Made by a program: the position numbers and the translations under genes. Shown here in pieces: positions 1-64,000 of a DNA stretch of 64,000 bases. The DNA lies in the NCBI GenBank assembly GCA_000434675.1, contig HF988640.1:29937-93936 (forward strand), read 5' to 3'. This stretch comes from Faecalibacterium sp. CAG:1138. GTDB lineage: Bacteria > Bacillota > Clostridia > Christensenellales > CAG-917. Position 1 is the stretch's first letter, and the number at the start of each line of letters is the position of its first letter. The notes below the pieces were generated by a model, which saw nothing but the letters and a program-made list of their open reading frames with translations, was not told where the DNA came from and searched no databases.

Positions 1-2
1 GG

Positions 3-1220
3 GTGGTATGTTTTGCGATAAGCCTTTCGTACCGGCTGAAATTGCGGTATATTCTGCCGGAATTACTTTGTACGGTATGCGCGGTTCTGACATTTTGCTT
101 TTTGGCGGACGGCATCAGGATTCGGGATTTCGGCGAAAACCGAAGCGACTTTTCGGGTTCGTTTTGTTTTTTGCCCGCGTGGTGCGTTGTTACGGCGGCT
201 TTTTTACTGCTTGCGTCGGTCTGTTTGTGCCTGGCGCTCGTCATAAAAAAGCGGTTGTCGTCTCTTACCGCTATGTCCGTCAAAGACGCGATTTCCGTAT
301 TGCCCGCAGGGCTGTGCTTTTACGACGAAACGGGGCGGCTGCTTTTAACGAACGGAAAAATAGGCGACGAATGCAGAGAAATTATGGGAATGCCGCTTTC
401 GGACGGCGCGGCGTTCTGGTCGGCTATGTGCGAAGGCAAAGTAGCGGATGGTATCGTTTGCAGCCGGGAAGGCGATTCGGTGCTCGTCGAGAAAAAAGAC
501 GGGAGGGCATGTTGTTACAAGCGGATCAACCATATTTTAGACGGCAAGACCGTTTACGAGTTGTCCGGTTCGGACATCAGCCGTGAATTCGCGCTGAAAA
601 AGAAAGTCGAAGAACAGAACGAGGAACTCAGGAAAATGAACGTAAGACTCCGCAAGTACGGCGAAACGGTAACCGAGGTGACCAAAGAGCGGGAAACGCT
701 TGCGGCGCGGGTGAAGGTGCACGACGGTATGGGTTCTCTGATTCTGAAAACCAAAAGATCGCTTTTGCAGGGGGAAGGCGACAAAGAGGCGTTGATACGC
801 GAATGGAACGGCGTCGTTTCGCTTGTTTCCTCGCCCGAAACGGAAGAGGACAGGGCGGAAGAAATTAAAAAAACGGCGGAAAGCGTAGGCGTGAAAATAT
901 TGTACACGGGCGTGCGCCCGCCGAAAGGGAGCGTCGCCGAAAAAATTCTTTCAAACGCCGTGTTCGAGTGTATCACCAACACCGCAAGGCACGCAGACGG
1001 CGACGAACTTTATATAACGGTATCGGACGACGGGGCGTTTTTTACGGCAAGAATCGGTAATAACGGCAGAGCGCCGCAAGCGGAGATCGCAGAGGGAGGA
1101 GGACTTTCCTCTTTGCGTAGAATGGCGGAAATGGCGGGCGGTAGCATGAAAACGGAAAGTTTTCCGCGGTTTCTGCTTTCCGTGAGTATTCCGAAAGGAG
1201 AAAAAGAAGATGAGCGATAA
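3..1220 (+). CDS. Sensor histidine kinase, HisKA_3 (NarX/DegS-like) class; possibly 5'-truncated by the window edge
   Basis: 405-aa ORF with N-terminal hydrophobic helices. H-box-like 'VKVHDGMGSLIL' and HATPase_c-like motifs ('NTARHADG', 'GGGLSSLRRMAEMAGG'). Overlaps the downstream LuxR-type response regulator by 11 nt. Confidence 0.8.
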   Translation: MVCFAISLSYRLKLRYILPELLCTVCAVLTFCFLADGIRIRDFGENRSDFSGSFCFLPAWCVVTAAFLLLASVCLCLALVIKKRLSSLTAMSVKDAISVLPAGLCFYDETGRLLLTNGKIGDECREIMGMPLSDGAAFWSAMCEGKVADGIVCSREGDSVLVEKKDGRACCYKRINHILDGKTVYELSGSDISREFALKKKVEEQNEELRKMNVRLRKYGETVTEVTKERETLAARVKVHDGMGSLILKTKRSLLQGEGDKEALIREWNGVVSLVSSPETEEDRAEEIKKTAESVGVKILYTGVRPPKGSVAEKILSNAVFECITNTARHADGDELYITVSDDGAFFTARIGNNGRAPQAEIAEGGGLSSLRRMAEMAGGSMKTESFPRFLLSVSIPKGEKEDER

Positions 1221-1857
1221 AATAAACGTGATGATCGTGGAAGATCAGGCGATGCCGCGGCAACTTTTCGAGGCGATTATAAAGATGCAACCTAAATTTA
1301 ATCTTACCGTATCCATCGACAACGCCGCCATTGCGGACATCTGCTGCGCAAGGCACGCCGTAGACCTTGTGCTGATGGACGTGGTAACCAAAAACGGGGC
1401 GAGCGGTCTCGTCGCGGCGGAAAAAATAAAGGCGCAAAATGAAAAAGTAAAAATAATCATCGTTACGAGTATGCCCGAATGTTCTTACGTGGAACGGGCG
1501 AAAAAGATCGGCGTAGAGGGGTTCTGGTACAAAGATTTCAGCGTAGAACCGATTTTAACGATTATCGAACGCGTGCTGAGCGGCGAATCCGTTTATCCCG
1601 ACGACGTGCCGGAAATTCAGCTCGGTCTTGCCAAAAGCGGCGAGCTGACGGCGAGAGAGCTTGAAATTCTGCGCGAGATGACGGGCGGATTTACGAATGC
1701 GGAAATTGCGGAAAAACTCGGCATTTCGGAAAAGCGGGTGCGCAATCACGTTGCCAATATGCTTGAAAAAACGGGATTCAGAAGCCGCACCGAACTTGCC
1801 GTGCGCGCAAGAGAGGCGGGAATCGTCATACTTGACAGAACGGAGGACGACGTCTGA
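1210..1857 (+). CDS. Response regulator, NarL/LuxR family (REC + GerE-type HTH)
   Basis: 215 aa. Receiver motifs ('VMIVEDQ', 'DLVLMDV', 'IIIVTS') plus C-terminal HTH 'LTARELEILREMTGGFTNAEIAEKLGISEKRVRNHVANMLEKTG'. Confidence 0.9.
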   Translation: MSDKINVMIVEDQAMPRQLFEAIIKMQPKFNLTVSIDNAAIADICCARHAVDLVLMDVVTKNGASGLVAAEKIKAQNEKVKIIIVTSMPECSYVERAKKIGVEGFWYKDFSVEPILTIIERVLSGESVYPDDVPEIQLGLAKSGELTARELEILREMTGGFTNAEIAEKLGISEKRVRNHVANMLEKTGFRSRTELAVRAREAGIVILDRTEDDV

Positions 1858-1905
1858 AAGGGCAAAAATCAAGCGGAGCGATATATCCGTTTTGCAAAGC
1901 AAAAA

Positions 1906-1933
1906 ATCGACTGCGATTTGCGGTCGATTTTTC
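1906..1933 (+). terminator. Rho-independent terminator after the two-component operon
   Basis: Hairpin ATCGACTGC-loop-GCGGTCGAT followed by TTTTT. Confidence 0.6.
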
Positions 1934-2088
1934 TTATATCCGAGCGTTTTTTCAAAATAATCTTCAAAAGGGGGTCATTTGACACTCCCCGCGCAAAAAG
2001 AAAAGTTATAAAATAATATAAACCAACTTATACGGCTTGCAATCGTCCGTCCCCGCGCGGTGACGTCTCAAGCCATGGAGAAAGAAGA

Positions 2089-2472
2089 ATGAAAAAAGTA
2101 ATCGTCGCAATTCAGAATACGCTCGTTTGCGAAGCGGTGACGGGCGCATTGCAAAAGGCGGGCTTTTTTGTGGAAAAATCGCTTTCGCAAGATCCCGACA
2201 AGATTGCGGCTGCATGCGAAACGTTTTTTGCGGACGTGCTTTTGATGGACGCGGGGCGCGCAAGGGACAAGTCTTTCGATCGCCGTATGGAGACGATCCT
2301 GCGTTCAAAAAAGGAAGATCCGTCTTTGAAGGCGGGGCTTTTGTGTGACAACGTTTCCGATCCCGAAATTGCTCAAAGAGTGAAGCGGGCGATGGAAACG
2401 GGGCTGATCGACATTTTCTTTTACGAGTCCGTGCAGACGGACTATCTTTGCGACGTAGTGGACTCGCTGTGA
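2089..2472 (+). CDS. Stand-alone receiver-like (probable pseudo-receiver) protein
   Basis: 127 aa with REC-like beta-alpha periodicity and an 'LLMD' Asp. The N-terminal acidic pair is absent ('VAIQN') and there is no clear conserved Lys. A GGAG-type RBS lies upstream. Confidence 0.55.
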   Translation: MKKVIVAIQNTLVCEAVTGALQKAGFFVEKSLSQDPDKIAAACETFFADVLLMDAGRARDKSFDRRMETILRSKKEDPSLKAGLLCDNVSDPEIAQRVKRAMETGLIDIFFYESVQTDYLCDVVDSL

Positions 2473-2545
2473 GCAAAGATTGACGAAACGATTTTGACGG
2501 GTGGCAATCGCCCCCTAAAAAATAAAAATAATAGGAGATTGTCTT

Positions 2546-3721
2546 ATGAAAAAAACAATCAGAATGATTTTGAGCCTTGTGCTCGTGCTCGTTTTGGGAG
2601 CGGCTTTGCTCGTTGCGTGCAACAACAAAGGCGGAGAAGAGCCCGAAACGCATACTTATTCAACAACCTGGTCGCACGACGCAAGCGAGCATTGGCATCA
2701 ATGCACGCAGGACGGTCATACGGACGTTGCGGACAAAGCGGCGCATACGTATGACAACGACGCGGACACGACCTGCAACGTGTGCGGATACGAAAGACCT
2801 GCGCACGATCACGCGGCAACCGCCTGGTCGAGCGACGCAACGTATCACTGGCACGATTGCACCGTGAGCGGTTGCGGCGAGCAATTCGACAAAGCGGAGC
2901 ACGTTTGGGACGAAGGCACCGTCACAACGCCCGCCACCTTTACGAGCGACGGCGAGAAGACCTACACCTGCACCGTCTGCCAGAAGACGAAAAAGGAAAC
3001 CGTCACCATGGAGTATATCGACGTCAACTTCGTGAAATCGGATGCCGAAGTGCAGACGAAAGTCAGATTTACCGTGGCCGCGTCAGGCACCTATTACTTC
3101 CGCTACGAAGTGCAGGACTGCGGTTTTGCCAACGGCTACTATTGGATCAATATGAAGAAGGTTGACGGCACTCTGCAACAGACCGATACCAACCATGCGC
3201 AAGCAAAGATTTACGACGCAAACAAACAACTTGTCAAAGAAGGCCTTCAAACGCAAGCGGCAGGTCAATTTATGGCGGTGTGCGATGAAGACGACGCGCA
3301 AACCCGCAAAGGATTGATGGACAACGGCGTCAAATATCTTGAAATGCCTTTCGTCACTCCGGGCGAGTACGAGATGATCGTCACACACTTTGCCGAAATC
3401 GACTTTACTGCTCTCGATTACAGTGACGGAAGCTTCTCGAAAACAAACGTAACGTTGTGGGACAACTCTTACAAATATTACTCGATTACGTTGACGGATG
3501 AAATGCTGGCGGGCGGCTACTACGGTACTGATTTGCAACTCAATGCGTCTCCCGCAACCGGTCTGACCTGGCAATTTGTTGACGCAGACGGCAACCCTGT
3601 CGAAAAGAAAGATGGCGACACCGACACCTATTACAGCACACCTGCGGCAGGAACGTATTATATCGTCATCTATTCCGCAACCAAGCAAACGGGAGTGACG
3701 GTCAGCGCAAGTCTTTGCTGA
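2546..3721 (+). CDS. Lipoprotein with two His/Cys-rich 'HWHxC...CxVCG' modules plus a beta-rich C-terminal domain
   Basis: Signal peptide with lipobox 'LLVAC'. RBS AGGAG upstream. Modules 'SEHWHQCTQDGH...TTCNVCGY' and 'TYHWHDCTVSGCG...YTCTVCQ'. Confidence 0.75.
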   Translation: MKKTIRMILSLVLVLVLGAALLVACNNKGGEEPETHTYSTTWSHDASEHWHQCTQDGHTDVADKAAHTYDNDADTTCNVCGYERPAHDHAATAWSSDATYHWHDCTVSGCGEQFDKAEHVWDEGTVTTPATFTSDGEKTYTCTVCQKTKKETVTMEYIDVNFVKSDAEVQTKVRFTVAASGTYYFRYEVQDCGFANGYYWINMKKVDGTLQQTDTNHAQAKIYDANKQLVKEGLQTQAAGQFMAVCDEDDAQTRKGLMDNGVKYLEMPFVTPGEYEMIVTHFAEIDFTALDYSDGSFSKTNVTLWDNSYKYYSITLTDEMLAGGYYGTDLQLNASPATGLTWQFVDADGNPVEKKDGDTDTYYSTPAAGTYYIVIYSATKQTGVTVSASLC

Positions 3722-3830
3722 CGGAACGAAACGATTTGCAAACAGAATTGATAAAAACGACAAAACTTTATAATCTGCGCAAACGCCCGAATAGGCGTTT
3801 GCGTATACATTTTTGCGGGAGGATAGAAAT

Positions 3831-5648
3831 ATGAAAATTCGCACTCGATGGATATTTACAATTATTCTGTGTTTGCTTATAGCTATTCCGTTAGCGGCAT
3901 GCGACGTTTCGACCGCCACACCGAGCGGCACGCTCGAAAGCCAAAACGGCGTTACGATTGAAGGAACGTTCGAGGACGGCGCGGCGTTAGAGGCGGTGGA
4001 AGTGGTAGGCGAGGATAAAATTCTTGCGCTTCAATCGATTGCCGAAGAAAAGTACGATACAGACGGGGAAGTTTACGTTTACGATATTTCTGTCGTCAAG
4101 GACGGCGCAAAGGTACAGCCGAGCGGCAAAGTGAAAGTGACCGTCTCCGTGCCTGATATCGACACAAGCAAAACGTATACGGTATATCATGTCAAGGACG
4201 ACGGCGCGGTGGAAAAAATCAAACCCGCCGTGCAAAACGGAACGGTGTCGTTCGAAACCGAGAGTTTTTCCTGTTTCATTATCGCGCCGGATGAAGAATC
4301 AGGCGGCGAAACAGAACAACCCAAAAAGCAAGTGAATGTCAGTATCAATATTCTCCCTTTGGCGGAATGCGGCATGCTGAAAGTCAACGGCACGCTGTAC
4401 GAAAACGCGGCAAGCTATAAAACCACGCACACCGAGGGCGAAAGAATCACCGTGGAAGCGATTGCGACAAGCGGACATCACTTTGGTTTCTGGGGTGAGG
4501 ACGAAGTGCTTTCACGCGAACCTGTGTATGAGTTTACCGTAGGTGCGGAAAATATCAGTTTTGCGGCAAACTTCACGGGACACGACGTGCAGTATTCGGA
4601 AATCACCGACGACGCACACACGGAAAAGTGCAAATTCGGCGATTATACGGCAACCGTGGCGCACACGTTTGCAGATGAAAAAATCATTACCGAAGCCACT
4701 TGTCAGCACGCGGGCGAGAAAGAACTTTCCTGCGTTTGCGGAAAGACCAAAACCGAAGAAATCCCCATTACCGATCACGACTATCAGGACGGTGTCTGCT
4801 CTATGTGCGGCAAAACGCAGACTTACGTCCGCGTCAACGCCAACGGCGTGGCAAACCCCAACGGCGCGTATATAAAAATGGGCAAGACCTATTGCGAACA
4901 GGTAAAAGACGGCAATCTTGAAAACGCGCTTATGGAAAAAGCCGGCAGTCCATATTTAACGCTTGAAAACTGGACTCCGTTCGACTTCGGCAACGGCGAC
5001 AGCGGCGAAAACGCAACCACGTATTATTGCGACGTCGAATACAACGGTCTTAATTACCGCGGCGTTTATATCAAAGATTATCGTAAGGACAACGACAGCG
5101 CTCAAACGACGAACAGCCGCTACTGGACGGGTACCTATTGGTTTGAACAGCGCACCGCCATGTGGGAAATCGTGAAGATAGAGGACGGCAAAGCCTATCT
5201 CGTCAGTAAGGAAATCTGGATCAGTCAGCGCTTCGCCGAGTCGGACGAAGGGGAACTCACCTACGAAAACAGTTGGATTCGTGCTTGGCTGAAAAACACT
5301 TGGATAAACGAATTGTTTACACCTGCGCAACAAGCGATTTTGCAAGGTAATGAAAATTGCTTCGGCGATAAAATATTTTTGCCGAGTTCGAGCGAAATAA
5401 GCATCAACGCACCCAAACCGTTCGGGCTTTACAAATATCCGTTCTGTCTGGGCGCATATAAGGAAGTTCTGCAAGGCTACGGCGACAATTATTGTCCGTA
5501 TTGGCTGCGTGACGGAGTGGAAAAAGGCACGGACGGCAAAAACTACGTTACTTGCGTAACTTCCAAACCGCCGTTCGACCAAACTACTAAGTATCTTGCA
5601 ACAAAGACGTTTGTAGGCGTTGTGCCTGCAATCATCATCGAGTTGTAA
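3831..5648 (+). CDS. Lipoprotein with a B-repeat-like segment, a degenerate His/Cys module and a DUF6273-like C-terminal domain
   Basis: Start chosen at ATG 3831, after RBS GGGAGG. Lipobox 'IPLAAC'. 'SGHHFGFWGED' resembles a Listeria-Bacteroides repeat. C-terminal pattern 'WIRAWLKN...DKIFLPSSSE...YWLRDG' is typical of DUF6273-type domains (recalled, not searched). Confidence 0.7.
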   Translation: MKIRTRWIFTIILCLLIAIPLAACDVSTATPSGTLESQNGVTIEGTFEDGAALEAVEVVGEDKILALQSIAEEKYDTDGEVYVYDISVVKDGAKVQPSGKVKVTVSVPDIDTSKTYTVYHVKDDGAVEKIKPAVQNGTVSFETESFSCFIIAPDEESGGETEQPKKQVNVSINILPLAECGMLKVNGTLYENAASYKTTHTEGERITVEAIATSGHHFGFWGEDEVLSREPVYEFTVGAENISFAANFTGHDVQYSEITDDAHTEKCKFGDYTATVAHTFADEKIITEATCQHAGEKELSCVCGKTKTEEIPITDHDYQDGVCSMCGKTQTYVRVNANGVANPNGAYIKMGKTYCEQVKDGNLENALMEKAGSPYLTLENWTPFDFGNGDSGENATTYYCDVEYNGLNYRGVYIKDYRKDNDSAQTTNSRYWTGTYWFEQRTAMWEIVKIEDGKAYLVSKEIWISQRFAESDEGELTYENSWIRAWLKNTWINELFTPAQQAILQGNENCFGDKIFLPSSSEISINAPKPFGLYKYPFCLGAYKEVLQGYGDNYCPYWLRDGVEKGTDGKNYVTCVTSKPPFDQTTKYLATKTFVGVVPAIIIEL

Positions 5649-5717
5649 GGGCGTGAATACGGAAACAGGCAGAAACAAACTTTGAAAAACAATAACAAAA
5701 CATATAGGAGTAAAAAT

Positions 5718-8700
5718 ATGAATACAAAATCAGCAAAACACTTATGTGCGGGATTGATTATGTTCGTCATAATGATTGCGTGCATAGCAATCGGTGCGAT
5801 TTGTATGCCCACCGTTGCGTATGCGGATTCGGCAAACCCTTATCTGCAAGTCAGTTGCAATGAAGCAAGCAAATCAGGCGAGGGTTGGAATTGGCAACAA
5901 GAAGCGGGCAACGGCACGCTCACGCTTAACAACTACAACGGGCAGGAAATTTCAATCGGCGGCGTTAACAACGGCAAAGTGGACGTCGTGCTTGTCGGCG
6001 ACAACAAAATCACCGTCACCGCGCCGTACGGAAACATGGCGTTCAATACATACAACGTTTCTACACTAACGTTCAAGGGGAGCGGTTCACTCACCATAGA
6101 CTTTCAGCGTACCGCAACGGAACAGGCGTATATGCGCGGCATCTACATGGACGGCAACGCAAGTTCTACAAACAACGGCAATCTGATGTTTGACGAAAGT
6201 TGCACGGTGACTGTAAAAGTGTATGGCACTGTGGCGGAAAAAAACGGTTCGGTTGACGCAATCTATATTCGTAATGATAGAACCGGTTCGGGAAACGTGA
6301 CCGTAGGCGAGAACGCCACGCTCAATATCGACCTGAAGTGTGACAAACCGTATCAGACTTACGGCATTTTCGCCAAAGGCAACGTTGTTCTCAACGGCAC
6401 GGTTGATATCAAAATGGAATATACGGGCTCGGGTGCGGCTAACAACACGTGGAAAGACGTATTTACGTATGCTTCGTACCCAGACTGCTCGATCGGAACG
6501 AATGCAAAAATCACTTCCGTATGCCCCGGAAGTTCGGGCTCGTCGCTGACCGCGTTTCCACTTGTTGCCAACGGCGCTGAAAGGATTTCTTCCTGGACGA
6601 AAGTGGTGACGGACGAACAATATTTTGAAAATGACGATTGTCTCGTTCACGTTTGGGATCATTGCGCCGACAACATCTCCTTCAAAAATTATTCTTACGA
6701 AAAACTCGCCGCACCGCTTACATTGGAAGACAAAGCGGAGTATGACGTTCCAGCCACCGTTTACGGCGGTGACGTTGCCTATTCTTCGATTGCGCTTTCG
6801 GCAAGCGGTGGTAGCGGAGAATACACTTTCTCCATCGTGAGCGCGGCAGACGGAAATAAAAACGGCGTCGGTATTTCTTCAAACGAATCCGATTTGAATA
6901 AAATATACGTCGCTCCAAACCTCAGAGGCGTAAGCGAAGCCACGGAAATCACCGTCAAGGTGACGGACAAAGGCGGATACTCCAAGACCATCACCGTAAA
7001 TATCGGAGCGGTTGCCGCGCCTACATACAGCGCAACCGTAGATAACGTTGATTTCGGCACGGTGAGAGTGGGATATTCTCCGGTCACGCAAGTTCCCTTA
7101 CGCGTTGCCAACACGGGAACGGGAAAAATCAACTGCATCCTTGATTCCATTACTCTCGAAGGGGAAAATGCAAGTGCTTTCACGTTAGGTTTTTATTCCA
7201 ACCCCTATTCTATCGGAGTGGGCAAAGAGAATACTGCGGCGTGGAGCGTAAAACCCAAAAGCGATTTGCCCGTGGGCAGTTATACCGCTACGATAAAGTT
7301 CAGCGGAACACCCGAATATTCACAGTACGGTGGATCAAGCGTTGAGGCAACCGCAACCGTTACGTTTGTCGTAACCGAACACGATTTCGACACTTCCACG
7401 TGGGAACATGATGAGAATACGCACTGGAATCCATGCAAAGATGCGGGATGCGCAGTCCACGGCAACGAAGCCGCGCACGACACCGAGGGTGAGTTGAAAA
7501 ATGCCACCGCAGCCACTTTTGACACGGACGGATACACCGGCGACAAATACTGCTCGGTGTGCGGTGCCTTGGCAGAAGAAGGCACGGTGATCCCCGCAGG
7601 CAAGTACATCAGAGTGAGTCAGGCAACCATGACTCCCGCCGCAATCACGGACAAATTGACGGCAAACGACCTTGTCTTTGCGTCGCTTGACCCGTCCAAA
7701 TACACGGTTGCGCTCTGGCGCGTGTTCGATCTCACGGATAACGCTTTGAACACCGCCAGCGGACAATATCCCAAAGACAGCAAATTTATTGCAAATCACG
7801 AGTATGCGATAGAAATCGCATTTACCGCCGTAGGTTCTTACGAATACGAGGAAATGTACGCTACGCACTTCTCTACGTTTACGGTAAACGGACAGCCGAC
7901 GCAAATTTCAACAGTTTCTTCTCTTGCAGGTTCAAAATATAGAAGAATTACGCTTACGGCGGCAGATACGACAATTCCCGTAACGGTTACCGACGTGCAG
8001 ATTTCGTTTTCCGAACTCAACGTGGAAAGAGGCGGCAGTTATACGTTTACGGCAACGGTGAACGGTACGGGCGCATTTGATAATTCGGTTATTTGGAGTG
8101 TAGAGGGCGCTGATAGCTCTACGATAAGCGTGGGCGGCATATTGAGCGTTACGGCAAACGAAAGCTCGTCCACGATTACCGTAAAGGCAACGTCCAAACA
8201 GGATAGTACGAAGTATGCGACGAAAACTGTTACAGTCAGATCGCTTATAACCGTCAGCCAAAAGGGTGTGGAAACGCAATACAAGGTTGTTGCAGGCGGA
8301 AAAATAAATTTAACGGCGGCAACGGCGGCAAGCGGTTATCACTTCAAAGAATGGCAGGTATCGGGTGCGGGAACGTTTGCAGATAAAACTGCGCAAAAGA
8401 CCGAGTTTACCGTTCCAAACGAAAACGTAACGATTACGTCGGTTTACGAATTGCATACGGCGAATGGTGAGGGTTGGTTGACTGATTCGACAAAGCATTA
8501 TCACGTTTGCTCTTGCGGTACGGAAATCGACGCAGCTCCGCATACTTTCGGAGAATGGACGGTAATAAAGCCCGCCACCGAAGATGAAAAAGGTTCGCGC
8601 GAGCGTTCGTGTTCGGTATGCAGTTATAAACAGACGGAAGAAATAGACAAACTTCCCCATACGCACAATCCTGCATCGGCGTGGACTAATGATGCTACGG

Positions 8701-9461
8701 GACATTGGCACGCTTGCTCTGGCTGTAACGAAAAACTTGACTTTGCGGCGCATACGCCTGACCGTGCGGAGGCAACCGAAACCGAACCTGTAAAATGTTC
8801 CGTATGCGGATACGTCATTACGCCTGCGCTCGGTCATACGACGCATACACCGGAAGAAAATTGGCGTTACGATGAAAACAACCATTGGCACAAATGCGAT
8901 GGCTGTTCGGAACAACTTGACAAAGCTACGCATACATACGGCGATTGGACGGTAACGAAACAGCCCACCGCAACGGAAAGCGGAGAGAAAGAGCGTACTT
9001 GTTCTGTATGCGGTTACAAACAGATCGAAACAGTACCTATGACGGGTGAATCCGAAAAAGTTGCAATAACCGTTACGGGCGGCAACGGCGGCGGTAGCTA
9101 CAATGTGGGTGACACGGTTACTGTAACGGCGAACGCCCCCGAAGAAGGGAAGACCTTTAAGGGATGGAGAGACGCGAACGGCAATATCGTCAGCACGGAT
9201 GTCACCTATACCTTCACCGTCACGGGCGAAGTATCGCTCACGGCGGTTTATGAGGACATCAACGCGGGCGGCGGCGAGCAACCCGGCGGCGGGCAACCCG
9301 GTGGCGAACAATCCGAAAAGACGGGACTTTCGGGCGGACAGATTGCAGGAATCGTAATCGGTTCGGTGCTGCTTGCGGGAATCGGCGGATTTGCAATCTT
9401 CTGGTTTGCAGTCAAGAAAAAGAAGTTCGCCGACCTGATTGCATTGTTTAAGAAGAAATAA
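5718..9461 (+). CDS. Very large surface protein: N-terminal signal, beta-helix-like N-region, Ig-like domains, 4 His/Cys modules, B-repeats, Gly/Pro linker and C-terminal TM anchor
   Basis: Start at ATG 5718, after RBS AGGAG. Signal/TM 'LCAGLIMFVIMIACIAIGAICMPTVAYA'. Four 'HW(H/N)xC...CSVCGY' modules. 'GYHFKEWQ' and 'GKTFKGWRD' repeats. C-terminal 'IAGIVIGSVLLAGIGGFAIFWFAVKKKK'. Confidence 0.8.
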   Translation: MNTKSAKHLCAGLIMFVIMIACIAIGAICMPTVAYADSANPYLQVSCNEASKSGEGWNWQQEAGNGTLTLNNYNGQEISIGGVNNGKVDVVLVGDNKITVTAPYGNMAFNTYNVSTLTFKGSGSLTIDFQRTATEQAYMRGIYMDGNASSTNNGNLMFDESCTVTVKVYGTVAEKNGSVDAIYIRNDRTGSGNVTVGENATLNIDLKCDKPYQTYGIFAKGNVVLNGTVDIKMEYTGSGAANNTWKDVFTYASYPDCSIGTNAKITSVCPGSSGSSLTAFPLVANGAERISSWTKVVTDEQYFENDDCLVHVWDHCADNISFKNYSYEKLAAPLTLEDKAEYDVPATVYGGDVAYSSIALSASGGSGEYTFSIVSAADGNKNGVGISSNESDLNKIYVAPNLRGVSEATEITVKVTDKGGYSKTITVNIGAVAAPTYSATVDNVDFGTVRVGYSPVTQVPLRVANTGTGKINCILDSITLEGENASAFTLGFYSNPYSIGVGKENTAAWSVKPKSDLPVGSYTATIKFSGTPEYSQYGGSSVEATATVTFVVTEHDFDTSTWEHDENTHWNPCKDAGCAVHGNEAAHDTEGELKNATAATFDTDGYTGDKYCSVCGALAEEGTVIPAGKYIRVSQATMTPAAITDKLTANDLVFASLDPSKYTVALWRVFDLTDNALNTASGQYPKDSKFIANHEYAIEIAFTAVGSYEYEEMYATHFSTFTVNGQPTQISTVSSLAGSKYRRITLTAADTTIPVTVTDVQISFSELNVERGGSYTFTATVNGTGAFDNSVIWSVEGADSSTISVGGILSVTANESSSTITVKATSKQDSTKYATKTVTVRSLITVSQKGVETQYKVVAGGKINLTAATAASGYHFKEWQVSGAGTFADKTAQKTEFTVPNENVTITSVYELHTANGEGWLTDSTKHYHVCSCGTEIDAAPHTFGEWTVIKPATEDEKGSRERSCSVCSYKQTEEIDKLPHTHNPASAWTNDATGHWHACSGCNEKLDFAAHTPDRAEATETEPVKCSVCGYVITPALGHTTHTPEENWRYDENNHWHKCDGCSEQLDKATHTYGDWTVTKQPTATESGEKERTCSVCGYKQIETVPMTGESEKVAITVTGGNGGGSYNVGDTVTVTANAPEEGKTFKGWRDANGNIVSTDVTYTFTVTGEVSLTAVYEDINAGGGEQPGGGQPGGEQSEKTGLSGGQIAGIVIGSVLLAGIGGFAIFWFAVKKKKFADLIALFKKK

Positions 9462-9463
9462 CC

Positions 9464-9490
9464 GGCATTAAACAATAGGCATTAAACAAT
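9464..9490. repeat. Tandem direct repeat GGCATTAAACAAT x2, separated by one A
   Basis: Exact 13-nt copies at 9464-9476 and 9478-9490, 3 nt after the stop of the large surface-protein gene and before a CCCCTTGCC/GGCAAGGGG hairpin. Confidence 0.9.
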
Positions 9491-9688
9491 CACCCCTTGC
9501 CTTTAGGGGCAAGGGGAAAGCAAACGGAGATAACAATAAGAAAAAATCAAGAAATGTCTTAATAACGTTTCAGCGACGCATGTAATGGTTGATATTACGT
9601 TAGCGGAATAATCAAAGAGAGCAATGAGCCGTTCGGTTTCCGAGCGGCTCAAATTGTAAAATAGGGGTATGATGCTTTATCTTATCGT

Positions 9689-10309
9689 TTAGCCATAAAT
9701 CAAAGTATATCTTTGGCGCATTTTGATGAAGTATTCAAACACGGTGGATTGCGCTCGTTCAAGTATAGCGGCGATTTCAGGATAACTCAAACCGTTTTGC
9801 CGACATTCAAGCGCAATTCGCATATTGTCCGTCAAATTAAGGCTGTCAACGATTGAATCATAGACGGTATAGTCTTTGACAACATCTTCTTCAATCTCGC
9901 AAGACGGCTCGCTGACGGGCGTTAAGGCATCAATGCTTACGGAGCGGTAATTATCGCTTGTTTTTCGAGTTATAAATTTTGACATTGCTCTTATGCACGC
10001 AATCTTGACCGATATTGCTTTACCCTTTTTATCGTATGCCAAAACATCGTTTAATTGCTTCCCATAATGATTGCAAAGGAACAGAACGCATTCTTGCACC
10101 AAATCATAACTGTCGCTGAACGTGTGGTTAATGTCGTTTTTACGCCTTATATCAACGCATAGGTCTGCGTATATCTTTTGTATTCTGCTGCCCATATAGC
10201 CGATAAGGAATCGTGTTTCATACATAGCCAACTGTTCTGCTATTGCAAGAACGTTATTTTCCGAGATTGTTTCTTTGAAAACATCATAATCTTTGATATG
10301 TTTTTTCAT
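9689..10309 (-). CDS. Sigma-70 family (ECF/phage-like) sigma factor candidate
   Basis: Start taken at ATG 10309 ('MKKHIKDYDV'). Region-2-like 'YDLVQECVLFLCNH'. Region-4 HTH 'LSYPEIAAILERAQSTVFEYFIKMRQR'. The gene and its flanks are visibly AT-richer than the neighbours. Confidence 0.6.
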   Translation of the reverse strand: MKKHIKDYDVFKETISENNVLAIAEQLAMYETRFLIGYMGSRIQKIYADLCVDIRRKNDINHTFSDSYDLVQECVLFLCNHYGKQLNDVLAYDKKGKAISVKIACIRAMSKFITRKTSDNYRSVSIDALTPVSEPSCEIEEDVVKDYTVYDSIVDSLNLTDNMRIALECRQNGLSYPEIAAILERAQSTVFEYFIKMRQRYTLIYG

Positions 10310-10581
10310 TTGTGGATACGCTCCGAGTTTTATTTGCCTTTCGGCAACAAGACGTCGCAGCACCGAGAAAACTCAAAAACATATCACTTCAAATCACAAG
10401 ATGCCTATGTCAACGACCAGCGTAAATTATTGCGATTACAATAAAACAGTCTATATCTAATCAGCAATAATTTTGCCGTTGATATAGGCTTTTCTCTGTG
10501 CTAAACCGCCAAAGCGAAAGGCAATGACGAACTCGGAGCGTTATATAGTGTTATACAAATAGTGTCCATAAAATGAAATAG

Positions 10582-11025
10582 CAGCTTCTGACGTACGACC
10601 TTGGCGGAGGGAAAAAGGATTTTCTCGTAGTAAACTCCATCGTAAAAACCACCGATTCGGAGAACGAATCTTTCGTAAGGTCGGCGGTTGCGGCGAAATC
10701 GTCGCAAAAAAACGATCATTCCTGCCGCATATATTATCTGTTCCCTCTGCACTTTCTGGCGGACGAGACCATCGTCGGTTACGCCGACGCGGACACCTCT
10801 TACGCTTTCACCGCAACGGCAGAGGACGTAAAAGCCTTCTACGAAGCGTCCGGTTTTTATGACGTGACGGAAACGGAATCGGGGCTGAAGGTCGTCCTGA
10901 AAAGCGGGTTAAAGGTGCTTAGCGGCGAATACGGCGAAGCGGCAAAAACGCCGTTTGAAATCGTTTTCACGGAAGACTCCGAAACGGCGCATATAAAACT
11001 CGTTACTGTCGAGCAAAAAGAGTAA
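10582..11025 (+). pseudogene. Start-less open frame; probable 3' remnant of a truncated gene
   Basis: The frame is open from the stop at 10579-10581 to TAA at 11023-11025, with no ATG/GTG/TTG start or RBS. The distal part translates to a protein-like '...ADETIVGYADADTSYAFTATAEDVKAFYEASGFYDVTE...AHIKLVTVEQKE'. Composition shifts to the local high-GC style near 10750. Confidence 0.35.
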
Positions 11026-11053
11026 ATGGCAAAAACATAACAAAAACGACGCT

Positions 11054-12328
11054 TTATGCGTCGTTTTTTGAAGCTTCAATCGTTTGTTCTGCGGTTTCGA
11101 TTTTGTTTTGTGTTTCGTCGGTTTGGGCGGCTCGCTTTTGGAAGGATACGTAAAGCTCGTAGATTTTGTCGAAGTTTTCCTTAAACACAAAGACCACTTC
11201 CGGATCGAACTGTTCGCCGCTGCACCTGATGATTTCGCGGAGAGCGGCGTCCACGGACCAGCTGTCCTTATAGCTGCGTCTTGAGGTCAGGGCGTCGAAC
11301 ACGTCCACCACCGCCATCATGCGGCTGTAGAGGTGGATCTGTTCTTTTTTAAGCCCCAGATAACCATTGCCGTCCCAATGTTCGTGATGCTGTTCGGCGA
11401 TAACTCTCGCAATTTGCATGATTTCGCTCGGGGAGTTTTGCAGCAGCTCCTTGCCGTAGATAACGTGTTTTTTGACTTCCTCGAATTCTTCGGGGGTAAG
11501 CTTGCCGGGCTTGGACAGAATCTTTTCGTCAACGCCGAGCTTGCCGATGTCGTGCAGCATTGCCGCAACGGAAACGTTGTAGGCTTCCTTTTCGGGCAGG
11601 CCGAAGCCCTTGGCCAGAACGTACATATACGCACTTACGCGTTCTAAGTGCTCGCCCGTTTCTTCCGATTTGTTTTCGGCAATCTGGGCAAGGCTTTGCA
11701 CGACTTCGATTTGCGTGCTTTTCAGCTCTTCAACGAGCTTGTGGTTGAAGGTGACGTATTGAAAAACGTCGGTCATCATGTTCGAAGTAATGTGAGTCAG
11801 AAGCATGATGACGCCGGTGAGAATCAGATATTCGATAAGCCGCGGCAAAAATCCGTAGAGAAGGGCGGATTTATAGCTGACTATCAGCGGATCGTCGTAA
11901 ACAATCGAGAGCGGAACGCTCAGCACGTGTCCCACAAACATCGCTACCACGGTTTCTATGCTCGTAACAAGGTTCATTTGGCGGTTGAAATACAGACAGG
12001 ACGCCAGAATCGGCAGCATCAACACAAGCACCATGTGCATGGATAAAAAAGCAAAACCTATCATCACCAGAACGTTCGTCAGAGCTATCGAAACGTATTT
12101 CACCGACGGGCTCTGCACGTTCAGCACCACCGTCAACAAAAAAATCGTCAGCACCCCAACGCTCAGCACGCCGAACACTATGGAAACTTCGTCCTTGTTA
12201 AGTTTGAAGACCTCCATATAGTTCAGCAAAAACATCACGAGAAAGCCGACGAACGCGTCAAGCGCTATATAGCCGATCATCTTGTTGACCTTATATTCGT
12301 TTTTTATCAATGATTCCTTGTATTCCAT
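11054..12328 (-). CDS. Membrane-bound HD-GYP domain protein (c-di-GMP phosphodiesterase family)
   Basis: 424 aa. About 6 N-terminal TM helices followed by HD-GYP motifs 'AAMLHDIGK', 'HHEHWDGNGYLG', 'VVDVFDALTSRRSYK'. RBS GAGGGG upstream. Confidence 0.9.
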   Translation of the reverse strand: MEYKESLIKNEYKVNKMIGYIALDAFVGFLVMFLLNYMEVFKLNKDEVSIVFGVLSVGVLTIFLLTVVLNVQSPSVKYVSIALTNVLVMIGFAFLSMHMVLVLMLPILASCLYFNRQMNLVTSIETVVAMFVGHVLSVPLSIVYDDPLIVSYKSALLYGFLPRLIEYLILTGVIMLLTHITSNMMTDVFQYVTFNHKLVEELKSTQIEVVQSLAQIAENKSEETGEHLERVSAYMYVLAKGFGLPEKEAYNVSVAAMLHDIGKLGVDEKILSKPGKLTPEEFEEVKKHVIYGKELLQNSPSEIMQIARVIAEQHHEHWDGNGYLGLKKEQIHLYSRMMAVVDVFDALTSRRSYKDSWSVDAALREIIRCSGEQFDPEVVFVFKENFDKIYELYVSFQKRAAQTDETQNKIETAEQTIEASKNDA

Positions 12329-12466
12329 ACGACCCCTCTATATGAAACCTTTATATTCATTCTAACGCAAAACCCCCGCCAAATCAAGCGAAAAAGTCAA
12401 ATTCTCCGCCCGACGCAAAAAAAGATAAAAAAAACCGCAACCTCGCCGAAAAAACCGCAAAAACAG

Positions 12467-12495
12467 TTGACATTCTCGTTCGGATATACTAAAAT
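12467..12495 (+). promoter_or_regulatory. Sigma-A-type promoter of tRNA-Asn
   Basis: TTGACA (12467-12472), 17-nt spacer, TAAAAT (12490-12495), about 18 nt before the tRNA 5' end. Confidence 0.65.
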
Positions 12496-12513
12496 GACTA
12501 TGCTAAAAGATAT

Positions 12514-12589
12514 TCCTCTATAGCTCAGTCGGTAGAGCATGCGGCTGTTAACCGCAGGGTCGTTGGTTCGAGTCCAACTGGGGGAGCCA
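12514..12589 (+). tRNA. tRNA-Asn (anticodon GUU), CCA encoded
   Basis: Manual cloverleaf: acceptor TCCTCTA/TGGGGGA, D-arm GCTC/GAGC, anticodon stem TGCGG/CCGCA with loop CTGTTAA, T-arm GTTGG-TTCGAGT-CCAAC, discriminator G, then CCA. Confidence 0.9.
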
Positions 12590-12596
12590 CAAAAAG

Positions 12597-12625
12597 AAGG
12601 GCACCGAAAGGATGTCCTTTTTTTG
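12597..12625 (+). terminator. Terminator of tRNA-Asn
   Basis: Hairpin AAGGGCA-loop-TGTCCTT (one G-U pair) followed by T7. Confidence 0.6.
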
Positions 12626-12762
12626 TTGTTTACCCCTATGAACCGACGAGCCTGCGCAGGATTTTGCAAAGCAAAACCGCACAAAGGGCGCGACGCGTAA
12701 AGCCGACAACACGGTGCGTTGTCGGTAGCCAAAGCGAGCAAGGGCAATGCCCGAAGCCGGAC

Positions 12763-12791
12763 CGTTGGTTCGAGTCCAACCGGGGGAGCCA
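12763..12791 (+). repeat. Duplicated 3' end of tRNA-Asn (T-arm + acceptor + CCA); not a complete tRNA
   Basis: CGTTGGTTCGAGTCCAAC[C]GGGGGAGCCA matches 12561-12589 at 28 of 29 positions. No matching 5' acceptor strand or D/anticodon arms were found upstream. Confidence 0.7.
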
Positions 12792-12936
12792 TGACTTATT
12801 TATAGGGCGCGAAATAAACTTCGCGCCCTATTTTGACGCCTTTTGGGCGGATATAGTTAAATTATTATTTAGAAGTTTACAAACAAACAAATAAATGATA
12901 AAATCAAAAATAAGATTGTGAAATGACGTAAAAGAT

Positions 12937-13227
12937 TTGGTTTACGCTTGCAAAAAGCAGGTAGGCGGTATAAAATATACTTATCGAAGAAACATCATAA
13001 AGATAAAGCAGAGTTGTTTCGGAGATAATCCGAGCAAATTGTATAAATTCTATTACGTAAGAAACGACGTTTTGGAAAACGGCTATTTCGCAAAAGGCTC
13101 AGTCTGGATTTTTGAAATTCGCTATGAATTTGATGCTGATTCCAACGGATACAAATTCAAACTGTTTATCGAAAGCGCCGATTCCACCAGCAACGGGGTT
13201 TATAAGAATTACTATAAAATAGGATAA
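12937..13227 (+). CDS. Hypothetical small protein (doubtful)
   Basis: 96-aa ORF with a TTG start and no clear RBS, in an AT-rich stretch. The Tyr/Asn/Lys-rich sequence has no recognisable motif. Confidence 0.3.
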   Translation: MVYACKKQVGGIKYTYRRNIIKIKQSCFGDNPSKLYKFYYVRNDVLENGYFAKGSVWIFEIRYEFDADSNGYKFKLFIESADSTSNGVYKNYYKIG

Positions 13228-13294
13228 AAGTTTTGCTCTTTTTGCCTAAACAAGGGCAAAAGAGCTCGGCAGTCCGCGCAAAAACGGAGGAACA

Positions 13295-13594
13295 ATGAAC
13301 GATAAGTTGACGATTATAGTTCGCTATACGACGAAAAGCGGTCTTGCCAAGACTTTTTCTGATGAGGTTCTGAAACTTGGAATTTTGCCCGAAATAAGAA
13401 AAGAGGACGGTTGCGAGGAATACTCTTACTATCTGTCCGCCGAAAATCCGTCCGAGGTCGTGCTTTTGGAAAGGTGGGCGTCGGAAGAAAAGCAAATTGC
13501 GCATTTAGCGGGCAAAGCAATGGAAAAACTGAGGCTCGTGAAGGACGAGTACGTTGTTTCGCAGACAGTCGAAAAATTTAATATCCGAAAATAA
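13295..13594 (+). CDS. Antibiotic-biosynthesis-monooxygenase (ABM/YgiN-like) domain protein
   Basis: 99 aa with a ferredoxin-like ABM pattern ('LTIIVRYTTK...C.EY.YY......VVLLERWASEEKQIAH'). Confidence 0.75.
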   Translation: MNDKLTIIVRYTTKSGLAKTFSDEVLKLGILPEIRKEDGCEEYSYYLSAENPSEVVLLERWASEEKQIAHLAGKAMEKLRLVKDEYVVSQTVEKFNIRK

Positions 13595-13596
13595 GA

Positions 13597-13619
13597 AACC
13601 GCCGGAAAGGCGGTTTTTT
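13597..13619. terminator. Bidirectional terminator between the ABM gene and the GtrA-like gene
   Basis: AACCGCC-GGAA-(A)GGCGGTT, flanked by an A-run on the 5' side and a T-run on the 3' side. Confidence 0.7.
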
Positions 13620-13629
13620 GCAAGCGTTT

Positions 13630-14151
13630 TTATTTATCTTCGGAATCGGTTTCGACTGTTTTTTCCGCGTCGGTTTGTTCGGAAGATTCTTCCTGCTCGG
13701 TGGATTCTTCCTGAGGTTCCTCTCGGTGTTTTTCGGCGGTGTCGATGCTGCCTTTGAAAACGAAGAAGCGTTGATAGAAATATTCCAGAACCAGATTAAG
13801 CACCATGAAAATGGCTTCGATAAGATATTCGTTCCAGCCCTTGCCGCTCAAAAACTTGGTGCAAAGCGCGGACACAGGGGAGAATACCGCGTAAAACGCC
13901 GCCACTTTGAGCATCGCGATAGGCACGTTTGCGGCCGATTTGAAGGTGAATTTGCGGTTGAAGGTGAAGTTCCAGATAACCGACAAAATCAGCGAAATGA
14001 GGTTTGAAAGCCAGGTAAGTTTGTGCTCGTTGTCCCAGTGAAAAACTTCCACCATGAGGGTGTAGCTTAAAATCTGAATGACGCCCGCGCTGACAGAAAA
14101 CAGTGTAAATTTGAGAGTTCTTAGAAGTTCTTGTTTTTCTTCTTTTTCCAT
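13630..14151 (-). CDS. GtrA-family membrane protein with an acidic C-terminal tail
   Basis: Start set at ATG 14151, after RBS GGAGG. Four TM helices and 'NFTFNRKFTFKS', typical of the GtrA family. Tail 'EEPQEESTEQEESSEQTDAEK'. Confidence 0.8.
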   Translation of the reverse strand: MEKEEKQELLRTLKFTLFSVSAGVIQILSYTLMVEVFHWDNEHKLTWLSNLISLILSVIWNFTFNRKFTFKSAANVPIAMLKVAAFYAVFSPVSALCTKFLSGKGWNEYLIEAIFMVLNLVLEYFYQRFFVFKGSIDTAEKHREEPQEESTEQEESSEQTDAEKTVETDSEDK

Positions 14152-14420
14152 AATGACCTCCGTTAATAGATACATTATAGTTTGTTTCTTCAAAAAAGTC
14201 AACGTGGCGAAAAATGTTTTTTTGGTTTTCGAAAAATTGCAAATCGGCAAAATGCGCGGTTTATTGTGAAAAACAGAAATAAAAACGCTGCGTTTGGGTT
14301 TTTGTCGGAAATTTTAACAAAAAAGCCGTTTTTTAAAAAGCGGAAAACGCCGTTTATCATTTCGTTGCTTTTGGCGAAAATAAGTGGTATAATATATAAT
14401 CATATATGCGGAGGGTTCAA

Positions 14421-14876
14421 ATGATAGGCGGAAAAACATTTGCCGTTCTGAAAGCGGTCGTGGAGCTTTCGGGCGGAACGTTCAAGGTTCTCGACGCGGA
14501 CGACATCATCGAAAAGGTCGAAGGGGAGAAACCACAGAAGCTGGAGCTTTCGGGCATAATCAAAAGTCTGGCCGAGCAGGGGCTCGTGAAAGTGAAAACG
14601 GCTTCCACCGAAACTTACTGCATACAAAGCCTCACCCGCGCGACGCTTGTTTTGGAGGGCAAGGACGAAACGGCGCATTCGCCAAAGGAAATTTCGACCG
14701 AGCAGGAAACCGTACGGCCGAAAACCGAAGAAACGGGCAGGTTCAGAACCGCAACGGTGGTGGAGCTTGAAAAAGTTAAGGGGCTTATAAAAAGAGCCGC
14801 GTTTTTCGGCGCGCTGATCGGAGGCGCCCTCGTCGGAGGACTTTTGATAGTTCTTTTCAAACTTATCGTAAAATAA
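14421..14876 (+). CDS. Membrane-tethered winged-helix-like protein (hypothetical)
   Basis: ATG 14421 follows RBS GGAGGG. The N-terminal ~75 aa look wHTH-like ('FAVLKAVVELSGG...IIKSLAEQGLVKV'). Charged linker, then C-terminal TM 'AAFFGALIGGALVGGLLIVLFKLIV'. Confidence 0.55.
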   Translation: MIGGKTFAVLKAVVELSGGTFKVLDADDIIEKVEGEKPQKLELSGIIKSLAEQGLVKVKTASTETYCIQSLTRATLVLEGKDETAHSPKEISTEQETVRPKTEETGRFRTATVVELEKVKGLIKRAAFFGALIGGALVGGLLIVLFKLIVK

Positions 14877-14888
14877 CCGAGGTGCAAA

Positions 14889-15308
14889 ATGTTCGCAAAA
14901 CGGGACGAACTTAAAAACGACTACATCAAAAACGAATTGACCAAAAAGGAAAAGGCCGTTATGTGGGCCATCTTTAACGCTGCCGAAAACGGCGACGGAG
15001 TGGCGATTCTGAAACCCGTTGACATTTTGCGGGCGATTCCGTTTAAGATAGAGTTTGCAAAAGAGGAACTGGAGCCGACGCTTAAGGCTCTGGAGCTGGA
15101 CGAATATATCGACTTCGTGCAGGCCGACAAGGACGGCGAAAAAAACTATTGCGTCAACCTTAAAAACAAAGGCCTCAACTTTGCCAGGACGGAAGCTATG
15201 GTCAAGCGCAGTTTGCGGCGCAAGATTCTGTTCACAATACTTTTTGCCATTCTCGGCGCGACGATATCCATGCTTTGGAAGTTCGTTTTGAGCAAATATT
15301 TCGGATGA
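14889..15308 (+). CDS. Membrane-tethered winged-helix-like protein, paralogue of the preceding gene
   Basis: Same architecture ('[16 protein letters not shown]...[13 protein letters not shown]', C-terminal TM '[22 protein letters not shown]'). Its stop overlaps the uvrB start (ATGATGG). Confidence 0.55.
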
Positions 15309-17266
15309 TGGACAGATTTATTCTAAAAAGCAAATACAAGCCTTGCGGCGATCAACCGCAAGCAATCGAATCGTTGACGGAAGGGCTTAACGACGGACTG
15401 AGGACACAGGTTCTGTTGGGCGTTACGGGTTCGGGAAAAACCTTCACTATGGCAAACGTTATCGCTAACGTGCAAAGGCCTGCGCTGGTCATAGCGCACA
15501 ACAAGACTCTGGCGGCTCAACTCTGCAACGAATTTCGGGAGTTTTTTCCCGAAAACCGTGTGGAGTTTTTTGTATCTTATTACGACTATTATCAGCCGGA
15601 AGCGTACATTCCCCGTTCCGACACCTACATCGAAAAAGAACTGCAGATAAACGACGAAATCGACAAGCTGCGCCACTCGGCAACCTCCAGTCTTTGCGAA
15701 AGAAGGGACGTTATAGTGGTGGCGTCGGTAAGCTGTATTTACGGTTTGGGCGGGCCGGTGGAATACTACAATCAGGCGGTGTCGCTAAGGCCGGGTATGG
15801 AAATCGACCGCGACGAACTGGCGATGAAACTTGTTTCCATTCAGTATAAAAGGGCCGACCTCGATTTTGTGAGGGCCACTTTCAGAATGCGCGGCGACGT
15901 TATGGACATTTTTCCTGCGTCCAACAGCGAAATTGCCATAAGGGTGGAATTTTTCGGCGACGAAGTGGAAAGAATTTCCGAAATCGACAGCTTCAGCGGC
16001 CGAGCGATTTCCACGCTCGAGCACGCCGTCATTTTCCCTGCAACGCACTACGTCATCGGCGACGACAAGCTGGAGGACGCCTTGAAGGTCATTCTGAAGG
16101 ATAAGGACGAGCAGGTGCGCGCTTTCACCGAGGCGGGCAAGCTTATCGAAGCGCAACGCATCGGCGAACGCGTCAGCTACGACGTCGAAATGATAAAGGA
16201 AATCGGCTATTGCAGCGGCATAGAAAACTACAGCCGCTATTTCGACGGACGCGCTCCGGGCCAGCCGCCGTACACGCTTTTAAGCTTTTTCCCGAAAGAT
16301 TTCGTAACGTTTATCGACGAATCTCACATTACGATTCCGCAGATTCGCGCCATGTATAACGGCGACAGAAGCCGCAAGGTCAACCTCGTGGAGTACGGCT
16401 TCCGTCTTCCGGCGGCCTATGACAACAGGCCGCTCACCTTCGAGGAATTCGACGAAAGAGTCGGTCAGCTTATATGCACTTCGGCAACCCCCGGGCCGTA
16501 CGAAATGGAACAGGCGGACAACGTCGTCGAACAGCTTATAAGGCCTACGGGGCTTATCGATCCGGAAATTTCGGTGAGGCCGGTGAAGGGACAGATCGAC
16601 GACCTTATCGGCGAAATCAACGCCGTCACGGAAAAGGGCGGCAGAGTTCTGGTTACGACGCTCACCAAAAAAATGGCGGAAAATCTGACGGACTTTTTGA
16701 AGGAAAACGGCATCAAAGTCAAGTATATGCACTCGGAAATCGTTACGCTCGAGAGGGTGGAAATCATCGGCGAATTAAGAAGAGGCGAGTTTGACGTTCT
16801 TGTCGGCATAAACCTTTTGAGGGAAGGGCTGGACCTTCCGGAAGTCAGGCTCGTGGCCATACTCGACGCGGACAAGGAAGGATTTTTGCGTTCGGACACC
16901 GCGCTCATTCAGACCATAGGCCGCGCCGCAAGAAACGTGGACGGCAAAGTTATAATGTACGCCGACAACGTCACCGGCAGCATGCAGCGCGCAATAAGCG
17001 AAACCAATCGCCGCCGCAAGATTCAGTCGGAGTACAACAAGGCGCACGGCATCACGCCTAAATCTGTCGAAAAGGAAATCGTCAACACCATCGAAATCAC
17101 CAAAAAGATAGATGAAACGCCGAAAACGCCTGTTAAAAACATCGCTTATGAGATTGAGCGCCTGAAAGCTCTGATGCAAATCGCCAGCGACGCGCTGGAT
17201 TTCGAACGCGCAATCGTGCTCAGGGACGAAATTCAAAAACTTAAAAAACAACTGAAAAAGGACTGA
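15305..17266 (+). CDS. uvrB: Excinuclease ABC subunit B
   Basis: '[13 protein letters not shown]', Walker A '[10 protein letters not shown]', helicase motifs and the C-terminal UVR domain '[18 protein letters not shown]'. Confidence 0.97.
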
Positions 17267-17283
17267 AAAGTCATAAGTTACAT

Positions 17284-20142
17284 ATGGGAAACATCACAAT
17301 CAAAGGAGCAAACGAAAACAACCTCAAAAACGTGGATCTGACCATTCCGAGAGGGAAACTGGTGGTTTTCACGGGGCTTTCGGGAAGCGGAAAAAGCTCT
17401 TTGGCTTTCGACACCATTTTTGCCGAGGGACAAAGAAGATATATGGAAAGTCTGTCCAGCTATGCCCGTCAGTTTCTGGGGCAGATGGAAAAGCCTAACG
17501 TCGAGATGATCGACGGTCTTTCGCCTGCAATCGCGATAGATCAGAAGACCACGTCGCACAACCCTCGTTCGACCGTGGGCACCGTTACCGAAATTTACGA
17601 TTATCTCCGTCTTTTATACGCGCGCGTAGGCACGCCGCACTGCCCGAAATGCGGCAGAGTCATCGAAAAACAGTCGGTGGACGTTATATGCGACAAAATC
17701 CTTAAAAGCCAAAAAGGCAAAGTCATAGTTATGGCGCCGGTGGTCAGGGGCAGAAAGGGCGAATACGTCAAGCAGATCGAAAGCTACAAAAAAGCGGGCT
17801 ACACCCGAGTCAGAATCGACGGCATTGACTACACTTTGGACGAAGAACTGCCGAAGCTTGAAAAAAACGTCAAGCACACGATAAGCGTCGTCGTGGACAG
17901 GCTCGTCATAAAGGAAGGCGTGGAAAGGCGACTCACCGACAGCTTGGAGCTTGCCCTAAAGCTTGCCGAAGGGCTGGTTACGGTTGACGTTGATGGCACG
18001 GAATCGCTTTATTCCACAAACTACAGCTGCCCGGATTGCGACATAAGCATAGAGGAACTTTCTCCTCGCTCGTTCAGCTTCAACAATCCTTACGGAGCCT
18101 GTCCGGAATGTCTGGGACTGGGCTACAAATGCGTCATCGACACGGCCAAACTGGTCAAGGACGACAATCTTTCCATCGACGAAGGCGCTCTTGCGCCTGC
18201 AACCAACTGGGGCGTCGACGTTTCGCAAAGCTTCAACAGAACCATAAAAGCCATGGCCGACAAGTACGGGTTTTCGACGTCCGTGCCGTTCAAGGATTTG
18301 CCGAAAGAGGCCAAAAAAATGATTTTCTACGGCAACGACGGCGAGGAACTGGAAATCTTTTTCAGCCTTTACAGCAAAAAGACTTCCTATAAGGCGTCGT
18401 TCGACGGCATCGTGCCTATTCTGGAGCGCAGATATAAGGAAACCACTTCCGAAATGATGAAGGCCGAGCTTGACAAGCTTATGGTGGAAACCGACTGCGA
18501 CGTCTGCCACGGCAAACGCCTCAAAAAGGAAGTGCTGGCAGTCACCGTCGGCGGAAAAAACATCATAGAGCTGACGGATATGTCGGTGGTGAAAATTGCG
18601 GAGTTTTTCAAAAATCTTTCGCTCACCGAACAGCAGCAGATTATCGCAAAACAAATTATAAAGGAAATCACCGCAAGGTTGAACTTTCTGATAAACGTCG
18701 GGCTTGATTACCTGACGCTGTCCAGAACCTCCATGACGCTGTCCGGCGGCGAAAGCCAGAGAATAAGACTGGCCACGCAGATAGGCAGCGGCCTTACCGG
18801 CGTATTGTATATTCTGGACGAGCCGAGCATAGGCCTGCATCAAAAAGACAACAGCAAATTGCTTGCTTCTCTCAAAGGACTTAGAGATCTCGACAACACG
18901 CTTATCGTCGTCGAGCACGACGAGGAAACCATTCGTTCCGCAGATTTTATCGTTGACGTCGGCCCGGGCGCGGGCATTCACGGCGGCAACATCGTGGCGA
19001 CGGGAAGCGTCGAAGATATTATAAATTGTAAGGAATCGATAACCGGAAAATATCTTTCCGGCGAACTTAAAATCGAAGTTCCTAAAAAACGCAAGGCTCC
19101 CGACGGCAGGTATCTGGTCGTTAAAGGCGCAAAACAGAACAACCTCAAAAACGTGGACGTCAAAATCCCGGTGGGGCTTTTCACCTGCATAACGGGCGTT
19201 TCGGGAAGCGGCAAAAGCAGTCTGGTGAACGAAATAATTTATCCGCGCGTGGCAAACGCGATCAACAGATCTTCGCTTACTGAAGGCAAGGCCGACGGCG
19301 TGGAAGGTCTTGAATATTTCGACAAGGTCATTTCCATCGATCAGTCGCCGATAGGCAGAACGCCGCGCAGCAACCCTGCGACCTATACGGGAGTGTTCAC
19401 CGCGATAAGAGAGCTTTTTGCGGCAACTCCCGACAGCAAGGCGAGAGGTTACAAGGCGGGGCGTTACAGCTTCAATATTGCGGGAGGCAGATGCGAAAGC
19501 TGCTCGGGCGACGGCATAATCAGAATAGCCATGCACTTTTTGGCCGACGTTTACGTTCCTTGCGAGGTCTGCCACGGCAAACGTTACAACAGGGAGACGC
19601 TGGAAGTCAAATATAAGGGCAAAAACATCTTCGAGGTGCTGGATATGACGGTGGAAGAGGCCTGCGACTTTTTCAGAAACATTCCGTCGGTTTACAACAA
19701 AATCAAAACTCTTAAAGACGTGGGACTCGGGTATATCAAGCTCGGACAGTCGTCCACCACGCTTTCGGGCGGCGAAGCGCAGAGGGTAAAACTCGCAACC
19801 GAGCTTTCAAAGCGCAGCACGGGTAAGACGTTGTATATTCTGGACGAGCCGACCACCGGCCTTCACAGCGACGACGTTTCGAGGCTTGTGGATATTCTCA
19901 AAAAGTTCTCCGAAAACGGAAACACGGTGCTGGTGATAGAGCACAACCTCGACGTCATAAAAGTGGCGGATTATATCGTCGATCTCGGCCCTGACGGAGG
20001 GGACAGAGGCGGCAATATCGTGGGCGTCGGCACGCCTGAAGAAATTGCCGAAATCGAAAGCAGTTATACGGGCGAATACCTGAAACCGCTTTTGCAAAAA
20101 AATAGCGACAACAAAACACGGCCGATTTTCGACCAAAGATAA
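17284..20142 (+). CDS. uvrA: Excinuclease ABC subunit A
   Basis: 952 aa. Two ABC ATPase modules ('[12 protein letters not shown]', '[10 protein letters not shown]', 'LSGGESQR', 'LSGGEAQR') and zinc-finger Cys pairs. Confidence 0.97.
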
Positions 20143-20158
20143 GAGGGAGGATTTACAA

Positions 20159-22207
20159 ATGAAAAAATTTCTTGCGACGATTTTTCTGATCGTCGGAGTT
20201 GCTCTTTTTGCGGGCATTGCAACAGCAAGTCCTGCGTTTGCTTTGGAACAAACCCAGAACATTGCCGTTTACAAAGCGTCCTCGGGCGAATATGTCGCCG
20301 AGTGGACACAAGTACCGGATAACTGCGGCTACGCGTTTTACTTTGCCGGAACGAGAAGCGTCACCGGAAAAGACGAAAACTTAATCGTTTTGGACGAAAG
20401 TCTGCTTACGGCAGGCGAAAACGAAATGTCGGTTGCGGCAATAGACTCCGCAGGCGCGGAAGGCGAAAAGAGAACTTTCGTCTACGAGCATTACGTTCCG
20501 TTTTCGGTGCCGGACGAACTGACTTTTTCGGAGGAAAGCAAAATTCTTTCCTGGACGGACGACAATGAAAACGCCACCTACGACGTTGTCATAAACAGAG
20601 TGCTTGTGGCCAACGATTTGACTGAAAAGCAAGTTGATTTGTCGGAATTTATCGTTAACGTAGGCATTTATGAAATCAAGGTTATGGCAAACGGTTCGGG
20701 CTACAGGCTTCCGTCGATGTTCTCGAACTCGGTTGTATATACCGAAAGGAGAGCGCTCACCGCGCCGCAAAACCTTTCGTTTTATAATGTGGACGGCAAA
20801 ATCACCGCGTCGTGGAGCGAGGTCGACAACGCCGAAAACTATCTTGTGGAAATCAAAAAAGACGGCGCGGTTTTAAGCAGTTTTCCTGTGACCGACACGA
20901 GCGCCGACATCTCTGAGTACGTTACGGAAGTGGCAGAATACGAAATTTCCGTCGTTGCGGACTCGGCGGACGATTCTTTTTATACGGGATCCGAAAAGAT
21001 AACGGCAACGTATAAAAATCTCGGCAGCTTGGACGCTCCCGTACTTACGGTGGAAGGAACCGTCGTTTCGTGGGAAGCGGTGGAAAACGCTTCCGTGTAT
21101 TCGGTGGCCGTGGACGGAGTGCCCGCAGGCGGCGAAATAACGAAAACTTCGTTCGACTTTTCGGAACTGGTGAAAGCAGTCGGCGCGCATAAAATTTCGG
21201 TGCAGGCAGAGGAAAACGGTCTCTACGTCGCAAGCGAAATTTCGGTTGTTTATTATTATACTTACGGCAAGCTCGACGCTCCTGTCGCAACTCTCAGCGG
21301 AAGCGTGCTATCCTGGACTGAGGTAGAGAATGCAAAGGACTACACGGTAATGCTTGACGGCGCCATTTTGGACGAGCACGTCTGCCGCGCGACTTTCGAT
21401 TTGTCAGGTTACGTTGCTGCGGCGGGAAGCTATGAGGTTTCGGTAAAAGCCAACGAAATCGGATTCTATAACGAGAGCGACGCTTGTTCTGTCACTTATG
21501 TTCTCACCGTAAGCCTCGGCAAAACCGAAGCCGCATTCGACGAAAGCACCCTCACGCTAAAGTGGAATGCCGTAGTGGGCGCAACCGTCTACGTAGTTTT
21601 GGTGGACGGAAAGGTTATCTGCGAAACGAAAAATTTGTCCTACACGTTTGACGGAACGATTTTCACCGATTCGAAAACCTACGTTTTGTCCGTTTACGCC
21701 AAAGGTTACAACAATTTTGACGACGGCGAAAAGGCCGAAGTGAACTTTAAGAACGTGATTTCTCAAACCAAACGCAAGATTGTCATTGACGGCATAAACG
21801 GCGGTCTCGAAAGATTGTTGCAAAAGGGTTACGTCGCTTACATAGTGTCCGATACAGAGATGAAAGCCGAAAGCTTGGGAGAAGAAATATTCTCTTCGGA
21901 CGGCACGCTTGCCGTTGATCTTTCGAAATATAACGGATTAAAACTCGGTTTGATCGAAAAGTATTCCGATGCAGACGAAGAAGTGGTTCTTTATGAATTA
22001 ACCGCGATATCCGACGGAGATATAGTGGTCAAATGCACGAAATATTCGATTGCATCGTCGGAGTTTAATTTTTTAAATAACGAAAATTTGCAGGAGGGCA
22101 TCGCTATTGCGGATAAAGTTCTTGTCAACGTCGGAGAAGGCGGTCACACTATAACCATAGTCGGCGGCGTTTCGATTGTTGACTATGTTTCTCTTACGGT
22201 GAAATAA
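20159..22207 (+). CDS. Secreted protein built from ~6 FN3-like repeats plus a C-terminal beta domain
   Basis: Sec signal 'LFAGIATASPAFA'. Repeats of ~90 aa begin 'L(D/T)APV.T..G..(V/L)SW..VENA..Y.V..DG'. Confidence 0.75.
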   Translation: MKKFLATIFLIVGVALFAGIATASPAFALEQTQNIAVYKASSGEYVAEWTQVPDNCGYAFYFAGTRSVTGKDENLIVLDESLLTAGENEMSVAAIDSAGAEGEKRTFVYEHYVPFSVPDELTFSEESKILSWTDDNENATYDVVINRVLVANDLTEKQVDLSEFIVNVGIYEIKVMANGSGYRLPSMFSNSVVYTERRALTAPQNLSFYNVDGKITASWSEVDNAENYLVEIKKDGAVLSSFPVTDTSADISEYVTEVAEYEISVVADSADDSFYTGSEKITATYKNLGSLDAPVLTVEGTVVSWEAVENASVYSVAVDGVPAGGEITKTSFDFSELVKAVGAHKISVQAEENGLYVASEISVVYYYTYGKLDAPVATLSGSVLSWTEVENAKDYTVMLDGAILDEHVCRATFDLSGYVAAAGSYEVSVKANEIGFYNESDACSVTYVLTVSLGKTEAAFDESTLTLKWNAVVGATVYVVLVDGKVICETKNLSYTFDGTIFTDSKTYVLSVYAKGYNNFDDGEKAEVNFKNVISQTKRKIVIDGINGGLERLLQKGYVAYIVSDTEMKAESLGEEIFSSDGTLAVDLSKYNGLKLGLIEKYSDADEEVVLYELTAISDGDIVVKCTKYSIASSEFNFLNNENLQEGIAIADKVLVNVGEGGHTITIVGGVSIVDYVSLTVK

Positions 22208-22281
22208 TTTGGAAAAGCTGTTTACAAACGGCCGAATATAATGTAAAATTAAATTTAGATTGACTATCTTCGGAGGATTTT

Positions 22282-23871
22282 ATGGGAACTTTTGTTATAG
22301 CTTACGACGTTGGCACGACCGGCATCAAAACCTGTTTGTTTGAAATCGACAAGGAAATCAGGCTGGTTGAGTCTGCAATGTGCGGCTACAATCTTTACGT
22401 TTTCGAAAACGGCGGCGCCGAGCAGGACGCAGACGAATGGTGGCACGCAATGTGCGTTACGACAAAAGCTATTTTCCATAAGTCCGACATAAAGCCGTCC
22501 GACATCAAGGGCATAAGTTTCTGCAGCCAGATGCAAGGTCTGGTGCTTGTCGACAAGGAAGGCAACGCCGTCCGTCGTCCGATGAGCTATATGGATCAAA
22601 GAGCGAAAGAAGAAATCAAAAAGGGCATAGCGCACGGCTTCCAGATTGCGGGAGCAAACGTGTTCAAGCTGATCAAATCCATAATGATAACCGGCGCGGT
22701 TTCGGCCAGCGTAAAAGACCCTGTCTGGAAATATAAATGGATCGAAGCGCACGAGCCTGAAAACTTCAAAAAAGCGTATAAATGGCTTGACGTTAAGGAA
22801 TATCTCATCGGTCGTACCACCGGCAGATTCGTGATGACCAGGGACAGCGCTTTCGGTACGCTCATTTACGACATACATAAAAAAGAATGGTCCAAGTCTA
22901 TGTGCAAGATGTTCCGCCTGAACGTCGATCACCTGGCCGAAATCATCGATTGCACCGACCTCGTCGGCGGAATCACCGAAAAAGCGGCAAGGGAACTGGG
23001 ACTTGAGGAAGGCACTCCGGTGTTTGGCGGCGGCGGTGACGCAAGCCTTATCGGCGTGGGCGCAGGCGCAACGGCCGTGGGCGACACTCATGTTTATTCC
23101 GGAACCAGCGGCTGGATCGGCACCGTAACCGACAGATCCGTGGTTGACGCTTCCAACATGATCGCGGCAATCGTGGGCGCAGAAGACGGAAAATACAACT
23201 ATTTCGCCGAAATGGAAACCAGCGGCAAATGCCTCGAATGGGTTAAAAATCACCTCGCTCTCGACGAAATCGACATCTATCTCGAAAAGCATGACGTAAC
23301 CGAAAGCTTAGAGGCGGAATACACCAGCCTCTACGACTATATGACCTCCGTCATAAAAGACGTGCCTGCGGGTTGCGACGGCGTCATTTTCACTCCGTGG
23401 CTGCACGGCAACAGATGCCCGTTTGAAGATCCGAACGCAAAGGGAATGTTCTTCAATATCGGCCTGGAAACCGGCAAACGCCAGCTTATCCGCGCCGTTA
23501 TCGAAGGCATCTGCTTCCACAAACGTTGGATGCTCGAGGCGGAAGGCAAAAAAGTTAAAACCTCCGATCCGATCAGGTTCGTCGGCGGCGGCGCTTTGAG
23601 CGCGGTAACCTGCCAGATTCTTGCGGACGTAACGGGCAAAACCATCGAAACGGTTGCCAGCCCGCAAAACGTAGGCGCAGTCGGTGCGGCGGCTCTTGTG
23701 GGCGTAGGCCTGGGGCTCATCAAAAATCTGGACGAAGTCAAAAACTTCATTCCGGTCGTGGCCACCTACAAGCCTAATCCGGAGCTTAAACCTATCTACG
23801 ACAGAAACTTCGAGGTCTTCAAAAATCTCTACAAGAGCAACAAGAAAAACTTTGCAATCCTGAATAAGTAG
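22282..23871 (+). CDS. FGGY-family carbohydrate kinase (xylulokinase/glycerol-kinase-like)
   Basis: 'IAYDVGTTGIKTCLF' N-terminal ATPase motif and a C-terminal 'FVGGGALS' motif. 529 aa. Confidence 0.9.
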   Translation: MGTFVIAYDVGTTGIKTCLFEIDKEIRLVESAMCGYNLYVFENGGAEQDADEWWHAMCVTTKAIFHKSDIKPSDIKGISFCSQMQGLVLVDKEGNAVRRPMSYMDQRAKEEIKKGIAHGFQIAGANVFKLIKSIMITGAVSASVKDPVWKYKWIEAHEPENFKKAYKWLDVKEYLIGRTTGRFVMTRDSAFGTLIYDIHKKEWSKSMCKMFRLNVDHLAEIIDCTDLVGGITEKAARELGLEEGTPVFGGGGDASLIGVGAGATAVGDTHVYSGTSGWIGTVTDRSVVDASNMIAAIVGAEDGKYNYFAEMETSGKCLEWVKNHLALDEIDIYLEKHDVTESLEAEYTSLYDYMTSVIKDVPAGCDGVIFTPWLHGNRCPFEDPNAKGMFFNIGLETGKRQLIRAVIEGICFHKRWMLEAEGKKVKTSDPIRFVGGGALSAVTCQILADVTGKTIETVASPQNVGAVGAAALVGVGLGLIKNLDEVKNFIPVVATYKPNPELKPIYDRNFEVFKNLYKSNKKNFAILNK

Positions 23872-23885
23872 TTTCAAAAAATAAG

Positions 23886-23911
23886 CCACGCTCGTTTGAG
23901 CGTGGTTTTTT
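23886..23911. terminator. Bidirectional terminator (kinase gene / DUF4363 gene)
   Basis: CCACGCTC-GTTT-GAGCGTGG followed by T6, with an A-run upstream. Confidence 0.75.
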
Positions 23912-24290
23912 ACATAAGGCCTATCAAATCGAAGGAAACGGTTTTCCGCACGTTTTCGATAAGAATTATGGTGCTTGCGGTTTTTGACGACGCGTTCTGC
24001 AAATCGTCCACTTCGAGGGAACCTTCTATTTCGCCGAGGGTAACGGGAATCTGGCGCATTTCGGTGGAGTAGTCGAACATTTCGACGTAAATTCGTTCCT
24101 TTTCCCACCATTCGATAAGCGCCGTGCAGGCGTCAAGCGCATCGGCGGTTTTCTTTTCGTCAACCAGTCTGTCAAGCTCGTTTATGCGAAAAGTCAGCTC
24201 GTCAAACACGTTTTTCACGCGGACGTGATCGTAAATTCCGAATGCCAGAATGAGAACCAGTATACAAATGACAACGATAAGTTTTTTCAT
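23910..24290 (-). CDS. DUF4363-like small membrane-anchored protein
   Basis: 126 aa with an N-terminal TM. Adjacent to and co-oriented with a DUF421 gene, the usual pairing; family assignment is from memory. Confidence 0.65.
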   Translation of the reverse strand: MKKLIVVICILVLILAFGIYDHVRVKNVFDELTFRINELDRLVDEKKTADALDACTALIEWWEKERIYVEMFDYSTEMRQIPVTLGEIEGSLEVDDLQNASSKTASTIILIENVRKTVSFDLIGLM

Positions 24291-24292
24291 AT

Positions 24293-24991
24293 CTAAAAGT
24301 TTATGGACGACAGTTGACCGTCGTAAGATTGCACGATAGCAATTTTAGATTGCGTAATCGTGAGGATAAACACGTCTTTTTGCTCCAAACCGATTTCTTT
24401 CAGCTTGTTTTCGATTTCGTCTTTTGAAGGCGCAAAGTCAAGCAGCGAAAGGTTTTCGGCCATAAACCGCCCCTCGACGATGACGGTGTACGGAAGCTCC
24501 ACTGGCTTTTCCGGAAGATTCATGTCGCCGCAGGTAACTTCGCCCGACGAGTAGGCCGGCAGGACGGAAATTTTGCCGTTAGTCTCCAAAATGGCAAACT
24601 CCACCTGATCGAGCGAAAAATATCCTTGCGCTCTCAAACTTGCCATAAGGTCGTTGACGCTGAGGCCGGTTTGGCCGAGAGCCTTGACGTCGATGTTGCC
24701 TTCTGAAATGACGATTATAGGCTTTCCGTTCACAAGCTTTCTGAAGCGCTGGCTCTTTTGGCCGACAAACGTCAGCGCGACGTGGGTTATTAAAAGCGCA
24801 AGCATAGGCAGAATTCCGTATATGAAAGGTATGGACGGATCGCTCATCGGCATGCAAGCAAGGTCGGAAACCACCAGCGTGATGGCAAGCTCGTAGGGTT
24901 GCATTTCGCCGAGTTGCCGCTTCCCCATAAGGCGCATGACGGCAATCAGCGCAAAATATAGTATGATGGTTCTGACAAAAATCGTAAGCAT
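24293..24991 (-). CDS. DUF421 (YetF-like) membrane protein
   Basis: Start set at 'MLTIFVRTIILYFALIAVMRLMGKRQLGEMQPYELA', the characteristic DUF421 N-terminus. The C-terminal soluble domain is present. Confidence 0.8.
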   Translation of the reverse strand: MLTIFVRTIILYFALIAVMRLMGKRQLGEMQPYELAITLVVSDLACMPMSDPSIPFIYGILPMLALLITHVALTFVGQKSQRFRKLVNGKPIIVISEGNIDVKALGQTGLSVNDLMASLRAQGYFSLDQVEFAILETNGKISVLPAYSSGEVTCGDMNLPEKPVELPYTVIVEGRFMAENLSLLDFAPSKDEIENKLKEIGLEQKDVFILTITQSKIAIVQSYDGQLSSINF

Positions 24992-25034
24992 AACGCTATT
25001 ATCGTCACGCGGCAGATTTTTTATACGAATTGAA

Positions 25035-25063
25035 TTGCAAAATAACAAAAAGCCGTGTATAAT
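25035..25063 (+). promoter_or_regulatory. Promoter of the THF riboswitch-folT unit
   Basis: TTGCAA (25035-25040), 17-nt spacer, TATAAT (25058-25063). Confidence 0.65.
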
Positions 25064-25069
25064 TTATAT

Positions 25070-25166
25070 CAGCAGAGTAGGCAAGTCGCGTTAAGTGTTG
25101 CGGAATGGAATGTTGTCCGCAAACGAAAGGGGATTCTCTGCGGTGGCTTGCCGCATTCGTTGCTTA
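25070..25166 (+). promoter_or_regulatory. THF (tetrahydrofolate, folT-motif) riboswitch
   Basis: AGAGUAG..UCGCGUUAAGUG..GAAUGGAAUGU..CGCAAACGAA..GCGGUG..GCAUUCG matches block-for-block the remembered THF-I aptamer consensus. It lies directly upstream of an ECF S-component gene. Confidence 0.85.
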
Positions 25167-25221
25167 GTTTATACGGTTGTATAACCATGCTCGAATCTCT
25201 GAATTTGTCGGAGGTTTTTTT

Positions 25222-25743
25222 ATGAACAAAAAAATTAATACGCAAAAAATTGCTTACGCCGCGCTTTTCGTTGCGGTTTCGGCGGTGCTGAACTGTCTGT
25301 CGGCGCAAACCACCGCCTTAAGCCTGTCGCTAACCTATATTCCGTCGATAATCGCAGGAATATATATGGGGCCGTTCGTCGGATTTTTGGTGGGAGCCTT
25401 GGGCGACGGAGTGGGGTGCCTGCTGTTTCCGCACGGCGCGTGGTTGCCGCTTCTGACGCTTGCCTCCGGGCTGACGGGGGTTATGCCGTGGATAGCAAAA
25501 CGCATTTTCGGCGAAAATCTGGCGGCGATGATAGCGGCGGCATATCTGCTGACGCTCGTCGTTTGCACTTTGGGCATAAACACCACCACGCTTTGGTACA
25601 CGTTTTTCCGAAGCAAAAAGACGCTTTGGGTGTATATGGGCGGCAGAATTATGTCGCAGGGTTTGGTTCTGCTGCTGAACGCCGCGCTGACGTTCGTGCT
25701 GGTGCCGTTTTGCGACAAATATCTGAAAAAACTCGGCCTATGA
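25222..25743 (+). CDS. folT: ECF-transporter S component, folate family
   Basis: 173 aa, 5-6 TM, start ATG 25222 after RBS GGAGG. Substrate is assigned from the upstream THF riboswitch. Confidence 0.8.
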   Translation: MNKKINTQKIAYAALFVAVSAVLNCLSAQTTALSLSLTYIPSIIAGIYMGPFVGFLVGALGDGVGCLLFPHGAWLPLLTLASGLTGVMPWIAKRIFGENLAAMIAAAYLLTLVVCTLGINTTTLWYTFFRSKKTLWVYMGGRIMSQGLVLLLNAALTFVLVPFCDKYLKKLGL

Positions 25744-25750
25744 TAGTTTT

Positions 25751-27262
25751 TTATCCTTTCGCCTTTTTCGGCAGCCTGACAAGGGCTGTCGTTTTTCTTT
25801 TCGGAAGAACTGCCTCGGCGTCAACGATGCCGAACGCCCACAGCGTAACCGCATAAGCAAGGCAGGAAACGAACGCAGGAACGATGACCACCACGGCAAT
25901 CGGCGCGCGAAGCAGAAGCAGGTTTTTCAGAAGGTAGCACAAAAGCGCGGACGGCGCGGCCGCAAATACGGCGGAAATCGGTTTTTTGAAGTTGAGTTCC
26001 AAGCCTTCTTTTTTCAGAAGAACCGAAAAATTCAGAAACGTGGTTGTGCCGAAGCACAACAGCATGCCGCAAAGTATGGCGTAAACCCCGATTTTTGCAG
26101 GAAGAACGAACAGGCACGCCACGGTTACCAGTGAACCTATAACGAAGTGCAGAAAGGTGGTTCTTTCACGGCCGAGGCTGTTGAGCACGCTGGTGCTGAT
26201 TTGGTTAAGCTCCAACGGATATATTATGACGGCCGCAATGCCGACGTATTTTCCGGCGCGCGAATCGTTAAATAAAAACGTCCCTATGCTTTCGCCGAGA
26301 GTCGCGTAAACCAGAACGAAAAAACTGCCTATAATGGCCGCAAACAGGGTTGCAGAGTCGATTTTGCGACATAAACCGGTTTTTTGGCTGCTTGCGACCT
26401 CCGGAACGAGCACCGTGGCAAGCGCGCCGGTTATGGCGAGCGGCGCCATCAAAAGAGGCAAACTCATGCCGGTGACTCTGCCGTAATCGGCGGTGGCTTC
26501 GGACGGAGTCATGCCGCTTCTTACGAGGATAAAAGGCACGATAACCGCCGTCAGACTGCTGACCAAGCTCCCCGAAATTCGTATGAGAGTTATGGGAACG
26601 GCGCTTTTTACGGTCGGTTTGACGTCAGAGGGCTTTTTAAGCCTGCCGCCGATGGCAAAATAGATGGCAGAAAGCACCGCACCGCTTACAAGGTCCGAAA
26701 TTAAAAACGAAAAAGCGATGCCCGTCGCCCCGTTAAAGGGGCTTTTTTTGCTGCAAAACGCAATGCAGGACAGCACGCGGACCACCTCTTCCGAAAGTTC
26801 GGCGACGGAGAAGGCGAAGTATTGCTTCTTTCCCAAAAAATACGCCCTTACGACGGCGTAAACGGAGGTTGAGAGCAGCGTCGGCAGAACGATAAAAAAC
26901 ACGGGCAAAGCCCTTTTGTCGCCGAATAATACGGCCAAATTGTCGCCGCAGGCGTAAAATACGGCAATAAGGCAAGCGGAAATCGTTCCGCAAATCAAAA
27001 GGCCGGACGAAACCAGTCGGCCGGCTTTTTCGTCGCCATCGAGAGCCGCGATTCGCCTCGACAGCACGAGCGGCACGCCGCTTGACGCCACTGCGGACAA
27101 CAAAAACAGCACCGAAAGCGCCATCTGATAAAGCCCCACGGCTTCCGCGCCCAGTTTTCTGCCGACGTAAACTTTGAACAAAAAACCGACGGCTCTCGTG
27201 GCCACCCCGAATACGGTGACCAAAGCAACGGCTTTGTAAATTTTGCTTCCCGAACTTTTCAT
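25751..27262 (-). CDS. MOP-superfamily flippase (MurJ/SpoVB-like polysaccharide biosynthesis protein)
   Basis: About 500 aa, 12-14 TM. N-terminus 'IYKAVALVTVFGVATRAVGFLFKVYVGRKLGAEAVGLYQMA' is typical of the family. Start set at 'MKSSGSK'. Confidence 0.8.
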   Translation of the reverse strand: MKSSGSKIYKAVALVTVFGVATRAVGFLFKVYVGRKLGAEAVGLYQMALSVLFLLSAVASSGVPLVLSRRIAALDGDEKAGRLVSSGLLICGTISACLIAVFYACGDNLAVLFGDKRALPVFFIVLPTLLSTSVYAVVRAYFLGKKQYFAFSVAELSEEVVRVLSCIAFCSKKSPFNGATGIAFSFLISDLVSGAVLSAIYFAIGGRLKKPSDVKPTVKSAVPITLIRISGSLVSSLTAVIVPFILVRSGMTPSEATADYGRVTGMSLPLLMAPLAITGALATVLVPEVASSQKTGLCRKIDSATLFAAIIGSFFVLVYATLGESIGTFLFNDSRAGKYVGIAAVIIYPLELNQISTSVLNSLGRERTTFLHFVIGSLVTVACLFVLPAKIGVYAILCGMLLCFGTTTFLNFSVLLKKEGLELNFKKPISAVFAAAPSALLCYLLKNLLLLRAPIAVVVIVPAFVSCLAYAVTLWAFGIVDAEAVLPKRKTTALVRLPKKAKG

Positions 27263-27347
27263 ACTGAATATGTATGAGAAATCGGTTTGTTTTATGTCCG
27301 CCACGCGCCGCGGCAAAATAAAAAAAGACCGCCCCGAAGGCGCTCTT

Positions 27348-27572
27348 TTATCTGTATTCCGACGTGCCGATAAGGTAATCGACGCTCACCTCGAAATAGG
27401 CCGAAAGCTTGAACAGGGCAGAAGCGGAAGGCTCCTGCTTTCCGTTTTCCCAGTAGCTTATGCTTGCGTTGGACAGCCCAAGGTCCTTTGCAAGCTTGTT
27501 TTGACCTATTTCTTTTTCTGCGCGAAGCTCCTTTAAGCGTTCGGCGAAAACTTCCCTTGAATATTCTTTCAT
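27348..27572 (-). CDS. XRE-family HTH transcriptional regulator
   Basis: 74 aa. 'FAERLKELRAEKEIGQNKLAKDLGLSNASISYWENGKQEPS' is a canonical Cro/C1 HTH. Confidence 0.9.
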   Translation of the reverse strand: MKEYSREVFAERLKELRAEKEIGQNKLAKDLGLSNASISYWENGKQEPSASALFKLSAYFEVSVDYLIGTSEYR

Positions 27573-27588
27573 ATAAATATCCTAACAA

Positions 27589-27634
27589 TAATTAGAACAA
27601 AAGTCTTGACATCTAATTATAATTAGAATACAAT
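27589..27634 (+). promoter_or_regulatory. Promoter of the TM2 gene with two TAATTAGAA direct repeats (candidate XRE operator)
   Basis: TTGACA (27606-27611), 17-nt spacer, TACAAT (27629-27634). TAATTAGAA occurs at 27589-27597 and at 27620-27628; the second copy sits inside the spacer. Confidence 0.55.
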
Positions 27635-27664
27635 ATAATTATCAAACTATACGGGAGGAATAAA

Positions 27665-28015
27665 ATGGACAACAACAAAATAGCAACGATAATGGCGCAG
27701 GTTAGAGAGTATATTCCGGAAGAAAAGAAAATGGAATTGCAGCAAAGACTATCCGTTATGCCGGACGAAGCGGGAATGGTGATTTCCGGAGTGAACTTCA
27801 AATCGTCAACCACAACCTTGATATTGTCTATATTTTTAGGAGATCTGGGCATCGACAGGTTTTACGTCGGGGATATAGGTCTTGGGGTGTTGAAACTTTT
27901 GACCGTGGGACTTTTTGGTGTTTGGGGCTTTATAGATATTTTTCTTTGTTACAAAAAGGCAAAGAAAAAGAATTATAAAGCCATATTGGAATGTTTGAAT
28001 TCGTTTAATAATTAA
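27665..28015 (+). CDS. TM2-domain membrane protein
   Basis: 116 aa. 'LSIFLGDLGIDRFYVGDIGLGVLKLLT..G.FG.W..ID' is the TM2 signature. RBS GGGAGG. AT-rich gene. Confidence 0.8.
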   Translation: MDNNKIATIMAQVREYIPEEKKMELQQRLSVMPDEAGMVISGVNFKSSTTTLILSIFLGDLGIDRFYVGDIGLGVLKLLTVGLFGVWGFIDIFLCYKKAKKKNYKAILECLNSFNN

Positions 28016-28025
28016 AAACGGAAAA

Positions 28026-28048
28026 GAGCGGCATTTGCCGCTCTTTTT
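28026..28048 (+). terminator. Terminator of the TM2 gene
   Basis: GAGCGGC-ATTT-GCCGCTC followed by T5. Confidence 0.75.
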
Positions 28049-28052
28049 CAAT

Positions 28053-28079
28053 TAAAAAGCCACCGAGAAATCGGTGGCT
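28053..28079 (-). terminator. Terminator of the 1327-aa lipoprotein gene
   Basis: AGCCACCGA-GAAA-TCGGTGGCT, followed by a T-run on the minus strand. Confidence 0.7.
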
Positions 28080-28098
28080 TTCGTAGGTTTTTGAAAGA

Positions 28099-31000
28099 TT
28101 AGTCTTTCATGTTCTTGTACTTATCCTCACGCTTCTTCAAGCTGTCAGGCGATTGAGCTCTGCGAGCGTCATAGCTTGGCATGTTCTTCAAAGCTTTGCG
28201 TTTAGGGATAACTTTCTTGACCAAATAAACTATCACTGCCGCAATGATGAGCGCGCCGATGACTGCGGAGCTGATCCAGAGCCATCCGAGGTTGTTTTTG
28301 GTTTTGTCTTTATCTTTGCTGTCGCTGCCCTTATCGATGGTCTTGGAATCGGTGAGGGTGTCTTTGAGGACGTGAGCCGCTTCGTTGGTGGTTGCTGCGT
28401 TGTATTCGGAAGCTTCGATCTTCTGAATGTCGATGTTGTCGAACATTGCAAAGCCGGAGAAGTAGTCGTAGGTTACGTTGCTGCTGTTGGCAGGAGTGAA
28501 CACTCTGCCGAAGCCGACTTTGACGGTTACGCTTGCGTCGGAAGAAGAAGTCTTCAGATAGAAGGTGCCGCCCGTCCATTCGGAAGCGGAGATCTTGATA
28601 ACATAGTCGCCTACGCCTGCGGTGGTGTCGTTAATCTGCACGTAGAGGTAAGCGTTTTCGGACGCTTCCAGAAGTTTTGCGGAGAAGGACACTTTGTAGT
28701 AGCTGTTCTTGCTGAAGGTGAACTTGGAGGAAGTGAAGCTGTAAGCGGTTGCGTCCTCGTTGTTAATGAGGAGGTAGCTGTTAGGTTCGCTTTCCACAAA
28801 TTGCGCTTTGTAAGCAGCTCTCTTGGCGTATTGCGCGGCAAGCTGATCTGCCAGAGAAACGTTGTTGTCTTTTGCAAGTTTTTCGATGACTTCGTTTTTA
28901 TAACGACCGTCTTCGAAGTCGCCTTCTTTCCAGATGCGCCAGGTTTCGCCGTCCTGATAAAAGTATTCTACGTTTTCTTCAGGTTCACCGTCGAGCTTGG
29001 TGAAGCCGTCCAGAGCAACCAGCCTGTCGAGGAAGCTGTCGGCGTTGTTGCCGATCAAAACGCCCGCGGTGGTGTTGGTGGAAGGTTTTTCTTCGGTTTC
29101 TTTGTAGTCGGAGCTGCCGGTCCAACCGTCAGGTTTGCCGAGGCCGCTGGATTCGACGGAAGAAGAAGCAAAGTTTTCGAAGCTGTCGGAAGTGAAGCTG
29201 CAAACTTTGAGTTCGCCGTTGTCGGTCAGTTCGTTATAAGCTTTCTTGTCGATGGTGACGAGGGAAGCTTGATCGAAGAACGCGACGCCTCCCTTGAGGA
29301 GCGAATATGCGGTGCCTTCGTCAGGCTTGCTGAGGCCGGAATAGGAATCCTTGGTTCCGAGGAACAGGCCGAGTTTGACGGATTTTGCGGAGATACCGGT
29401 CTTGGCAGCGAAGGTGTAGCGAGTCCAACCTTGATTGTCGGTGCCACTCTTGATGCCTTCGAATTTAGCGAGAACCGCGTTGTCGGTGTCGTACAGATAG
29501 AGGCTTGCAGTGCTGTCGCCCACGGTTTTGACGAGGACGGAGATGAGGTAGTAGCCTTCTGCGGACAGCGAGAACGAGCTGGAAGAGGTGTAACCCACGG
29601 ATGCAGGTTGACCGTTCTTGTCTGCGTCGGAGGTTTTGACGTCGCCGGAAGCGAGCATCAGAACGTTGTCGCCGCCGAAGTACGAAAGCATGTCAAGGGT
29701 AACGCCGGAAGCGTTAGGGTTGATGAACATATTTTCGCCGAACAAGCCTTCGTAGAGAAGGGTGCCGTCGGCGTAGTCGGCAACGATGTTCTGAACGAGA
29801 GTTTTGTTGTTGACGTCAACGATGCCGGCCAGCTGTTTGCCGTTGCCGTTCTTGTTGACGAGCGTCCAGTTTGCAGGGGTGCCGAAGTTTTCGGAAAGTT
29901 TGCCGTCAACCATACCGCCGGTGGCAAGACCTTCGACCTTTTCGTAGTCGAGGTTGTTGAATCCGCCGTTGGAGACGGTGTCGGAGGTGGTGGTTACGAA
30001 GGAAACCTTTTTGCGGAAGTTGGAAGTGGAAGCGGAGTAATCCTTGTAGTCGCTGTCAACGAGGGTTACGTTGGAAACGAACACGTTGCCTGCCGCAAGG
30101 GTATCAGGAGTGTAAACGCTGCCGCTGCCGAGTTCGAATTGCAGGTAAACGGTTTCTTCTTCGCTGCCGGTCTGAATGAGGAACGCGACTTCCTGCCAAC
30201 CGTCGATTGCGCCGGAAGTGATGTCGTCGCTGTCTATGCCGCTGGAGGTTGCGAGAACGGAATCGTCCTCGGCGTTCATAAGCTTAACGGTAACGGAAGC
30301 GTCGCCGAAGTTCTGAGTTTTAACCCATGCGCCGATACGGTAATAGTCGTTTGCGGCCAAAACCATTTTTGCGTCGGCAAACTTGAACTTGTATATACAA
30401 GGAGAAGACGGGAGAACGGCAAACAATCTGTTGCTGTTTGCAACCTTGGTGTTGACGTACGGAAGAGCAGGAACGGTTACGCTTTCAGCGTAAGCTTCCA
30501 CGGTACCGTCCAAAAGGGTGATGTTTTTGTCGGAAGAGGACAGGTCGATAACGCCGGCCTTGACGCCGGAAACATCGGTTCCGCCAATGAGGTCGCTGTC
30601 TTCGTCGGTGATGACGGAGATGCCCTTAACAGGGTTGCTGTCGTTGAAGTAGCCGTTTTCGAGGGTGCTGTTTTCGTCGATACGGAGGTTGACGATTTTG
30701 CTTACGCCCGCTTCGTCGACGAATTCGTCTTCACTCGCAACCTTTTTGTAGGTAAGGCCATCGAAGAACGCCCAGCCCTTGCTGAAGGTTGCAGGTTTAA
30801 CGCCGTCTTCCGCTTTGCCGGTGCCGAAATGGAATTCGAAATCCAAAGAGTTGTTGCCGTTTTTGCTGGCAATAACGTAGAAGGTGCAGAGCTGCCATTC
30901 GCCGTTAGTATTGATGCCGTCGAGCACGTATTCGGTTTTGCCGTCAACGAGCTTGAGAGCCGCGGTGCAGTTTGCCGCAGGATCGGAGGAGATGTTGGTC

Positions 31001-32082
31001 TTCACCCAAACGGAAACCTCGTAAAGTCCGCACTGAGCGAAGTTTACGGTTGAAGTGGAGCGCATGCCGATGGCGGAAAGCTCGCTGTTGTAAAGCATAT
31101 AAACGTGAGAGCCGACCGTGCCGTCAGGAACGCCCGGGTTCACGACGCCTTCGCCGTAGCCGCCTTTTGCGGCTTCGAAAACTTCGGAGGAGGTATCAAC
31201 TCTTCTGTAAAGGTTGTTGCCGTTGCCGGTGTTGGTGGAAGTGTACATTGCAGGAGTGTTCGCGCCGCCCTTGGATTGGAAGGTGACGTAATCGAACTCA
31301 GGGTTAGGAACTGCAAGGTCCAAAGTTTTGTCGGTAGTGACGGCGGCGTCTTTTTCGGAAACGTCTTCAAGGTAAACGTTGTCGAAGAAAGCCCAGCCCG
31401 ACGCAGGTGCTTTTTCGTTGTAGCCCAAGGTGAGGTAAACGGAAAGGCTCTTGGAAGCGGTCGGATTGCCGATGATGCGGATGGTGTAATCTTTCCATTC
31501 GCCGTTGGTGTTGATGTCGGTGATTTCCATATAGCCCGCGCCGGAGTTATAAATATAAATCTTGGCGCCGCCCGTCTGGCTGGTGATGTCGGTTTTGACG
31601 GAAACGTGAAGCACGTATTCCTTACCCGCCGAAACGGAAAGGCCGCTTGCGCAGTAATAACCCGCGTAGCCTGCTTCGCTGTTGTAAACCATCAGCACGT
31701 TGTTGTCTGCGTCAAGGTTCTCGGTGAGCGAGGACTTTTGTTTTCCAGGGTTTGCCGCGGAAAGCCACAAGCCGTCTTTGCTTGCGAGTTTTTCGCCGTA
31801 TTTTTCCCACTTGGAAACGTCAACGACGCCCTTCACGGAAGAAGAGGTGCCCGTAACGGAGGTCCAGTTGGTCGGGCTTCCCGGTTGAGGAACGCCGGCG
31901 CTGTCGTTTGCAACGTCGGAAAAAGCCGCAAAGTTACCGTTTTTGACGGTGAGGCTTACGGTTTTGGTGTCGCCTTTGTCCGGAGTAGGATCCGGATCGT
32001 CGCCGCAAGCGGCAAGCGCAACAAGCGAAACCGAGAGAACTACAACTAATAAAAGAGTTAAAAATCTTTTAGCGTTTTTCAT
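28099..32082 (-). CDS. Giant lipoprotein with five CBM4/9/22-like jelly-roll repeats and a C-terminal TM anchor
   Basis: Lipobox 'LVALAACGDD'. Five ~230-aa units each contain '..Y(Y/E)(L/V).V.VKT..', 'GEW/GW..(Y/C/V)(T/A)F' and a terminal 'GWAFFDNV/GWAFFDGL/GNVFVSNV/GVAFFDQA/GFAMFDNI'. C-terminal 'LWISSAVIGALIIAAVIVYLVKKVIPKRK'. Confidence 0.8.
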   Translation of the reverse strand: MKNAKRFLTLLLVVVLSVSLVALAACGDDPDPTPDKGDTKTVSLTVKNGNFAAFSDVANDSAGVPQPGSPTNWTSVTGTSSSVKGVVDVSKWEKYGEKLASKDGLWLSAANPGKQKSSLTENLDADNNVLMVYNSEAGYAGYYCASGLSVSAGKEYVLHVSVKTDITSQTGGAKIYIYNSGAGYMEITDINTNGEWKDYTIRIIGNPTASKSLSVYLTLGYNEKAPASGWAFFDNVYLEDVSEKDAAVTTDKTLDLAVPNPEFDYVTFQSKGGANTPAMYTSTNTGNGNNLYRRVDTSSEVFEAAKGGYGEGVVNPGVPDGTVGSHVYMLYNSELSAIGMRSTSTVNFAQCGLYEVSVWVKTNISSDPAANCTAALKLVDGKTEYVLDGINTNGEWQLCTFYVIASKNGNNSLDFEFHFGTGKAEDGVKPATFSKGWAFFDGLTYKKVASEDEFVDEAGVSKIVNLRIDENSTLENGYFNDSNPVKGISVITDEDSDLIGGTDVSGVKAGVIDLSSSDKNITLLDGTVEAYAESVTVPALPYVNTKVANSNRLFAVLPSSPCIYKFKFADAKMVLAANDYYRIGAWVKTQNFGDASVTVKLMNAEDDSVLATSSGIDSDDITSGAIDGWQEVAFLIQTGSEEETVYLQFELGSGSVYTPDTLAAGNVFVSNVTLVDSDYKDYSASTSNFRKKVSFVTTTSDTVSNGGFNNLDYEKVEGLATGGMVDGKLSENFGTPANWTLVNKNGNGKQLAGIVDVNNKTLVQNIVADYADGTLLYEGLFGENMFINPNASGVTLDMLSYFGGDNVLMLASGDVKTSDADKNGQPASVGYTSSSSFSLSAEGYYLISVLVKTVGDSTASLYLYDTDNAVLAKFEGIKSGTDNQGWTRYTFAAKTGISAKSVKLGLFLGTKDSYSGLSKPDEGTAYSLLKGGVAFFDQASLVTIDKKAYNELTDNGELKVCSFTSDSFENFASSSVESSGLGKPDGWTGSSDYKETEEKPSTNTTAGVLIGNNADSFLDRLVALDGFTKLDGEPEENVEYFYQDGETWRIWKEGDFEDGRYKNEVIEKLAKDNNVSLADQLAAQYAKRAAYKAQFVESEPNSYLLINNEDATAYSFTSSKFTFSKNSYYKVSFSAKLLEASENAYLYVQINDTTAGVGDYVIKISASEWTGGTFYLKTSSSDASVTVKVGFGRVFTPANSSNVTYDYFSGFAMFDNIDIQKIEASEYNAATTNEAAHVLKDTLTDSKTIDKGSDSKDKDKTKNNLGWLWISSAVIGALIIAAVIVYLVKKVIPKRKALKNMPSYDARRAQSPDSLKKREDKYKNMKD

Positions 32083-32280
32083 TTTGTCTCCTATTTTTGC
32101 GATAATTCATTATTGTTATCTTAAATGTAAAATGAAATACTTAATTTTAACTTAAATCAAAATAGTATTCCATAATAACTCAAACAATTATATAACAAAA
32201 AAACTCGTTTGGCAAACGAATTTCGCCATATATATCCAAACGCTTCAAATAAAAACGGGTTTTTAACAGACAATAGCCTT

Positions 32281-32676
32281 ATGCGAGCAAAGTTTCAAAG
32301 ACCGCCCGTAAAGAAAACGGCGGCAAAAATTACGGCTGCGCTTTTTGGCGGTGCGGCGTGCGGCTTCTGCAACGGATTTTTCGGCGGCGGGGGAGGGCTT
32401 CTTGCTGTACCGATTCTTCTTTGGTGCTTTTCGCTGGGCGAAAAAAAAGCGCACGCAACGGCCATTGCGGTTATGCTGCCGCTGACCGTGGTGAGCCTCG
32501 TTACCTACCATAATTCCGGCGCGGCCTTGCCCGAAAACGCCGCTTTGGTTATCGTTTCGGCGACCGTCGGGGGAATAGTCGGCGCGGCGCTATTAAAGAA
32601 GCTTCCCGCCAAAATTTTGAAGCTGATTTTCGGCGCGATCATGGTTTTTGCGGGACTTAAAATGTTTTTCGGATAA
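32281..32676 (+). CDS. Half-size TauE/SafE (DUF81) family membrane protein
   Basis: About 131 aa from ATG 32281, 4 TM. 'GFFGGGGGLLAVPILL' motif. Confidence 0.7.
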   Translation: MRAKFQRPPVKKTAAKITAALFGGAACGFCNGFFGGGGGLLAVPILLWCFSLGEKKAHATAIAVMLPLTVVSLVTYHNSGAALPENAALVIVSATVGGIVGAALLKKLPAKILKLIFGAIMVFAGLKMFFG

Positions 32677-32725
32677 AACCGAAAACATTGTTTATATATA
32701 CTAAAAACGAGGATAAAAATTCGAT

Positions 32726-33079
32726 ATGGTTGTTTTATATATAATCGTCGGTATTCTGGGCGGAATGCTCGGCGGCATGGGAATGGGAGGCGGAACGCTG
32801 CTTGTTCCGATGTCCGTGTACCTGCTTTCGATGGAGCAAAAAACGGCGCAGTTTCTGAACCTTGCGGCGTTTTTGCCGATGGGCGCGGTGGCGCTTTCCT
32901 GCCATGCGGCAAACGGACTTACGGACTTCAAAAAGGCCGCCGCGTTGACGCTTTCGGGGATTGCGGCGGCAATACTCGGCAGCGCGCTTCAGAAGTCGAT
33001 TTCCGCCGACAATCTGACCAAATGCTTCGGCCTGTTTCTGGCGGCCATAGGCGCGCTTACGATTTTTCAAAAGAAATAA
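32726..33079 (+). CDS. Half-size TauE/SafE (DUF81) family membrane protein
   Basis: 117 aa, 4 TM. 'GMLGGMGMGGGTLLVPM' motif. Own RBS GAGGA, 49 nt after the preceding half. Confidence 0.7.
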   Translation: MVVLYIIVGILGGMLGGMGMGGGTLLVPMSVYLLSMEQKTAQFLNLAAFLPMGAVALSCHAANGLTDFKKAAALTLSGIAAAILGSALQKSISADNLTKCFGLFLAAIGALTIFQKK

Positions 33080-33145
33080 CGCCGTTGTCTTGCAATATGC
33101 CCGCGGCGGTGCTATAATTGAAACATCACCGAAAAGGGGGCAGTT

Positions 33146-33670
33146 ATGCTTGTTTTTATAAAGAAAAATTATAACAAAGAATATCGCAGAGAGTTCGTTG
33201 AGGAGTGTTTCGGCAGATACTTAAAGTTCTGCGGCGAAAAAGCGTCCGAGCTTCCCGGCGAAGCGAAGGGCAAAAACGACAAACCGTATTTCCCGTCCCG
33301 TCCGGACGTTCGTTTCAGCTTGTCGCACAGCGACAATTACGCCATTTTGGCCATGGGCGAAACGGAAATCGGCTGCGACATCGAAAAAATAAGGGACATC
33401 AACTATAAGCCGATTGCGAACCGCTGGTTTTTCGGCGGAGAAATCGAGGCCGCCGACAGCGTGGAAAACTATTTTTCCGTTTGGACTAAAAAGGAAGCCT
33501 ACCTGAAGCTTACTGCCGACGGACTTTCGGGCATCAGAAAGTTCGATGTAACGGGGCCGCTGGAATTTGAAGGCAAACCCGTGGTGCTGACCTCCGTCGA
33601 CTTTATCCCGGGCTTTAAGGGAGCCATTGCCGCCGAAGCGCAGGAAATCGTTTTCGAGGACGTTGACTAA
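33146..33670 (+). CDS. Sfp-type 4'-phosphopantetheinyl transferase (short form)
   Basis: 'FSLSHSDNYAILA', 'IGCDIEKI' and 'FSVWTKKEAYLKLTADGL' are the PPTase core motifs. Only 174 aa. Confidence 0.8.
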   Translation: MLVFIKKNYNKEYRREFVEECFGRYLKFCGEKASELPGEAKGKNDKPYFPSRPDVRFSLSHSDNYAILAMGETEIGCDIEKIRDINYKPIANRWFFGGEIEAADSVENYFSVWTKKEAYLKLTADGLSGIRKFDVTGPLEFEGKPVVLTSVDFIPGFKGAIAAEAQEIVFEDVD

Positions 33671-33733
33671 ATAAGTTGACAGACAGGCGCGTTTTGTGTA
33701 GAATTAAAGATAGTTTTTGGGGAGGTAAACGAA

Positions 33734-33961
33734 ATGGTATTCGAAAAACTTAGAGATATGCTTTCCGAGCAGCTCGGACTGGACAAGGCGAGAATCACGC
33801 CCGAATCCGACATCGTGAAGGACCTCGGCGCAGATTCTTTGGAAATCGTCGGCATGCTTATGGACGTCGAAAACGAATGGAACATCACCATCGAGGACGA
33901 CGACGTTCACGGTTTCAAAACCGTCGGCGACGTGGCAAAATACATCGAAAAAGCAATTTAG
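33734..33961 (+). CDS. Acyl carrier protein
   Basis: 75 aa with 'DLGADSLEIVGMLMDVE', the phosphopantetheine-attachment DSL motif. Confidence 0.9.
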   Translation: MVFEKLRDMLSEQLGLDKARITPESDIVKDLGADSLEIVGMLMDVENEWNITIEDDDVHGFKTVGDVAKYIEKAI

Positions 33962-33978
33962 TCGAAAAACGACAAAAA

Positions 33979-34002
33979 ACCGAGCACGCCGCTCGGTTTT
34001 TT
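33979..34002 (+). terminator. Terminator after the ACP gene
   Basis: ACCGAGC-loop-GCTCGGT followed by T6. Confidence 0.75.
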
Positions 34003-34119
34003 CGTAATCTGTTGACTTTTATGACGATTATGTGTTATGATATAAAATGTATAGATATATAGGCCGACGGCCTGTTTGGAAAAACAACGCATATCATAAT
34101 ATGGTAGAGGTGCGCAATT

Positions 34120-35103
34120 ATGAAAAAAATCACGACAATTCTTCTTTTATTGACGTTGGCGTTCGGGGTTATGGCTTTTGCCGCATGCGGAGATAAGCCG
34201 ACCGAAAGCGGTTCCGTCAGCACGGGCGCTCTGGGCGACGGCGCGGACACCGACGAGGATATCGACGTTCCCGCTTCTGCAGAAAACGATCCGGACGCGG
34301 CCGACGTCAAATATTTCAAATTCGAGCTTTACGGCAATTCGATGTCGAAGGGCTATATGATCACGGGCTGGAGCGACGTAACCGACGCTCGTCCTACCGA
34401 AATCATTTTCCCGACGGCCTACAACAAGCTGCCGGTAGTCGGCATCGCGCAAGGCGCGTTCAGAAACGACAAAACCATCACCAAAATCACTTTGGGCGAC
34501 AGCTTCAGGCTGATCAAAAAGCGCGCGTTCTGCGGTTGCGAAAACATCGGAAGCGTCAATCTTTCGGCCAAAATCACCAAAATCGCCGCCAGCGCGTTCA
34601 GAGATTGCAAAAAACTGACGTCCGTGGCCGTGCCGGAGAAAATCACCAGACTTTACGGCAGCACTTTTTCTGGTTGCGAATCGCTTGTCAGCGTTACGCT
34701 GCCGGAGAAGCTCGTTTATCTGGGAGTAAAGGTGTTCGAAGGCTGCAAAGCCTTAAAATCGGTGGAGATTCCGAAATCCGTAACGGAAATCGGCACCGCT
34801 TGCTTTATGAATTCGGGCGTTGAAAAAATTTCTCTTTCGCTCACCGGCATAAAAGCAATTCCGGTGGACTGCTTCTCGGGTTGCAAAAATCTGACTTCGG
34901 TTGCCGCAAGCAAGGTGACGAAAGTCGGCCTCGGCGCGTTTTACGGCTGCGAAAAGCTTAAATCCGTAACCGTGTCGTCAAACTGCGAATTCGGCATGTT
35001 GTCGCTGACCTTCAAAGGTTGCCCGGAGGACGTGAAAGTGAACAACAAACCGCTTTCGGACATTGAAATCATAACACCTCCGTCCGAAGATACGGGTGCG
35101 TAG
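34120..35103 (+). CDS. Lipoprotein with BspA-type leucine-rich repeats
   Basis: Lipobox 'MAFAACGD'. About 23-aa repeats of the form 'I..IG..AF..C..L.SV.(L/I)P' (LRR_5-like). Confidence 0.8.
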   Translation: MKKITTILLLLTLAFGVMAFAACGDKPTESGSVSTGALGDGADTDEDIDVPASAENDPDAADVKYFKFELYGNSMSKGYMITGWSDVTDARPTEIIFPTAYNKLPVVGIAQGAFRNDKTITKITLGDSFRLIKKRAFCGCENIGSVNLSAKITKIAASAFRDCKKLTSVAVPEKITRLYGSTFSGCESLVSVTLPEKLVYLGVKVFEGCKALKSVEIPKSVTEIGTACFMNSGVEKISLSLTGIKAIPVDCFSGCKNLTSVAASKVTKVGLGAFYGCEKLKSVTVSSNCEFGMLSLTFKGCPEDVKVNNKPLSDIEIITPPSEDTGA

Positions 35104-35164
35104 AAACAAAACCACGCAGAGGCTTTTGCCTCTGCGTTTTTTGACGGTTATTTTCAAAAAATCG

Positions 35165-35193
35165 TTGACTTTGCTTAAATTGTAGGGTATAAT
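35165..35193 (+). promoter_or_regulatory. Near-consensus sigma-A promoter driving the c-di-GMP riboswitch
   Basis: TTGACT (35165-35170), 17-nt spacer, TATAAT (35188-35193). Confidence 0.75.
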
Positions 35194-35199
35194 CAAATT

Positions 35200-35290
35200 G
35201 TAAATATCAGCAAACCCGTCGAAAGGCGGCGACGCAAAGCCATAGGGTCTAAGCCGAAAGGTATGACAGCCGGTTGCCGTTTTCTGACGT
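35200..35290 (+). promoter_or_regulatory. c-di-GMP-I (GEMM-I) riboswitch aptamer
   Basis: GCAAACCCGUCGAAAGGCGGCGACGCAAAGCCAUAGGGUCUAAGCCGAAAGGUAUGACAGCCGGUUGCCG has the conserved blocks in the same order as the Vc2-type aptamer (GCAAAC, CGAAAG, GACGCAAAGCC, GG.CUAA, CAGC.GG.U.CCG). Confidence 0.85.
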
Positions 35291-35302
35291 AAACAGATGG
35301 AG

Positions 35303-35340
35303 TTCTGTCGGCGGAGGTTCGGCAGGATTTTTGTTTTGTT
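35303..35340 (+). terminator. Intrinsic terminator (riboswitch expression platform)
   Basis: 8-bp stem TTCTGTCG/CGGCAGGA (two G-U pairs), 9-nt loop, then TTTTTGTTTTGTT. Confidence 0.65.
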
Positions 35341-35423
35341 AAGTGTTTTATTTTTATATGACCGAATCAATCCTCAACGGTTCGGTCCCGAAAGGACCCC
35401 TCTGCGACCTTTAACAAGGCCGT

Positions 35424-35459
35424 AAAAAGCGACAGCATTTGCTGTCGCTTTCCTTTTTT
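35424..35459. terminator. Bidirectional terminator (end of pepT / end of riboswitch read-through RNA)
   Basis: GCGACAGC-ATTT-GCTGTCGC with an A5 run upstream and TTTCCTTTTTT downstream. Confidence 0.75.
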
Positions 35460-35487
35460 CAATATCGGGAGTTTCCCCAAAGGGGAA

Positions 35488-36702
35488 CTATCTGTAAATT
35501 TCCACAAGATTCAGAATGACCTCGACCATTTTTTCCATAGACTGAACGGGGATATATTCGAATCTCCCGTGGAAGTTGTGTCCGCCGGTGGAAAGGTTAG
35601 GGCAAGGAAGCCCTCTGTGGCTAAGCGTCGCGCCGTCTGTGCCACCTCTGATAGGCACGACGATAGGGTTCACGCCGGCTTTTTCCATGGCCAGTTTGGC
35701 GTTATCTATGAGGTGGAAATTGTTTTTGATGATTTCAGACATATTGTAGTAGCTGTCCGTTACGTCGGCCACGCAGGTGCCTGCGCCGTATTTTTCGTTC
35801 AGTTTTTGGGAAAGGGAAACGAAGGTGCTCTTTTTGGCCTCGAATTTTGCCATGTCGTGATCGCGGATTATGTATTTTGCCACCAGATTTTCGACGCTTC
35901 CCGAAACCGACGACGCCATATAAAATCCTTCGTAACCGGAGGTGTAAAACGGAGTTTCTTTTTCGGGCAAAGAGTTTTGGAATTCCGCAAAAATTTCGAT
36001 GGCGTTTTTCAGTTTGTTTTTGCCTTCGCCGGGGTGAATGGAGGTGCCGTTTACGGTGAGAGTGGCGGCCGCGGCGTTGAAGTTTTCGTATTCGATTTCG
36101 CCGAGCTTGCCGCCGTCGACGGTGTAGCCGAAGTCTGCGCCGAAAGATGCGACGTCAAAGTATTTTACGCCTGCGCCCACTTCTTCGTCGGGGGTGAAGG
36201 CCACCTTGATTTCGCCGTGCTTAACGTTTGGATGAGAAACCAGATATTCGAGCGCAGTCATGATTTCGGCAACGCCCGCTTTGTCGTCCGCGCCGAGAAG
36301 AGTGGTGCCGTCGGTGAATATGATTTGCTGTCCGACGTAGGCGGAAATTTCGGGATATTCGGCGGCGGAGAAGACCACGTTTTTCTCCTCGTTCAGCACG
36401 ACGTCGCCGCCTTCATAGCGGATAATCTGCGGTTTCACGTTTGCGCCCGAAACTGCGGGACTTGTGTCAACGTGGGAGATAAAGCATATCTTTTTGCCGC
36501 TTAAAGTGCCGTTTGCGGCAAGAGTGGCGGTAACGTAGCCGTGTTCGTCCATTTTGGCGTCAAGGCCCAAGGCGGCAAGTTCGTTCTTAAGTTCCGCCAG
36601 CAGCACCAGCTGTTTTTCGGTGGAAGGATAAGAAGCGGAGTCCTCGTCGGAAGTGGTGTCGTAGGATACGTATTTCAAAAATTTTTCGATAACCGATTTC
36701 AT
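35488..36702 (-). CDS. pepT: Peptidase T (tripeptide aminopeptidase, M20B)
   Basis: Start at 'MKSVIEKFLKYVSYDTTSDE' with RBS GAGGT. 'HVDTSP', 'GADDKAG' and 'TPDEEVG' metal-ligand motifs. 404 aa, a typical PepT length. Confidence 0.92.
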   Translation of the reverse strand: MKSVIEKFLKYVSYDTTSDEDSASYPSTEKQLVLLAELKNELAALGLDAKMDEHGYVTATLAANGTLSGKKICFISHVDTSPAVSGANVKPQIIRYEGGDVVLNEEKNVVFSAAEYPEISAYVGQQIIFTDGTTLLGADDKAGVAEIMTALEYLVSHPNVKHGEIKVAFTPDEEVGAGVKYFDVASFGADFGYTVDGGKLGEIEYENFNAAAATLTVNGTSIHPGEGKNKLKNAIEIFAEFQNSLPEKETPFYTSGYEGFYMASSVSGSVENLVAKYIIRDHDMAKFEAKKSTFVSLSQKLNEKYGAGTCVADVTDSYYNMSEIIKNNFHLIDNAKLAMEKAGVNPIVVPIRGGTDGATLSHRGLPCPNLSTGGHNFHGRFEYIPVQSMEKMVEVILNLVEIYR

Positions 36703-36874
36703 AAAGTACCTCATTTTTCTTTTTGCATTTATTATATACCGCCGGGCAGAAGATTTCAAGAGTTTTGGAAATATTGCCCGATTGCCGCTAAATTTTTTTC
36801 TAACCGTTGACAAACGCCGCCCGAATGTACTAAAATATTATACATAATCTACATTAGCTCCCAAGGAGGGTATT

Positions 36875-38086
36875 ATGAACGCACTTCAAAAATGTTGGTA
36901 CCGCACTTTCCAAGTTTGCTTTAAGGCCGTTTCGGGCTTGCTTCCGTGGAGAAAACCTGAAATTTTAGAGGGTGAAGGAAGCATCTTCAAAGTCGGCGAA
37001 ATCATCAAGCAAAAGGGCCTCAAAAAGGCTATGATCGTCACCGGTCCGAACATCAGCAAAACTAACATGCTCGACAACCTCTACAAAGGTCTTTCCGACA
37101 ACGGCATCGAATACGTCGTATTCAACAAAACCGTGCAGAATCCGACCATCGACGTCGTCGAAAACGCTTTGGCCGAATACAAAGCAAACGGTTGCCAGTG
37201 CATCGTGGCTTTGGGCGGCGGCTCTTCCATGGACAGCGCAAAAGCAATGGGCGCGCGCCTTGCAAGGCCTAAAAAACCTGTTCCGAAGCTTAAGGGCGTT
37301 TTGAAGGTTATGCATCGTCTGCCGTTATTTTTCGCCATTCCGACAACTGCCGGAAGCGGAAGCGAAGCTACGATCGCCGCGGTCATTTCCGATCCGAAAA
37401 CTCACGAAAAATACGCTATCAACGACCTCAACCTCATTCCTGACTATGCGGTTCTGGAGCCTACTTTGACGGTAAGCCTTCGTCCTTTCACCACCGCCAC
37501 CACCGGTATGGACGCCTTGACTCACGCGGTTGAAGCTTTGGTCGGCAACAGCAACACCAAAGGCACTCACGCAGACGGCCTCAAAGCCTGCAAGCTTATT
37601 TTCGAAAACCTCGAAACCGCTTACAAAGACGGCGCCGACCTCACCGCCAGAAACAATATGCTCGTCGGCAGCTTTTACGCAGGCTGCGCTTTCACGCGGG
37701 CTTACGTCGGCTACGTTCACGCTTTGGCTCACCAGCTCGGCGGTATGTATAACGTTCCGCACGGTCTTGCAAACGCCGTTATTCTGCCGTTCGTTCTGGA
37801 ATACTACGGCTCTGCCATCTACAAGAAAATGGCCGAAATCGCAGACTACTGCGGCATAGAAGCCGGCCCTACCGACAAAGAAAAATGCGAAGCCGTTATC
37901 GCCAAAATCAAACAAATGAACGCGGATATGGACATTCCTACCGTTATTCCCGAAATCAAGGAAGCCGACATTCCTACCATGGCAAAACGCGCTTATGCCG
38001 AAGCAAATCCGCTTTATCCTGTTCCGAAACTTATGGGGCTTGAGGAACTCGAGGCTATGTATCGCACCCTGATGCCGAAAGAATAA
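36875..38086 (+). CDS. Iron-containing (group III) alcohol dehydrogenase
   Basis: 'GGGSSMDSAKA', 'PTTAGSGSE' and 'HALAHQLGGMYNVPHGLANA' motifs. Confidence 0.9.
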   Translation: MNALQKCWYRTFQVCFKAVSGLLPWRKPEILEGEGSIFKVGEIIKQKGLKKAMIVTGPNISKTNMLDNLYKGLSDNGIEYVVFNKTVQNPTIDVVENALAEYKANGCQCIVALGGGSSMDSAKAMGARLARPKKPVPKLKGVLKVMHRLPLFFAIPTTAGSGSEATIAAVISDPKTHEKYAINDLNLIPDYAVLEPTLTVSLRPFTTATTGMDALTHAVEALVGNSNTKGTHADGLKACKLIFENLETAYKDGADLTARNNMLVGSFYAGCAFTRAYVGYVHALAHQLGGMYNVPHGLANAVILPFVLEYYGSAIYKKMAEIADYCGIEAGPTDKEKCEAVIAKIKQMNADMDIPTVIPEIKEADIPTMAKRAYAEANPLYPVPKLMGLEELEAMYRTLMPKE

Positions 38087-38622
38087 TGAAAATTTTGATT
38101 GCGTCCGACGTGCACGGTTCGTTGCCCGTCGCAAAACGAATAATCAATCGCGCGAAAGAGGAGAACGCCACCCGAATTATTCTGCTCGGCGACGTCTATT
38201 ATCACGGGCCGAGAAATCCGCTTCCCGAAGGCTACGCGCCCCTTGAAGTCGCCGAAGTTTTGAACGAAACCGAAAATTTGGCCGTACTGAAAGGGAATTG
38301 CGACGCCGAAGTGGATCAGATGGTTTCGAAGTTCAGATTCGTGGACGGCATTTTGGAGGTGGACGACGGCGAAAAACGACTGCTGTTTACTCACGGCCAC
38401 GTGTTCAGCCGCGAAAACCTGCCGGAAGGCGCGTTCGATCTTCTTTGCTACGGACATTTTCACACCGCTTTCATCGAAACCGACGAAACGGGCCATACAT
38501 TTGCAAATCCCGGTTCGCCGAGCTTGCCGAAGGACGGCTTTTCGGGTTACCTCGTTTACGAAAACGGCCGATTGACCTTAAAAACGCTGGACGGAGAAGA
38601 AGTCAAAACCGTTTTAATATAA
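38086..38622 (+). CDS. YfcE/MJ0936-type metallophosphoesterase
   Basis: 'MKILIASDVHGS', 'LGDVYYHGPRNP', 'GNCD' and 'THGH' motifs. Its start overlaps the ADH stop (TAATG). Confidence 0.85.
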   Translation: MKILIASDVHGSLPVAKRIINRAKEENATRIILLGDVYYHGPRNPLPEGYAPLEVAEVLNETENLAVLKGNCDAEVDQMVSKFRFVDGILEVDDGEKRLLFTHGHVFSRENLPEGAFDLLCYGHFHTAFIETDETGHTFANPGSPSLPKDGFSGYLVYENGRLTLKTLDGEEVKTVLI

Positions 38623-38729
38623 CAAACAGCGAAAAATTGCGTAGAAATACGCAATTTTTTTTGTCTTTCGTTGACATATTTTCGGGGATGGTTTAAAATG
38701 TTCTTCACATACGTTTTGGGAGATATTAA

Positions 38730-40511
38730 ATGGTTTTCGGAAAGCACATAAACAAATATTACGTTCGCTACGGAGGCATTCTTCTTTTGGGAGTGCTGGC
38801 TTTGCTGGTGGTGGATTATATGCAACTGGAAATTCCGAAGATGTACCGAATGGTCGTCAACGGCCTCAACGAAGGGTTTGTGGTGGTGGACGGCGTTACG
38901 CGCACTTTCGATATGGATTTTCTGCTCGACGAAATATGCAAACCTATGCTGATCGTCATCGTTTCGCTTGTTTTGGGCAGGTTCTTGTGGCGTATATGCT
39001 TTTTCGGCACTGCCATAAAGGTCGAAAAAAACCTCAGAAGCGAAATGTTTTCGCATGCAAAGGATCTGTCGCTGGCGTTTTATCAGACCAACAAAGTCGG
39101 CCACCTTATGTCGCTTTTCACCAACGATCTGGAAACCGTGCAGGATTGCTTCGGTTCGGGTGTTCTGATGCTTTTCGACGCGCTGCTTTTGGGTGGCCTT
39201 GCCGTATATAACATGGCGGTTATGGACGTCAGGCTGACGCTGTTCTCGCTTATTCCTATGGCGTTTATGCTGGCAATCGGCCTCGTCATGGGAAAATACA
39301 TGATGAAAAAATGGGACGAAAGGCAGGAAGCGTTTTCCAGAATGAGCGACTTCGCGCAGGAAAACTTTTCGGGCATCGCCGTGATAAAAGCGTTTGTGAA
39401 GGAGTTTAAGGAGCTTCTGGCTTTCCGCAAACTCAACGTGGAGAACGAAAAAGCCAACGTCGAATTCACAAAGGCTTCCACGCTTCTGAACATTCTAGTT
39501 ACGTTGTTTGTGGAATCGGTGGTTTGCGTCATTTTGGGCTACGGCGGCTACCTCGTTTATAAGGGCGTGTTCAACGCGGGCGAACTGATGGAATTTATCG
39601 GTTATTTCAACGCAATCGTTTGGCCCGTTATGGCAGTATCGCAACTTATAGAGATGAGTTCGAGGGGAAAAACCTCGCTTAAGCGCGTTTCGGACCTTTT
39701 GGACGCCAAGTCCGACGTTACCGACAGACCGGGTGTGAAAGACCTTAAAAAGGTGGACGGAAACATAGAATATCGTCATCTGTCTTTCAGTTATCCGGGC
39801 TCCGAGAGAGAGGTTCTTGAGGACGTAAGCTTCAAGGTTGCCGCCGGCGAAAACGTGGGCATAGTCGGAAAAACCGGCGCCGGAAAAACCACCATTGTCG
39901 ATTTGCTTTTGAGAACCTACAACGTTCCGGACGGGACGCTTTTCGTGGACGGAGAGGACGTCAACGAGGTTTCCATAAAATCTTTGCGCGACCATATCGC
40001 GTACGTTCCGCAGGATAATTTCCTCTTTTCCGACACCGTGAAAAACAACATCGCTTTCGGCGTGGACGAGGCGTCGGACGAAGCGGTGTCCGCGGCGGCG
40101 AAGCTTGCGGGCGTTTCCGGCGACATCGAGGAATTCAAGGACGGTTACGCCACCGTTATGGGAGAAAGAGGCGTAACGGTTTCCGGCGGACAAAAGCAGA
40201 GGATATCCATTGCCAGAGCGCTTTTGAAAAACGCCGAAATTCTTATTCTGGACGACAGCGTTTCCGCAGTCGACACGGCCACGGAAAAGGAAATTTTGCA
40301 AAACTTAAGAGAAACGCGCGCGGGGAAAACCACTTTTATCATTGCGCACCGCGTTTCCACTTTGGAGCATCTTGACAAGCTCGTTTACGTCGACGACGGA
40401 CGCATCGTGGACGTCGGCACGCATAAAGAGCTTTACGATCGCTGCGCCGAGTACCGCAACATGGTGGAGCTTCAGCGCCTCGAGGAAGAAAGAAAGGAGG
40501 AAGAAAGATGA
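38730..40511 (+). CDS. ABC exporter, fused permease/ATPase (heterodimer partner 1)
   Basis: 6-TM domain plus NBD ('GKTGAGKTT', 'VSGGQKQRISIARAL', 'ILILDDS'). Confidence 0.9.
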   Translation: MVFGKHINKYYVRYGGILLLGVLALLVVDYMQLEIPKMYRMVVNGLNEGFVVVDGVTRTFDMDFLLDEICKPMLIVIVSLVLGRFLWRICFFGTAIKVEKNLRSEMFSHAKDLSLAFYQTNKVGHLMSLFTNDLETVQDCFGSGVLMLFDALLLGGLAVYNMAVMDVRLTLFSLIPMAFMLAIGLVMGKYMMKKWDERQEAFSRMSDFAQENFSGIAVIKAFVKEFKELLAFRKLNVENEKANVEFTKASTLLNILVTLFVESVVCVILGYGGYLVYKGVFNAGELMEFIGYFNAIVWPVMAVSQLIEMSSRGKTSLKRVSDLLDAKSDVTDRPGVKDLKKVDGNIEYRHLSFSYPGSEREVLEDVSFKVAAGENVGIVGKTGAGKTTIVDLLLRTYNVPDGTLFVDGEDVNEVSIKSLRDHIAYVPQDNFLFSDTVKNNIAFGVDEASDEAVSAAAKLAGVSGDIEEFKDGYATVMGERGVTVSGGQKQRISIARALLKNAEILILDDSVSAVDTATEKEILQNLRETRAGKTTFIIAHRVSTLEHLDKLVYVDDGRIVDVGTHKELYDRCAEYRNMVELQRLEEERKEEER

Positions 40512-42397
40512 AAGAATATATGCCTCTTTTGATTCTCGGCGCGATAATAGGTTCGGTGTCCGCGGCGCTTATTTTGGCGTACGTCCTCGTTAAGGACAAA
40601 AAGGGAGCGATGGGCTTTGACAGAAAAATCAAGGATTCCGAGCTTATAAGGCGGCTTCTTGTGTACGCAAAACCTTACTGGAAAAACTTTTTGGCCGTCG
40701 GGCTGGTTATGATCGTCGGCATATCCTATTCTATCGTTTCGCCTATTCTGGTGGCGAAAATTCAGGAGATCGTGAAGGCGTCGTTTGAAATGACAACCCT
40801 TCTGACGTTGGTTGCCGTTTACGGCGGACTTCTGTTGGTCAGCCTTGCGGGAAGTTACGTTCAGGCCGTTTTGTTGCAGGTTACGGGGCAAAAAATCGTG
40901 TCGGCCCTGAGGGAAGACCTCTTTTGCCGCATCGAAAACCTTTCGCACGGACAGCTTTCGGAAATCCCTGTCGGAAAACTCGTTACGAGGGTAACCAACG
41001 ACACGGGCGCAATTTCCATGATGTTCACGGGACTTTTGGCGAACCTCGTGCAAAACATGTTCGTCATTCTGGGTGTTTGGATCGCAATGTTCGTGCTGAA
41101 CGTTCCGCTGACGCTTTTGGTGCTTTGCTTTGCGCCGTTCATCGTTCTGTTCACGGTGATATTCAGAAAATTCAGCCGCAAGGCCTACAGGCGCGTCAAG
41201 GAATCGACCACCGACATCAACACCTATCTTTCCGAGCACTTGTCGGGAATGAAGATTATTCAGATTTTCAATCGCGAAAGCAAAAAAACCAAACAGTTCG
41301 AGGAAAAGAACGATGCGCTTTACCGCGCGGGGCGCGAACAGATTCTGGTGTTCGGCGTGTTCAGACCGCTGGTTTATATGCTTTACGTTTCGTCGGTGCT
41401 TTGTTTGTTCTATTTTTCCTGCAAGTCGAATTTTGACGGCGCGGGATTTATGGGCACGGTGATAACCAGCGAGCTGGTGGTGGCGTTTTATATGTACACG
41501 TCCAAGTTCTTCAACCCTATTCAGAGTCTGGCCGAGCAGTTCCACAGGCTACAATCGGCCTTTGCATCTGCCGAAAAGATATTCACCGTTTACGACATCG
41601 AGCCTTCCGTCAAGGACGAGCCCGACGCCGTGGAGCTTGAAACGGTTAGAGGCGAAATAGAGTTCAGAAACGTGTGGTTCTCCTACGTTCCGGACGAATG
41701 GGTGCTAAAAGACGTTTCGTTCAAAATCGAAGCGGGACAGACGGTGGCGTTCGTCGGCGCGACGGGCTCCGGGAAAACCACCATTCTGTCGCTTCTTGCA
41801 AGAAACTACGACATTCAAAAAGGCGAAATACTTCTCGACGGCGTCAACATAAAGACCATCAAATTGTCGTCGCTCAGAAAGCATTTCGGGCAGATGCTGC
41901 AGGACGTGTTCCTGTTTTCGGGCACCATAAGAAGCAACATAGTTTTAAGGGACGAAGGTTTTTCGGACGAAGAAATCATGGAAACTTGCCGCTACGTCAA
42001 CGCCGACAAATTTATCGACAAGCTTCCGGGCGGGCTGGACGAAGAAGTCAGGGAAAGGGGCAACAACTTTTCTGCCGGCCAACGCCAGCTGCTGAGCTTT
42101 GCGAGAACCATGATACATCGCCCCGAAGTTATGATTCTGGACGAGGCCACCGCAAACATAGACACCGAAACGGAAGTCCTCATTCAGGACAGCCTGGAAA
42201 AAATGATGTCGGTCGGAACAATGCTTATCGTTGCGCACAGGCTGTCGACCATACAGCACGCAGACAACATATTCGTGCTGTCGGGCGGTAAGATATTAGA
42301 GTCCGGCAACCACAACGAACTTCTGAAAAAACGTGGCAGGTACTACAATCTCTATATGCTGCAATATGACGAAGAAAAAATCAAAAATCAAGCTTAA
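40508..42397 (+). CDS. ABC exporter, fused permease/ATPase (heterodimer partner 2)
   Basis: 4-nt overlap with the upstream partner. NBD motifs 'GATGSGKTT', 'FSAGQRQLLSFART' and 'VMILDEAT'. Confidence 0.9.
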   Translation: MKEYMPLLILGAIIGSVSAALILAYVLVKDKKGAMGFDRKIKDSELIRRLLVYAKPYWKNFLAVGLVMIVGISYSIVSPILVAKIQEIVKASFEMTTLLTLVAVYGGLLLVSLAGSYVQAVLLQVTGQKIVSALREDLFCRIENLSHGQLSEIPVGKLVTRVTNDTGAISMMFTGLLANLVQNMFVILGVWIAMFVLNVPLTLLVLCFAPFIVLFTVIFRKFSRKAYRRVKESTTDINTYLSEHLSGMKIIQIFNRESKKTKQFEEKNDALYRAGREQILVFGVFRPLVYMLYVSSVLCLFYFSCKSNFDGAGFMGTVITSELVVAFYMYTSKFFNPIQSLAEQFHRLQSAFASAEKIFTVYDIEPSVKDEPDAVELETVRGEIEFRNVWFSYVPDEWVLKDVSFKIEAGQTVAFVGATGSGKTTILSLLARNYDIQKGEILLDGVNIKTIKLSSLRKHFGQMLQDVFLFSGTIRSNIVLRDEGFSDEEIMETCRYVNADKFIDKLPGGLDEEVRERGNNFSAGQRQLLSFARTMIHRPEVMILDEATANIDTETEVLIQDSLEKMMSVGTMLIVAHRLSTIQHADNIFVLSGGKILESGNHNELLKKRGRYYNLYMLQYDEEKIKNQA

Positions 42398-42457
42398 CAA
42401 CATCGTTTCGGTTGCATAATCGTTTGATTTTGCGGATAAAGGAGGAAAAAATAAACA

Positions 42458-43372
42458 ATGGAAAACATCATTGACATTCGGCGCCTGTCAAAGTCGTTCG
42501 GCGAAGTCAGGGCTGTTGACGACTTGTCCTTCAAGGTGAAAAAGGGCGAACTGTTTGCTTTTTTGGGCGAAAATGGCGCAGGAAAATCGACCACCATTTC
42601 CATTATGTGCGGCACACTTAAAAAGGACGAAGGCACGGTGCTCGTTTGCGGCAAAAACGTTGATACCGACGAAAAAGAAATTTCCAAAGAGCTCGGCGTG
42701 GTGTTTCAAAACACCGTTTTGGACGGAGTTCTTTCCGTAAAAGACAACCTCGTGTCCCGAGCAAGCCTTTACGGCATTTGCGGAAAAGCGGCCGAAGACA
42801 AAATCGCCGAACTTTCCGTAGAATTTGCCTTTTCGGACCTTTTGAAAAGACCGTTCGGCAAGTTGTCGGGCGGGCAAAAAAGACGTATCGACGTTGCGCG
42901 CGCGCTTTTGAACGATCCGTCGGTTCTCGTTCTGGACGAGCCGACCACCGGCCTCGATCCGCAAACCAGAAAGCTTTTGTGGGAGCAAATCGAAACCCTC
43001 AGAAAAACCAAAAACATGACGGTGTTTCTCACCACACACTATATGGAGGAAGCCGCCGACGCGGACTACGTCGTCATACTGGAACACGGCCGAATTGCCG
43101 CCGAAGGCACGCCTTTGGACCTCAAAAATCGCTTTACCGGCGACTATATAACCATATATAACGCGACGGAGGAAAGAGTGAAATCGCTCGGCAAGCCTTA
43201 CAAAAAAATCCGCGACGCTTACCGCGTGGAGGTTAAAGACACCGTGGAAGCCAAGGAGCTTATCGTTTCCCGCCCCGAAATTTTTACGGATTTCGAAATA
43301 ACCAAAGGAAAAATGGACGACGTGTTTTTGGCCGTAACGGGAAAAGAACTTCAAGGAGGCGACGCAAAATGA
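42458..43372 (+). CDS. ABC-2-type transporter ATP-binding protein
   Basis: 'GENGAGKSTT', 'LSGGQKRRIDVARAL' and '[12 protein letters not shown]'. Confidence 0.9.
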   Translation: MENIIDIRRLSKSFGEVRAVDDLSFKVKKGELFAFLGENGAGKSTTISIMCGTLKKDEGTVLVCGKNVDTDEKEISKELGVVFQNTVLDGVLSVKDNLVSRASLYGICGKAAEDKIAELSVEFAFSDLLKRPFGKLSGGQKRRIDVARALLNDPSVLVLDEPTTGLDPQTRKLLWEQIETLRKTKNMTVFLTTHYMEEAADADYVVILEHGRIAAEGTPLDLKNRFTGDYITIYNATEERVKSLGKPYKKIRDAYRVEVKDTVEAKELIVSRPEIFTDFEITKGKMDDVFLAVTGKELQGGDAK

Positions 43373-44265
43373 AAACTCTTTTGTGTTTGACGAAAAGAAA
43401 TATAAAAATATTTTTTAAAGACAAAGGTCTGGTGATTTCGTCGCTCATCACTCCGATCATTCTTTTGGTGCTTTACGTTACGTTTCTGGCGAAGGTCTAT
43501 CGAGACAGCTTCCGTTCGTCGCTTCCGGAAGGAATGGTCGTGTCCGACGCTCTCGTCAACGGCACTGTTGCGGCGCAGCTTTTTGCTTCGCTCATTGCCG
43601 TCAGCTGCGTTACCGTTGCGTTCTGCTGCAACCTCTTGATGGTTCAGGACAAGGCGAACGGCCCGAAGAAAGATTTTTTGGTTACGCCGGTTTCCCGCGC
43701 CACCGTGGCCGTATCTTACTACCTCGCGACCTTGGCGTCAACGCTTACAGTGGCGCTTCTCGCAACGGGCGCAAGCTTTATCTACATTGCCGTTCAGGGC
43801 TGGTTTATGAGCTTTGGCGACGTTATGCTGCTACTTTTAGACGTGGTGATTCTGACCATGTTCGGCACGGCGTTTTCGTCGGCGGTAAACGTGTTTTTGA
43901 CGACGAACGGGCAGGCTTCTGCCGCGGGAACTTTGGTTTCGTCGGCATACGGCTTTGTCTGCGGCGCATATATGCCTATATCCAACTTCGGCGGCGGCTT
44001 GCAAAAAGCACTCAGCTTGCTTCCGGGGACCTACGGAACCGCACTCTTCAAAAATCACGCTCTTCGCGGCGTTGCAAAAGAAATGGCAAATCAGGGCTTT
44101 CCGCCGGAAGTGGTGGACGCCATAAAGAAAAGCCTGGATTGCAGCGTAAACTTTTTCGGTCACGATTCTTCCGTCGGCGCAATGTACGCAGTAATTTTGC
44201 TCTCTACGGTGGCGCTTATCGGCGTGTACGTTCTGGCAACGGTGAAACAAACGAAAAACAGATAA
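43369..44265 (+). CDS. ABC-2-type transporter permease
   Basis: 298 aa, about 6 TM. 4-nt overlap with the ATPase gene. Confidence 0.8.
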   Translation: MKTLLCLTKRNIKIFFKDKGLVISSLITPIILLVLYVTFLAKVYRDSFRSSLPEGMVVSDALVNGTVAAQLFASLIAVSCVTVAFCCNLLMVQDKANGPKKDFLVTPVSRATVAVSYYLATLASTLTVALLATGASFIYIAVQGWFMSFGDVMLLLLDVVILTMFGTAFSSAVNVFLTTNGQASAAGTLVSSAYGFVCGAYMPISNFGGGLQKALSLLPGTYGTALFKNHALRGVAKEMANQGFPPEVVDAIKKSLDCSVNFFGHDSSVGAMYAVILLSTVALIGVYVLATVKQTKNR

Positions 44266-44459
44266 AATGTCATAAAAGTCAATGTTTATGTCAATATAAC
44301 AATCAACGATGTCAAAAGCGCGGTGAAAATCGCGCTTTTTTGATGTAATCAAAAGACTTCGGCAAATAGAATATGGGAAATTGACAAAGCGGACGGATGG
44401 GTATATAATGTAAAATTGAAACGCGCCGAAAACCATTTATGGTTTTGGCAGGAGGATAT

Positions 44460-46760
44460 ATGAACAGAAAACGAATTTCTGCATTTTTCACTATAGTTAT
44501 GGTGCTGGCGGTGATATTGTCGCTGTCCGCGTGCGACGTTCAGGGGCTTAAAAAACTGGACGCTCCGGTCGTAACCGTTTCGGAAACGGGGCTTGCTTCA
44601 TGGGAAGCAGTCGAAGGGGCCGTCGGATACAAATACAAAATAAACAACGGTTTCGAAAAGGAAACCGTCGAAACTTCCGTTCAGCTTCAACATAACGAAA
44701 CGATAGTCGTCAAGGCTATCGGCGACGGAAAAAAATACTCGAACAGCGATTACAGCATAGGTAAGAAATACGTTGCCTCTTCTTCCGAGAAAAAAACCTT
44801 GCCTGCGCCCGTTGTCGGCGTGTCGGAAGACGGCGTTGCCACGTGGAACGCGGTAGAAGGCGCTTCGGGCTATGCGTACAAAATCGACGACGGCGCGGAA
44901 ATCAGAACGAACGAAACCTCCGTTACTCTTGAAAACGGCCAAAGCGTCAGGGTTAAGGCCGTGGGCGACGGGAAGGAATATTCGGACAGCGCCTATTCGA
45001 GCGTGGTGAAATATATCGAAGGGCAAGCGTCTTGCAGTCACGTTGACTCGGACGACGACGGTCGCTGCGACAACTGCAATTTGGTGATTGCCGTTTACCT
45101 TGATCTTTTCGCCGTCAACGATTTGCACGGGAAAATCTTCGATACGTCGGATCAACCCGGCGTGGACGAGCTCACGACTTACCTGAAAGGCTATGCCGCA
45201 AACGGCAATTCCGTGGTGCTTTCGTCGGGAGATATGTGGCAGGGAAGCAGCGAATCCAACCTCACCAAAGGCAACATGATGACGGAATGGATGAACGAAC
45301 TGAACTTCGTTTCGATGACCTTGGGCAATCACGAGTTCGACTGGGGCGAAGAAAAGATTTCGGACAATCTGGCAATTGCCGATTTTCCGTTTTTGGCCAT
45401 CAACGTCAGAAAAAGAAGCACGGGCGAAATAGCGGATTATTGTCAGCCGTCGGTTACGGTGGAACGCTGCGGAGTCAAAATCGGCATTATCGGCGCAATA
45501 GGAAATTGCTATTCCTCGATATCCGCAAGTCAGGTCGAAGACGTTTATTTCATAACGGGAAGCAGTCTGACGAATCTGGTGAAGGCCGAGGCCCAGAAGA
45601 TGAGGAGCGAAGGCGCGGACGTCATTATTTACAGCTGGCACGACAGCTATAGTAACAACGAATACGACAGCGTGCTCAGCAGCTACGTCGACGTGGTTTT
45701 CGAAGGGCATACGCACAGTAGATACGTCTATAAGGACGGGCGCGGAATTTATCACTTGCAGAACGGCGCGGAAAATGAAGGCATTTCGCACGCAAAAGTC
45801 AAAATAGATTGTTTAACAAATCAAAACAGCGTCGTAAAAGCCGAAATCGTGCCGAATAGCGTGTACAAAACCTATGCGCAGGACCCGATTGTGAACAAGC
45901 TGCAATCCAAATACAGCGAACAGATTGCCATGGCCTCCAGAGTGGTTGGCTACAACGACGTGCAGCGCGACAGAAACGAGCTCAGGCAAACCGTTGCGCA
46001 GAAATACATCGAAAAAGGCCTTGAAAAGTGGGGCGCAAATTACGACATCGTTCTCGGCGGCGGTTATCTGTCGGTGAGAAGCCCAGGACACCTCGCGGCC
46101 GGCGAGATAACCTATTCGATGCTGATGAGCATTATGCCGTTCGACAACAGACTGGTTCTTTGCACGGTGTCGGGCTCGAAACTTTTGTCGCAGTTTATCA
46201 ACACGCAAAACAACAACTATTTCGTTGCTTATTCTTCTTACGGCGACTCGGTGAAAAACTCGGTGGACGAAAGCAAAACCTACTACATCGTAACCGACAC
46301 CTACAGTTCGGACTACGCGCCTAACGCGCTTACGGTGGTGGATTATTACGACGCGGACGTCTTTGCCCGAGATCTTCTGGCGGAATTCATCGAAGAGGGC
46401 GGCTACGGAAGCGCGCCTACGGACGACTACGTGCTTACGACCATTCCGGAGGCGCTGACGATAGGCGGCAACCTTGCAAACAACGCTACGTCGGAATACG
46501 CCTACTACGTCGAAGGAACGGTGAAAAACGTCGTGTCCGAAACGTACGGAAACCTCTATATCGAGGACGAGGACGGCAACGTGCTTTACGTTTACGGCGT
46601 TTACGACGCAAGCGGAACCCGTTACGACGGACTTTCCGACAAGCCGAAGGTGGGAGACAAAGTGGTTTTGAAGGGAAAAATCACAAATTATTACAACGCC
46701 GAAACGGGGACGAACATAATTGAACTAAAGAGCGCAATCATCGTGAAACTCGGTGATTAG
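44460..46760 (+). CDS. Lipoprotein: 2 FN3-like modules + metallophosphatase/5'-nucleotidase + C-terminal OB-fold (YhcR/UshA-like)
   Basis: ATG 44460 follows RBS AGGAGG. Lipobox 'LSLSAC'. 'LDAPVVTVSETGLASWEAVEGAVGY' and 'LPAPVVGVSEDGVATWNAVEGASGY'. 'AVNDLHG', 'SGDMWQGS' and 'GNHEFDWG'. C-terminal 'YYVEGTVKNV...GDKVVLKGKITNY'. Confidence 0.85.
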   Translation: MNRKRISAFFTIVMVLAVILSLSACDVQGLKKLDAPVVTVSETGLASWEAVEGAVGYKYKINNGFEKETVETSVQLQHNETIVVKAIGDGKKYSNSDYSIGKKYVASSSEKKTLPAPVVGVSEDGVATWNAVEGASGYAYKIDDGAEIRTNETSVTLENGQSVRVKAVGDGKEYSDSAYSSVVKYIEGQASCSHVDSDDDGRCDNCNLVIAVYLDLFAVNDLHGKIFDTSDQPGVDELTTYLKGYAANGNSVVLSSGDMWQGSSESNLTKGNMMTEWMNELNFVSMTLGNHEFDWGEEKISDNLAIADFPFLAINVRKRSTGEIADYCQPSVTVERCGVKIGIIGAIGNCYSSISASQVEDVYFITGSSLTNLVKAEAQKMRSEGADVIIYSWHDSYSNNEYDSVLSSYVDVVFEGHTHSRYVYKDGRGIYHLQNGAENEGISHAKVKIDCLTNQNSVVKAEIVPNSVYKTYAQDPIVNKLQSKYSEQIAMASRVVGYNDVQRDRNELRQTVAQKYIEKGLEKWGANYDIVLGGGYLSVRSPGHLAAGEITYSMLMSIMPFDNRLVLCTVSGSKLLSQFINTQNNNYFVAYSSYGDSVKNSVDESKTYYIVTDTYSSDYAPNALTVVDYYDADVFARDLLAEFIEEGGYGSAPTDDYVLTTIPEALTIGGNLANNATSEYAYYVEGTVKNVVSETYGNLYIEDEDGNVLYVYGVYDASGTRYDGLSDKPKVGDKVVLKGKITNYYNAETGTNIIELKSAIIVKLGD

Positions 46761-46773
46761 CGGTGGGGTGAAA

Positions 46774-47448
46774 ATGGAGATTTTTTCAAATGACGCACGG
46801 CCGAATTCGGCCAAAAACCGCATTTCGGGGGCGGAAATCGCGCTTTTTGCGTTGACGTTTGCGATCACGCCGATCGTCGGCGCGATAGTGATAACGCGGG
46901 CGCCGGAGCGCGCGGTGAGCACTTCGCTTTCGGGCCTTGCCTGGCGATGCGGACTGATGGCGCCGATATGTGTGTGGGGCGTGCTGTTTTTCGTCAACTA
47001 CTTTTTGTCGCTTAAGATGACCTTGGACGCCGCGGGCGCAAAAAAACGGGTGAAAATCACGGCCTACGTTCTGTTCGGAATTGCGGCGGCGTTCACGGTG
47101 GCAACGATGTGCTTCCCGTTTTTGCACGGCGACGACGATCCCGAGGTGGTGTGGCAGAGAACCGTTCACAACAAGCTCGCGCCGGTCGGATTTTCGGTGC
47201 TTCTGGTGGAAACGGTGGTGGTTTTGCTGCTGTCGGTGCTAAGAAACTACAAACAGTTTATGGTGTCCGCGGCGATAGCGGCGCTGTTTCTCGTTTCGTC
47301 GATATTTTTTGCCTGCGAGGCAAACGACCTTTCAAGCTCGATGCGGATATCCGCGGTTGCGCAGGTGTACGTTTTATGCGCGATGAACGCTTGCCTCGCA
47401 TTCGAGTACATTCTGACGACGCTTTTCGACCCTATGCAAAAATCCTGA
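46774..47448 (+). CDS. Hypothetical multi-pass membrane protein
   Basis: About 224 aa from ATG 46774, about 6 predicted TM helices, no recognised motif. Confidence 0.5.
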   Translation: MEIFSNDARPNSAKNRISGAEIALFALTFAITPIVGAIVITRAPERAVSTSLSGLAWRCGLMAPICVWGVLFFVNYFLSLKMTLDAAGAKKRVKITAYVLFGIAAAFTVATMCFPFLHGDDDPEVVWQRTVHNKLAPVGFSVLLVETVVVLLLSVLRNYKQFMVSAAIAALFLVSSIFFACEANDLSSSMRISAVAQVYVLCAMNACLAFEYILTTLFDPMQKS

Positions 47449-47654
47449 AGATAAGGCTCGACCGCTTGCGGACGGGCTTTTAATTTGCGCTTTGCGGCCG
47501 AGAAGAAAAAAATTTGTATATTTTTTTGCCAATTAGTGCCAAGAAAGGGCTTTCCGTTTGATTTTTGTTTCGTTTGATGTTATAATTTAGCCGCTACAAA
47601 TAAAAGACACTCAGGCAAAAACCGTCGTTTGCTTGGTTCGTTATAGGTGATAAA

Positions 47655-49088
47655 ATGAGAAAATTCGACACGAAAGTTCAACATCTGAAGTACAAGGTCT
47701 TGAGAGAGGTCGCAAGGGCCGCTTGGCAAGACAAGCTTTTGGAAACCATTCCGGACATTCCGAAAATCATCGTCCCGGGCAAAATCCCGACGATGCGTTG
47801 CTGCGTTTATAAGGAACGCGCAATCGTTGTCGAAAGGGTAAAAATCGCCATGGGCGGCAACAAGGAAAACCCTAACGTAATCGAAGTTATCGACATCGCC
47901 TGCGACGAATGTCCGATGGGCGGATACGAGGTTACCAACTCCTGCCGCGGCTGTCTGGCTCACAGATGCGAGGACGTGTGCAAATTCGGGGCAATAAGCT
48001 TCGATCAGCACCACGTTGCCCATATCGACAAAACCAAGTGCAAGGAATGCGGCGCATGCTCGAAGGTTTGCCCGTACAGCGCAATAAGGAACTATCGTCG
48101 CCCTTGCGAACAGGCCTGCAAAATCAAGGCCATTTCCATGGGATCGGATATGGAAGCCACCATCGACAACAACAAGTGCATTTCCTGCGGCGCGTGCGTT
48201 TATCAATGCCCGTTCGGCGCAATAACGGACAAGTCGTTTATTTTGGACGTCATAAAATACATCAAAGAAAGCGAAAACAATCAAAAATACAAGGTTTACG
48301 CAGTCGTCGCGCCGACCATCGCCAGCCAGTTTACCTATGCAAAACTGGGGCAGGTTGTAACGGGGTTGAAGCTTCTCGGTTTCGACACAGTTACCGAAGC
48401 CGCGCTCGGCGCGGATATGGTGGCCGCGGCCGAATCCAAAGAGCTTGCCGAAAAAGGCTTTTTGACCAGCTCGTGCTGCCCGGCGTTCGTAAGCTATATT
48501 CAGAAGAACTTCCCGGTGCTGACGCCGTTCGTGTCTCATAATCTGTCGCCTATGGCCACCATCGGCAAGTATATCAAAGAACATTCCGACAGCCCTTGCA
48601 AAGTGGTGTTCATCGGGCCTTGCACCGCCAAAAAGGCAGAGGTTCAAAAGGACGAAGTCAAGCCTTACGTCGACGTGGCAATCACTTTTGAAGAATTGCA
48701 GGCGCTGTTTGACAGCAGAGATATCGACATCACCACGCTCGAGGAAAGCGAACTGGACAACGCGTCGTATTTCGGCAGAATTTTCGCCCGCTGCGGCGGT
48801 TTGTCGGATGCGGTGTCAGAAGGGCTTAAGGAACAAGGTTTGGAGGATTTCGCCCTCAAATCCTGCTCTTGCGACGGCATCGAGGAATGCAAGGTCGCTC
48901 TCCTCAAAAAGAGCAAAGGTCTTTTGGACGCAAACTTCATCGAAGGTATGGCTTGCGTCGGAGGCTGCATAGGCGGAGCGGGTTGCTTAACTCACGGCGA
49001 CAAGAACCGCATCGAAGTCGAAAAGCACGGAAAGACATCCGACAAAACGATCACGTCGGCAATCTCCGAATACGAACAAAAAAGATAA
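47655..49088 (+). CDS. [FeFe]-hydrogenase-family protein with 4Fe-4S ferredoxin domains
   Basis: H-cluster motifs 'TSSCCPAF', 'GPCTAKKAE' and 'EGMACVGGCIGGAG'. Two CxxCxxCxxxCP ferredoxin motifs. Atypical N-terminal ~70 aa. Confidence 0.85.
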   Translation: MRKFDTKVQHLKYKVLREVARAAWQDKLLETIPDIPKIIVPGKIPTMRCCVYKERAIVVERVKIAMGGNKENPNVIEVIDIACDECPMGGYEVTNSCRGCLAHRCEDVCKFGAISFDQHHVAHIDKTKCKECGACSKVCPYSAIRNYRRPCEQACKIKAISMGSDMEATIDNNKCISCGACVYQCPFGAITDKSFILDVIKYIKESENNQKYKVYAVVAPTIASQFTYAKLGQVVTGLKLLGFDTVTEAALGADMVAAAESKELAEKGFLTSSCCPAFVSYIQKNFPVLTPFVSHNLSPMATIGKYIKEHSDSPCKVVFIGPCTAKKAEVQKDEVKPYVDVAITFEELQALFDSRDIDITTLEESELDNASYFGRIFARCGGLSDAVSEGLKEQGLEDFALKSCSCDGIEECKVALLKKSKGLLDANFIEGMACVGGCIGGAGCLTHGDKNRIEVEKHGKTSDKTITSAISEYEQKR

Positions 49089-49090
49089 AG

Positions 49091-49114
49091 GAAGGCCTCA
49101 AGGCCTTCTTTTTT
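49091..49114 (+). terminator. Terminator after the hydrogenase gene
   Basis: GAAGGCC-TCAA-GGCCTTC followed by T6. Confidence 0.8.
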
Positions 49115-49243
49115 AACCGCGAAGCGCGGAAAAGACGAAGAGTTTTGGCAACGGTACTTGAAATGTAAGATTGTTTTTAACGTATTGATTTTTTACGCGG
49201 GAAATGTTATAATGTTTTCAAACTTAAATGCGGAGGAAACCGT

Positions 49244-50002
49244 ATGATTTTCTGTTTTTCCGGAACGGGCAACAGCAGGTATATAGCAAAAATAATTGCC
49301 GAGGAGACTGGCGACGAAATCGTCGATCTGAACGAAAAAATCAAAAAAGACGACCGTTCACCCGTTTCGGTGAACGGCGACGCAATCGTCGTAACGCCGA
49401 CTTATGCGTGGCGTATTCCGCGGATAGTATCGGGGTGGCTTTCCGCAACGGAGCTTTCGGGCGCAGAGCGAGTTTGGTTCGTGATGGACTGCGGCGGCGA
49501 AATCGGCAACGCTGCAAAATACAACCGTCTGCTTGCCGAGGAAAAGAACCTCGTCTATATGGGGACGGCGCAAATCGTTATGCCGGAAAACTACATTGCA
49601 ATGTTCGACGTTCCCGAGGACGGCGAAGCCGCAAAAATCGTCAAGGCCGCAGAGCCTTATATCGATGACGTTATTTTGCACGTTAAATCGGGCGAAGCCT
49701 TTGCGGCTCCGCGAAACAACCTCTACGACCGCTTTATGAGCGGACCGGTGAATCCGATTTTCTATCGGTTCTTCGTGAAAGCAGACGCGTTCAGGGTAAA
49801 CGGTGGCTGCGTCGGCTGCGGCCTTTGCGCAAAAAAATGCCCGTTGAACAACGTTCGTTTGAAGGACGGAAAGCCTGTTTGGGGAAATGAATGTACCCAT
49901 TGCATGGCGTGCATTTGCTATTGCCCGAAAGAGGCCGTGGAATACGGAAAAAAGAGCGGCGGCAAGCCGCGCTACCATTTTGAGAGGTTGGACGTCAAAT
50001 AG
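49244..50002 (+). CDS. EFR1-family ferredoxin (flavodoxin-like N-domain + 2x[4Fe-4S])
   Basis: 'MIFCFSGTGNSRYIAK' N-terminus. 'CVGCGLCAKKCP' and 'CTHCMACICYCP'. Confidence 0.75.
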   Translation: MIFCFSGTGNSRYIAKIIAEETGDEIVDLNEKIKKDDRSPVSVNGDAIVVTPTYAWRIPRIVSGWLSATELSGAERVWFVMDCGGEIGNAAKYNRLLAEEKNLVYMGTAQIVMPENYIAMFDVPEDGEAAKIVKAAEPYIDDVILHVKSGEAFAAPRNNLYDRFMSGPVNPIFYRFFVKADAFRVNGGCVGCGLCAKKCPLNNVRLKDGKPVWGNECTHCMACICYCPKEAVEYGKKSGGKPRYHFERLDVK

Positions 50003-50032
50003 CTGCGAAAAAATTAAAGAGGGGAACAAAGT

Positions 50033-50557
50033 ATGGAAATCAGACAGCTTGAAAGATGCGATTACCGTGGCAAAAAATTCACCGTACGGTACAAAACGCA
50101 CGGTTATTATGACGTTTGCGCTGCTGAACACGGGTTTCTGCTGAAATACACTCGATTTAAAAAACCGATTGAAAAATCCTTCGACGCCGAGTTCTTCGGC
50201 GAATGGCTGGAAAATCCCGTTGCCTTCGGCGCTTTTGAAAACGGCGAAATTATAGGCTACGTGGAAGGCTCGGCGGAAAGCTGGAACAACCGCTTCCGCA
50301 TAAGCAACGTCGTCGTTTTCGACAACGAAAACCGCAAAAGAGGCGTGGGCACTTTGCTTATGAACGCCATTATGAAAAAGGCGGAGGAGTCAAATGTGCG
50401 CATGATCGTTCTCGAAACGCAGTCGTGCAACGAAACCGCAATCGCGTTTTACAAATCCCAAGGCTTTGAAATCATCGGGTTCGACTTGTATTCTTATTCC
50501 AACGACGATCCCGCTCGCCACGAAGTCAGAATCGAAATGGGCAAAAAAATCCTTTAA
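50033..50557 (+). CDS. GNAT-family N-acetyltransferase (streptothricin-acetyltransferase-like)
   Basis: 'RKRGVGTLLMNAIMKKAEE' acetyl-CoA motif and 'AIAFYKSQGFEIIGFD'. Confidence 0.85.
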   Translation: MEIRQLERCDYRGKKFTVRYKTHGYYDVCAAEHGFLLKYTRFKKPIEKSFDAEFFGEWLENPVAFGAFENGEIIGYVEGSAESWNNRFRISNVVVFDNENRKRGVGTLLMNAIMKKAEESNVRMIVLETQSCNETAIAFYKSQGFEIIGFDLYSYSNDDPARHEVRIEMGKKIL

Positions 50558-50662
50558 TTTGCAATCTATGAGGATAAGCGTTGCTTTCCCGCCCGTTCGA
50601 ATCCCATCTTACATTGCGAAATAAAAACAAAGGCACCTTAAACAAGATGCCTTTGCGTTTGT

Positions 50663-50751
50663 TGGCGGAGGCTGAGGGATTCGAACCCCCGTGGGCTTTC
50701 ACCCAAACGGTTTTCAAGACCGCCTCGTTATGACCGCTTCGATAAGCCTCC
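50663..50751 (-). tRNA. tRNA-Ser (anticodon UGA), class II with long variable arm, CCA encoded
   Basis: Reverse complement folds as GGAGGCT-TA-TCG..CGA-G-GCGGT-CTTGAAA-ACCGT-variable arm TGGGTGAAAGCCCA-T-arm GGGGG-TTCGAAT-CCCTC-AGCCTCC-G-CCA. A hairpin plus T-run follows at about 50626-50655. Confidence 0.85.
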
Positions 50752-50880
50752 GCAATTATTAAATTGTAGTTAAATTTTTGCTGTTTGCTTTATTTGCCCA
50801 CTTGGCTCCGCCCCGTTATGGTCCGACTTCGGCTCAAAGAGCCTCGTTCGCTTTGGCTGCTTGCATTTGAAACATACTAA

Positions 50881-50909
50881 AGTATATCAAAATATGTTTC
50901 GGGTGTCAA
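50881..50909 (-). promoter_or_regulatory. Strong sigma-A promoter about 122 nt upstream of tRNA-Ser
   Basis: On the minus strand: TTGACA (50909-50904), 17-nt spacer, TATACT (50886-50881). Confidence 0.6.
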
Positions 50910-51013
50910 ACCTTTGGCTTTGATTGAAAAAACAAAAAATTTTTGATTTTTTTCAAAAAAGTTCGCGCTAATGCTTGTTTATTTTGGAAAAAGTGTGTAA
51001 TATATATTCGTTA

Positions 51014-51089
51014 CGAGGTGTAGCGCAGATGGTAGCGCGCTTGGTTCGGGACCAAGAGGTCGCGTGTTCGAATCCCGTCACCTCGACCA
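51014..51089 (+). tRNA. tRNA-Pro (anticodon CGG), CCA encoded
   Basis: CGAGGTG-TA-GCGC..GCGC-G-CTTGG-TTCGGGA-CCAAG-AGGTC-GCGTG-TTCGAAT-CCCGT-CACCTCG-A-CCA, with one T-stem mismatch. A terminator hairpin AAACGCAAG..CTTGCGTTT plus Ts follows. Confidence 0.8.
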
Positions 51090-51278
51090 ACCAAAAACGC
51101 AAGCGATAAATTCACTTGCGTTTTTATTATTTATTTACATAAATAATTCCGTCCGCAAAGCGGCCGAGCCGGTCGGTTGCGGGCGTCGCCGGCCTTCAAA
51201 ATTAAATCACGGAAACCGCCGTTATAATGTAAAACGAAAAAATCACGAAAATGAAAAACCGCCTCGGCGGCGGATTAT

Positions 51279-51461
51279 TCATAAGTCGTCCACGTCTTGC
51301 GTTGGGACGTCGGCCAGAGCTTCAACCATGCCGACGCCGCGTTCGTCCTGAACGGGCATTCCGGTGTAGCTGCCAAGCGGGTCCCACGGATTGCCGACGC
51401 CTTTGGTGAAGTCGTTTAAGTTACGCACGAAATTTTTGGTTTTTGATTTTTTGGATTTCAT
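51279..51461 (-). CDS. Small hypothetical protein (60 aa)
   Basis: Strong RBS GGAGGG 7 nt before the ATG. Hairpin plus T-run after the stop. Basic N-terminus, 'GNPWDPLGSYTGMP' core and acidic C-terminus. Confidence 0.55.
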   Translation of the reverse strand: MKSKKSKTKNFVRNLNDFTKGVGNPWDPLGSYTGMPVQDERGVGMVEALADVPTQDVDDL

Positions 51462-51600
51462 ATTTTACCCTCCGCGATTATCGTGTGCAAAAACCACGTT
51501 TTTATGTAGACAAAAACCGAGCGATTGTTGCAAAAAAATTTTCGCCGTTTCAAAAACGGAAAAATTCGGCCGTACAAAATTTCACCCCGCGAAAAAACGC

Positions 51601-51629
51601 TTGACATAAAAAAAAGGCTATTGTAAAAT
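51601..51629 (+). promoter_or_regulatory. Promoter of the small lipoprotein gene
   Basis: TTGACA (51601-51606), 17-nt spacer, TAAAAT (51624-51629). Confidence 0.65.
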
Positions 51630-51659
51630 ATAGATACAAATTCTATGGAGGATTGAAAC

Positions 51660-52067
51660 ATGAAAAAATTTGCAAAAATTATGGCCCTCATGCTCGTCGT
51701 AGCTATGGGCGTTGCTATGCTTGTTGCTTGCGCTCCTGCAAGCAATCCCGAAAAAGCTCTCTCCGCTTTGAAAGAAAACGGTTATTCCGCTGCTAAAGAC
51801 ACCAGAATCATTCCGGCGGCTCTCATGGTTCTCGGCGTTAAGGGCGTCGATTGCGTAGTTTCCGGCAGCAACGGAACCGAAGGCAAAGAAGGTCACGTTA
51901 CCATCGTTTACTTCACTTCCAAAGACGCAGCAGATTCTGCATGGGAATCTGTTCAAAAATACGCTAAAAGCGAAGACAAAGAAAGCAAAGATTCCGATTG
52001 GGAAATCAAAAAATCCGGCAAAATGATTTACTGGGGCGACAGCAACGGTATCAAATCCGCCAGATAA
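51660..52067 (+). CDS. Small lipoprotein, hypothetical
   Basis: Lipobox 'AMLVACAP'. 135 aa. RBS GGAGGA. Confidence 0.7.
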   Translation: MKKFAKIMALMLVVAMGVAMLVACAPASNPEKALSALKENGYSAAKDTRIIPAALMVLGVKGVDCVVSGSNGTEGKEGHVTIVYFTSKDAADSAWESVQKYAKSEDKESKDSDWEIKKSGKMIYWGDSNGIKSAR

Positions 52068-52080
52068 CAATCAAACGAAA

Positions 52081-52102
52081 ACACGGCAATGCCGTGTTTT
52101 TT
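52081..52102 (+). terminator. Terminator after the lipoprotein gene
   Basis: CACGGC-AAT-GCCGTG followed by T6. Confidence 0.75.
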
Positions 52103-52116
52103 GTTGCTTAAAATAT

Positions 52117-52148
52117 TAAAAAAAGCGAGGCAACCGCCTCGCTTTTTA
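52117..52148. terminator. Bidirectional terminator (end of serS)
   Basis: AGCGAGGC-AACC-GCCTCGCT, flanked by A7 and T5. Confidence 0.8.
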
Positions 52149-52151
52149 TCG

Positions 52152-53435
52152 TTATTTTATCACTTCGACGCCGCCCATAAACGGTCTTAAAACCTCCGGA
52201 ACGGTAACGCTGCCGTCGGCGTTTTGGTACTGCTCGACGATTGCAGGCAGAATTCTGCTGGTGGCAAGGCCGCTGCCGTTTAAGGTGTGAACGTATTCCG
52301 GTTTGCCGGTTTTGGTATTCCTGAAGCGGGTGTTGTTGCGGCGCGCCTGATAGTCGTTGGCGTTGGAAACGCTGGAAACTTCCTTGTAGATGCCCATGGA
52401 CGGAATCCAGACTTCGATATCGTAGGTGCGTGCCATGCTGGCAGAGCAGTCGCCTGCGGCGAGCTTGGAAATGCGGAAGTGCAAGCCCAGTTTTTCGACG
52501 AGGCGAGCGGCTTTTTCTACGAGCTCTTCAAACGCTTCTTTGCTGTGCTCGGGATGAGCGTATTGCACCATTTCGATTTTGTTGAACTGGTGGCCTCTGA
52601 TCATGCCTCTTTCTTCCGAGCGATAGCTGCCGGCTTCCTTTCTGTAGCAAGGGGTGTAGGCGAAGAACTTGAGCGGAAGCTTTGCTTCGTCCAGAATTTC
52701 GCCGGAGTACATATTGACGAGCGCGGTTTCTGCGGTCGGAAGCATAAAGTGGCCTTTCTTTCTGTCGTCGTCTTCCTCTTTGATCCAGTAAACCTCGTCG
52801 GAGAATTTAGGGAATTGACCTGCGCCGAAGCCGCAGTTGTAGCCGAGCATGTGCGGAGGAAGAATCATTTCGTAGCCGTCGGCAAGATGTTCGGAAACGA
52901 AGAAGTTCAGAAGTGCCCATTCGAGCCTTGCGCCGAGGCCTCTGTAGAGCCAGTAGCCGTTGCCCGCAAGCTTGACGCCGCGGTCGTAGTCGATGATGCC
53001 CAAAGAAGTGCAGAGATCGACGTGGTTTTTCATAGGGAAGTCGAAAACCGGTTTTTCGCCGACCACTCTGATGACTTTGTTGTTTTCTTTTTCGCCGGCC
53101 AAAAGGTCGTCGTCAGGCATATTCGGAAGGCAGGCGATAAAACCGTTCACTTTGTCGGCAAGGTCGGAAACTTCTTTGTCGAGCTTTGCAACCTCGTCGC
53201 CGAGTTCGCGCATTTCTTTGAATATTTCGTCCACCGGTTGGCCGGCTTTTTTAAGCTTCGGAATTTCTGCGGAAACCTTATTGCGTTTTGCTTTGAGGGT
53301 TTCGACTTCCGCTATTTTTGCTTTTCTTTCGGCGTCCCATGCCAAAAGCTCCGTAAAATCAACCGTGCAGCCTTTTTTGGCCAGGCTCGCGGCCACCTTT
53401 TCAGGATTTGTTCTGATTAAATTTAAGTCCAACAT
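52152..53435 (-). CDS. serS: Seryl-tRNA synthetase
   Basis: 427 aa. N-terminal coiled-coil 'MLDLNLIRTNPEKV' and class II motifs ('FRSEERGMIRGHQFNKIE', 'GSGLATSR'). Confidence 0.97.
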   Translation of the reverse strand: MLDLNLIRTNPEKVAASLAKKGCTVDFTELLAWDAERKAKIAEVETLKAKRNKVSAEIPKLKKAGQPVDEIFKEMRELGDEVAKLDKEVSDLADKVNGFIACLPNMPDDDLLAGEKENNKVIRVVGEKPVFDFPMKNHVDLCTSLGIIDYDRGVKLAGNGYWLYRGLGARLEWALLNFFVSEHLADGYEMILPPHMLGYNCGFGAGQFPKFSDEVYWIKEEDDDRKKGHFMLPTAETALVNMYSGEILDEAKLPLKFFAYTPCYRKEAGSYRSEERGMIRGHQFNKIEMVQYAHPEHSKEAFEELVEKAARLVEKLGLHFRISKLAAGDCSASMARTYDIEVWIPSMGIYKEVSSVSNANDYQARRNNTRFRNTKTGKPEYVHTLNGSGLATSRILPAIVEQYQNADGSVTVPEVLRPFMGGVEVIK

Positions 53436-53443
53436 AATTTCAC

Positions 53444-55867
53444 CTACATTACGATATTTATGATTCTGTTAGGAATGACGATAAACTTCTTGACGACGTT
53501 ATCGCCGATAAGCTGTTTGATCTCGTCGAGGCCTTTTGCGTATTCCTCGATTTCCTTAGGGCTAAGGCCCGACGGAACGCTGATTTTGGTTTTGATGCGG
53601 CTGTTTACCTGAACTGCCAGTTCGACTTCGTCCAGAACGAGCGCTTTTTCGTTGCAGACAGGGTAGCTTTGATTGAAAACGGAATATTTTCCGCCCAGCT
53701 TCTCCCACAGTTCTTCCGCAAAGTGTGGTGCGCAAGGAGCCATCAGCAGCACGAGGTCGGTTGCGGCGTCCAAAAACAGCTTGTTCTTTTTGGAGTATTT
53801 GTCGTAGTTATACAAAGCGTTGGTCAGCTCCATAAGCCTTGCGACGGCGGTGTTGAAGCCGAAGGCTTCCATATTCTGACTGACGGCCTTTATGGTGTTG
53901 TTTCTGACGTAGTCCAGTTCTTTTTCCTCTTTGCCGAACGCGTCGTCGAAATGCTGACAGGTTGCGGCTTTGGTTACGATCCTTTCCACGCGGTCCATAA
54001 ATCTGACGGTGTTTTCGACGCCCGTTTCGCTCCAAGGTCCGCCCTCGGTGTAGTTGAAGCCGAACATCAGATACAAGCGAAGCGCGTCGGAGCCGTATCT
54101 TTCCACCATGGAATCGGGACTTACCACGTTCCCGCGGGATTTGCTCATTCTGTAGCCGTCAGGCCCCAGAATAACGCCCTGGTGAACCAACGATTTGAAC
54201 GGTTCGTCGAAATTAAGATAGCCCATATCCCTGAGCGCTTTGGTGAAAAAACGCGCGTAGAGCAGGTGCATGCAGGCGTGTTCCGCTCCACCGATATATT
54301 TGTCGACAGGGAGCATTTTGTTTATGCGCGCAGGATCCCACGCTTTTTCCGAATTTTTGTTGTCGGGATATCTGAGATAGTACCAGCTGGAGCATACGAA
54401 GGTGTCCAAAGTGTCCGGATCGCGTCTGGCGCTTCCGCCACAGACAGGGCAGGTGCAATTCATAAACTCTTCGCTCTTTGCCAGAGGGCTTTTGCCGTCG
54501 GGCATAAATTCGACGTTGTACGGCAGAAGAACCGGAAGGTCCTTTTCAGGCACGGGAACTATGCCGCATTTCGGGCAGTGAATCATAGGAATCGGCGCGC
54601 CCCAGTATCTTTGTCTGCTGACCAGCCAGTCCCTTAAACGATAGTTGGTTTTGAGGCTGCCTTCGCCGGAATTTTCCAGTTTTTTGACGATTGCCACCTT
54701 CGCTTCTTCCGAAGTCATGCCGTCGAATTCGCCGCTTGCGGTGAGCACGCCGTATTCGGTGAACGGAAGCTCGTCCGCTTCGCCGCCGGCGGATTTGATG
54801 ACTCTTTCAATCGGCAGACCGAATTTGGTCGCAAAAGCAAAGTCGCGGGTGTCGTGCGCAGGAACGGCCATCACAGCGCCCGTTCCGTAGGTATAAAGCA
54901 CGTAATCGGAGATATAGACGGGAACCTTTCTGCCGTTTATAGGGTTGACGGCGTAGGAGCCCGTGAACACGCCCGTCTTTTCTCTGGTGGTGGACTGACG
55001 TTCGATTTCGGAGGATTTGGAGCAGAAGTCCTTATACGCCTCCACTTCGGCTTTTTGCGCTTCGGTGGTCAGTTCGTCAACCAAAGGATGCTCCGGCGCG
55101 AGAACGACGTACGTTACGCCGAAAAGGGTGTCGGCCCTGGTGGTGAACACGTTGAAGCTTTTGCCGTTTTCCGTTTTGAAGGTAACTTCGCCGCCGGTGG
55201 ATTTGCCGATCCAGTTGCGCTGCATAAGCTTGGTTTTTTCAGGCCAGTCGATGGTGTCGAGGCCGGAGAGCAATTCCTCCGCGTAATCGGTTATGCGGAA
55301 AAACCATTGCGTAAGATTTTTCCTCACGACGGTGGTGTGGCATCTTTCGCAAGCGCCGTCGACGACTTGTTCGTTGGCGAGCACCGTGTTGCAGGAAGGG
55401 CACCAGTTAACCGGAGCCTCTTTGCGGTAGGCGAGGTTGTGTTTATACAGCTCCAAAAACAGCCATTGCGTCCATTTGTAATATTCCGGACGGCAGGTGA
55501 CCAGCTCGTAGTCCCAGTCGAACGAAGCGCCGATGGCTTTGAGCTGTTGCTCCATGGTGGCGATATTTTTTTCGGTGCTGTCTTTAGGGTGAATACCCGT
55601 TTTTATGGCGTAGTTTTCGGCAGGAAGCCCGAACGCGTCGAAGCCCATAGGTTGGAAAACTTCGTAGCCTTGCATCCTTTTGAACCTGGCAAAGCTGTCG
55701 GACAGGCCGTAGTTGAACCAGTGTCCCGCGTGAAGTTTTGCGCCGGAAGGGTAGCTGAACATCTCGAGAACGTAATATTTTTTGTCGATTCTGGAGTTGT
55801 CGAACTTATAAAGCCCGGTGTCCGCCCAGATTTTTTGCCATTTTTTTTCGATTTGCTTCATGTCCAT
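53444..55867 (-). CDS. leuS: Leucyl-tRNA synthetase
   Basis: Start at '[14 protein letters not shown]'. 'HAGH' (HIGH-type) and 'KMSKSRGN' (KMSKS) motifs. 8 nt upstream of serS. Confidence 0.97.
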
Positions 55868-55983
55868 AGAGGTGGTTCTCCGCTTAAGGTGTAAATAACT
55901 TTTTATGTATTTTATAATAATACGGCTTTTATCCGTTGTCAAACGAATTGCCCTTAAAAGCCGTCAAAAGGTCGCCTTGCGGC

Positions 55984-56012
55984 AAAAAATAACCGCAGGC
56001 AATGCCTGCGGT
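55984..56012 (-). terminator. Terminator of the giant phosphoesterase gene
   Basis: ACCGCAGGC-ATT-GCCTGCGGT followed by a T-run on the minus strand. A TTGACA-17-TATTAT promoter for leuS follows. Confidence 0.75.
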
Positions 56013-56023
56013 CGATTTTTTTA

Positions 56024-59000
56024 TTAAGCTGCAATCGGCGTTTTCTTTTTGCCGAGGAAAACGAACAGGCAAACTATGCCGCCCACCAGCGCGACTGCGC
56101 CGACGGTGATGCCGATAACGGCGCCGACCGGAAGTTTGGTTTTCGGAGCCTCGAGCGCGCCCCTTGCGATCATGATGTTGTCCACGGCAACTACGCTGCC
56201 GTCGGCAAGATATGCGTAGGACTTAAGGGTGATTCTGTCGCCGTCGACGGAAACGTTGGCGTAAACCGGAGTTTCGGTCAGTTCCAGATATTTGTCGGCG
56301 GTGAGATATTTCTCCAGCCCTTCGGGCGCTTTGTCTCTCGTTTTGATGAGAACTTCGTCGCTGTAGAGATAGTTGTAGAACTTGTCGCCCATAGTGCCGA
56401 GGTTGACGTAGAGCACGCCGTCGGTCACCACGCTGCCGTCGTAGTTGTAGGTTACGTCCGCTTTTTCGCCGTTTTCGTCGATGTATTCGGAAACGCTGTA
56501 GGTGTGGTCGTGTCCCTGCAAAACGAGGTTAACGCCGTAAACGGCGAAGATCGGGGTGAGCTGCTTTCTCAAAGCGATGACGTCGCTGTCGAAAGCGTGG
56601 CTGCCAGCGGTGTAAGGACCTTTGTGCATGGTTACGATGATGAAAGTGATGCTTTCGTCTTTGTCTGCTTCGGCAAGGTCCGCTTCCAGCCATTCGGTCT
56701 GAGCCTCTGCAAGGTTGCCTTCGCTGTCAAGATCGTTGGTGTCCAGAATGACGAAGTGAGTGTTCTGGTAGTTGTAGCTGTAGTAGATGCCGGTTTCCAA
56801 AACCGTTGCGCCCGACGGGGTTGCAAGGTTGGAGGTGAGGTCGTAGTGGTGCTTTTCGTGGTTACCCGCAACGCTGACGTAGGTGTTGTTTGCCCAGCTT
56901 TGTGCCTGATGGTCGAGCATCCACATATACTGCCAGAAGTTTTTGCCGTTGTCCACGTTGTCGCCGCCGCTCAGAATGAATGACGTGGTTTTTCCGGTGG
57001 AAACGGTGGCTTTGTACAGGTTGTTCATGCTGTCGACGTAGTTTCTTTCTACGCTGCCCTGAATGTCGGAGAAGGCCATAAATTCGAAGCCTCCCGAGGT
57101 CTTTCCGGTGGTGAAAGAGTAGACGTCGGACCAGCCGTACGCGTCGTTACCGACTTGATAGAAGTAGGTTTTGCCTTCTTCGAGGCCGGTTAGCGAAACG
57201 GTGTAGCGATTGTAGGTCTTCATCGCGTAGTTGAGGTTGAAGTATGCGATGCCGAGGTCGATGGTCGGGATTTCGTTCAGCACGTTTTCGCCGTTAGCTT
57301 TAACCGTTGTGCTTGCGGAAAGGTTTTCGTTTGTCGAATAACGAATGAAGCTTTCGGGAACGACGGTTCTGTCGAAAACGTCAACCTGAACCGACGTGAA
57401 CCACATAAAGTTTTTATCGGTGTAAACGTTGTCGCCGAAGGTGTAGCTGATGCGTCCCGGTTTCAGACCGTTTTCGGTGGTAGGAACCACGTTCACCGCC
57501 ACGGAGCTGTCGTAGGTGTGTCCGCCGAACAGCTTTTCGCCGTTATAGGTGCAGGTTACGAGGTAGTTTTCGCCGTAAGCCTTGAAAAGACCCGTTGCGT
57601 TTGCGTTTTCGTAAGCGTGATCGAAAGTGGTGTCGATGTAGAAGCTTTCGAGAATCTGTTTCGCATAGTCGCCGAGGTTTTTGCAGAAAGAGTCGGTGAC
57701 GTATTTGTCGATGAGAACGTCGTCCAGCGTTTTGCCGAGGTCGGTGCCGCCGTCAATATACATGCCCAGATATTCCTTGACGGTCGGGATAAGATTGATT
57801 ATCGTGCCCGCGGTATCGCCGAGCGCACCGCTGAAAAGCGACAGCACTTTGTCGAGAAGAGGACCGAATTCGTCGCCGGTCAGAAGCGCGTAAACGTCTT
57901 TCAGAAGTCCGTTGAGGGAATAGTAACCGTTTTCGGAATTCGATTTGAAAGCGTATTTGGACAAATTGTCTTTTGCGAGGCTGTCAATCATTCCGCTCGG
58001 GTTCGTTTTCAGAGCGGCGGCAATGTCGAAGCCTTTACCGACGGCAAGCGGGGCCATCGTGTCGACGGTTCTGATCGGAGCGTCCAGCAAAAGCTGAAGT
58101 TGCGGAACGAGAGCATCGTAGAGGAAGTTCACCAGCCATCTGACGAATCCGCCGTTTTCGAGCGAGGTCAAAAGAGGTTTCAGTTCGTCGGGAATTTCGG
58201 TGGTGCCGGAACCGTTGAGGTGCGCGCCGTACACGGTCATGTAGCCGTCGGAGAGGGTGTAGCCGCCGGGGATTTCGCCGTAGCCGAAGTCGTAGGAGAG
58301 CACCCAGTTGAGAGCGTCAGTGAGGTAAGTTACGATGTCGTAGCCTCTTTCAGGAGTGCTCGAAAGCGAAAACCATTTGCCGTCGGCATTTGGTTGGAAT
58401 TTATAAAAGTCAAAGTTTCTGACGTCTTTCAGAAGGTCGCCCACAACGGCTTGCAGATAAGGCATTTTGCCCATACCTGCGCTTAAACCTTCGATTGTGT
58501 CGTATAAACTTTCGTTTATGACTGTGCCCAACATTCCGCTCTCGACAGAGGAGAGCAGGTCTTCGTTGACTATGACAAGATAGTCGCCGATGGAGCATGC
58601 GTTGCCCGAGCGGTCCTTGACGGTTGCGACGGTGTCCATTTTGACGCCGAAATCACTGCCGCCGTTGTTGTAAAGTTCCGGGCGGTGATAGGTGTATTTG
58701 TCGGCGGAGGAGCTGTCGGAGAGGAAGTGAATTTCGGTTTTGAGGTCTTCCACCACTTTGTTGCCGCTGACGGTTTTGGTGTAGTCGACGGTGCGGTAGG
58801 CGCTGCCGTAGCTTATAAGGCTGCCGGTTTCGAAATCGTAGAACACGTTGCCGTTTTGGGTGACGTAGTCAACCTGATCGTTGGCGTGTTGGTGTCCGCT
58901 GAAACCGTAGCGAATGCCGGCGTCGGCAAGAGTGTAGGTGGCTTCTTCCCAGTTGTCGTAAACGAAAAGGCTGATGATTTCGTCTTCCATGGTGAAGTGC

Positions 59001-60178
59001 GGAACGAAGTTCGCATGGCCCAGAGTGAAGATGCCGCGATTGTTTTTGACGTCGTCCTTAAGGCTTTCCACGGCCCATTTCAGACATTCGTCGGAGATGT
59101 AAGCGCCGGTGGTTTCGTGCCAGCCGCCGTTTGCGATTTCCGCGGTGGTTGCTTTGCCTTTTTTGACGCGATCAGGGAAGTCGGTGTCGTAGTCTCTGCT
59201 GTCGGCGTTGAGGGCAAGAACGGTCATATCTTTGATTCTTGCGATGTAGCTTAAACTGCAAAGTTTGGCGTAGCTTTGAATGAGCGCGAAGTTTTTGGTG
59301 TCTTCGTAAGCTTTGAGAACGTCTTTCGGGATGGTTTCGCCGTCCACAGGCTCAAGCTGATCTCTGGAAACGCCTTTTCCGCCGTACCAGAAGTTGCTTT
59401 CGTAGAAAAATTCCAAAGAGCAACCGTCGGCCATGCCGCAGCTTGCGTTGTGATTGCCATCCTTTCGGCCTTCGCAGTCGCAGTAGCCGAAATCGGAGTA
59501 GATGCGGAAGAAGTCCGTAACCTTTGCGGAAACCACCGAAATGCCTTCGTAGTTTTCGAGAAGGGTTTTCAGTTCTTCGTAAGTGGTGCAGGCTTCGATT
59601 TCTTCCGCCGGAGGAAGGAAGGATTTTGCCTTTTTGTTATAGAGGTCGTGGTTGCCCGGAATTACGAAAATCTGGAAGCCTTCGTAGCCCGGTTTTTTCC
59701 TCATTTCGGTGGTAACTTTTTTGAGAAGATTGCCCACCCATTCGTGGTTTTCGATTTCGCCGTCGTTGGTGAGATCACCCGTGATAAAGACGTACATAGG
59801 CGGCTCTTCCATGTTCATAAGTTCGTTAAAGGCGATTTCGGAGGCGAGCTGACTTTCTTCCAAAAGTTTGGTGCCTTTCGCTTTATCGATATAGGCCCGC
59901 GAATAGATGTTCGCGTAGTTTTCGATAAAGATGTGCATATCCGTAACGTGTGCGATTTTGTAGCGTGTGGTCGTTTCTTCGGCAAGAGCGGGAACGGAAG
60001 AAACCGAAACCGCGCCCGTCAGCAGAACCAACAAAGCCGCCACGACGCAAATTACGAAAGTGAACGATTTTTCATTGTCATAATATCTCCTTATAATATA
60101 ATAGATAACCACATTATAGCACATTTTATCCGTCGTTTGCAAGTTTACGGGCAGACATTTTGCCTTAAAATGTAGCAT
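56024..60178 (-). CDS. Giant cell-surface double metallophosphoesterase (N-terminal calcineurin-like domain + purple-acid-phosphatase-like domain), C-terminal TM anchor; start region frame-disrupted
   Basis: Coordinates give the maximal open frame. 'HVTDMHIF','TGDLTNDGE','IPGNHD' and later 'FSDIQG','GGDNVDNG','AGNHE','LQGHDHTY'. C-terminal 'AVIGITVGAVALVGGIVCLFVFLGKKK'. The RBS-proximal ATGs (60081, 60075) are in another frame; see the finding for 60060-60142. Confidence 0.8.
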   Translation of the reverse strand: MLHFKAKCLPVNLQTTDKMCYNVVIYYIIRRYYDNEKSFTFVICVVAALLVLLTGAVSVSSVPALAEETTTRYKIAHVTDMHIFIENYANIYSRAYIDKAKGTKLLEESQLASEIAFNELMNMEEPPMYVFITGDLTNDGEIENHEWVGNLLKKVTTEMRKKPGYEGFQIFVIPGNHDLYNKKAKSFLPPAEEIEACTTYEELKTLLENYEGISVVSAKVTDFFRIYSDFGYCDCEGRKDGNHNASCGMADGCSLEFFYESNFWYGGKGVSRDQLEPVDGETIPKDVLKAYEDTKNFALIQSYAKLCSLSYIARIKDMTVLALNADSRDYDTDFPDRVKKGKATTAEIANGGWHETTGAYISDECLKWAVESLKDDVKNNRGIFTLGHANFVPHFTMEDEIISLFVYDNWEEATYTLADAGIRYGFSGHQHANDQVDYVTQNGNVFYDFETGSLISYGSAYRTVDYTKTVSGNKVVEDLKTEIHFLSDSSSADKYTYHRPELYNNGGSDFGVKMDTVATVKDRSGNACSIGDYLVIVNEDLLSSVESGMLGTVINESLYDTIEGLSAGMGKMPYLQAVVGDLLKDVRNFDFYKFQPNADGKWFSLSSTPERGYDIVTYLTDALNWVLSYDFGYGEIPGGYTLSDGYMTVYGAHLNGSGTTEIPDELKPLLTSLENGGFVRWLVNFLYDALVPQLQLLLDAPIRTVDTMAPLAVGKGFDIAAALKTNPSGMIDSLAKDNLSKYAFKSNSENGYYSLNGLLKDVYALLTGDEFGPLLDKVLSLFSGALGDTAGTIINLIPTVKEYLGMYIDGGTDLGKTLDDVLIDKYVTDSFCKNLGDYAKQILESFYIDTTFDHAYENANATGLFKAYGENYLVTCTYNGEKLFGGHTYDSSVAVNVVPTTENGLKPGRISYTFGDNVYTDKNFMWFTSVQVDVFDRTVVPESFIRYSTNENLSASTTVKANGENVLNEIPTIDLGIAYFNLNYAMKTYNRYTVSLTGLEEGKTYFYQVGNDAYGWSDVYSFTTGKTSGGFEFMAFSDIQGSVERNYVDSMNNLYKATVSTGKTTSFILSGGDNVDNGKNFWQYMWMLDHQAQSWANNTYVSVAGNHEKHHYDLTSNLATPSGATVLETGIYYSYNYQNTHFVILDTNDLDSEGNLAEAQTEWLEADLAEADKDESITFIIVTMHKGPYTAGSHAFDSDVIALRKQLTPIFAVYGVNLVLQGHDHTYSVSEYIDENGEKADVTYNYDGSVVTDGVLYVNLGTMGDKFYNYLYSDEVLIKTRDKAPEGLEKYLTADKYLELTETPVYANVSVDGDRITLKSYAYLADGSVVAVDNIMIARGALEAPKTKLPVGAVIGITVGAVALVGGIVCLFVFLGKKKTPIAA
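60113..60142 (-). promoter_or_regulatory. Extended -10 promoter of the giant phosphoesterase gene, lying inside its maximal ORF
   Basis: On the minus strand: TTGCAA (60142-60137), 18-nt spacer, TGcTATAAT (60121-60113). Confidence 0.65.
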
Positions 60179-60294
60179 TTCGCCATAAAATCAGGCCGCT
60201 CCTCTTTTGCGACTGAAAAGACGCGCAAAAATAAACGGACGCCCGTTTTTGGGGACGCCCGTTTAAGGTTGGGATGGATATTGGTAAGGTCAGT

Positions 60295-60510
60295 TTATTT
60301 GCAGCAGGATTTTTTTTCTTTTGCGTCGGTTTTTTTGTCGCCGCAAGTGCAAGCCGATTTGGCTTTTCCGCACGCTCCCGCATACGGGCAGGACGCTCCG
60401 CACGAAGCGCAGCCGCCCTTTCCCTTCTTTTTGCGAATGAGGGAACCTGCCGAAACGCCGACGACTATTGCCACGCACGCTATGATAAGCAGAATTTCTT
60501 TAATTCCCAT
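60295..60510 (-). CDS. FeoB-associated Cys-rich membrane protein
   Basis: 71 aa. One TM helix, a basic stretch and a Cys-rich tail 'GGCASCGASCPYAGACGKAKSACTCG...SCC'. Immediately downstream of feoB. Confidence 0.75.
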   Translation of the reverse strand: MGIKEILLIIACVAIVVGVSAGSLIRKKKGKGGCASCGASCPYAGACGKAKSACTCGDKKTDAKEKKSCCK

Positions 60511-60539
60511 AATACGCTCCTTTCGGCTGTGCCGAAAAA

Positions 60540-62975
60540 TTATTTTTTCTTAAACAGAGTTTTGATACCGTATTTGTTGTTGTAGATTACGCCGATGGTA
60601 ACCGCTGCGACAACGACTGCCCAGATGAACAGCGTCCACCACCAGGAACCGATGGTGTAAACCATTGCGGCAACAACGTAGCTGGAGCAAATCCAGAACA
60701 ACAGGGTGTTTTTGTAAAGTTTTTCGTTTCCGAGTTCCGCTTTGGCCGTGCCGACTGCAGCGAAGCAAGGGATCGTGGTCATGTTGAAAGCGATGAAAGC
60801 GATGAGGCCCGGAATGCCGATACCGGTAGCCTTGATCATTGCTCTTACTGCAGGGATACCGCTTTCGGCGTCGATGTTGAAGTTTCCGAGATCAGGGATA
60901 GCTGCGGTCAGGCAAGCGGCGAGGGTAGCAAAGGTAGCGATAACGTTTTCTTTTGCGATAAGGCCGGTGGCTGCCGCCAGAACGAATACCCAACCGTATT
61001 CGCCGAGCTGGCTGCCGAAGCCGAGCGGAGTGAACAGAGGCTGAATGAGCATGGAGAGCTGAGCAAGAATGCTTTCGTTGATTTGTTCGTCTTCCAGGAA
61101 TTTCCAGCTGAAGCTGAAGTGTGAAAGAACCCAGATTACGATTGTGGAAGCAAGGATAATGGTGAACGCTTTTTTGACGAAGTGTTTGGCTTTATCCCAC
61201 AGGTGCAGCATGAGGTTCTTGAACTGCGGAGCGTGGTAAGCAGGAAGCTCCATGATGAACGGAGGAGTTTCGCCCTTGAGGCTGGTGTTCCTGAGAAGCA
61301 GCACGCTTACGACTGCGGCTACGATGCCCAAAAGGTACATGCTGTAGGTGATGAGGTCTGCGTTTCCTATGCCTGCGTTCGCAACGATTGCGCCCGCAAC
61401 GGCGGTGAGGATAGGCAGTTTAGCGCCGCAGGAGAAGAACGGAATAACACGAATGGTTGCGGTACGTTCTTTGTCGTCAGCCAAAGTTCTGGTGTTGATC
61501 ATTGCAGGAACGGAGCAACCGAATCCCATGATCATCGGCATAAAAGCTCTGCCTGAAAGTCCGAATTTGCGGAATAATCTGTCGAGAATGAATGCGATAC
61601 GAGCCATGTAGCCGCTGTCTTCCAAAATGGAGAAGAACAGGAACAGAACCAAAATAGGAGGCAGGAAGCTGAGCACTGCGGTGAGACCGTCGATGATACC
61701 GTTGTTGATAAGACCGACTGCCCACTCGTTCATGCCGCTTTCTTCGATTGCGCCCTGCAAAAGTCCTGCAAGCTCGCCGACTATCATGTCGTTCCAGATG
61801 TTGTTGATAACAACGCCCGGGCTGTAAAGAGTTCCGTCGTAAACCGTGGCAAGCCATCTTGCGCCGTAGGTGAGGCCTTCGGGAACAGGGATAGGATTGC
61901 CGTCTTCGTCCAAAACGAGATTGTTGTCGTCGTCGCGTTCGTAAACGATGTTGCCGTCGTCATCACGCTGATATGCCACGTTGCCGTTTTCGTCTTTGAT
62001 GAGGAAAGCGTCGTTTTCGGAAAGCGAAGGCATCCAAGCCTGATCTTCGGTGAAACCGTTCAGGAACAGAAGGTTCTCGGAGAAGGTAAGGTGGAAGATG
62101 AAGAACAGCACTACGAGAAAGATAGGAATACCCCAGATCTTGTGAGTGAGCACTTTGTCCGCTTTGTCGGACTTGGTCATCTTAAGTTTGTCGTTGGATT
62201 TACGTTTTAAGACGACGGAGAAGTTTTTGGATATGTATTTGTATCTTGCGTCGGCAACCAGCGCTTCGTAGTCGGTGCCGAAAAGTTCGTCGGAGTGAGT
62301 TTGCTTGAATTCTTCGACCATAGGAGCCGCGGATTTGTGCATTTCCACTTCGATTTCGTCGCCTTCGACGAGTTTTACTGCGTGGAACAGAGGATTTTGG
62401 ATACCTTGTCCTTTAAGAGCGATGGTAACGTCGGAGATGATGTGAGCAAGAGAGGTTTCTTCCAGAACGGTTCTGCCCGCGCGAGGATTTTTGGAAGCGG
62501 AGTAGGCGCGTTCCATAAGTTCCTTGAGGCCGGTTTCTTTAAGAGCGGAAATCTTTACGACAGGAACACCGAGTCTTTTTTCGAGTTCTTTTTCGTTGAT
62601 TTCGTCGCCTGCCTGCTGATCGGCGTCCATCATGTTGAGAGCGATGACCATAGGAACGTCCATTTCCATAATCTGAGTGGAAAGGAACAGGTTTCTTTCA
62701 AGGTTGGTTGCGTCCACGATGTTGATGACGCAATCGGGTTTTTCGTCCAGAATGTAGTTTCTGGCGATAACTTCTTCCGGAGTATAAGGGCTCAGAGAGT
62801 AGATGCCCGGAAGGTCGATGATCTGAATAGGTTCGGCGCATTTTTTGTAAACGCCGTCACGTTTGTCGACGGTTACGCCCGGCCAGTTGCCGACGTGTGC
62901 CGTGGAACCGGTTAAGCTGTTAAAAAGAGTGGTTTTGCCGCAGTTAGGGTTGCCGGCCAATGCAAATCTTTTCAT
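60540..62975 (-). CDS. feoB: Ferrous iron transporter B
   Basis: N-terminal G-domain 'GNPNCGKTTLFN','DLPGIYSL','ALNMMD', then a polytopic membrane domain. 811 aa. Confidence 0.96.
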   Translation of the reverse strand: MKRFALAGNPNCGKTTLFNSLTGSTAHVGNWPGVTVDKRDGVYKKCAEPIQIIDLPGIYSLSPYTPEEVIARNYILDEKPDCVINIVDATNLERNLFLSTQIMEMDVPMVIALNMMDADQQAGDEINEKELEKRLGVPVVKISALKETGLKELMERAYSASKNPRAGRTVLEETSLAHIISDVTIALKGQGIQNPLFHAVKLVEGDEIEVEMHKSAAPMVEEFKQTHSDELFGTDYEALVADARYKYISKNFSVVLKRKSNDKLKMTKSDKADKVLTHKIWGIPIFLVVLFFIFHLTFSENLLFLNGFTEDQAWMPSLSENDAFLIKDENGNVAYQRDDDGNIVYERDDDNNLVLDEDGNPIPVPEGLTYGARWLATVYDGTLYSPGVVINNIWNDMIVGELAGLLQGAIEESGMNEWAVGLINNGIIDGLTAVLSFLPPILVLFLFFSILEDSGYMARIAFILDRLFRKFGLSGRAFMPMIMGFGCSVPAMINTRTLADDKERTATIRVIPFFSCGAKLPILTAVAGAIVANAGIGNADLITYSMYLLGIVAAVVSVLLLRNTSLKGETPPFIMELPAYHAPQFKNLMLHLWDKAKHFVKKAFTIILASTIVIWVLSHFSFSWKFLEDEQINESILAQLSMLIQPLFTPLGFGSQLGEYGWVFVLAAATGLIAKENVIATFATLAACLTAAIPDLGNFNIDAESGIPAVRAMIKATGIGIPGLIAFIAFNMTTIPCFAAVGTAKAELGNEKLYKNTLLFWICSSYVVAAMVYTIGSWWWTLFIWAVVVAAVTIGVIYNNKYGIKTLFKKK

Positions 62976-63208
62976 TATTTTACTACATCCGCCGTAACAA
63001 GGGCCGCTTCGGTTTTACGAAGGGTGAGTTCATAACCCCTGAGGGTGATTTCGATAGGGTCGCCCAAAGGAGCCCTTTTGCGCATGTAAACTTCGACGCC
63101 CGGCGTAATGCCCATATCGAAAAGGCGACGTTTGATTTTTCCTTCGCCGGATACGCTTTTGACTATTCCGCGTTCACCAAGCTCGAAGCTGTCTAAAGTT
63201 TTGGTCAT
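62975..63208 (-). CDS. feoA: FeoA family protein
   Basis: 77 aa. SH3-like 'RRLFDMGITPGVEVYMRKRAPLGDPIEI'. 1-nt overlap with feoB. Confidence 0.9.
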   Translation of the reverse strand: MTKTLDSFELGERGIVKSVSGEGKIKRRLFDMGITPGVEVYMRKRAPLGDPIEITLRGYELTLRKTEAALVTADVVK

Positions 63209-63266
63209 TTTCTTCTCCTTTAATATTTTGTCGCGGGCCGAAGCCCATAGTTTTCAAATTTTTCGT

Positions 63267-63497
63267 CTATGCGGCATTTTCGGCCACGGTGACCAGAATT
63301 TTTGTGGAAAGATTGCTGTCCAAAGCAATTCTTCCGTCCTTGATTTTGCAAACGACCGTCCCTCCCGACGAGCTCAGAACCGTAACGTTTCCGTCAACGA
63401 GAATTCCGAGGTTTTCAAGGTGTCTTTTCGTTTTGTCGTCTGCTGCGATTTTGATGATCTTAAGATCGACGTTTGTTGGTGCAAGCACAATCGGCAT
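63267..63497 (-). CDS. feoA: FeoA family protein (second copy)
   Basis: 76 aa. 'KRHLENLGILVDGNVTVL....G.VVCKIKDGRIAL'. Confidence 0.85.
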   Translation of the reverse strand: MPIVLAPTNVDLKIIKIAADDKTKRHLENLGILVDGNVTVLSSSGGTVVCKIKDGRIALDSNLSTKILVTVAENAA

Positions 63498-63525
63498 ACT
63501 GTTTTATCCTCCCAACGTTTCAAAA

Positions 63526-63607
63526 ATATGAAACTTATTTCAATTTCATATACATTATATTTCCTGACAGTCGTCTTGTCAATCAAAATACGAAACAAAT
63601 TTCATAT
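63526..63607. promoter_or_regulatory. Candidate operator: inverted repeat ATATGAAA-N10-TTTCATAT plus a third TTTCATAT half-site
   Basis: ATATGAAA at 63526-63533, TTTCATAT at 63544-63551 and TTTCATAT at 63600-63607, all in the feoA/TetR divergent intergenic region. Confidence 0.45.
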
Positions 63608-63673
63608 TTTTTCAAAAAATTATTGCAAAATCGGTTTTTTTATTATACAATATAAATCTGTGAGGTAAAAAGT

Positions 63674-64000
63674 ATGAAAAGCGAAATAAGAGAGCCGCGA
63701 CAAAAACGCGCCATCGAAAAGAAAAACAAAATCATATCTTCCGGCTACAAGCTGTTTTCGGAAGTGGGATATCACAGCACCACGACTGCCGACATCGCGA
63801 AAGACGCCGGCGTTTCCACGGGCATAGTATACGGCTATTTCAGGGACAAACGGGACATTCTTCTGGACATTCTGGACATTTACATAGACGACACTTTCCG
63901 TCCTATATTCGAAATTTTCGACGAAGCGACGGTTGCGGACGCCAAAAAGCTTATGACCGACATAGTCGAAGGCGCGGTCAAAACCCATCAGCAAAACGCA
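63674..64000 (+). CDS. TetR/AcrR-family transcriptional regulator (3'-truncated by the window end)
   Basis: Not in the ORF track because there is no stop before the window end. ATG 63674 follows RBS GAGGT. Translates to 'MKSEIREPRQKRAIEKKNKIISSGYKLFSEVGYHSTTTADIAKDAGVSTGIVYGYFRDKRDIL', a canonical TetR N-terminal HTH. Confidence 0.85.
   Translation, partial: MKSEIREPRQKRAIEKKNKIISSGYKLFSEVGYHSTTTADIAKDAGVSTGIVYGYFRDKRDILLDILDIYIDDTFRPIFEIFDEATVADAKKLMTDIVEGAVKTHQQNA

Follow-up and report, generated by a model that had tools for sequence, protein, structure and literature searches.

A c-di-GMP-I riboswitch unit without a protein gene, predicted to gate a conserved non-coding RNA beside pepT in an uncultured gut Clostridia lineage

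Introduction

It is rare for a riboswitch to control a non-coding RNA instead of an mRNA, and just a few such cases have been characterized. The known c-di-GMP cases are merRNA, a proposed c-di-GMP sponge, and prophage antitoxin RNAs that have a second promoter. The latter are found in C. difficile, where the c-di-GMP-I riboswitches Cdi1_4 and Cdi1_5 lie upstream of the antitoxin RNAs RCd11 and RCd12 (Peltier et al. 2020, PMC7699646; review PMC11477304). Both riboswitches are transcribed from a promoter of their own, neither is followed by a protein gene, and c-di-GMP lowers read-through. The products are a terminated RNA and a longer non-coding RNA (~140 nt and ~400 nt for Cdi1_4; PMC7699646), the longer one ending at a Rho-independent terminator common to the convergent gene. 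That gene encodes a type I toxin on a prophage, the longer RNA is its cis-antisense antitoxin, and the second, stronger promoter lies downstream of the riboswitch. The merRNA of Bdellovibrio bacteriovorus, which is 445 nt long and massively expressed, contains a c-di-GMP riboswitch, has no conserved downstream ORF, and is limited to a narrow lineage (PMC3627812). In EutX of Enterococcus faecalis and Rli55 of Listeria monocytogenes, the riboswitch is the 5' part of an sRNA whose transcription is ended early by the ligand, AdoCbl; synthesis of the functional 3' part, whose two hairpins form a decoy for the ANTAR regulator EutV, requires that the ligand be absent (PMC8237595). Two further riboswitches precede genes. 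Cd1, in the C. difficile flgB leader, controls a large flagellar operon; its aptamer and terminator coexist and compete with an antiterminator that uses the aptamer 3' strand (PMC9262584). Bc1, of the Bacillus cereus group, is an mRNA leader in which a c-di-GMP-I aptamer is followed by two intrinsic terminators 28 bp apart (PMC11218506).

The locus described here was originally predicted, from a stretch of 64,000 nucleotides (the window), as a c-di-GMP-I riboswitch transcription unit with no gene behind it. It shares with Cdi1_4 and Cdi1_5 the riboswitch class, a promoter of its own, the lack of a downstream protein gene, and a final terminator common to the convergent gene; OFF behavior, which is reported there, is a prediction here. 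It differs in having no internal promoter, in an unrelated tail sequence, and in its convergent gene, which is the chromosomal pepT, is overlapped only at the terminator, and is accompanied by no toxin-like ORF. Like merRNA, it is a narrowly distributed c-di-GMP riboswitch RNA without a conserved downstream ORF, but a controlled terminator followed by a conserved tail has not been described for merRNA (PMC3627812). As in EutX and Rli55, the riboswitch would form the 5' part of an sRNA and the ligand would prevent synthesis of the 3' part, whereas the ligand is different and the pair of decoy hairpins is absent. The aptamer class and the competition between aptamer and antiterminator are those of Cd1, with only a ~120-nt non-coding tail in place of an operon. 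Two intrinsic terminators follow the aptamer as in Bc1, but here they are ~85 nt apart, bracket a conserved RNA module, and are followed by no gene.

Results

Organization and distribution of the unit

The features of the locus are collected in Table 1. All of the sequence elements named in the original prediction were present where it had placed them, including the near-consensus promoter, the intrinsic terminator after the aptamer (T1; claimed at 35303-35340 and found to begin at 35299), and the bidirectional terminator (T2; claimed at 35424-35459, with its stem at 35426-35451). Its account of the neighboring genes also held, both for the convergent pepT and the Fe-ADH gene beyond it and for an HD-GYP phosphodiesterase gene elsewhere in the window. 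The comparisons below support the view of the locus as an orphan riboswitch transcription unit consisting of a promoter, a c-di-GMP-I aptamer, T1, a tail, and T2, without a gene.

Table 1 Features of the riboswitch unit, its neighbors, and a candidate target (positions in the window)
Feature	Position	Strand	Description
HD-GYP-type gene	11054-12328	-	Pfam HD_5 5e-33; several hydrophobic N-terminal segments
Candidate trans target	12325-12352	-	HD-GYP 5' UTR, Shine-Dalgarno, and start codon; a lead
LRR_5 gene	34120-35103		Upstream neighbor of the riboswitch unit
Intrinsic terminator of LRR_5 gene	35114-35147	+	10-bp stem with 7 GC pairs, then TTTTTT
Sigma-70-type promoter	35165-35193	+	TTGACT-17-TATAAT; 11/12 matches
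c-di-GMP-I (GEMM-I) aptamer	35199-35281	+	RF01051; 69.4 bits vs. gathering score 35
Antiterminator hairpin	35276-35323	+	GCCG/CGGC, UUUCUG/CGGAGG, CG/CG, ACAGA/UCUGU
Terminator T1	35299-35340	+	Stem 35299-35331, core CUGUCG/CGGCAG, then U-rich tract UUUUUGUUUUGUU
A/U-rich single-stranded stretch	35341-35359	+	AAGUGUUUUAUUUUUAUAU; conserved
Hairpin 1	35360-35387	+	GACCGAAUC/GGUUCGGUC; 9-bp stem, 10-11-nt loop always containing UCCU
Invariant C-rich stretch	35387-35409	+	CCCGAAAGGACCCCUCUGCGACC; 23 nt; predicted mostly single-stranded; candidate anti-Shine-Dalgarno seed
Bidirectional terminator T2	35424-35460	both	Stem 35426-35451; U tract on both strands
pepT (peptidase T, M20 family)	35488-36702	-	Convergent neighbor; Pfam M20 and M20_dimer; homologs named peptidase T
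Fe-ADH gene	start 36875	+	Next + strand gene, 1.4 kb away beyond convergent pepT

Three other lineages, L101, L091, and L092 (pepT identities of 97.5, 86, and 81%), carry the unit at the same place, with an LRR_5 gene on one side and pepT on the other. These three and the window form the comparison set, and the four-fold sites of pepT, which are 57-60% identical (0.60 and 0.57), served as the neutral yardstick. Another genome of the same species (L093), in which the pepT 5' end is divergent, was not counted as an independent lineage, and a partial pepT contig (L103) had unrelated downstream DNA. A deletion remnant might be betrayed by an ordinary gene downstream of the unit in relatives; none was found in the lineages compared.

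No c-di-GMP-I element was found beside pepT in GTDB species genomes (80 loci scanned by regular expression, the closest 16 with Rfam); all 80 of these pepT loci were at most 66% identical, and synteny around pepT differed in the 68% group. A metagenome scan with a 20-mer of the tail matched nothing beyond the same species and one close relative, with the surroundings unchanged in every match, and a search anchored on the LRR protein gave no additional lineage. The tail is confined to a narrow clade in these searches of GTDB, metagenomes, and LRR-anchored relatives. Matches of a tail 18-mer to six viral contigs of one family had unrelated flanks and were read as chance, and the sole match in a plasmid BLAST search was another c-di-GMP-I aptamer, in Ruminococcus albus.

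At the upstream border, the stem of the LRR_5 terminator varied in sequence by lineage with its self-complementarity kept (ACGCAGAGGC/GCCTCTGCGT; GCGCGGTGGC/GCCGCCGCGT; ATGCGACGGA/TCCGTCGCAT), and this terminator is predicted to insulate the unit from upstream transcription. Both promoter hexamers and their 17-nt spacing were kept in L091 and L092 (TTGACA in L092); the spacer sequence had diverged, being nearly all different in L092. Transcription is predicted to start near 35200.

The aptamer

The proposed GEMM-I aptamer matched the Rfam model over its full length (1-87; E = 1.6e-11) with a score above the gathering score, which identifies it as a bona fide member of the c-di-GMP-I class that is predicted to bind the ligand. 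Identity across the four lineages was 68-71 of 71 positions. The GAAA tetraloop of P2 (35220-35223) and a receptor of the CCUAAG/UAUGG type in P3 (UCUAAG...GUAUGA, containing CUAAG/UAUG) both fall in conserved model columns, and docking of the two is predicted. Of the ligand-contacting nucleotides G20, A47, and C92 (Vc2 numbering), A47 (GACGC-A) and C92 (C35277) have their equivalents here; P1 is very weak as judged by inspection of the sequence. For the equivalent of G20 we take, from the Rfam alignment and the Vc2 numbering, the base immediately before GCAAA; in the window it is A35209, and it is also A in L101 and L091 and G in L092 (model position 11 is G). In Vc2, the G20A form accepts 3'3'-cGAMP (120 nM) as well as c-di-GMP (53 nM), and natural variants with A at position 20 can be bispecific (PMC6140456).

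Terminator T1 and the antiterminator

The T1 stem had a predicted energy of -13.9 kcal/mol (z -2.9), and its core and U tract were present in all four lineages. A predicted antiterminator hairpin that the original prediction had missed would make the unit a conventional Cd1-type platform. This hairpin overlaps the aptamer 3' end and both arms of T1; its predicted energy was -17.3 kcal/mol (z -2.3) in the window, -17.0 (z -2.6) in L091, and -18.4 (z -3.2) in L092. When P2 and P3 were kept, the antiterminator was the lowest-energy platform fold in all four lineages. In L092, a UU to CC change in the linker and a CGGAGG to CAGAG change in the loop produce a perfect CUCUG/CAGAG helix, strengthening the antiterminator.

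The outer antiterminator helix uses the ligand-contacting GCCG, including the C92 equivalent, and when positions 35276-35280 (GCCGU) were blocked, the predicted structure changed to T1 in each of the four lineages. Folds constrained to contain the aptamer kept T1, indicating that aptamer and T1 can coexist, and coexistence of aptamer and terminator is the layout of an OFF switch such as Cd1 (PMC9262584). From these models we infer, consistently across the set, that the platform is a Cd1-type transcriptional OFF switch.

Coding potential

The original prediction stated that no + strand ORF follows the aptamer. Two do exist, a 42-codon ATG ORF (35297-35425) with a hydrophobic stretch and a 23-codon GTG ORF, but the absence of a gene stands, since both lack a Shine-Dalgarno sequence and neither is conserved. 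An 18-codon ORF at 35358-35414 was present as claimed and is not conserved either. The ATG at 35297 is followed by a stop codon in L091 (ATG-TGA) and has been deleted from L092; that at 35358 has undergone a frame shift in L091 and reads ACG in L092. No ORF on either strand was conserved in start codon, frame, or length across the four lineages, nor was there a toxin-like ORF on the opposite strand under the tail in any of them. The - strand ORFs at that place were a non-hydrophobic one of 23 codons in the window and an unrelated 55-codon TTG ORF in L091; L101 and L092 had none. A type I antitoxin RNA overlaps a small hydrophobic toxin ORF on the other strand, and no such ORF was found. From this comparison we conclude that the unit encodes no conserved peptide.

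Conservation and structure of the tail

No promoter-like site was found between T1 and T2; because there is no promoter inside it, the tail would be made only by read-through of T1. Its A/U-rich stretch was identical at 19/19, 18/19, and 18/22 positions (82-100%), compared with 0.57-0.60 at the pepT four-fold sites. Hairpin 1 (-12.3 kcal/mol, z -2.9) was paired in 100% of the alignment cells, and 4 of its 9 pairs had compensatory changes on both sides, nearly all of the covariation in the set coming from L092. The C-rich stretch, which is unique within the window, was identical at 23/23 nt in the four lineages, again against 57-60% at the four-fold sites. Because this stretch is invariant and the pairs of hairpin 1 have been kept by compensatory changes, we conclude on comparative grounds that strong purifying selection acts on the tail. 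When 35100-35500 was scanned permissively against Rfam, no credible family was obtained for the tail, the best non-aptamer matches being terminator-like fragments.

The tail had been proposed to form two mutually exclusive hairpins. Both sequences are present (35360-35387, and GGUCC-CGAAA-GGACC at 35384-35398), and hairpin 1 covaries; the second hairpin, and with it the mutual exclusivity, gained no support, having no covariation and a single change, in L092, that breaks a pair. Intramolecular helices between the invariant stretch and the 5' domain, among them a long-range one proposed by RNAalifold, were no better than those of shuffled seeds and were rejected. The kept promoter hexamers, the lack of a conserved ORF, the conservation of the tail, and the compensatory changes in hairpin 1 give comparative support to the proposal that the regulated output would be a non-coding RNA of ~140 nt when terminated or ~260 nt after read-through (originally put at 265 nt).

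T2 (-18 kcal/mol, z -6.75) had 10 of 11 pairs invariant across the lineages and is predicted to stop transcription from both sides, of the read-through RNA (+ strand) and of pepT (- strand). Because T2 is strong and conserved in all of the lineages, gated antisense transcription into pepT, which had been offered as an alternative output, is unlikely.

A candidate trans target

Among ~50 start regions in the window, that of the HD-GYP gene ranked best for pairing with the tail. Tail bases 35395-35403 are perfectly complementary to the sequence AGAGGGGUC (12331-12339), and this 9-mer is otherwise unique in the window. Shuffled seeds equalled the HD-GYP score in 20 of 400 cases when any start region was allowed and in 1 of 500 against the HD-GYP start region. 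In L102, the only available ortholog (82% identical), just the GAGGGGU core was kept, and pairing was no better than that of shuffles. The HD-GYP mRNA was kept only as a lead, as the match is not conserved in L102.

Discussion

We consider it reasonably probable that the locus is a self-contained unit making a riboswitch-gated sRNA, with an OFF switch at T1 and a full-length RNA that acts in trans. Without ligand, the GCCG at the aptamer 3' end and the linker would pair with the 5' arm and part of the 3' arm of T1; the antiterminator would form, and RNA polymerase would continue to T2 to give the ~260-nt RNA. With c-di-GMP bound, the GCCG would be held in the binding pocket and T1 would form, leaving an aptamer-only RNA of ~135 nt. 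Action of the full-length RNA in trans is a less supported step than the OFF switch: this RNA would use its exposed C/U-rich motifs (UCCU in the loop of hairpin 1 and CCCCUCU in the invariant stretch) to bind the Shine-Dalgarno regions of target mRNAs and block their translation. C-rich sRNAs of Bacillota such as RsaE/RoxS block translation in this way, through unpaired C-rich motifs that would pair with G-rich Shine-Dalgarno sequences. The resemblance in these motifs is a lead, but the two RNAs have no sequence or Rfam similarity to the tail and are not riboswitch-gated.

The switch might instead run in the opposite direction, which we regard as unlikely. In such an ON switch the linker would be captured, in the ligand-free RNA, by the P2 3' strand to make an anti-aptamer helix of 16 bp (35217-35233 paired to 35272-35289), and T1 would form; ligand would free the linker for the inner antiterminator, and the full-length RNA would be made. 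The linker bases CUGACG are invariant, the helix is thermodynamically competitive without ligand, and together with T1 it is the fold of lowest energy when the U tract is included and no constraint is set (-25.6 kcal/mol, z -2.2). However, it shows no covariation, has one pair broken in L092, and has to break up P2 and P3 after these have formed in the course of transcription. The outer GCCG/CGGC helix, with its ligand-contacting C92 equivalent and the shift to T1 when it is blocked, also speaks against an ON switch, as does the OFF layout of a non-overlapping aptamer and T1 (PMC9262584). Fast formation of the anti-aptamer helix would favor T1 without ligand, giving an ON switch or no switch. 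With its two terminators, Bc1 proved unresponsive to c-di-GMP both in vitro and in vivo (PMC11218506), and this precedent, like that of merRNA (PMC3627812), would suit a unit whose only functional product is the short aptamer RNA, which would buffer or soak up c-di-GMP or work in trans as a terminated riboswitch, with the tail a spacer to the pepT terminator. The near-consensus promoter fits that arrangement as well, as does T1, which forms in all thermodynamic folds of the whole RNA, yet we judge the arrangement improbable: a spacer would drift toward the neutral 57-60%, whereas 35387-35409 is 100% and 35341-35359 is 82-100% identical, hairpin 1 has been maintained through 4 compensatory changes, and the conserved antiterminator implies that read-through matters.

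If read-through matters, the tail could still act by binding a protein rather than an mRNA, as a decoy of the EutX/Rli55 type in which hairpin 1 and the invariant stretch, which contains AAGGA, would titrate an RNA-binding regulator. The absolute invariance of 23 nt exceeds the needs of a typical sRNA seed, the candidate mRNA target is not conserved, and EutX and Rli55 are riboswitch-gated precedents (PMC8237595); but there is a single GGA motif, inspection revealed no ANTAR-type pair of hexaloop hairpins, and no gene for a partner protein is linked to the locus, which leaves the decoy with a low probability. Regulation of pepT in cis, by convergent transcription, by 3'-end overlap at T2, or by gated antisense read-through, draws on the convergent position conserved in four lineages and on the ~35 complementary nt that the two RNAs would share at T2. 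It seems very improbable to us, given that T2 is strong and conserved on both strands, that the invariant stretch lies upstream of T2 and outside any pepT transcript, and that an extra hairpin between T2 and the pepT stop codon (35462-35486) is absent from L091 and L092; moreover, we know of no link between peptidase T and c-di-GMP. Finally, the unit could be a decaying leader left after gene loss or the leader of a small-protein gene. Several C. difficile c-di-GMP-I riboswitches do precede very small ORFs (PMC11477304), and the window has its 42-codon ORF with a hydrophobic stretch. Against this, no ORF is common to the lineages and none has a Shine-Dalgarno sequence, while the promoter, the antiterminator, hairpin 1, and the C-rich stretch are conserved above neutral expectation; we give this explanation almost no weight and regard it as already largely refuted.

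The gated sRNA that we favor could be extended to a homeostatic loop, although we think this quite improbable. At low c-di-GMP, the full-length RNA would pair through GACCCCUCU...CCUUU over the HD-GYP start and repress the phosphodiesterase; at high c-di-GMP, transcription would stop at T1 and the phosphodiesterase would be derepressed. In some lineages the A at position 20 would add a response to 3'3'-cGAMP.

With Cdi1_4/5-RCd11/12, merRNA, and EutX/Rli55 as precedents, the unit would add another case to the few riboswitch-controlled small RNAs. The locus appears to be a clean chromosomal unit from promoter to terminator, and because its switch can control only the selected tail of ~120 nt, it would offer a compact system in which to study how a second messenger is connected to post-transcriptional regulation. 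It comes from an uncultured lineage of human-gut Clostridia in which c-di-GMP signaling is essentially unstudied. If the tail does target the HD-GYP phosphodiesterase, the unit would form an RNA-only feedback loop on c-di-GMP levels.

A riboswitch unit between LRR_5 and pepT

Between an LRR_5 surface-protein gene and the convergent pepT gene, a 300-nt region holds a whole transcription unit on the + strand, consisting of a promoter, a c-di-GMP-I aptamer, a putatively riboswitch-controlled terminator (T1), a tail of about 120 nt, and a terminator shared with pepT (T2). The promoter, aptamer, terminators, and hairpin originally observed were all found in the sequence, the Pfam assignments agreed with the flanking genes originally named, and the aptamer match was well above the gathering score.

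Features of the unit and other elements in the window
Feature	Position	Strand	Support	Conservation (identity to window)
HD-GYP-type gene	11054–12328	−	Pfam HD_5	
THF (tetrahydrofolate) riboswitch	25071–25164	+	RF01831, 81.1 bits (gathering score 36)	
LRR_5 surface-protein gene	34120–35103	+	Pfam LRR_5	
LRR gene's own terminator	35114–35137, then T run	+		
Near-consensus promoter, TTGACT-17-TATAAT	35165–35193	+		
c-di-GMP-I aptamer	35199–35281	+	RF01051, full-length Rfam match, 69.4 bits (gathering score 35)	96–100% across lineages
T1, intrinsic terminator	35299–35340	+	−13.9 kcal/mol, z −2.9	
A/U-rich stretch	35341–35359			L101 19/19, L091 18/19, L092 18/22
Hairpin 1, 9 bp	35360–35387	+	−12.3 kcal/mol, z −2.9	L092 50%
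Invariant C-rich stretch, CCCGAAAGGACCCCUCUGCGACC	35387–35409			Identical in 4/4 lineages
Spacer	35411–35423			L092 54%
T2, strong bidirectional terminator	35424–35460 (stem 35426–35451)		−18 kcal/mol, z −6.75	79–92% (L101, L091, L092)
pepT	35488–36702	−	Pfam M20/M20_dimer	
Fe-ADH gene	starts 36875		Pfam	

The pepT sequence of the window was present on 23 human-gut metagenome contigs, all with the same gene order and with essentially identical intergenic regions (0–4 differences per 384 nt). The order LRR_5, unit, convergent pepT was also kept in three more diverged lineages, L101, L091, and L092, with pepT amino-acid identities of 97.5, 86, and 81% and pepT four-fold site identities of 0.90, 0.60, and 0.57, respectively. 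The source is an uncultured member of the Clostridia; in GTDB, the closest pepT loci come from MAGs labelled Clostridia or Christensenellaceae. Outside this clade pepT (≤68% identity) had different neighbors, and no c-di-GMP-I element was found close to it. One contig of the same species (L093) matched the window at ~100% identity over the LRR gene, the riboswitch unit, and the greater part of pepT. Identity was just 53–85% over ~400 nt at the start of pepT (L093 176–600), which reflects either recombination in this allele or a chimeric assembly.

Alignment of the four lineages (these three and the window) showed that the −35 and −10 hexamers and their 17-nt spacing were kept, with the spacer of L092 almost completely different in sequence. 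The stem of the upstream LRR terminator differed in sequence in each lineage and kept its pairing. No ORF was shared among the four lineages: a 42-codon ORF from 35297 reads ATG-TGA in L091 and has its ATG deleted in L092, and the 18-codon ORF originally proposed is frame-shifted in L091 and has ACG for ATG in L092. The minus strand likewise had no ORF common to the lineages, and the relatives carried no ordinary gene downstream. The proposal that no gene lies behind the riboswitch was thus borne out, and by these comparisons the locus is a real, independent, non-coding unit.

Conservation of the tail

Relative to a neutral yardstick, the pepT four-fold degenerate sites (57–60% identity in L091 and L092), three parts of the tail were far better conserved and two drifted. 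All nine pairs of hairpin 1 were kept in L092 despite 50% sequence identity, four of them by two-sided changes (GACCGAAUC/GGUUCGGUC to GGCCGACAA/UUGUCGGCC). This covariation was matched by 2 of 500 shuffles, sliding the partners by 1–3 columns gave 29–46% pairing, and the loop contained UCCU in every lineage. Judged by these alignments the tail is under selection, and the main interpretation of the original prediction, an orphan riboswitch unit with no gene behind it, holds. Its two mutually exclusive hairpins are unsupported, because hairpin 2 (GGUCC/GGACC, 35384–35398) showed no covariation and its sole change, which breaks one pair by creating a C-A mismatch, is the compensating partner in hairpin 1.

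No Rfam family matched the tail, and a scan of metagenome contigs gave no match outside this clade. Six related viral contigs (IMG/VR) contain the tail 18-mer CGAAAGGACCCCTCTGCG as part of another long hairpin (GCCGCAGAG...CTCTGCGG); with a single contig family and unrelated flanks, this was judged a chance match. No promoter-like site was found inside the tail, which would therefore be expressed solely by read-through of T1.

A (U/C)UCUG element occurs in the linker (35282–35286), the T1 5′ arm (35303–35307), and the invariant tail (35401–35405), with CAGA(G)G-like partners at 35294–35300 and 35312–35318; in L092 the linker copy is CCUCUG and so matches the one in the tail. Tail pairing with the 5′ domain could not be told apart statistically from that of shuffles. 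Between T2 and the stop codon of pepT, the window and L101 have an extra hairpin (35462–35486, GUUUCCCC-AAA-GGGGAAC) that L091 and L092 lack. Neither strand of this hairpin carries a U tract, and its weak sub-threshold match to CRISPR-DR58 (21.8 bits vs. 38) is probably chance.

Predicted switch mechanism

When the complete RNA was folded unconstrained, T1 formed alongside a 16-bp helix joining the P2 3′ strand to the linker; taken alone, this fold would mean an unregulated T1. With P2 and P3 constrained as hairpins, mimicking co-transcriptional formation, the lowest-energy platform fold in all four lineages was not T1 but a long hairpin pairing 35276–35298 with 35304–35323 (GCCG/CGGC, UUUCUG/CGGAGG, CG/CG, ACAGA/UCUGU; −17.0 to −18.4 kcal/mol, z −2.3 to −3.2). 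Because it uses the 5′ arm of T1 and CGGC of the 3′ arm, it would be an antiterminator. In L092 the linker UU is CC and the partner CGGAGG is CAGAG, giving a perfect CUCUG/CAGAG helix; these joint changes suggest that selection acts to maintain the antiterminator pairing.

The outer GCCG of the antiterminator contains the equivalent of C92, the pairing partner of one ligand guanine (PMC6140456). In each of the four lineages, T1 replaced the antiterminator in the predicted fold once GCCGU (35276–35280) alone was blocked. The aptamer shares no bases with T1, and the antiterminator extends into the aptamer's 3′ strand; the Cd1 OFF switch is described as having this layout, in contrast to the pilM ON switch (PMC9262584). 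Because of this fold change and layout we moderately favor an OFF switch, in which bound ligand would cause termination at T1 (~135-nt RNA) and its absence would allow read-through to T2 (~260-nt RNA). The direction is uncertain because the anti-aptamer helix of the unconstrained fold competes, P1 is very weak, and there is a non-responsive precedent in Bc1, a two-terminator c-di-GMP riboswitch (PMC11218506).

Position 35209 aligns to the conserved G at position 11 of the Rfam model; L092 has G here, whereas the window, L101, and L091 have A. We take it to be the G20 equivalent, which selects between c-di-GMP and 3′3′-cGAMP. GEMM-I A variants can bind both (PMC6140456), and ligand specificity may differ among these close lineages.

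Possible function of the tail

The function of the tail is the weakest step of the interpretation. Its exposed motifs (UCCU in the loop of hairpin 1, CCCCUCU within the invariant stretch) are C/U-rich and anti-Shine-Dalgarno-like, which suggests pairing with ribosome-binding sites. When ~50 crude start regions in the window were ranked by the energy of their duplex with the invariant stretch, the HD-GYP phosphodiesterase gene came out best (−26.1 kcal/mol). There, AGAGGGGUC is an exact 9-nt complement with no other occurrence in the window, a 7-bp helix lies beyond it, and the predicted pairing spans the Shine-Dalgarno sequence and AUG. Only 1 of 500 shuffles was as good against this one start region; against any start region 20 of 400 shuffled seeds did as well, and this gene ranked top for just five of the 400. 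The sole ortholog retrieved (L102, 82% identical protein) keeps only the GAGGGGU core, and its start region scored no better than shuffles; no copy of the riboswitch unit was recovered from that genome. The phosphodiesterase is thus a lead as a target, not a finding. Equally open is a protein decoy of the EutX type. In EutX/Rli55, as predicted here, ligand truncates the sRNA, but the ligand is different and the 3′ part is a protein decoy (PMC8237595).

The N-terminal part of the HD-GYP-family protein contains about five hydrophobic segments, and the protein's signature is HHEHWDGNGYL, with GYL instead of GYP. The promoter of its gene (TTGACT...TAGAAT) would give a 5′ UTR of just ~28 nt.

Relation to known systems

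The closest architectural match is Cdi1_4/Cdi1_5 of C. difficile. These class I c-di-GMP riboswitches have their own promoter and produce a terminated RNA of ~140 nt and a read-through RNA of ~400 nt, the RCd11/12 antitoxin, with read-through lowered by c-di-GMP (PMC7699646). The window unit differs in having neither an opposite-strand toxin ORF nor a second promoter, in being chromosomal and adjoining pepT, and in its unrelated tail. An orphan c-di-GMP-I riboswitch of unexplained role is also present in the C. difficile genome (PMC11477304). merRNA is likewise a gene-less c-di-GMP riboswitch, but a proposed sponge (PMC3627812). The kind of element is already known and the tail is a new RNA; the new variant is a promoter-to-terminator c-di-GMP unit with such a tail as its only output. 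The finding is real, yet less unprecedented than first appeared.
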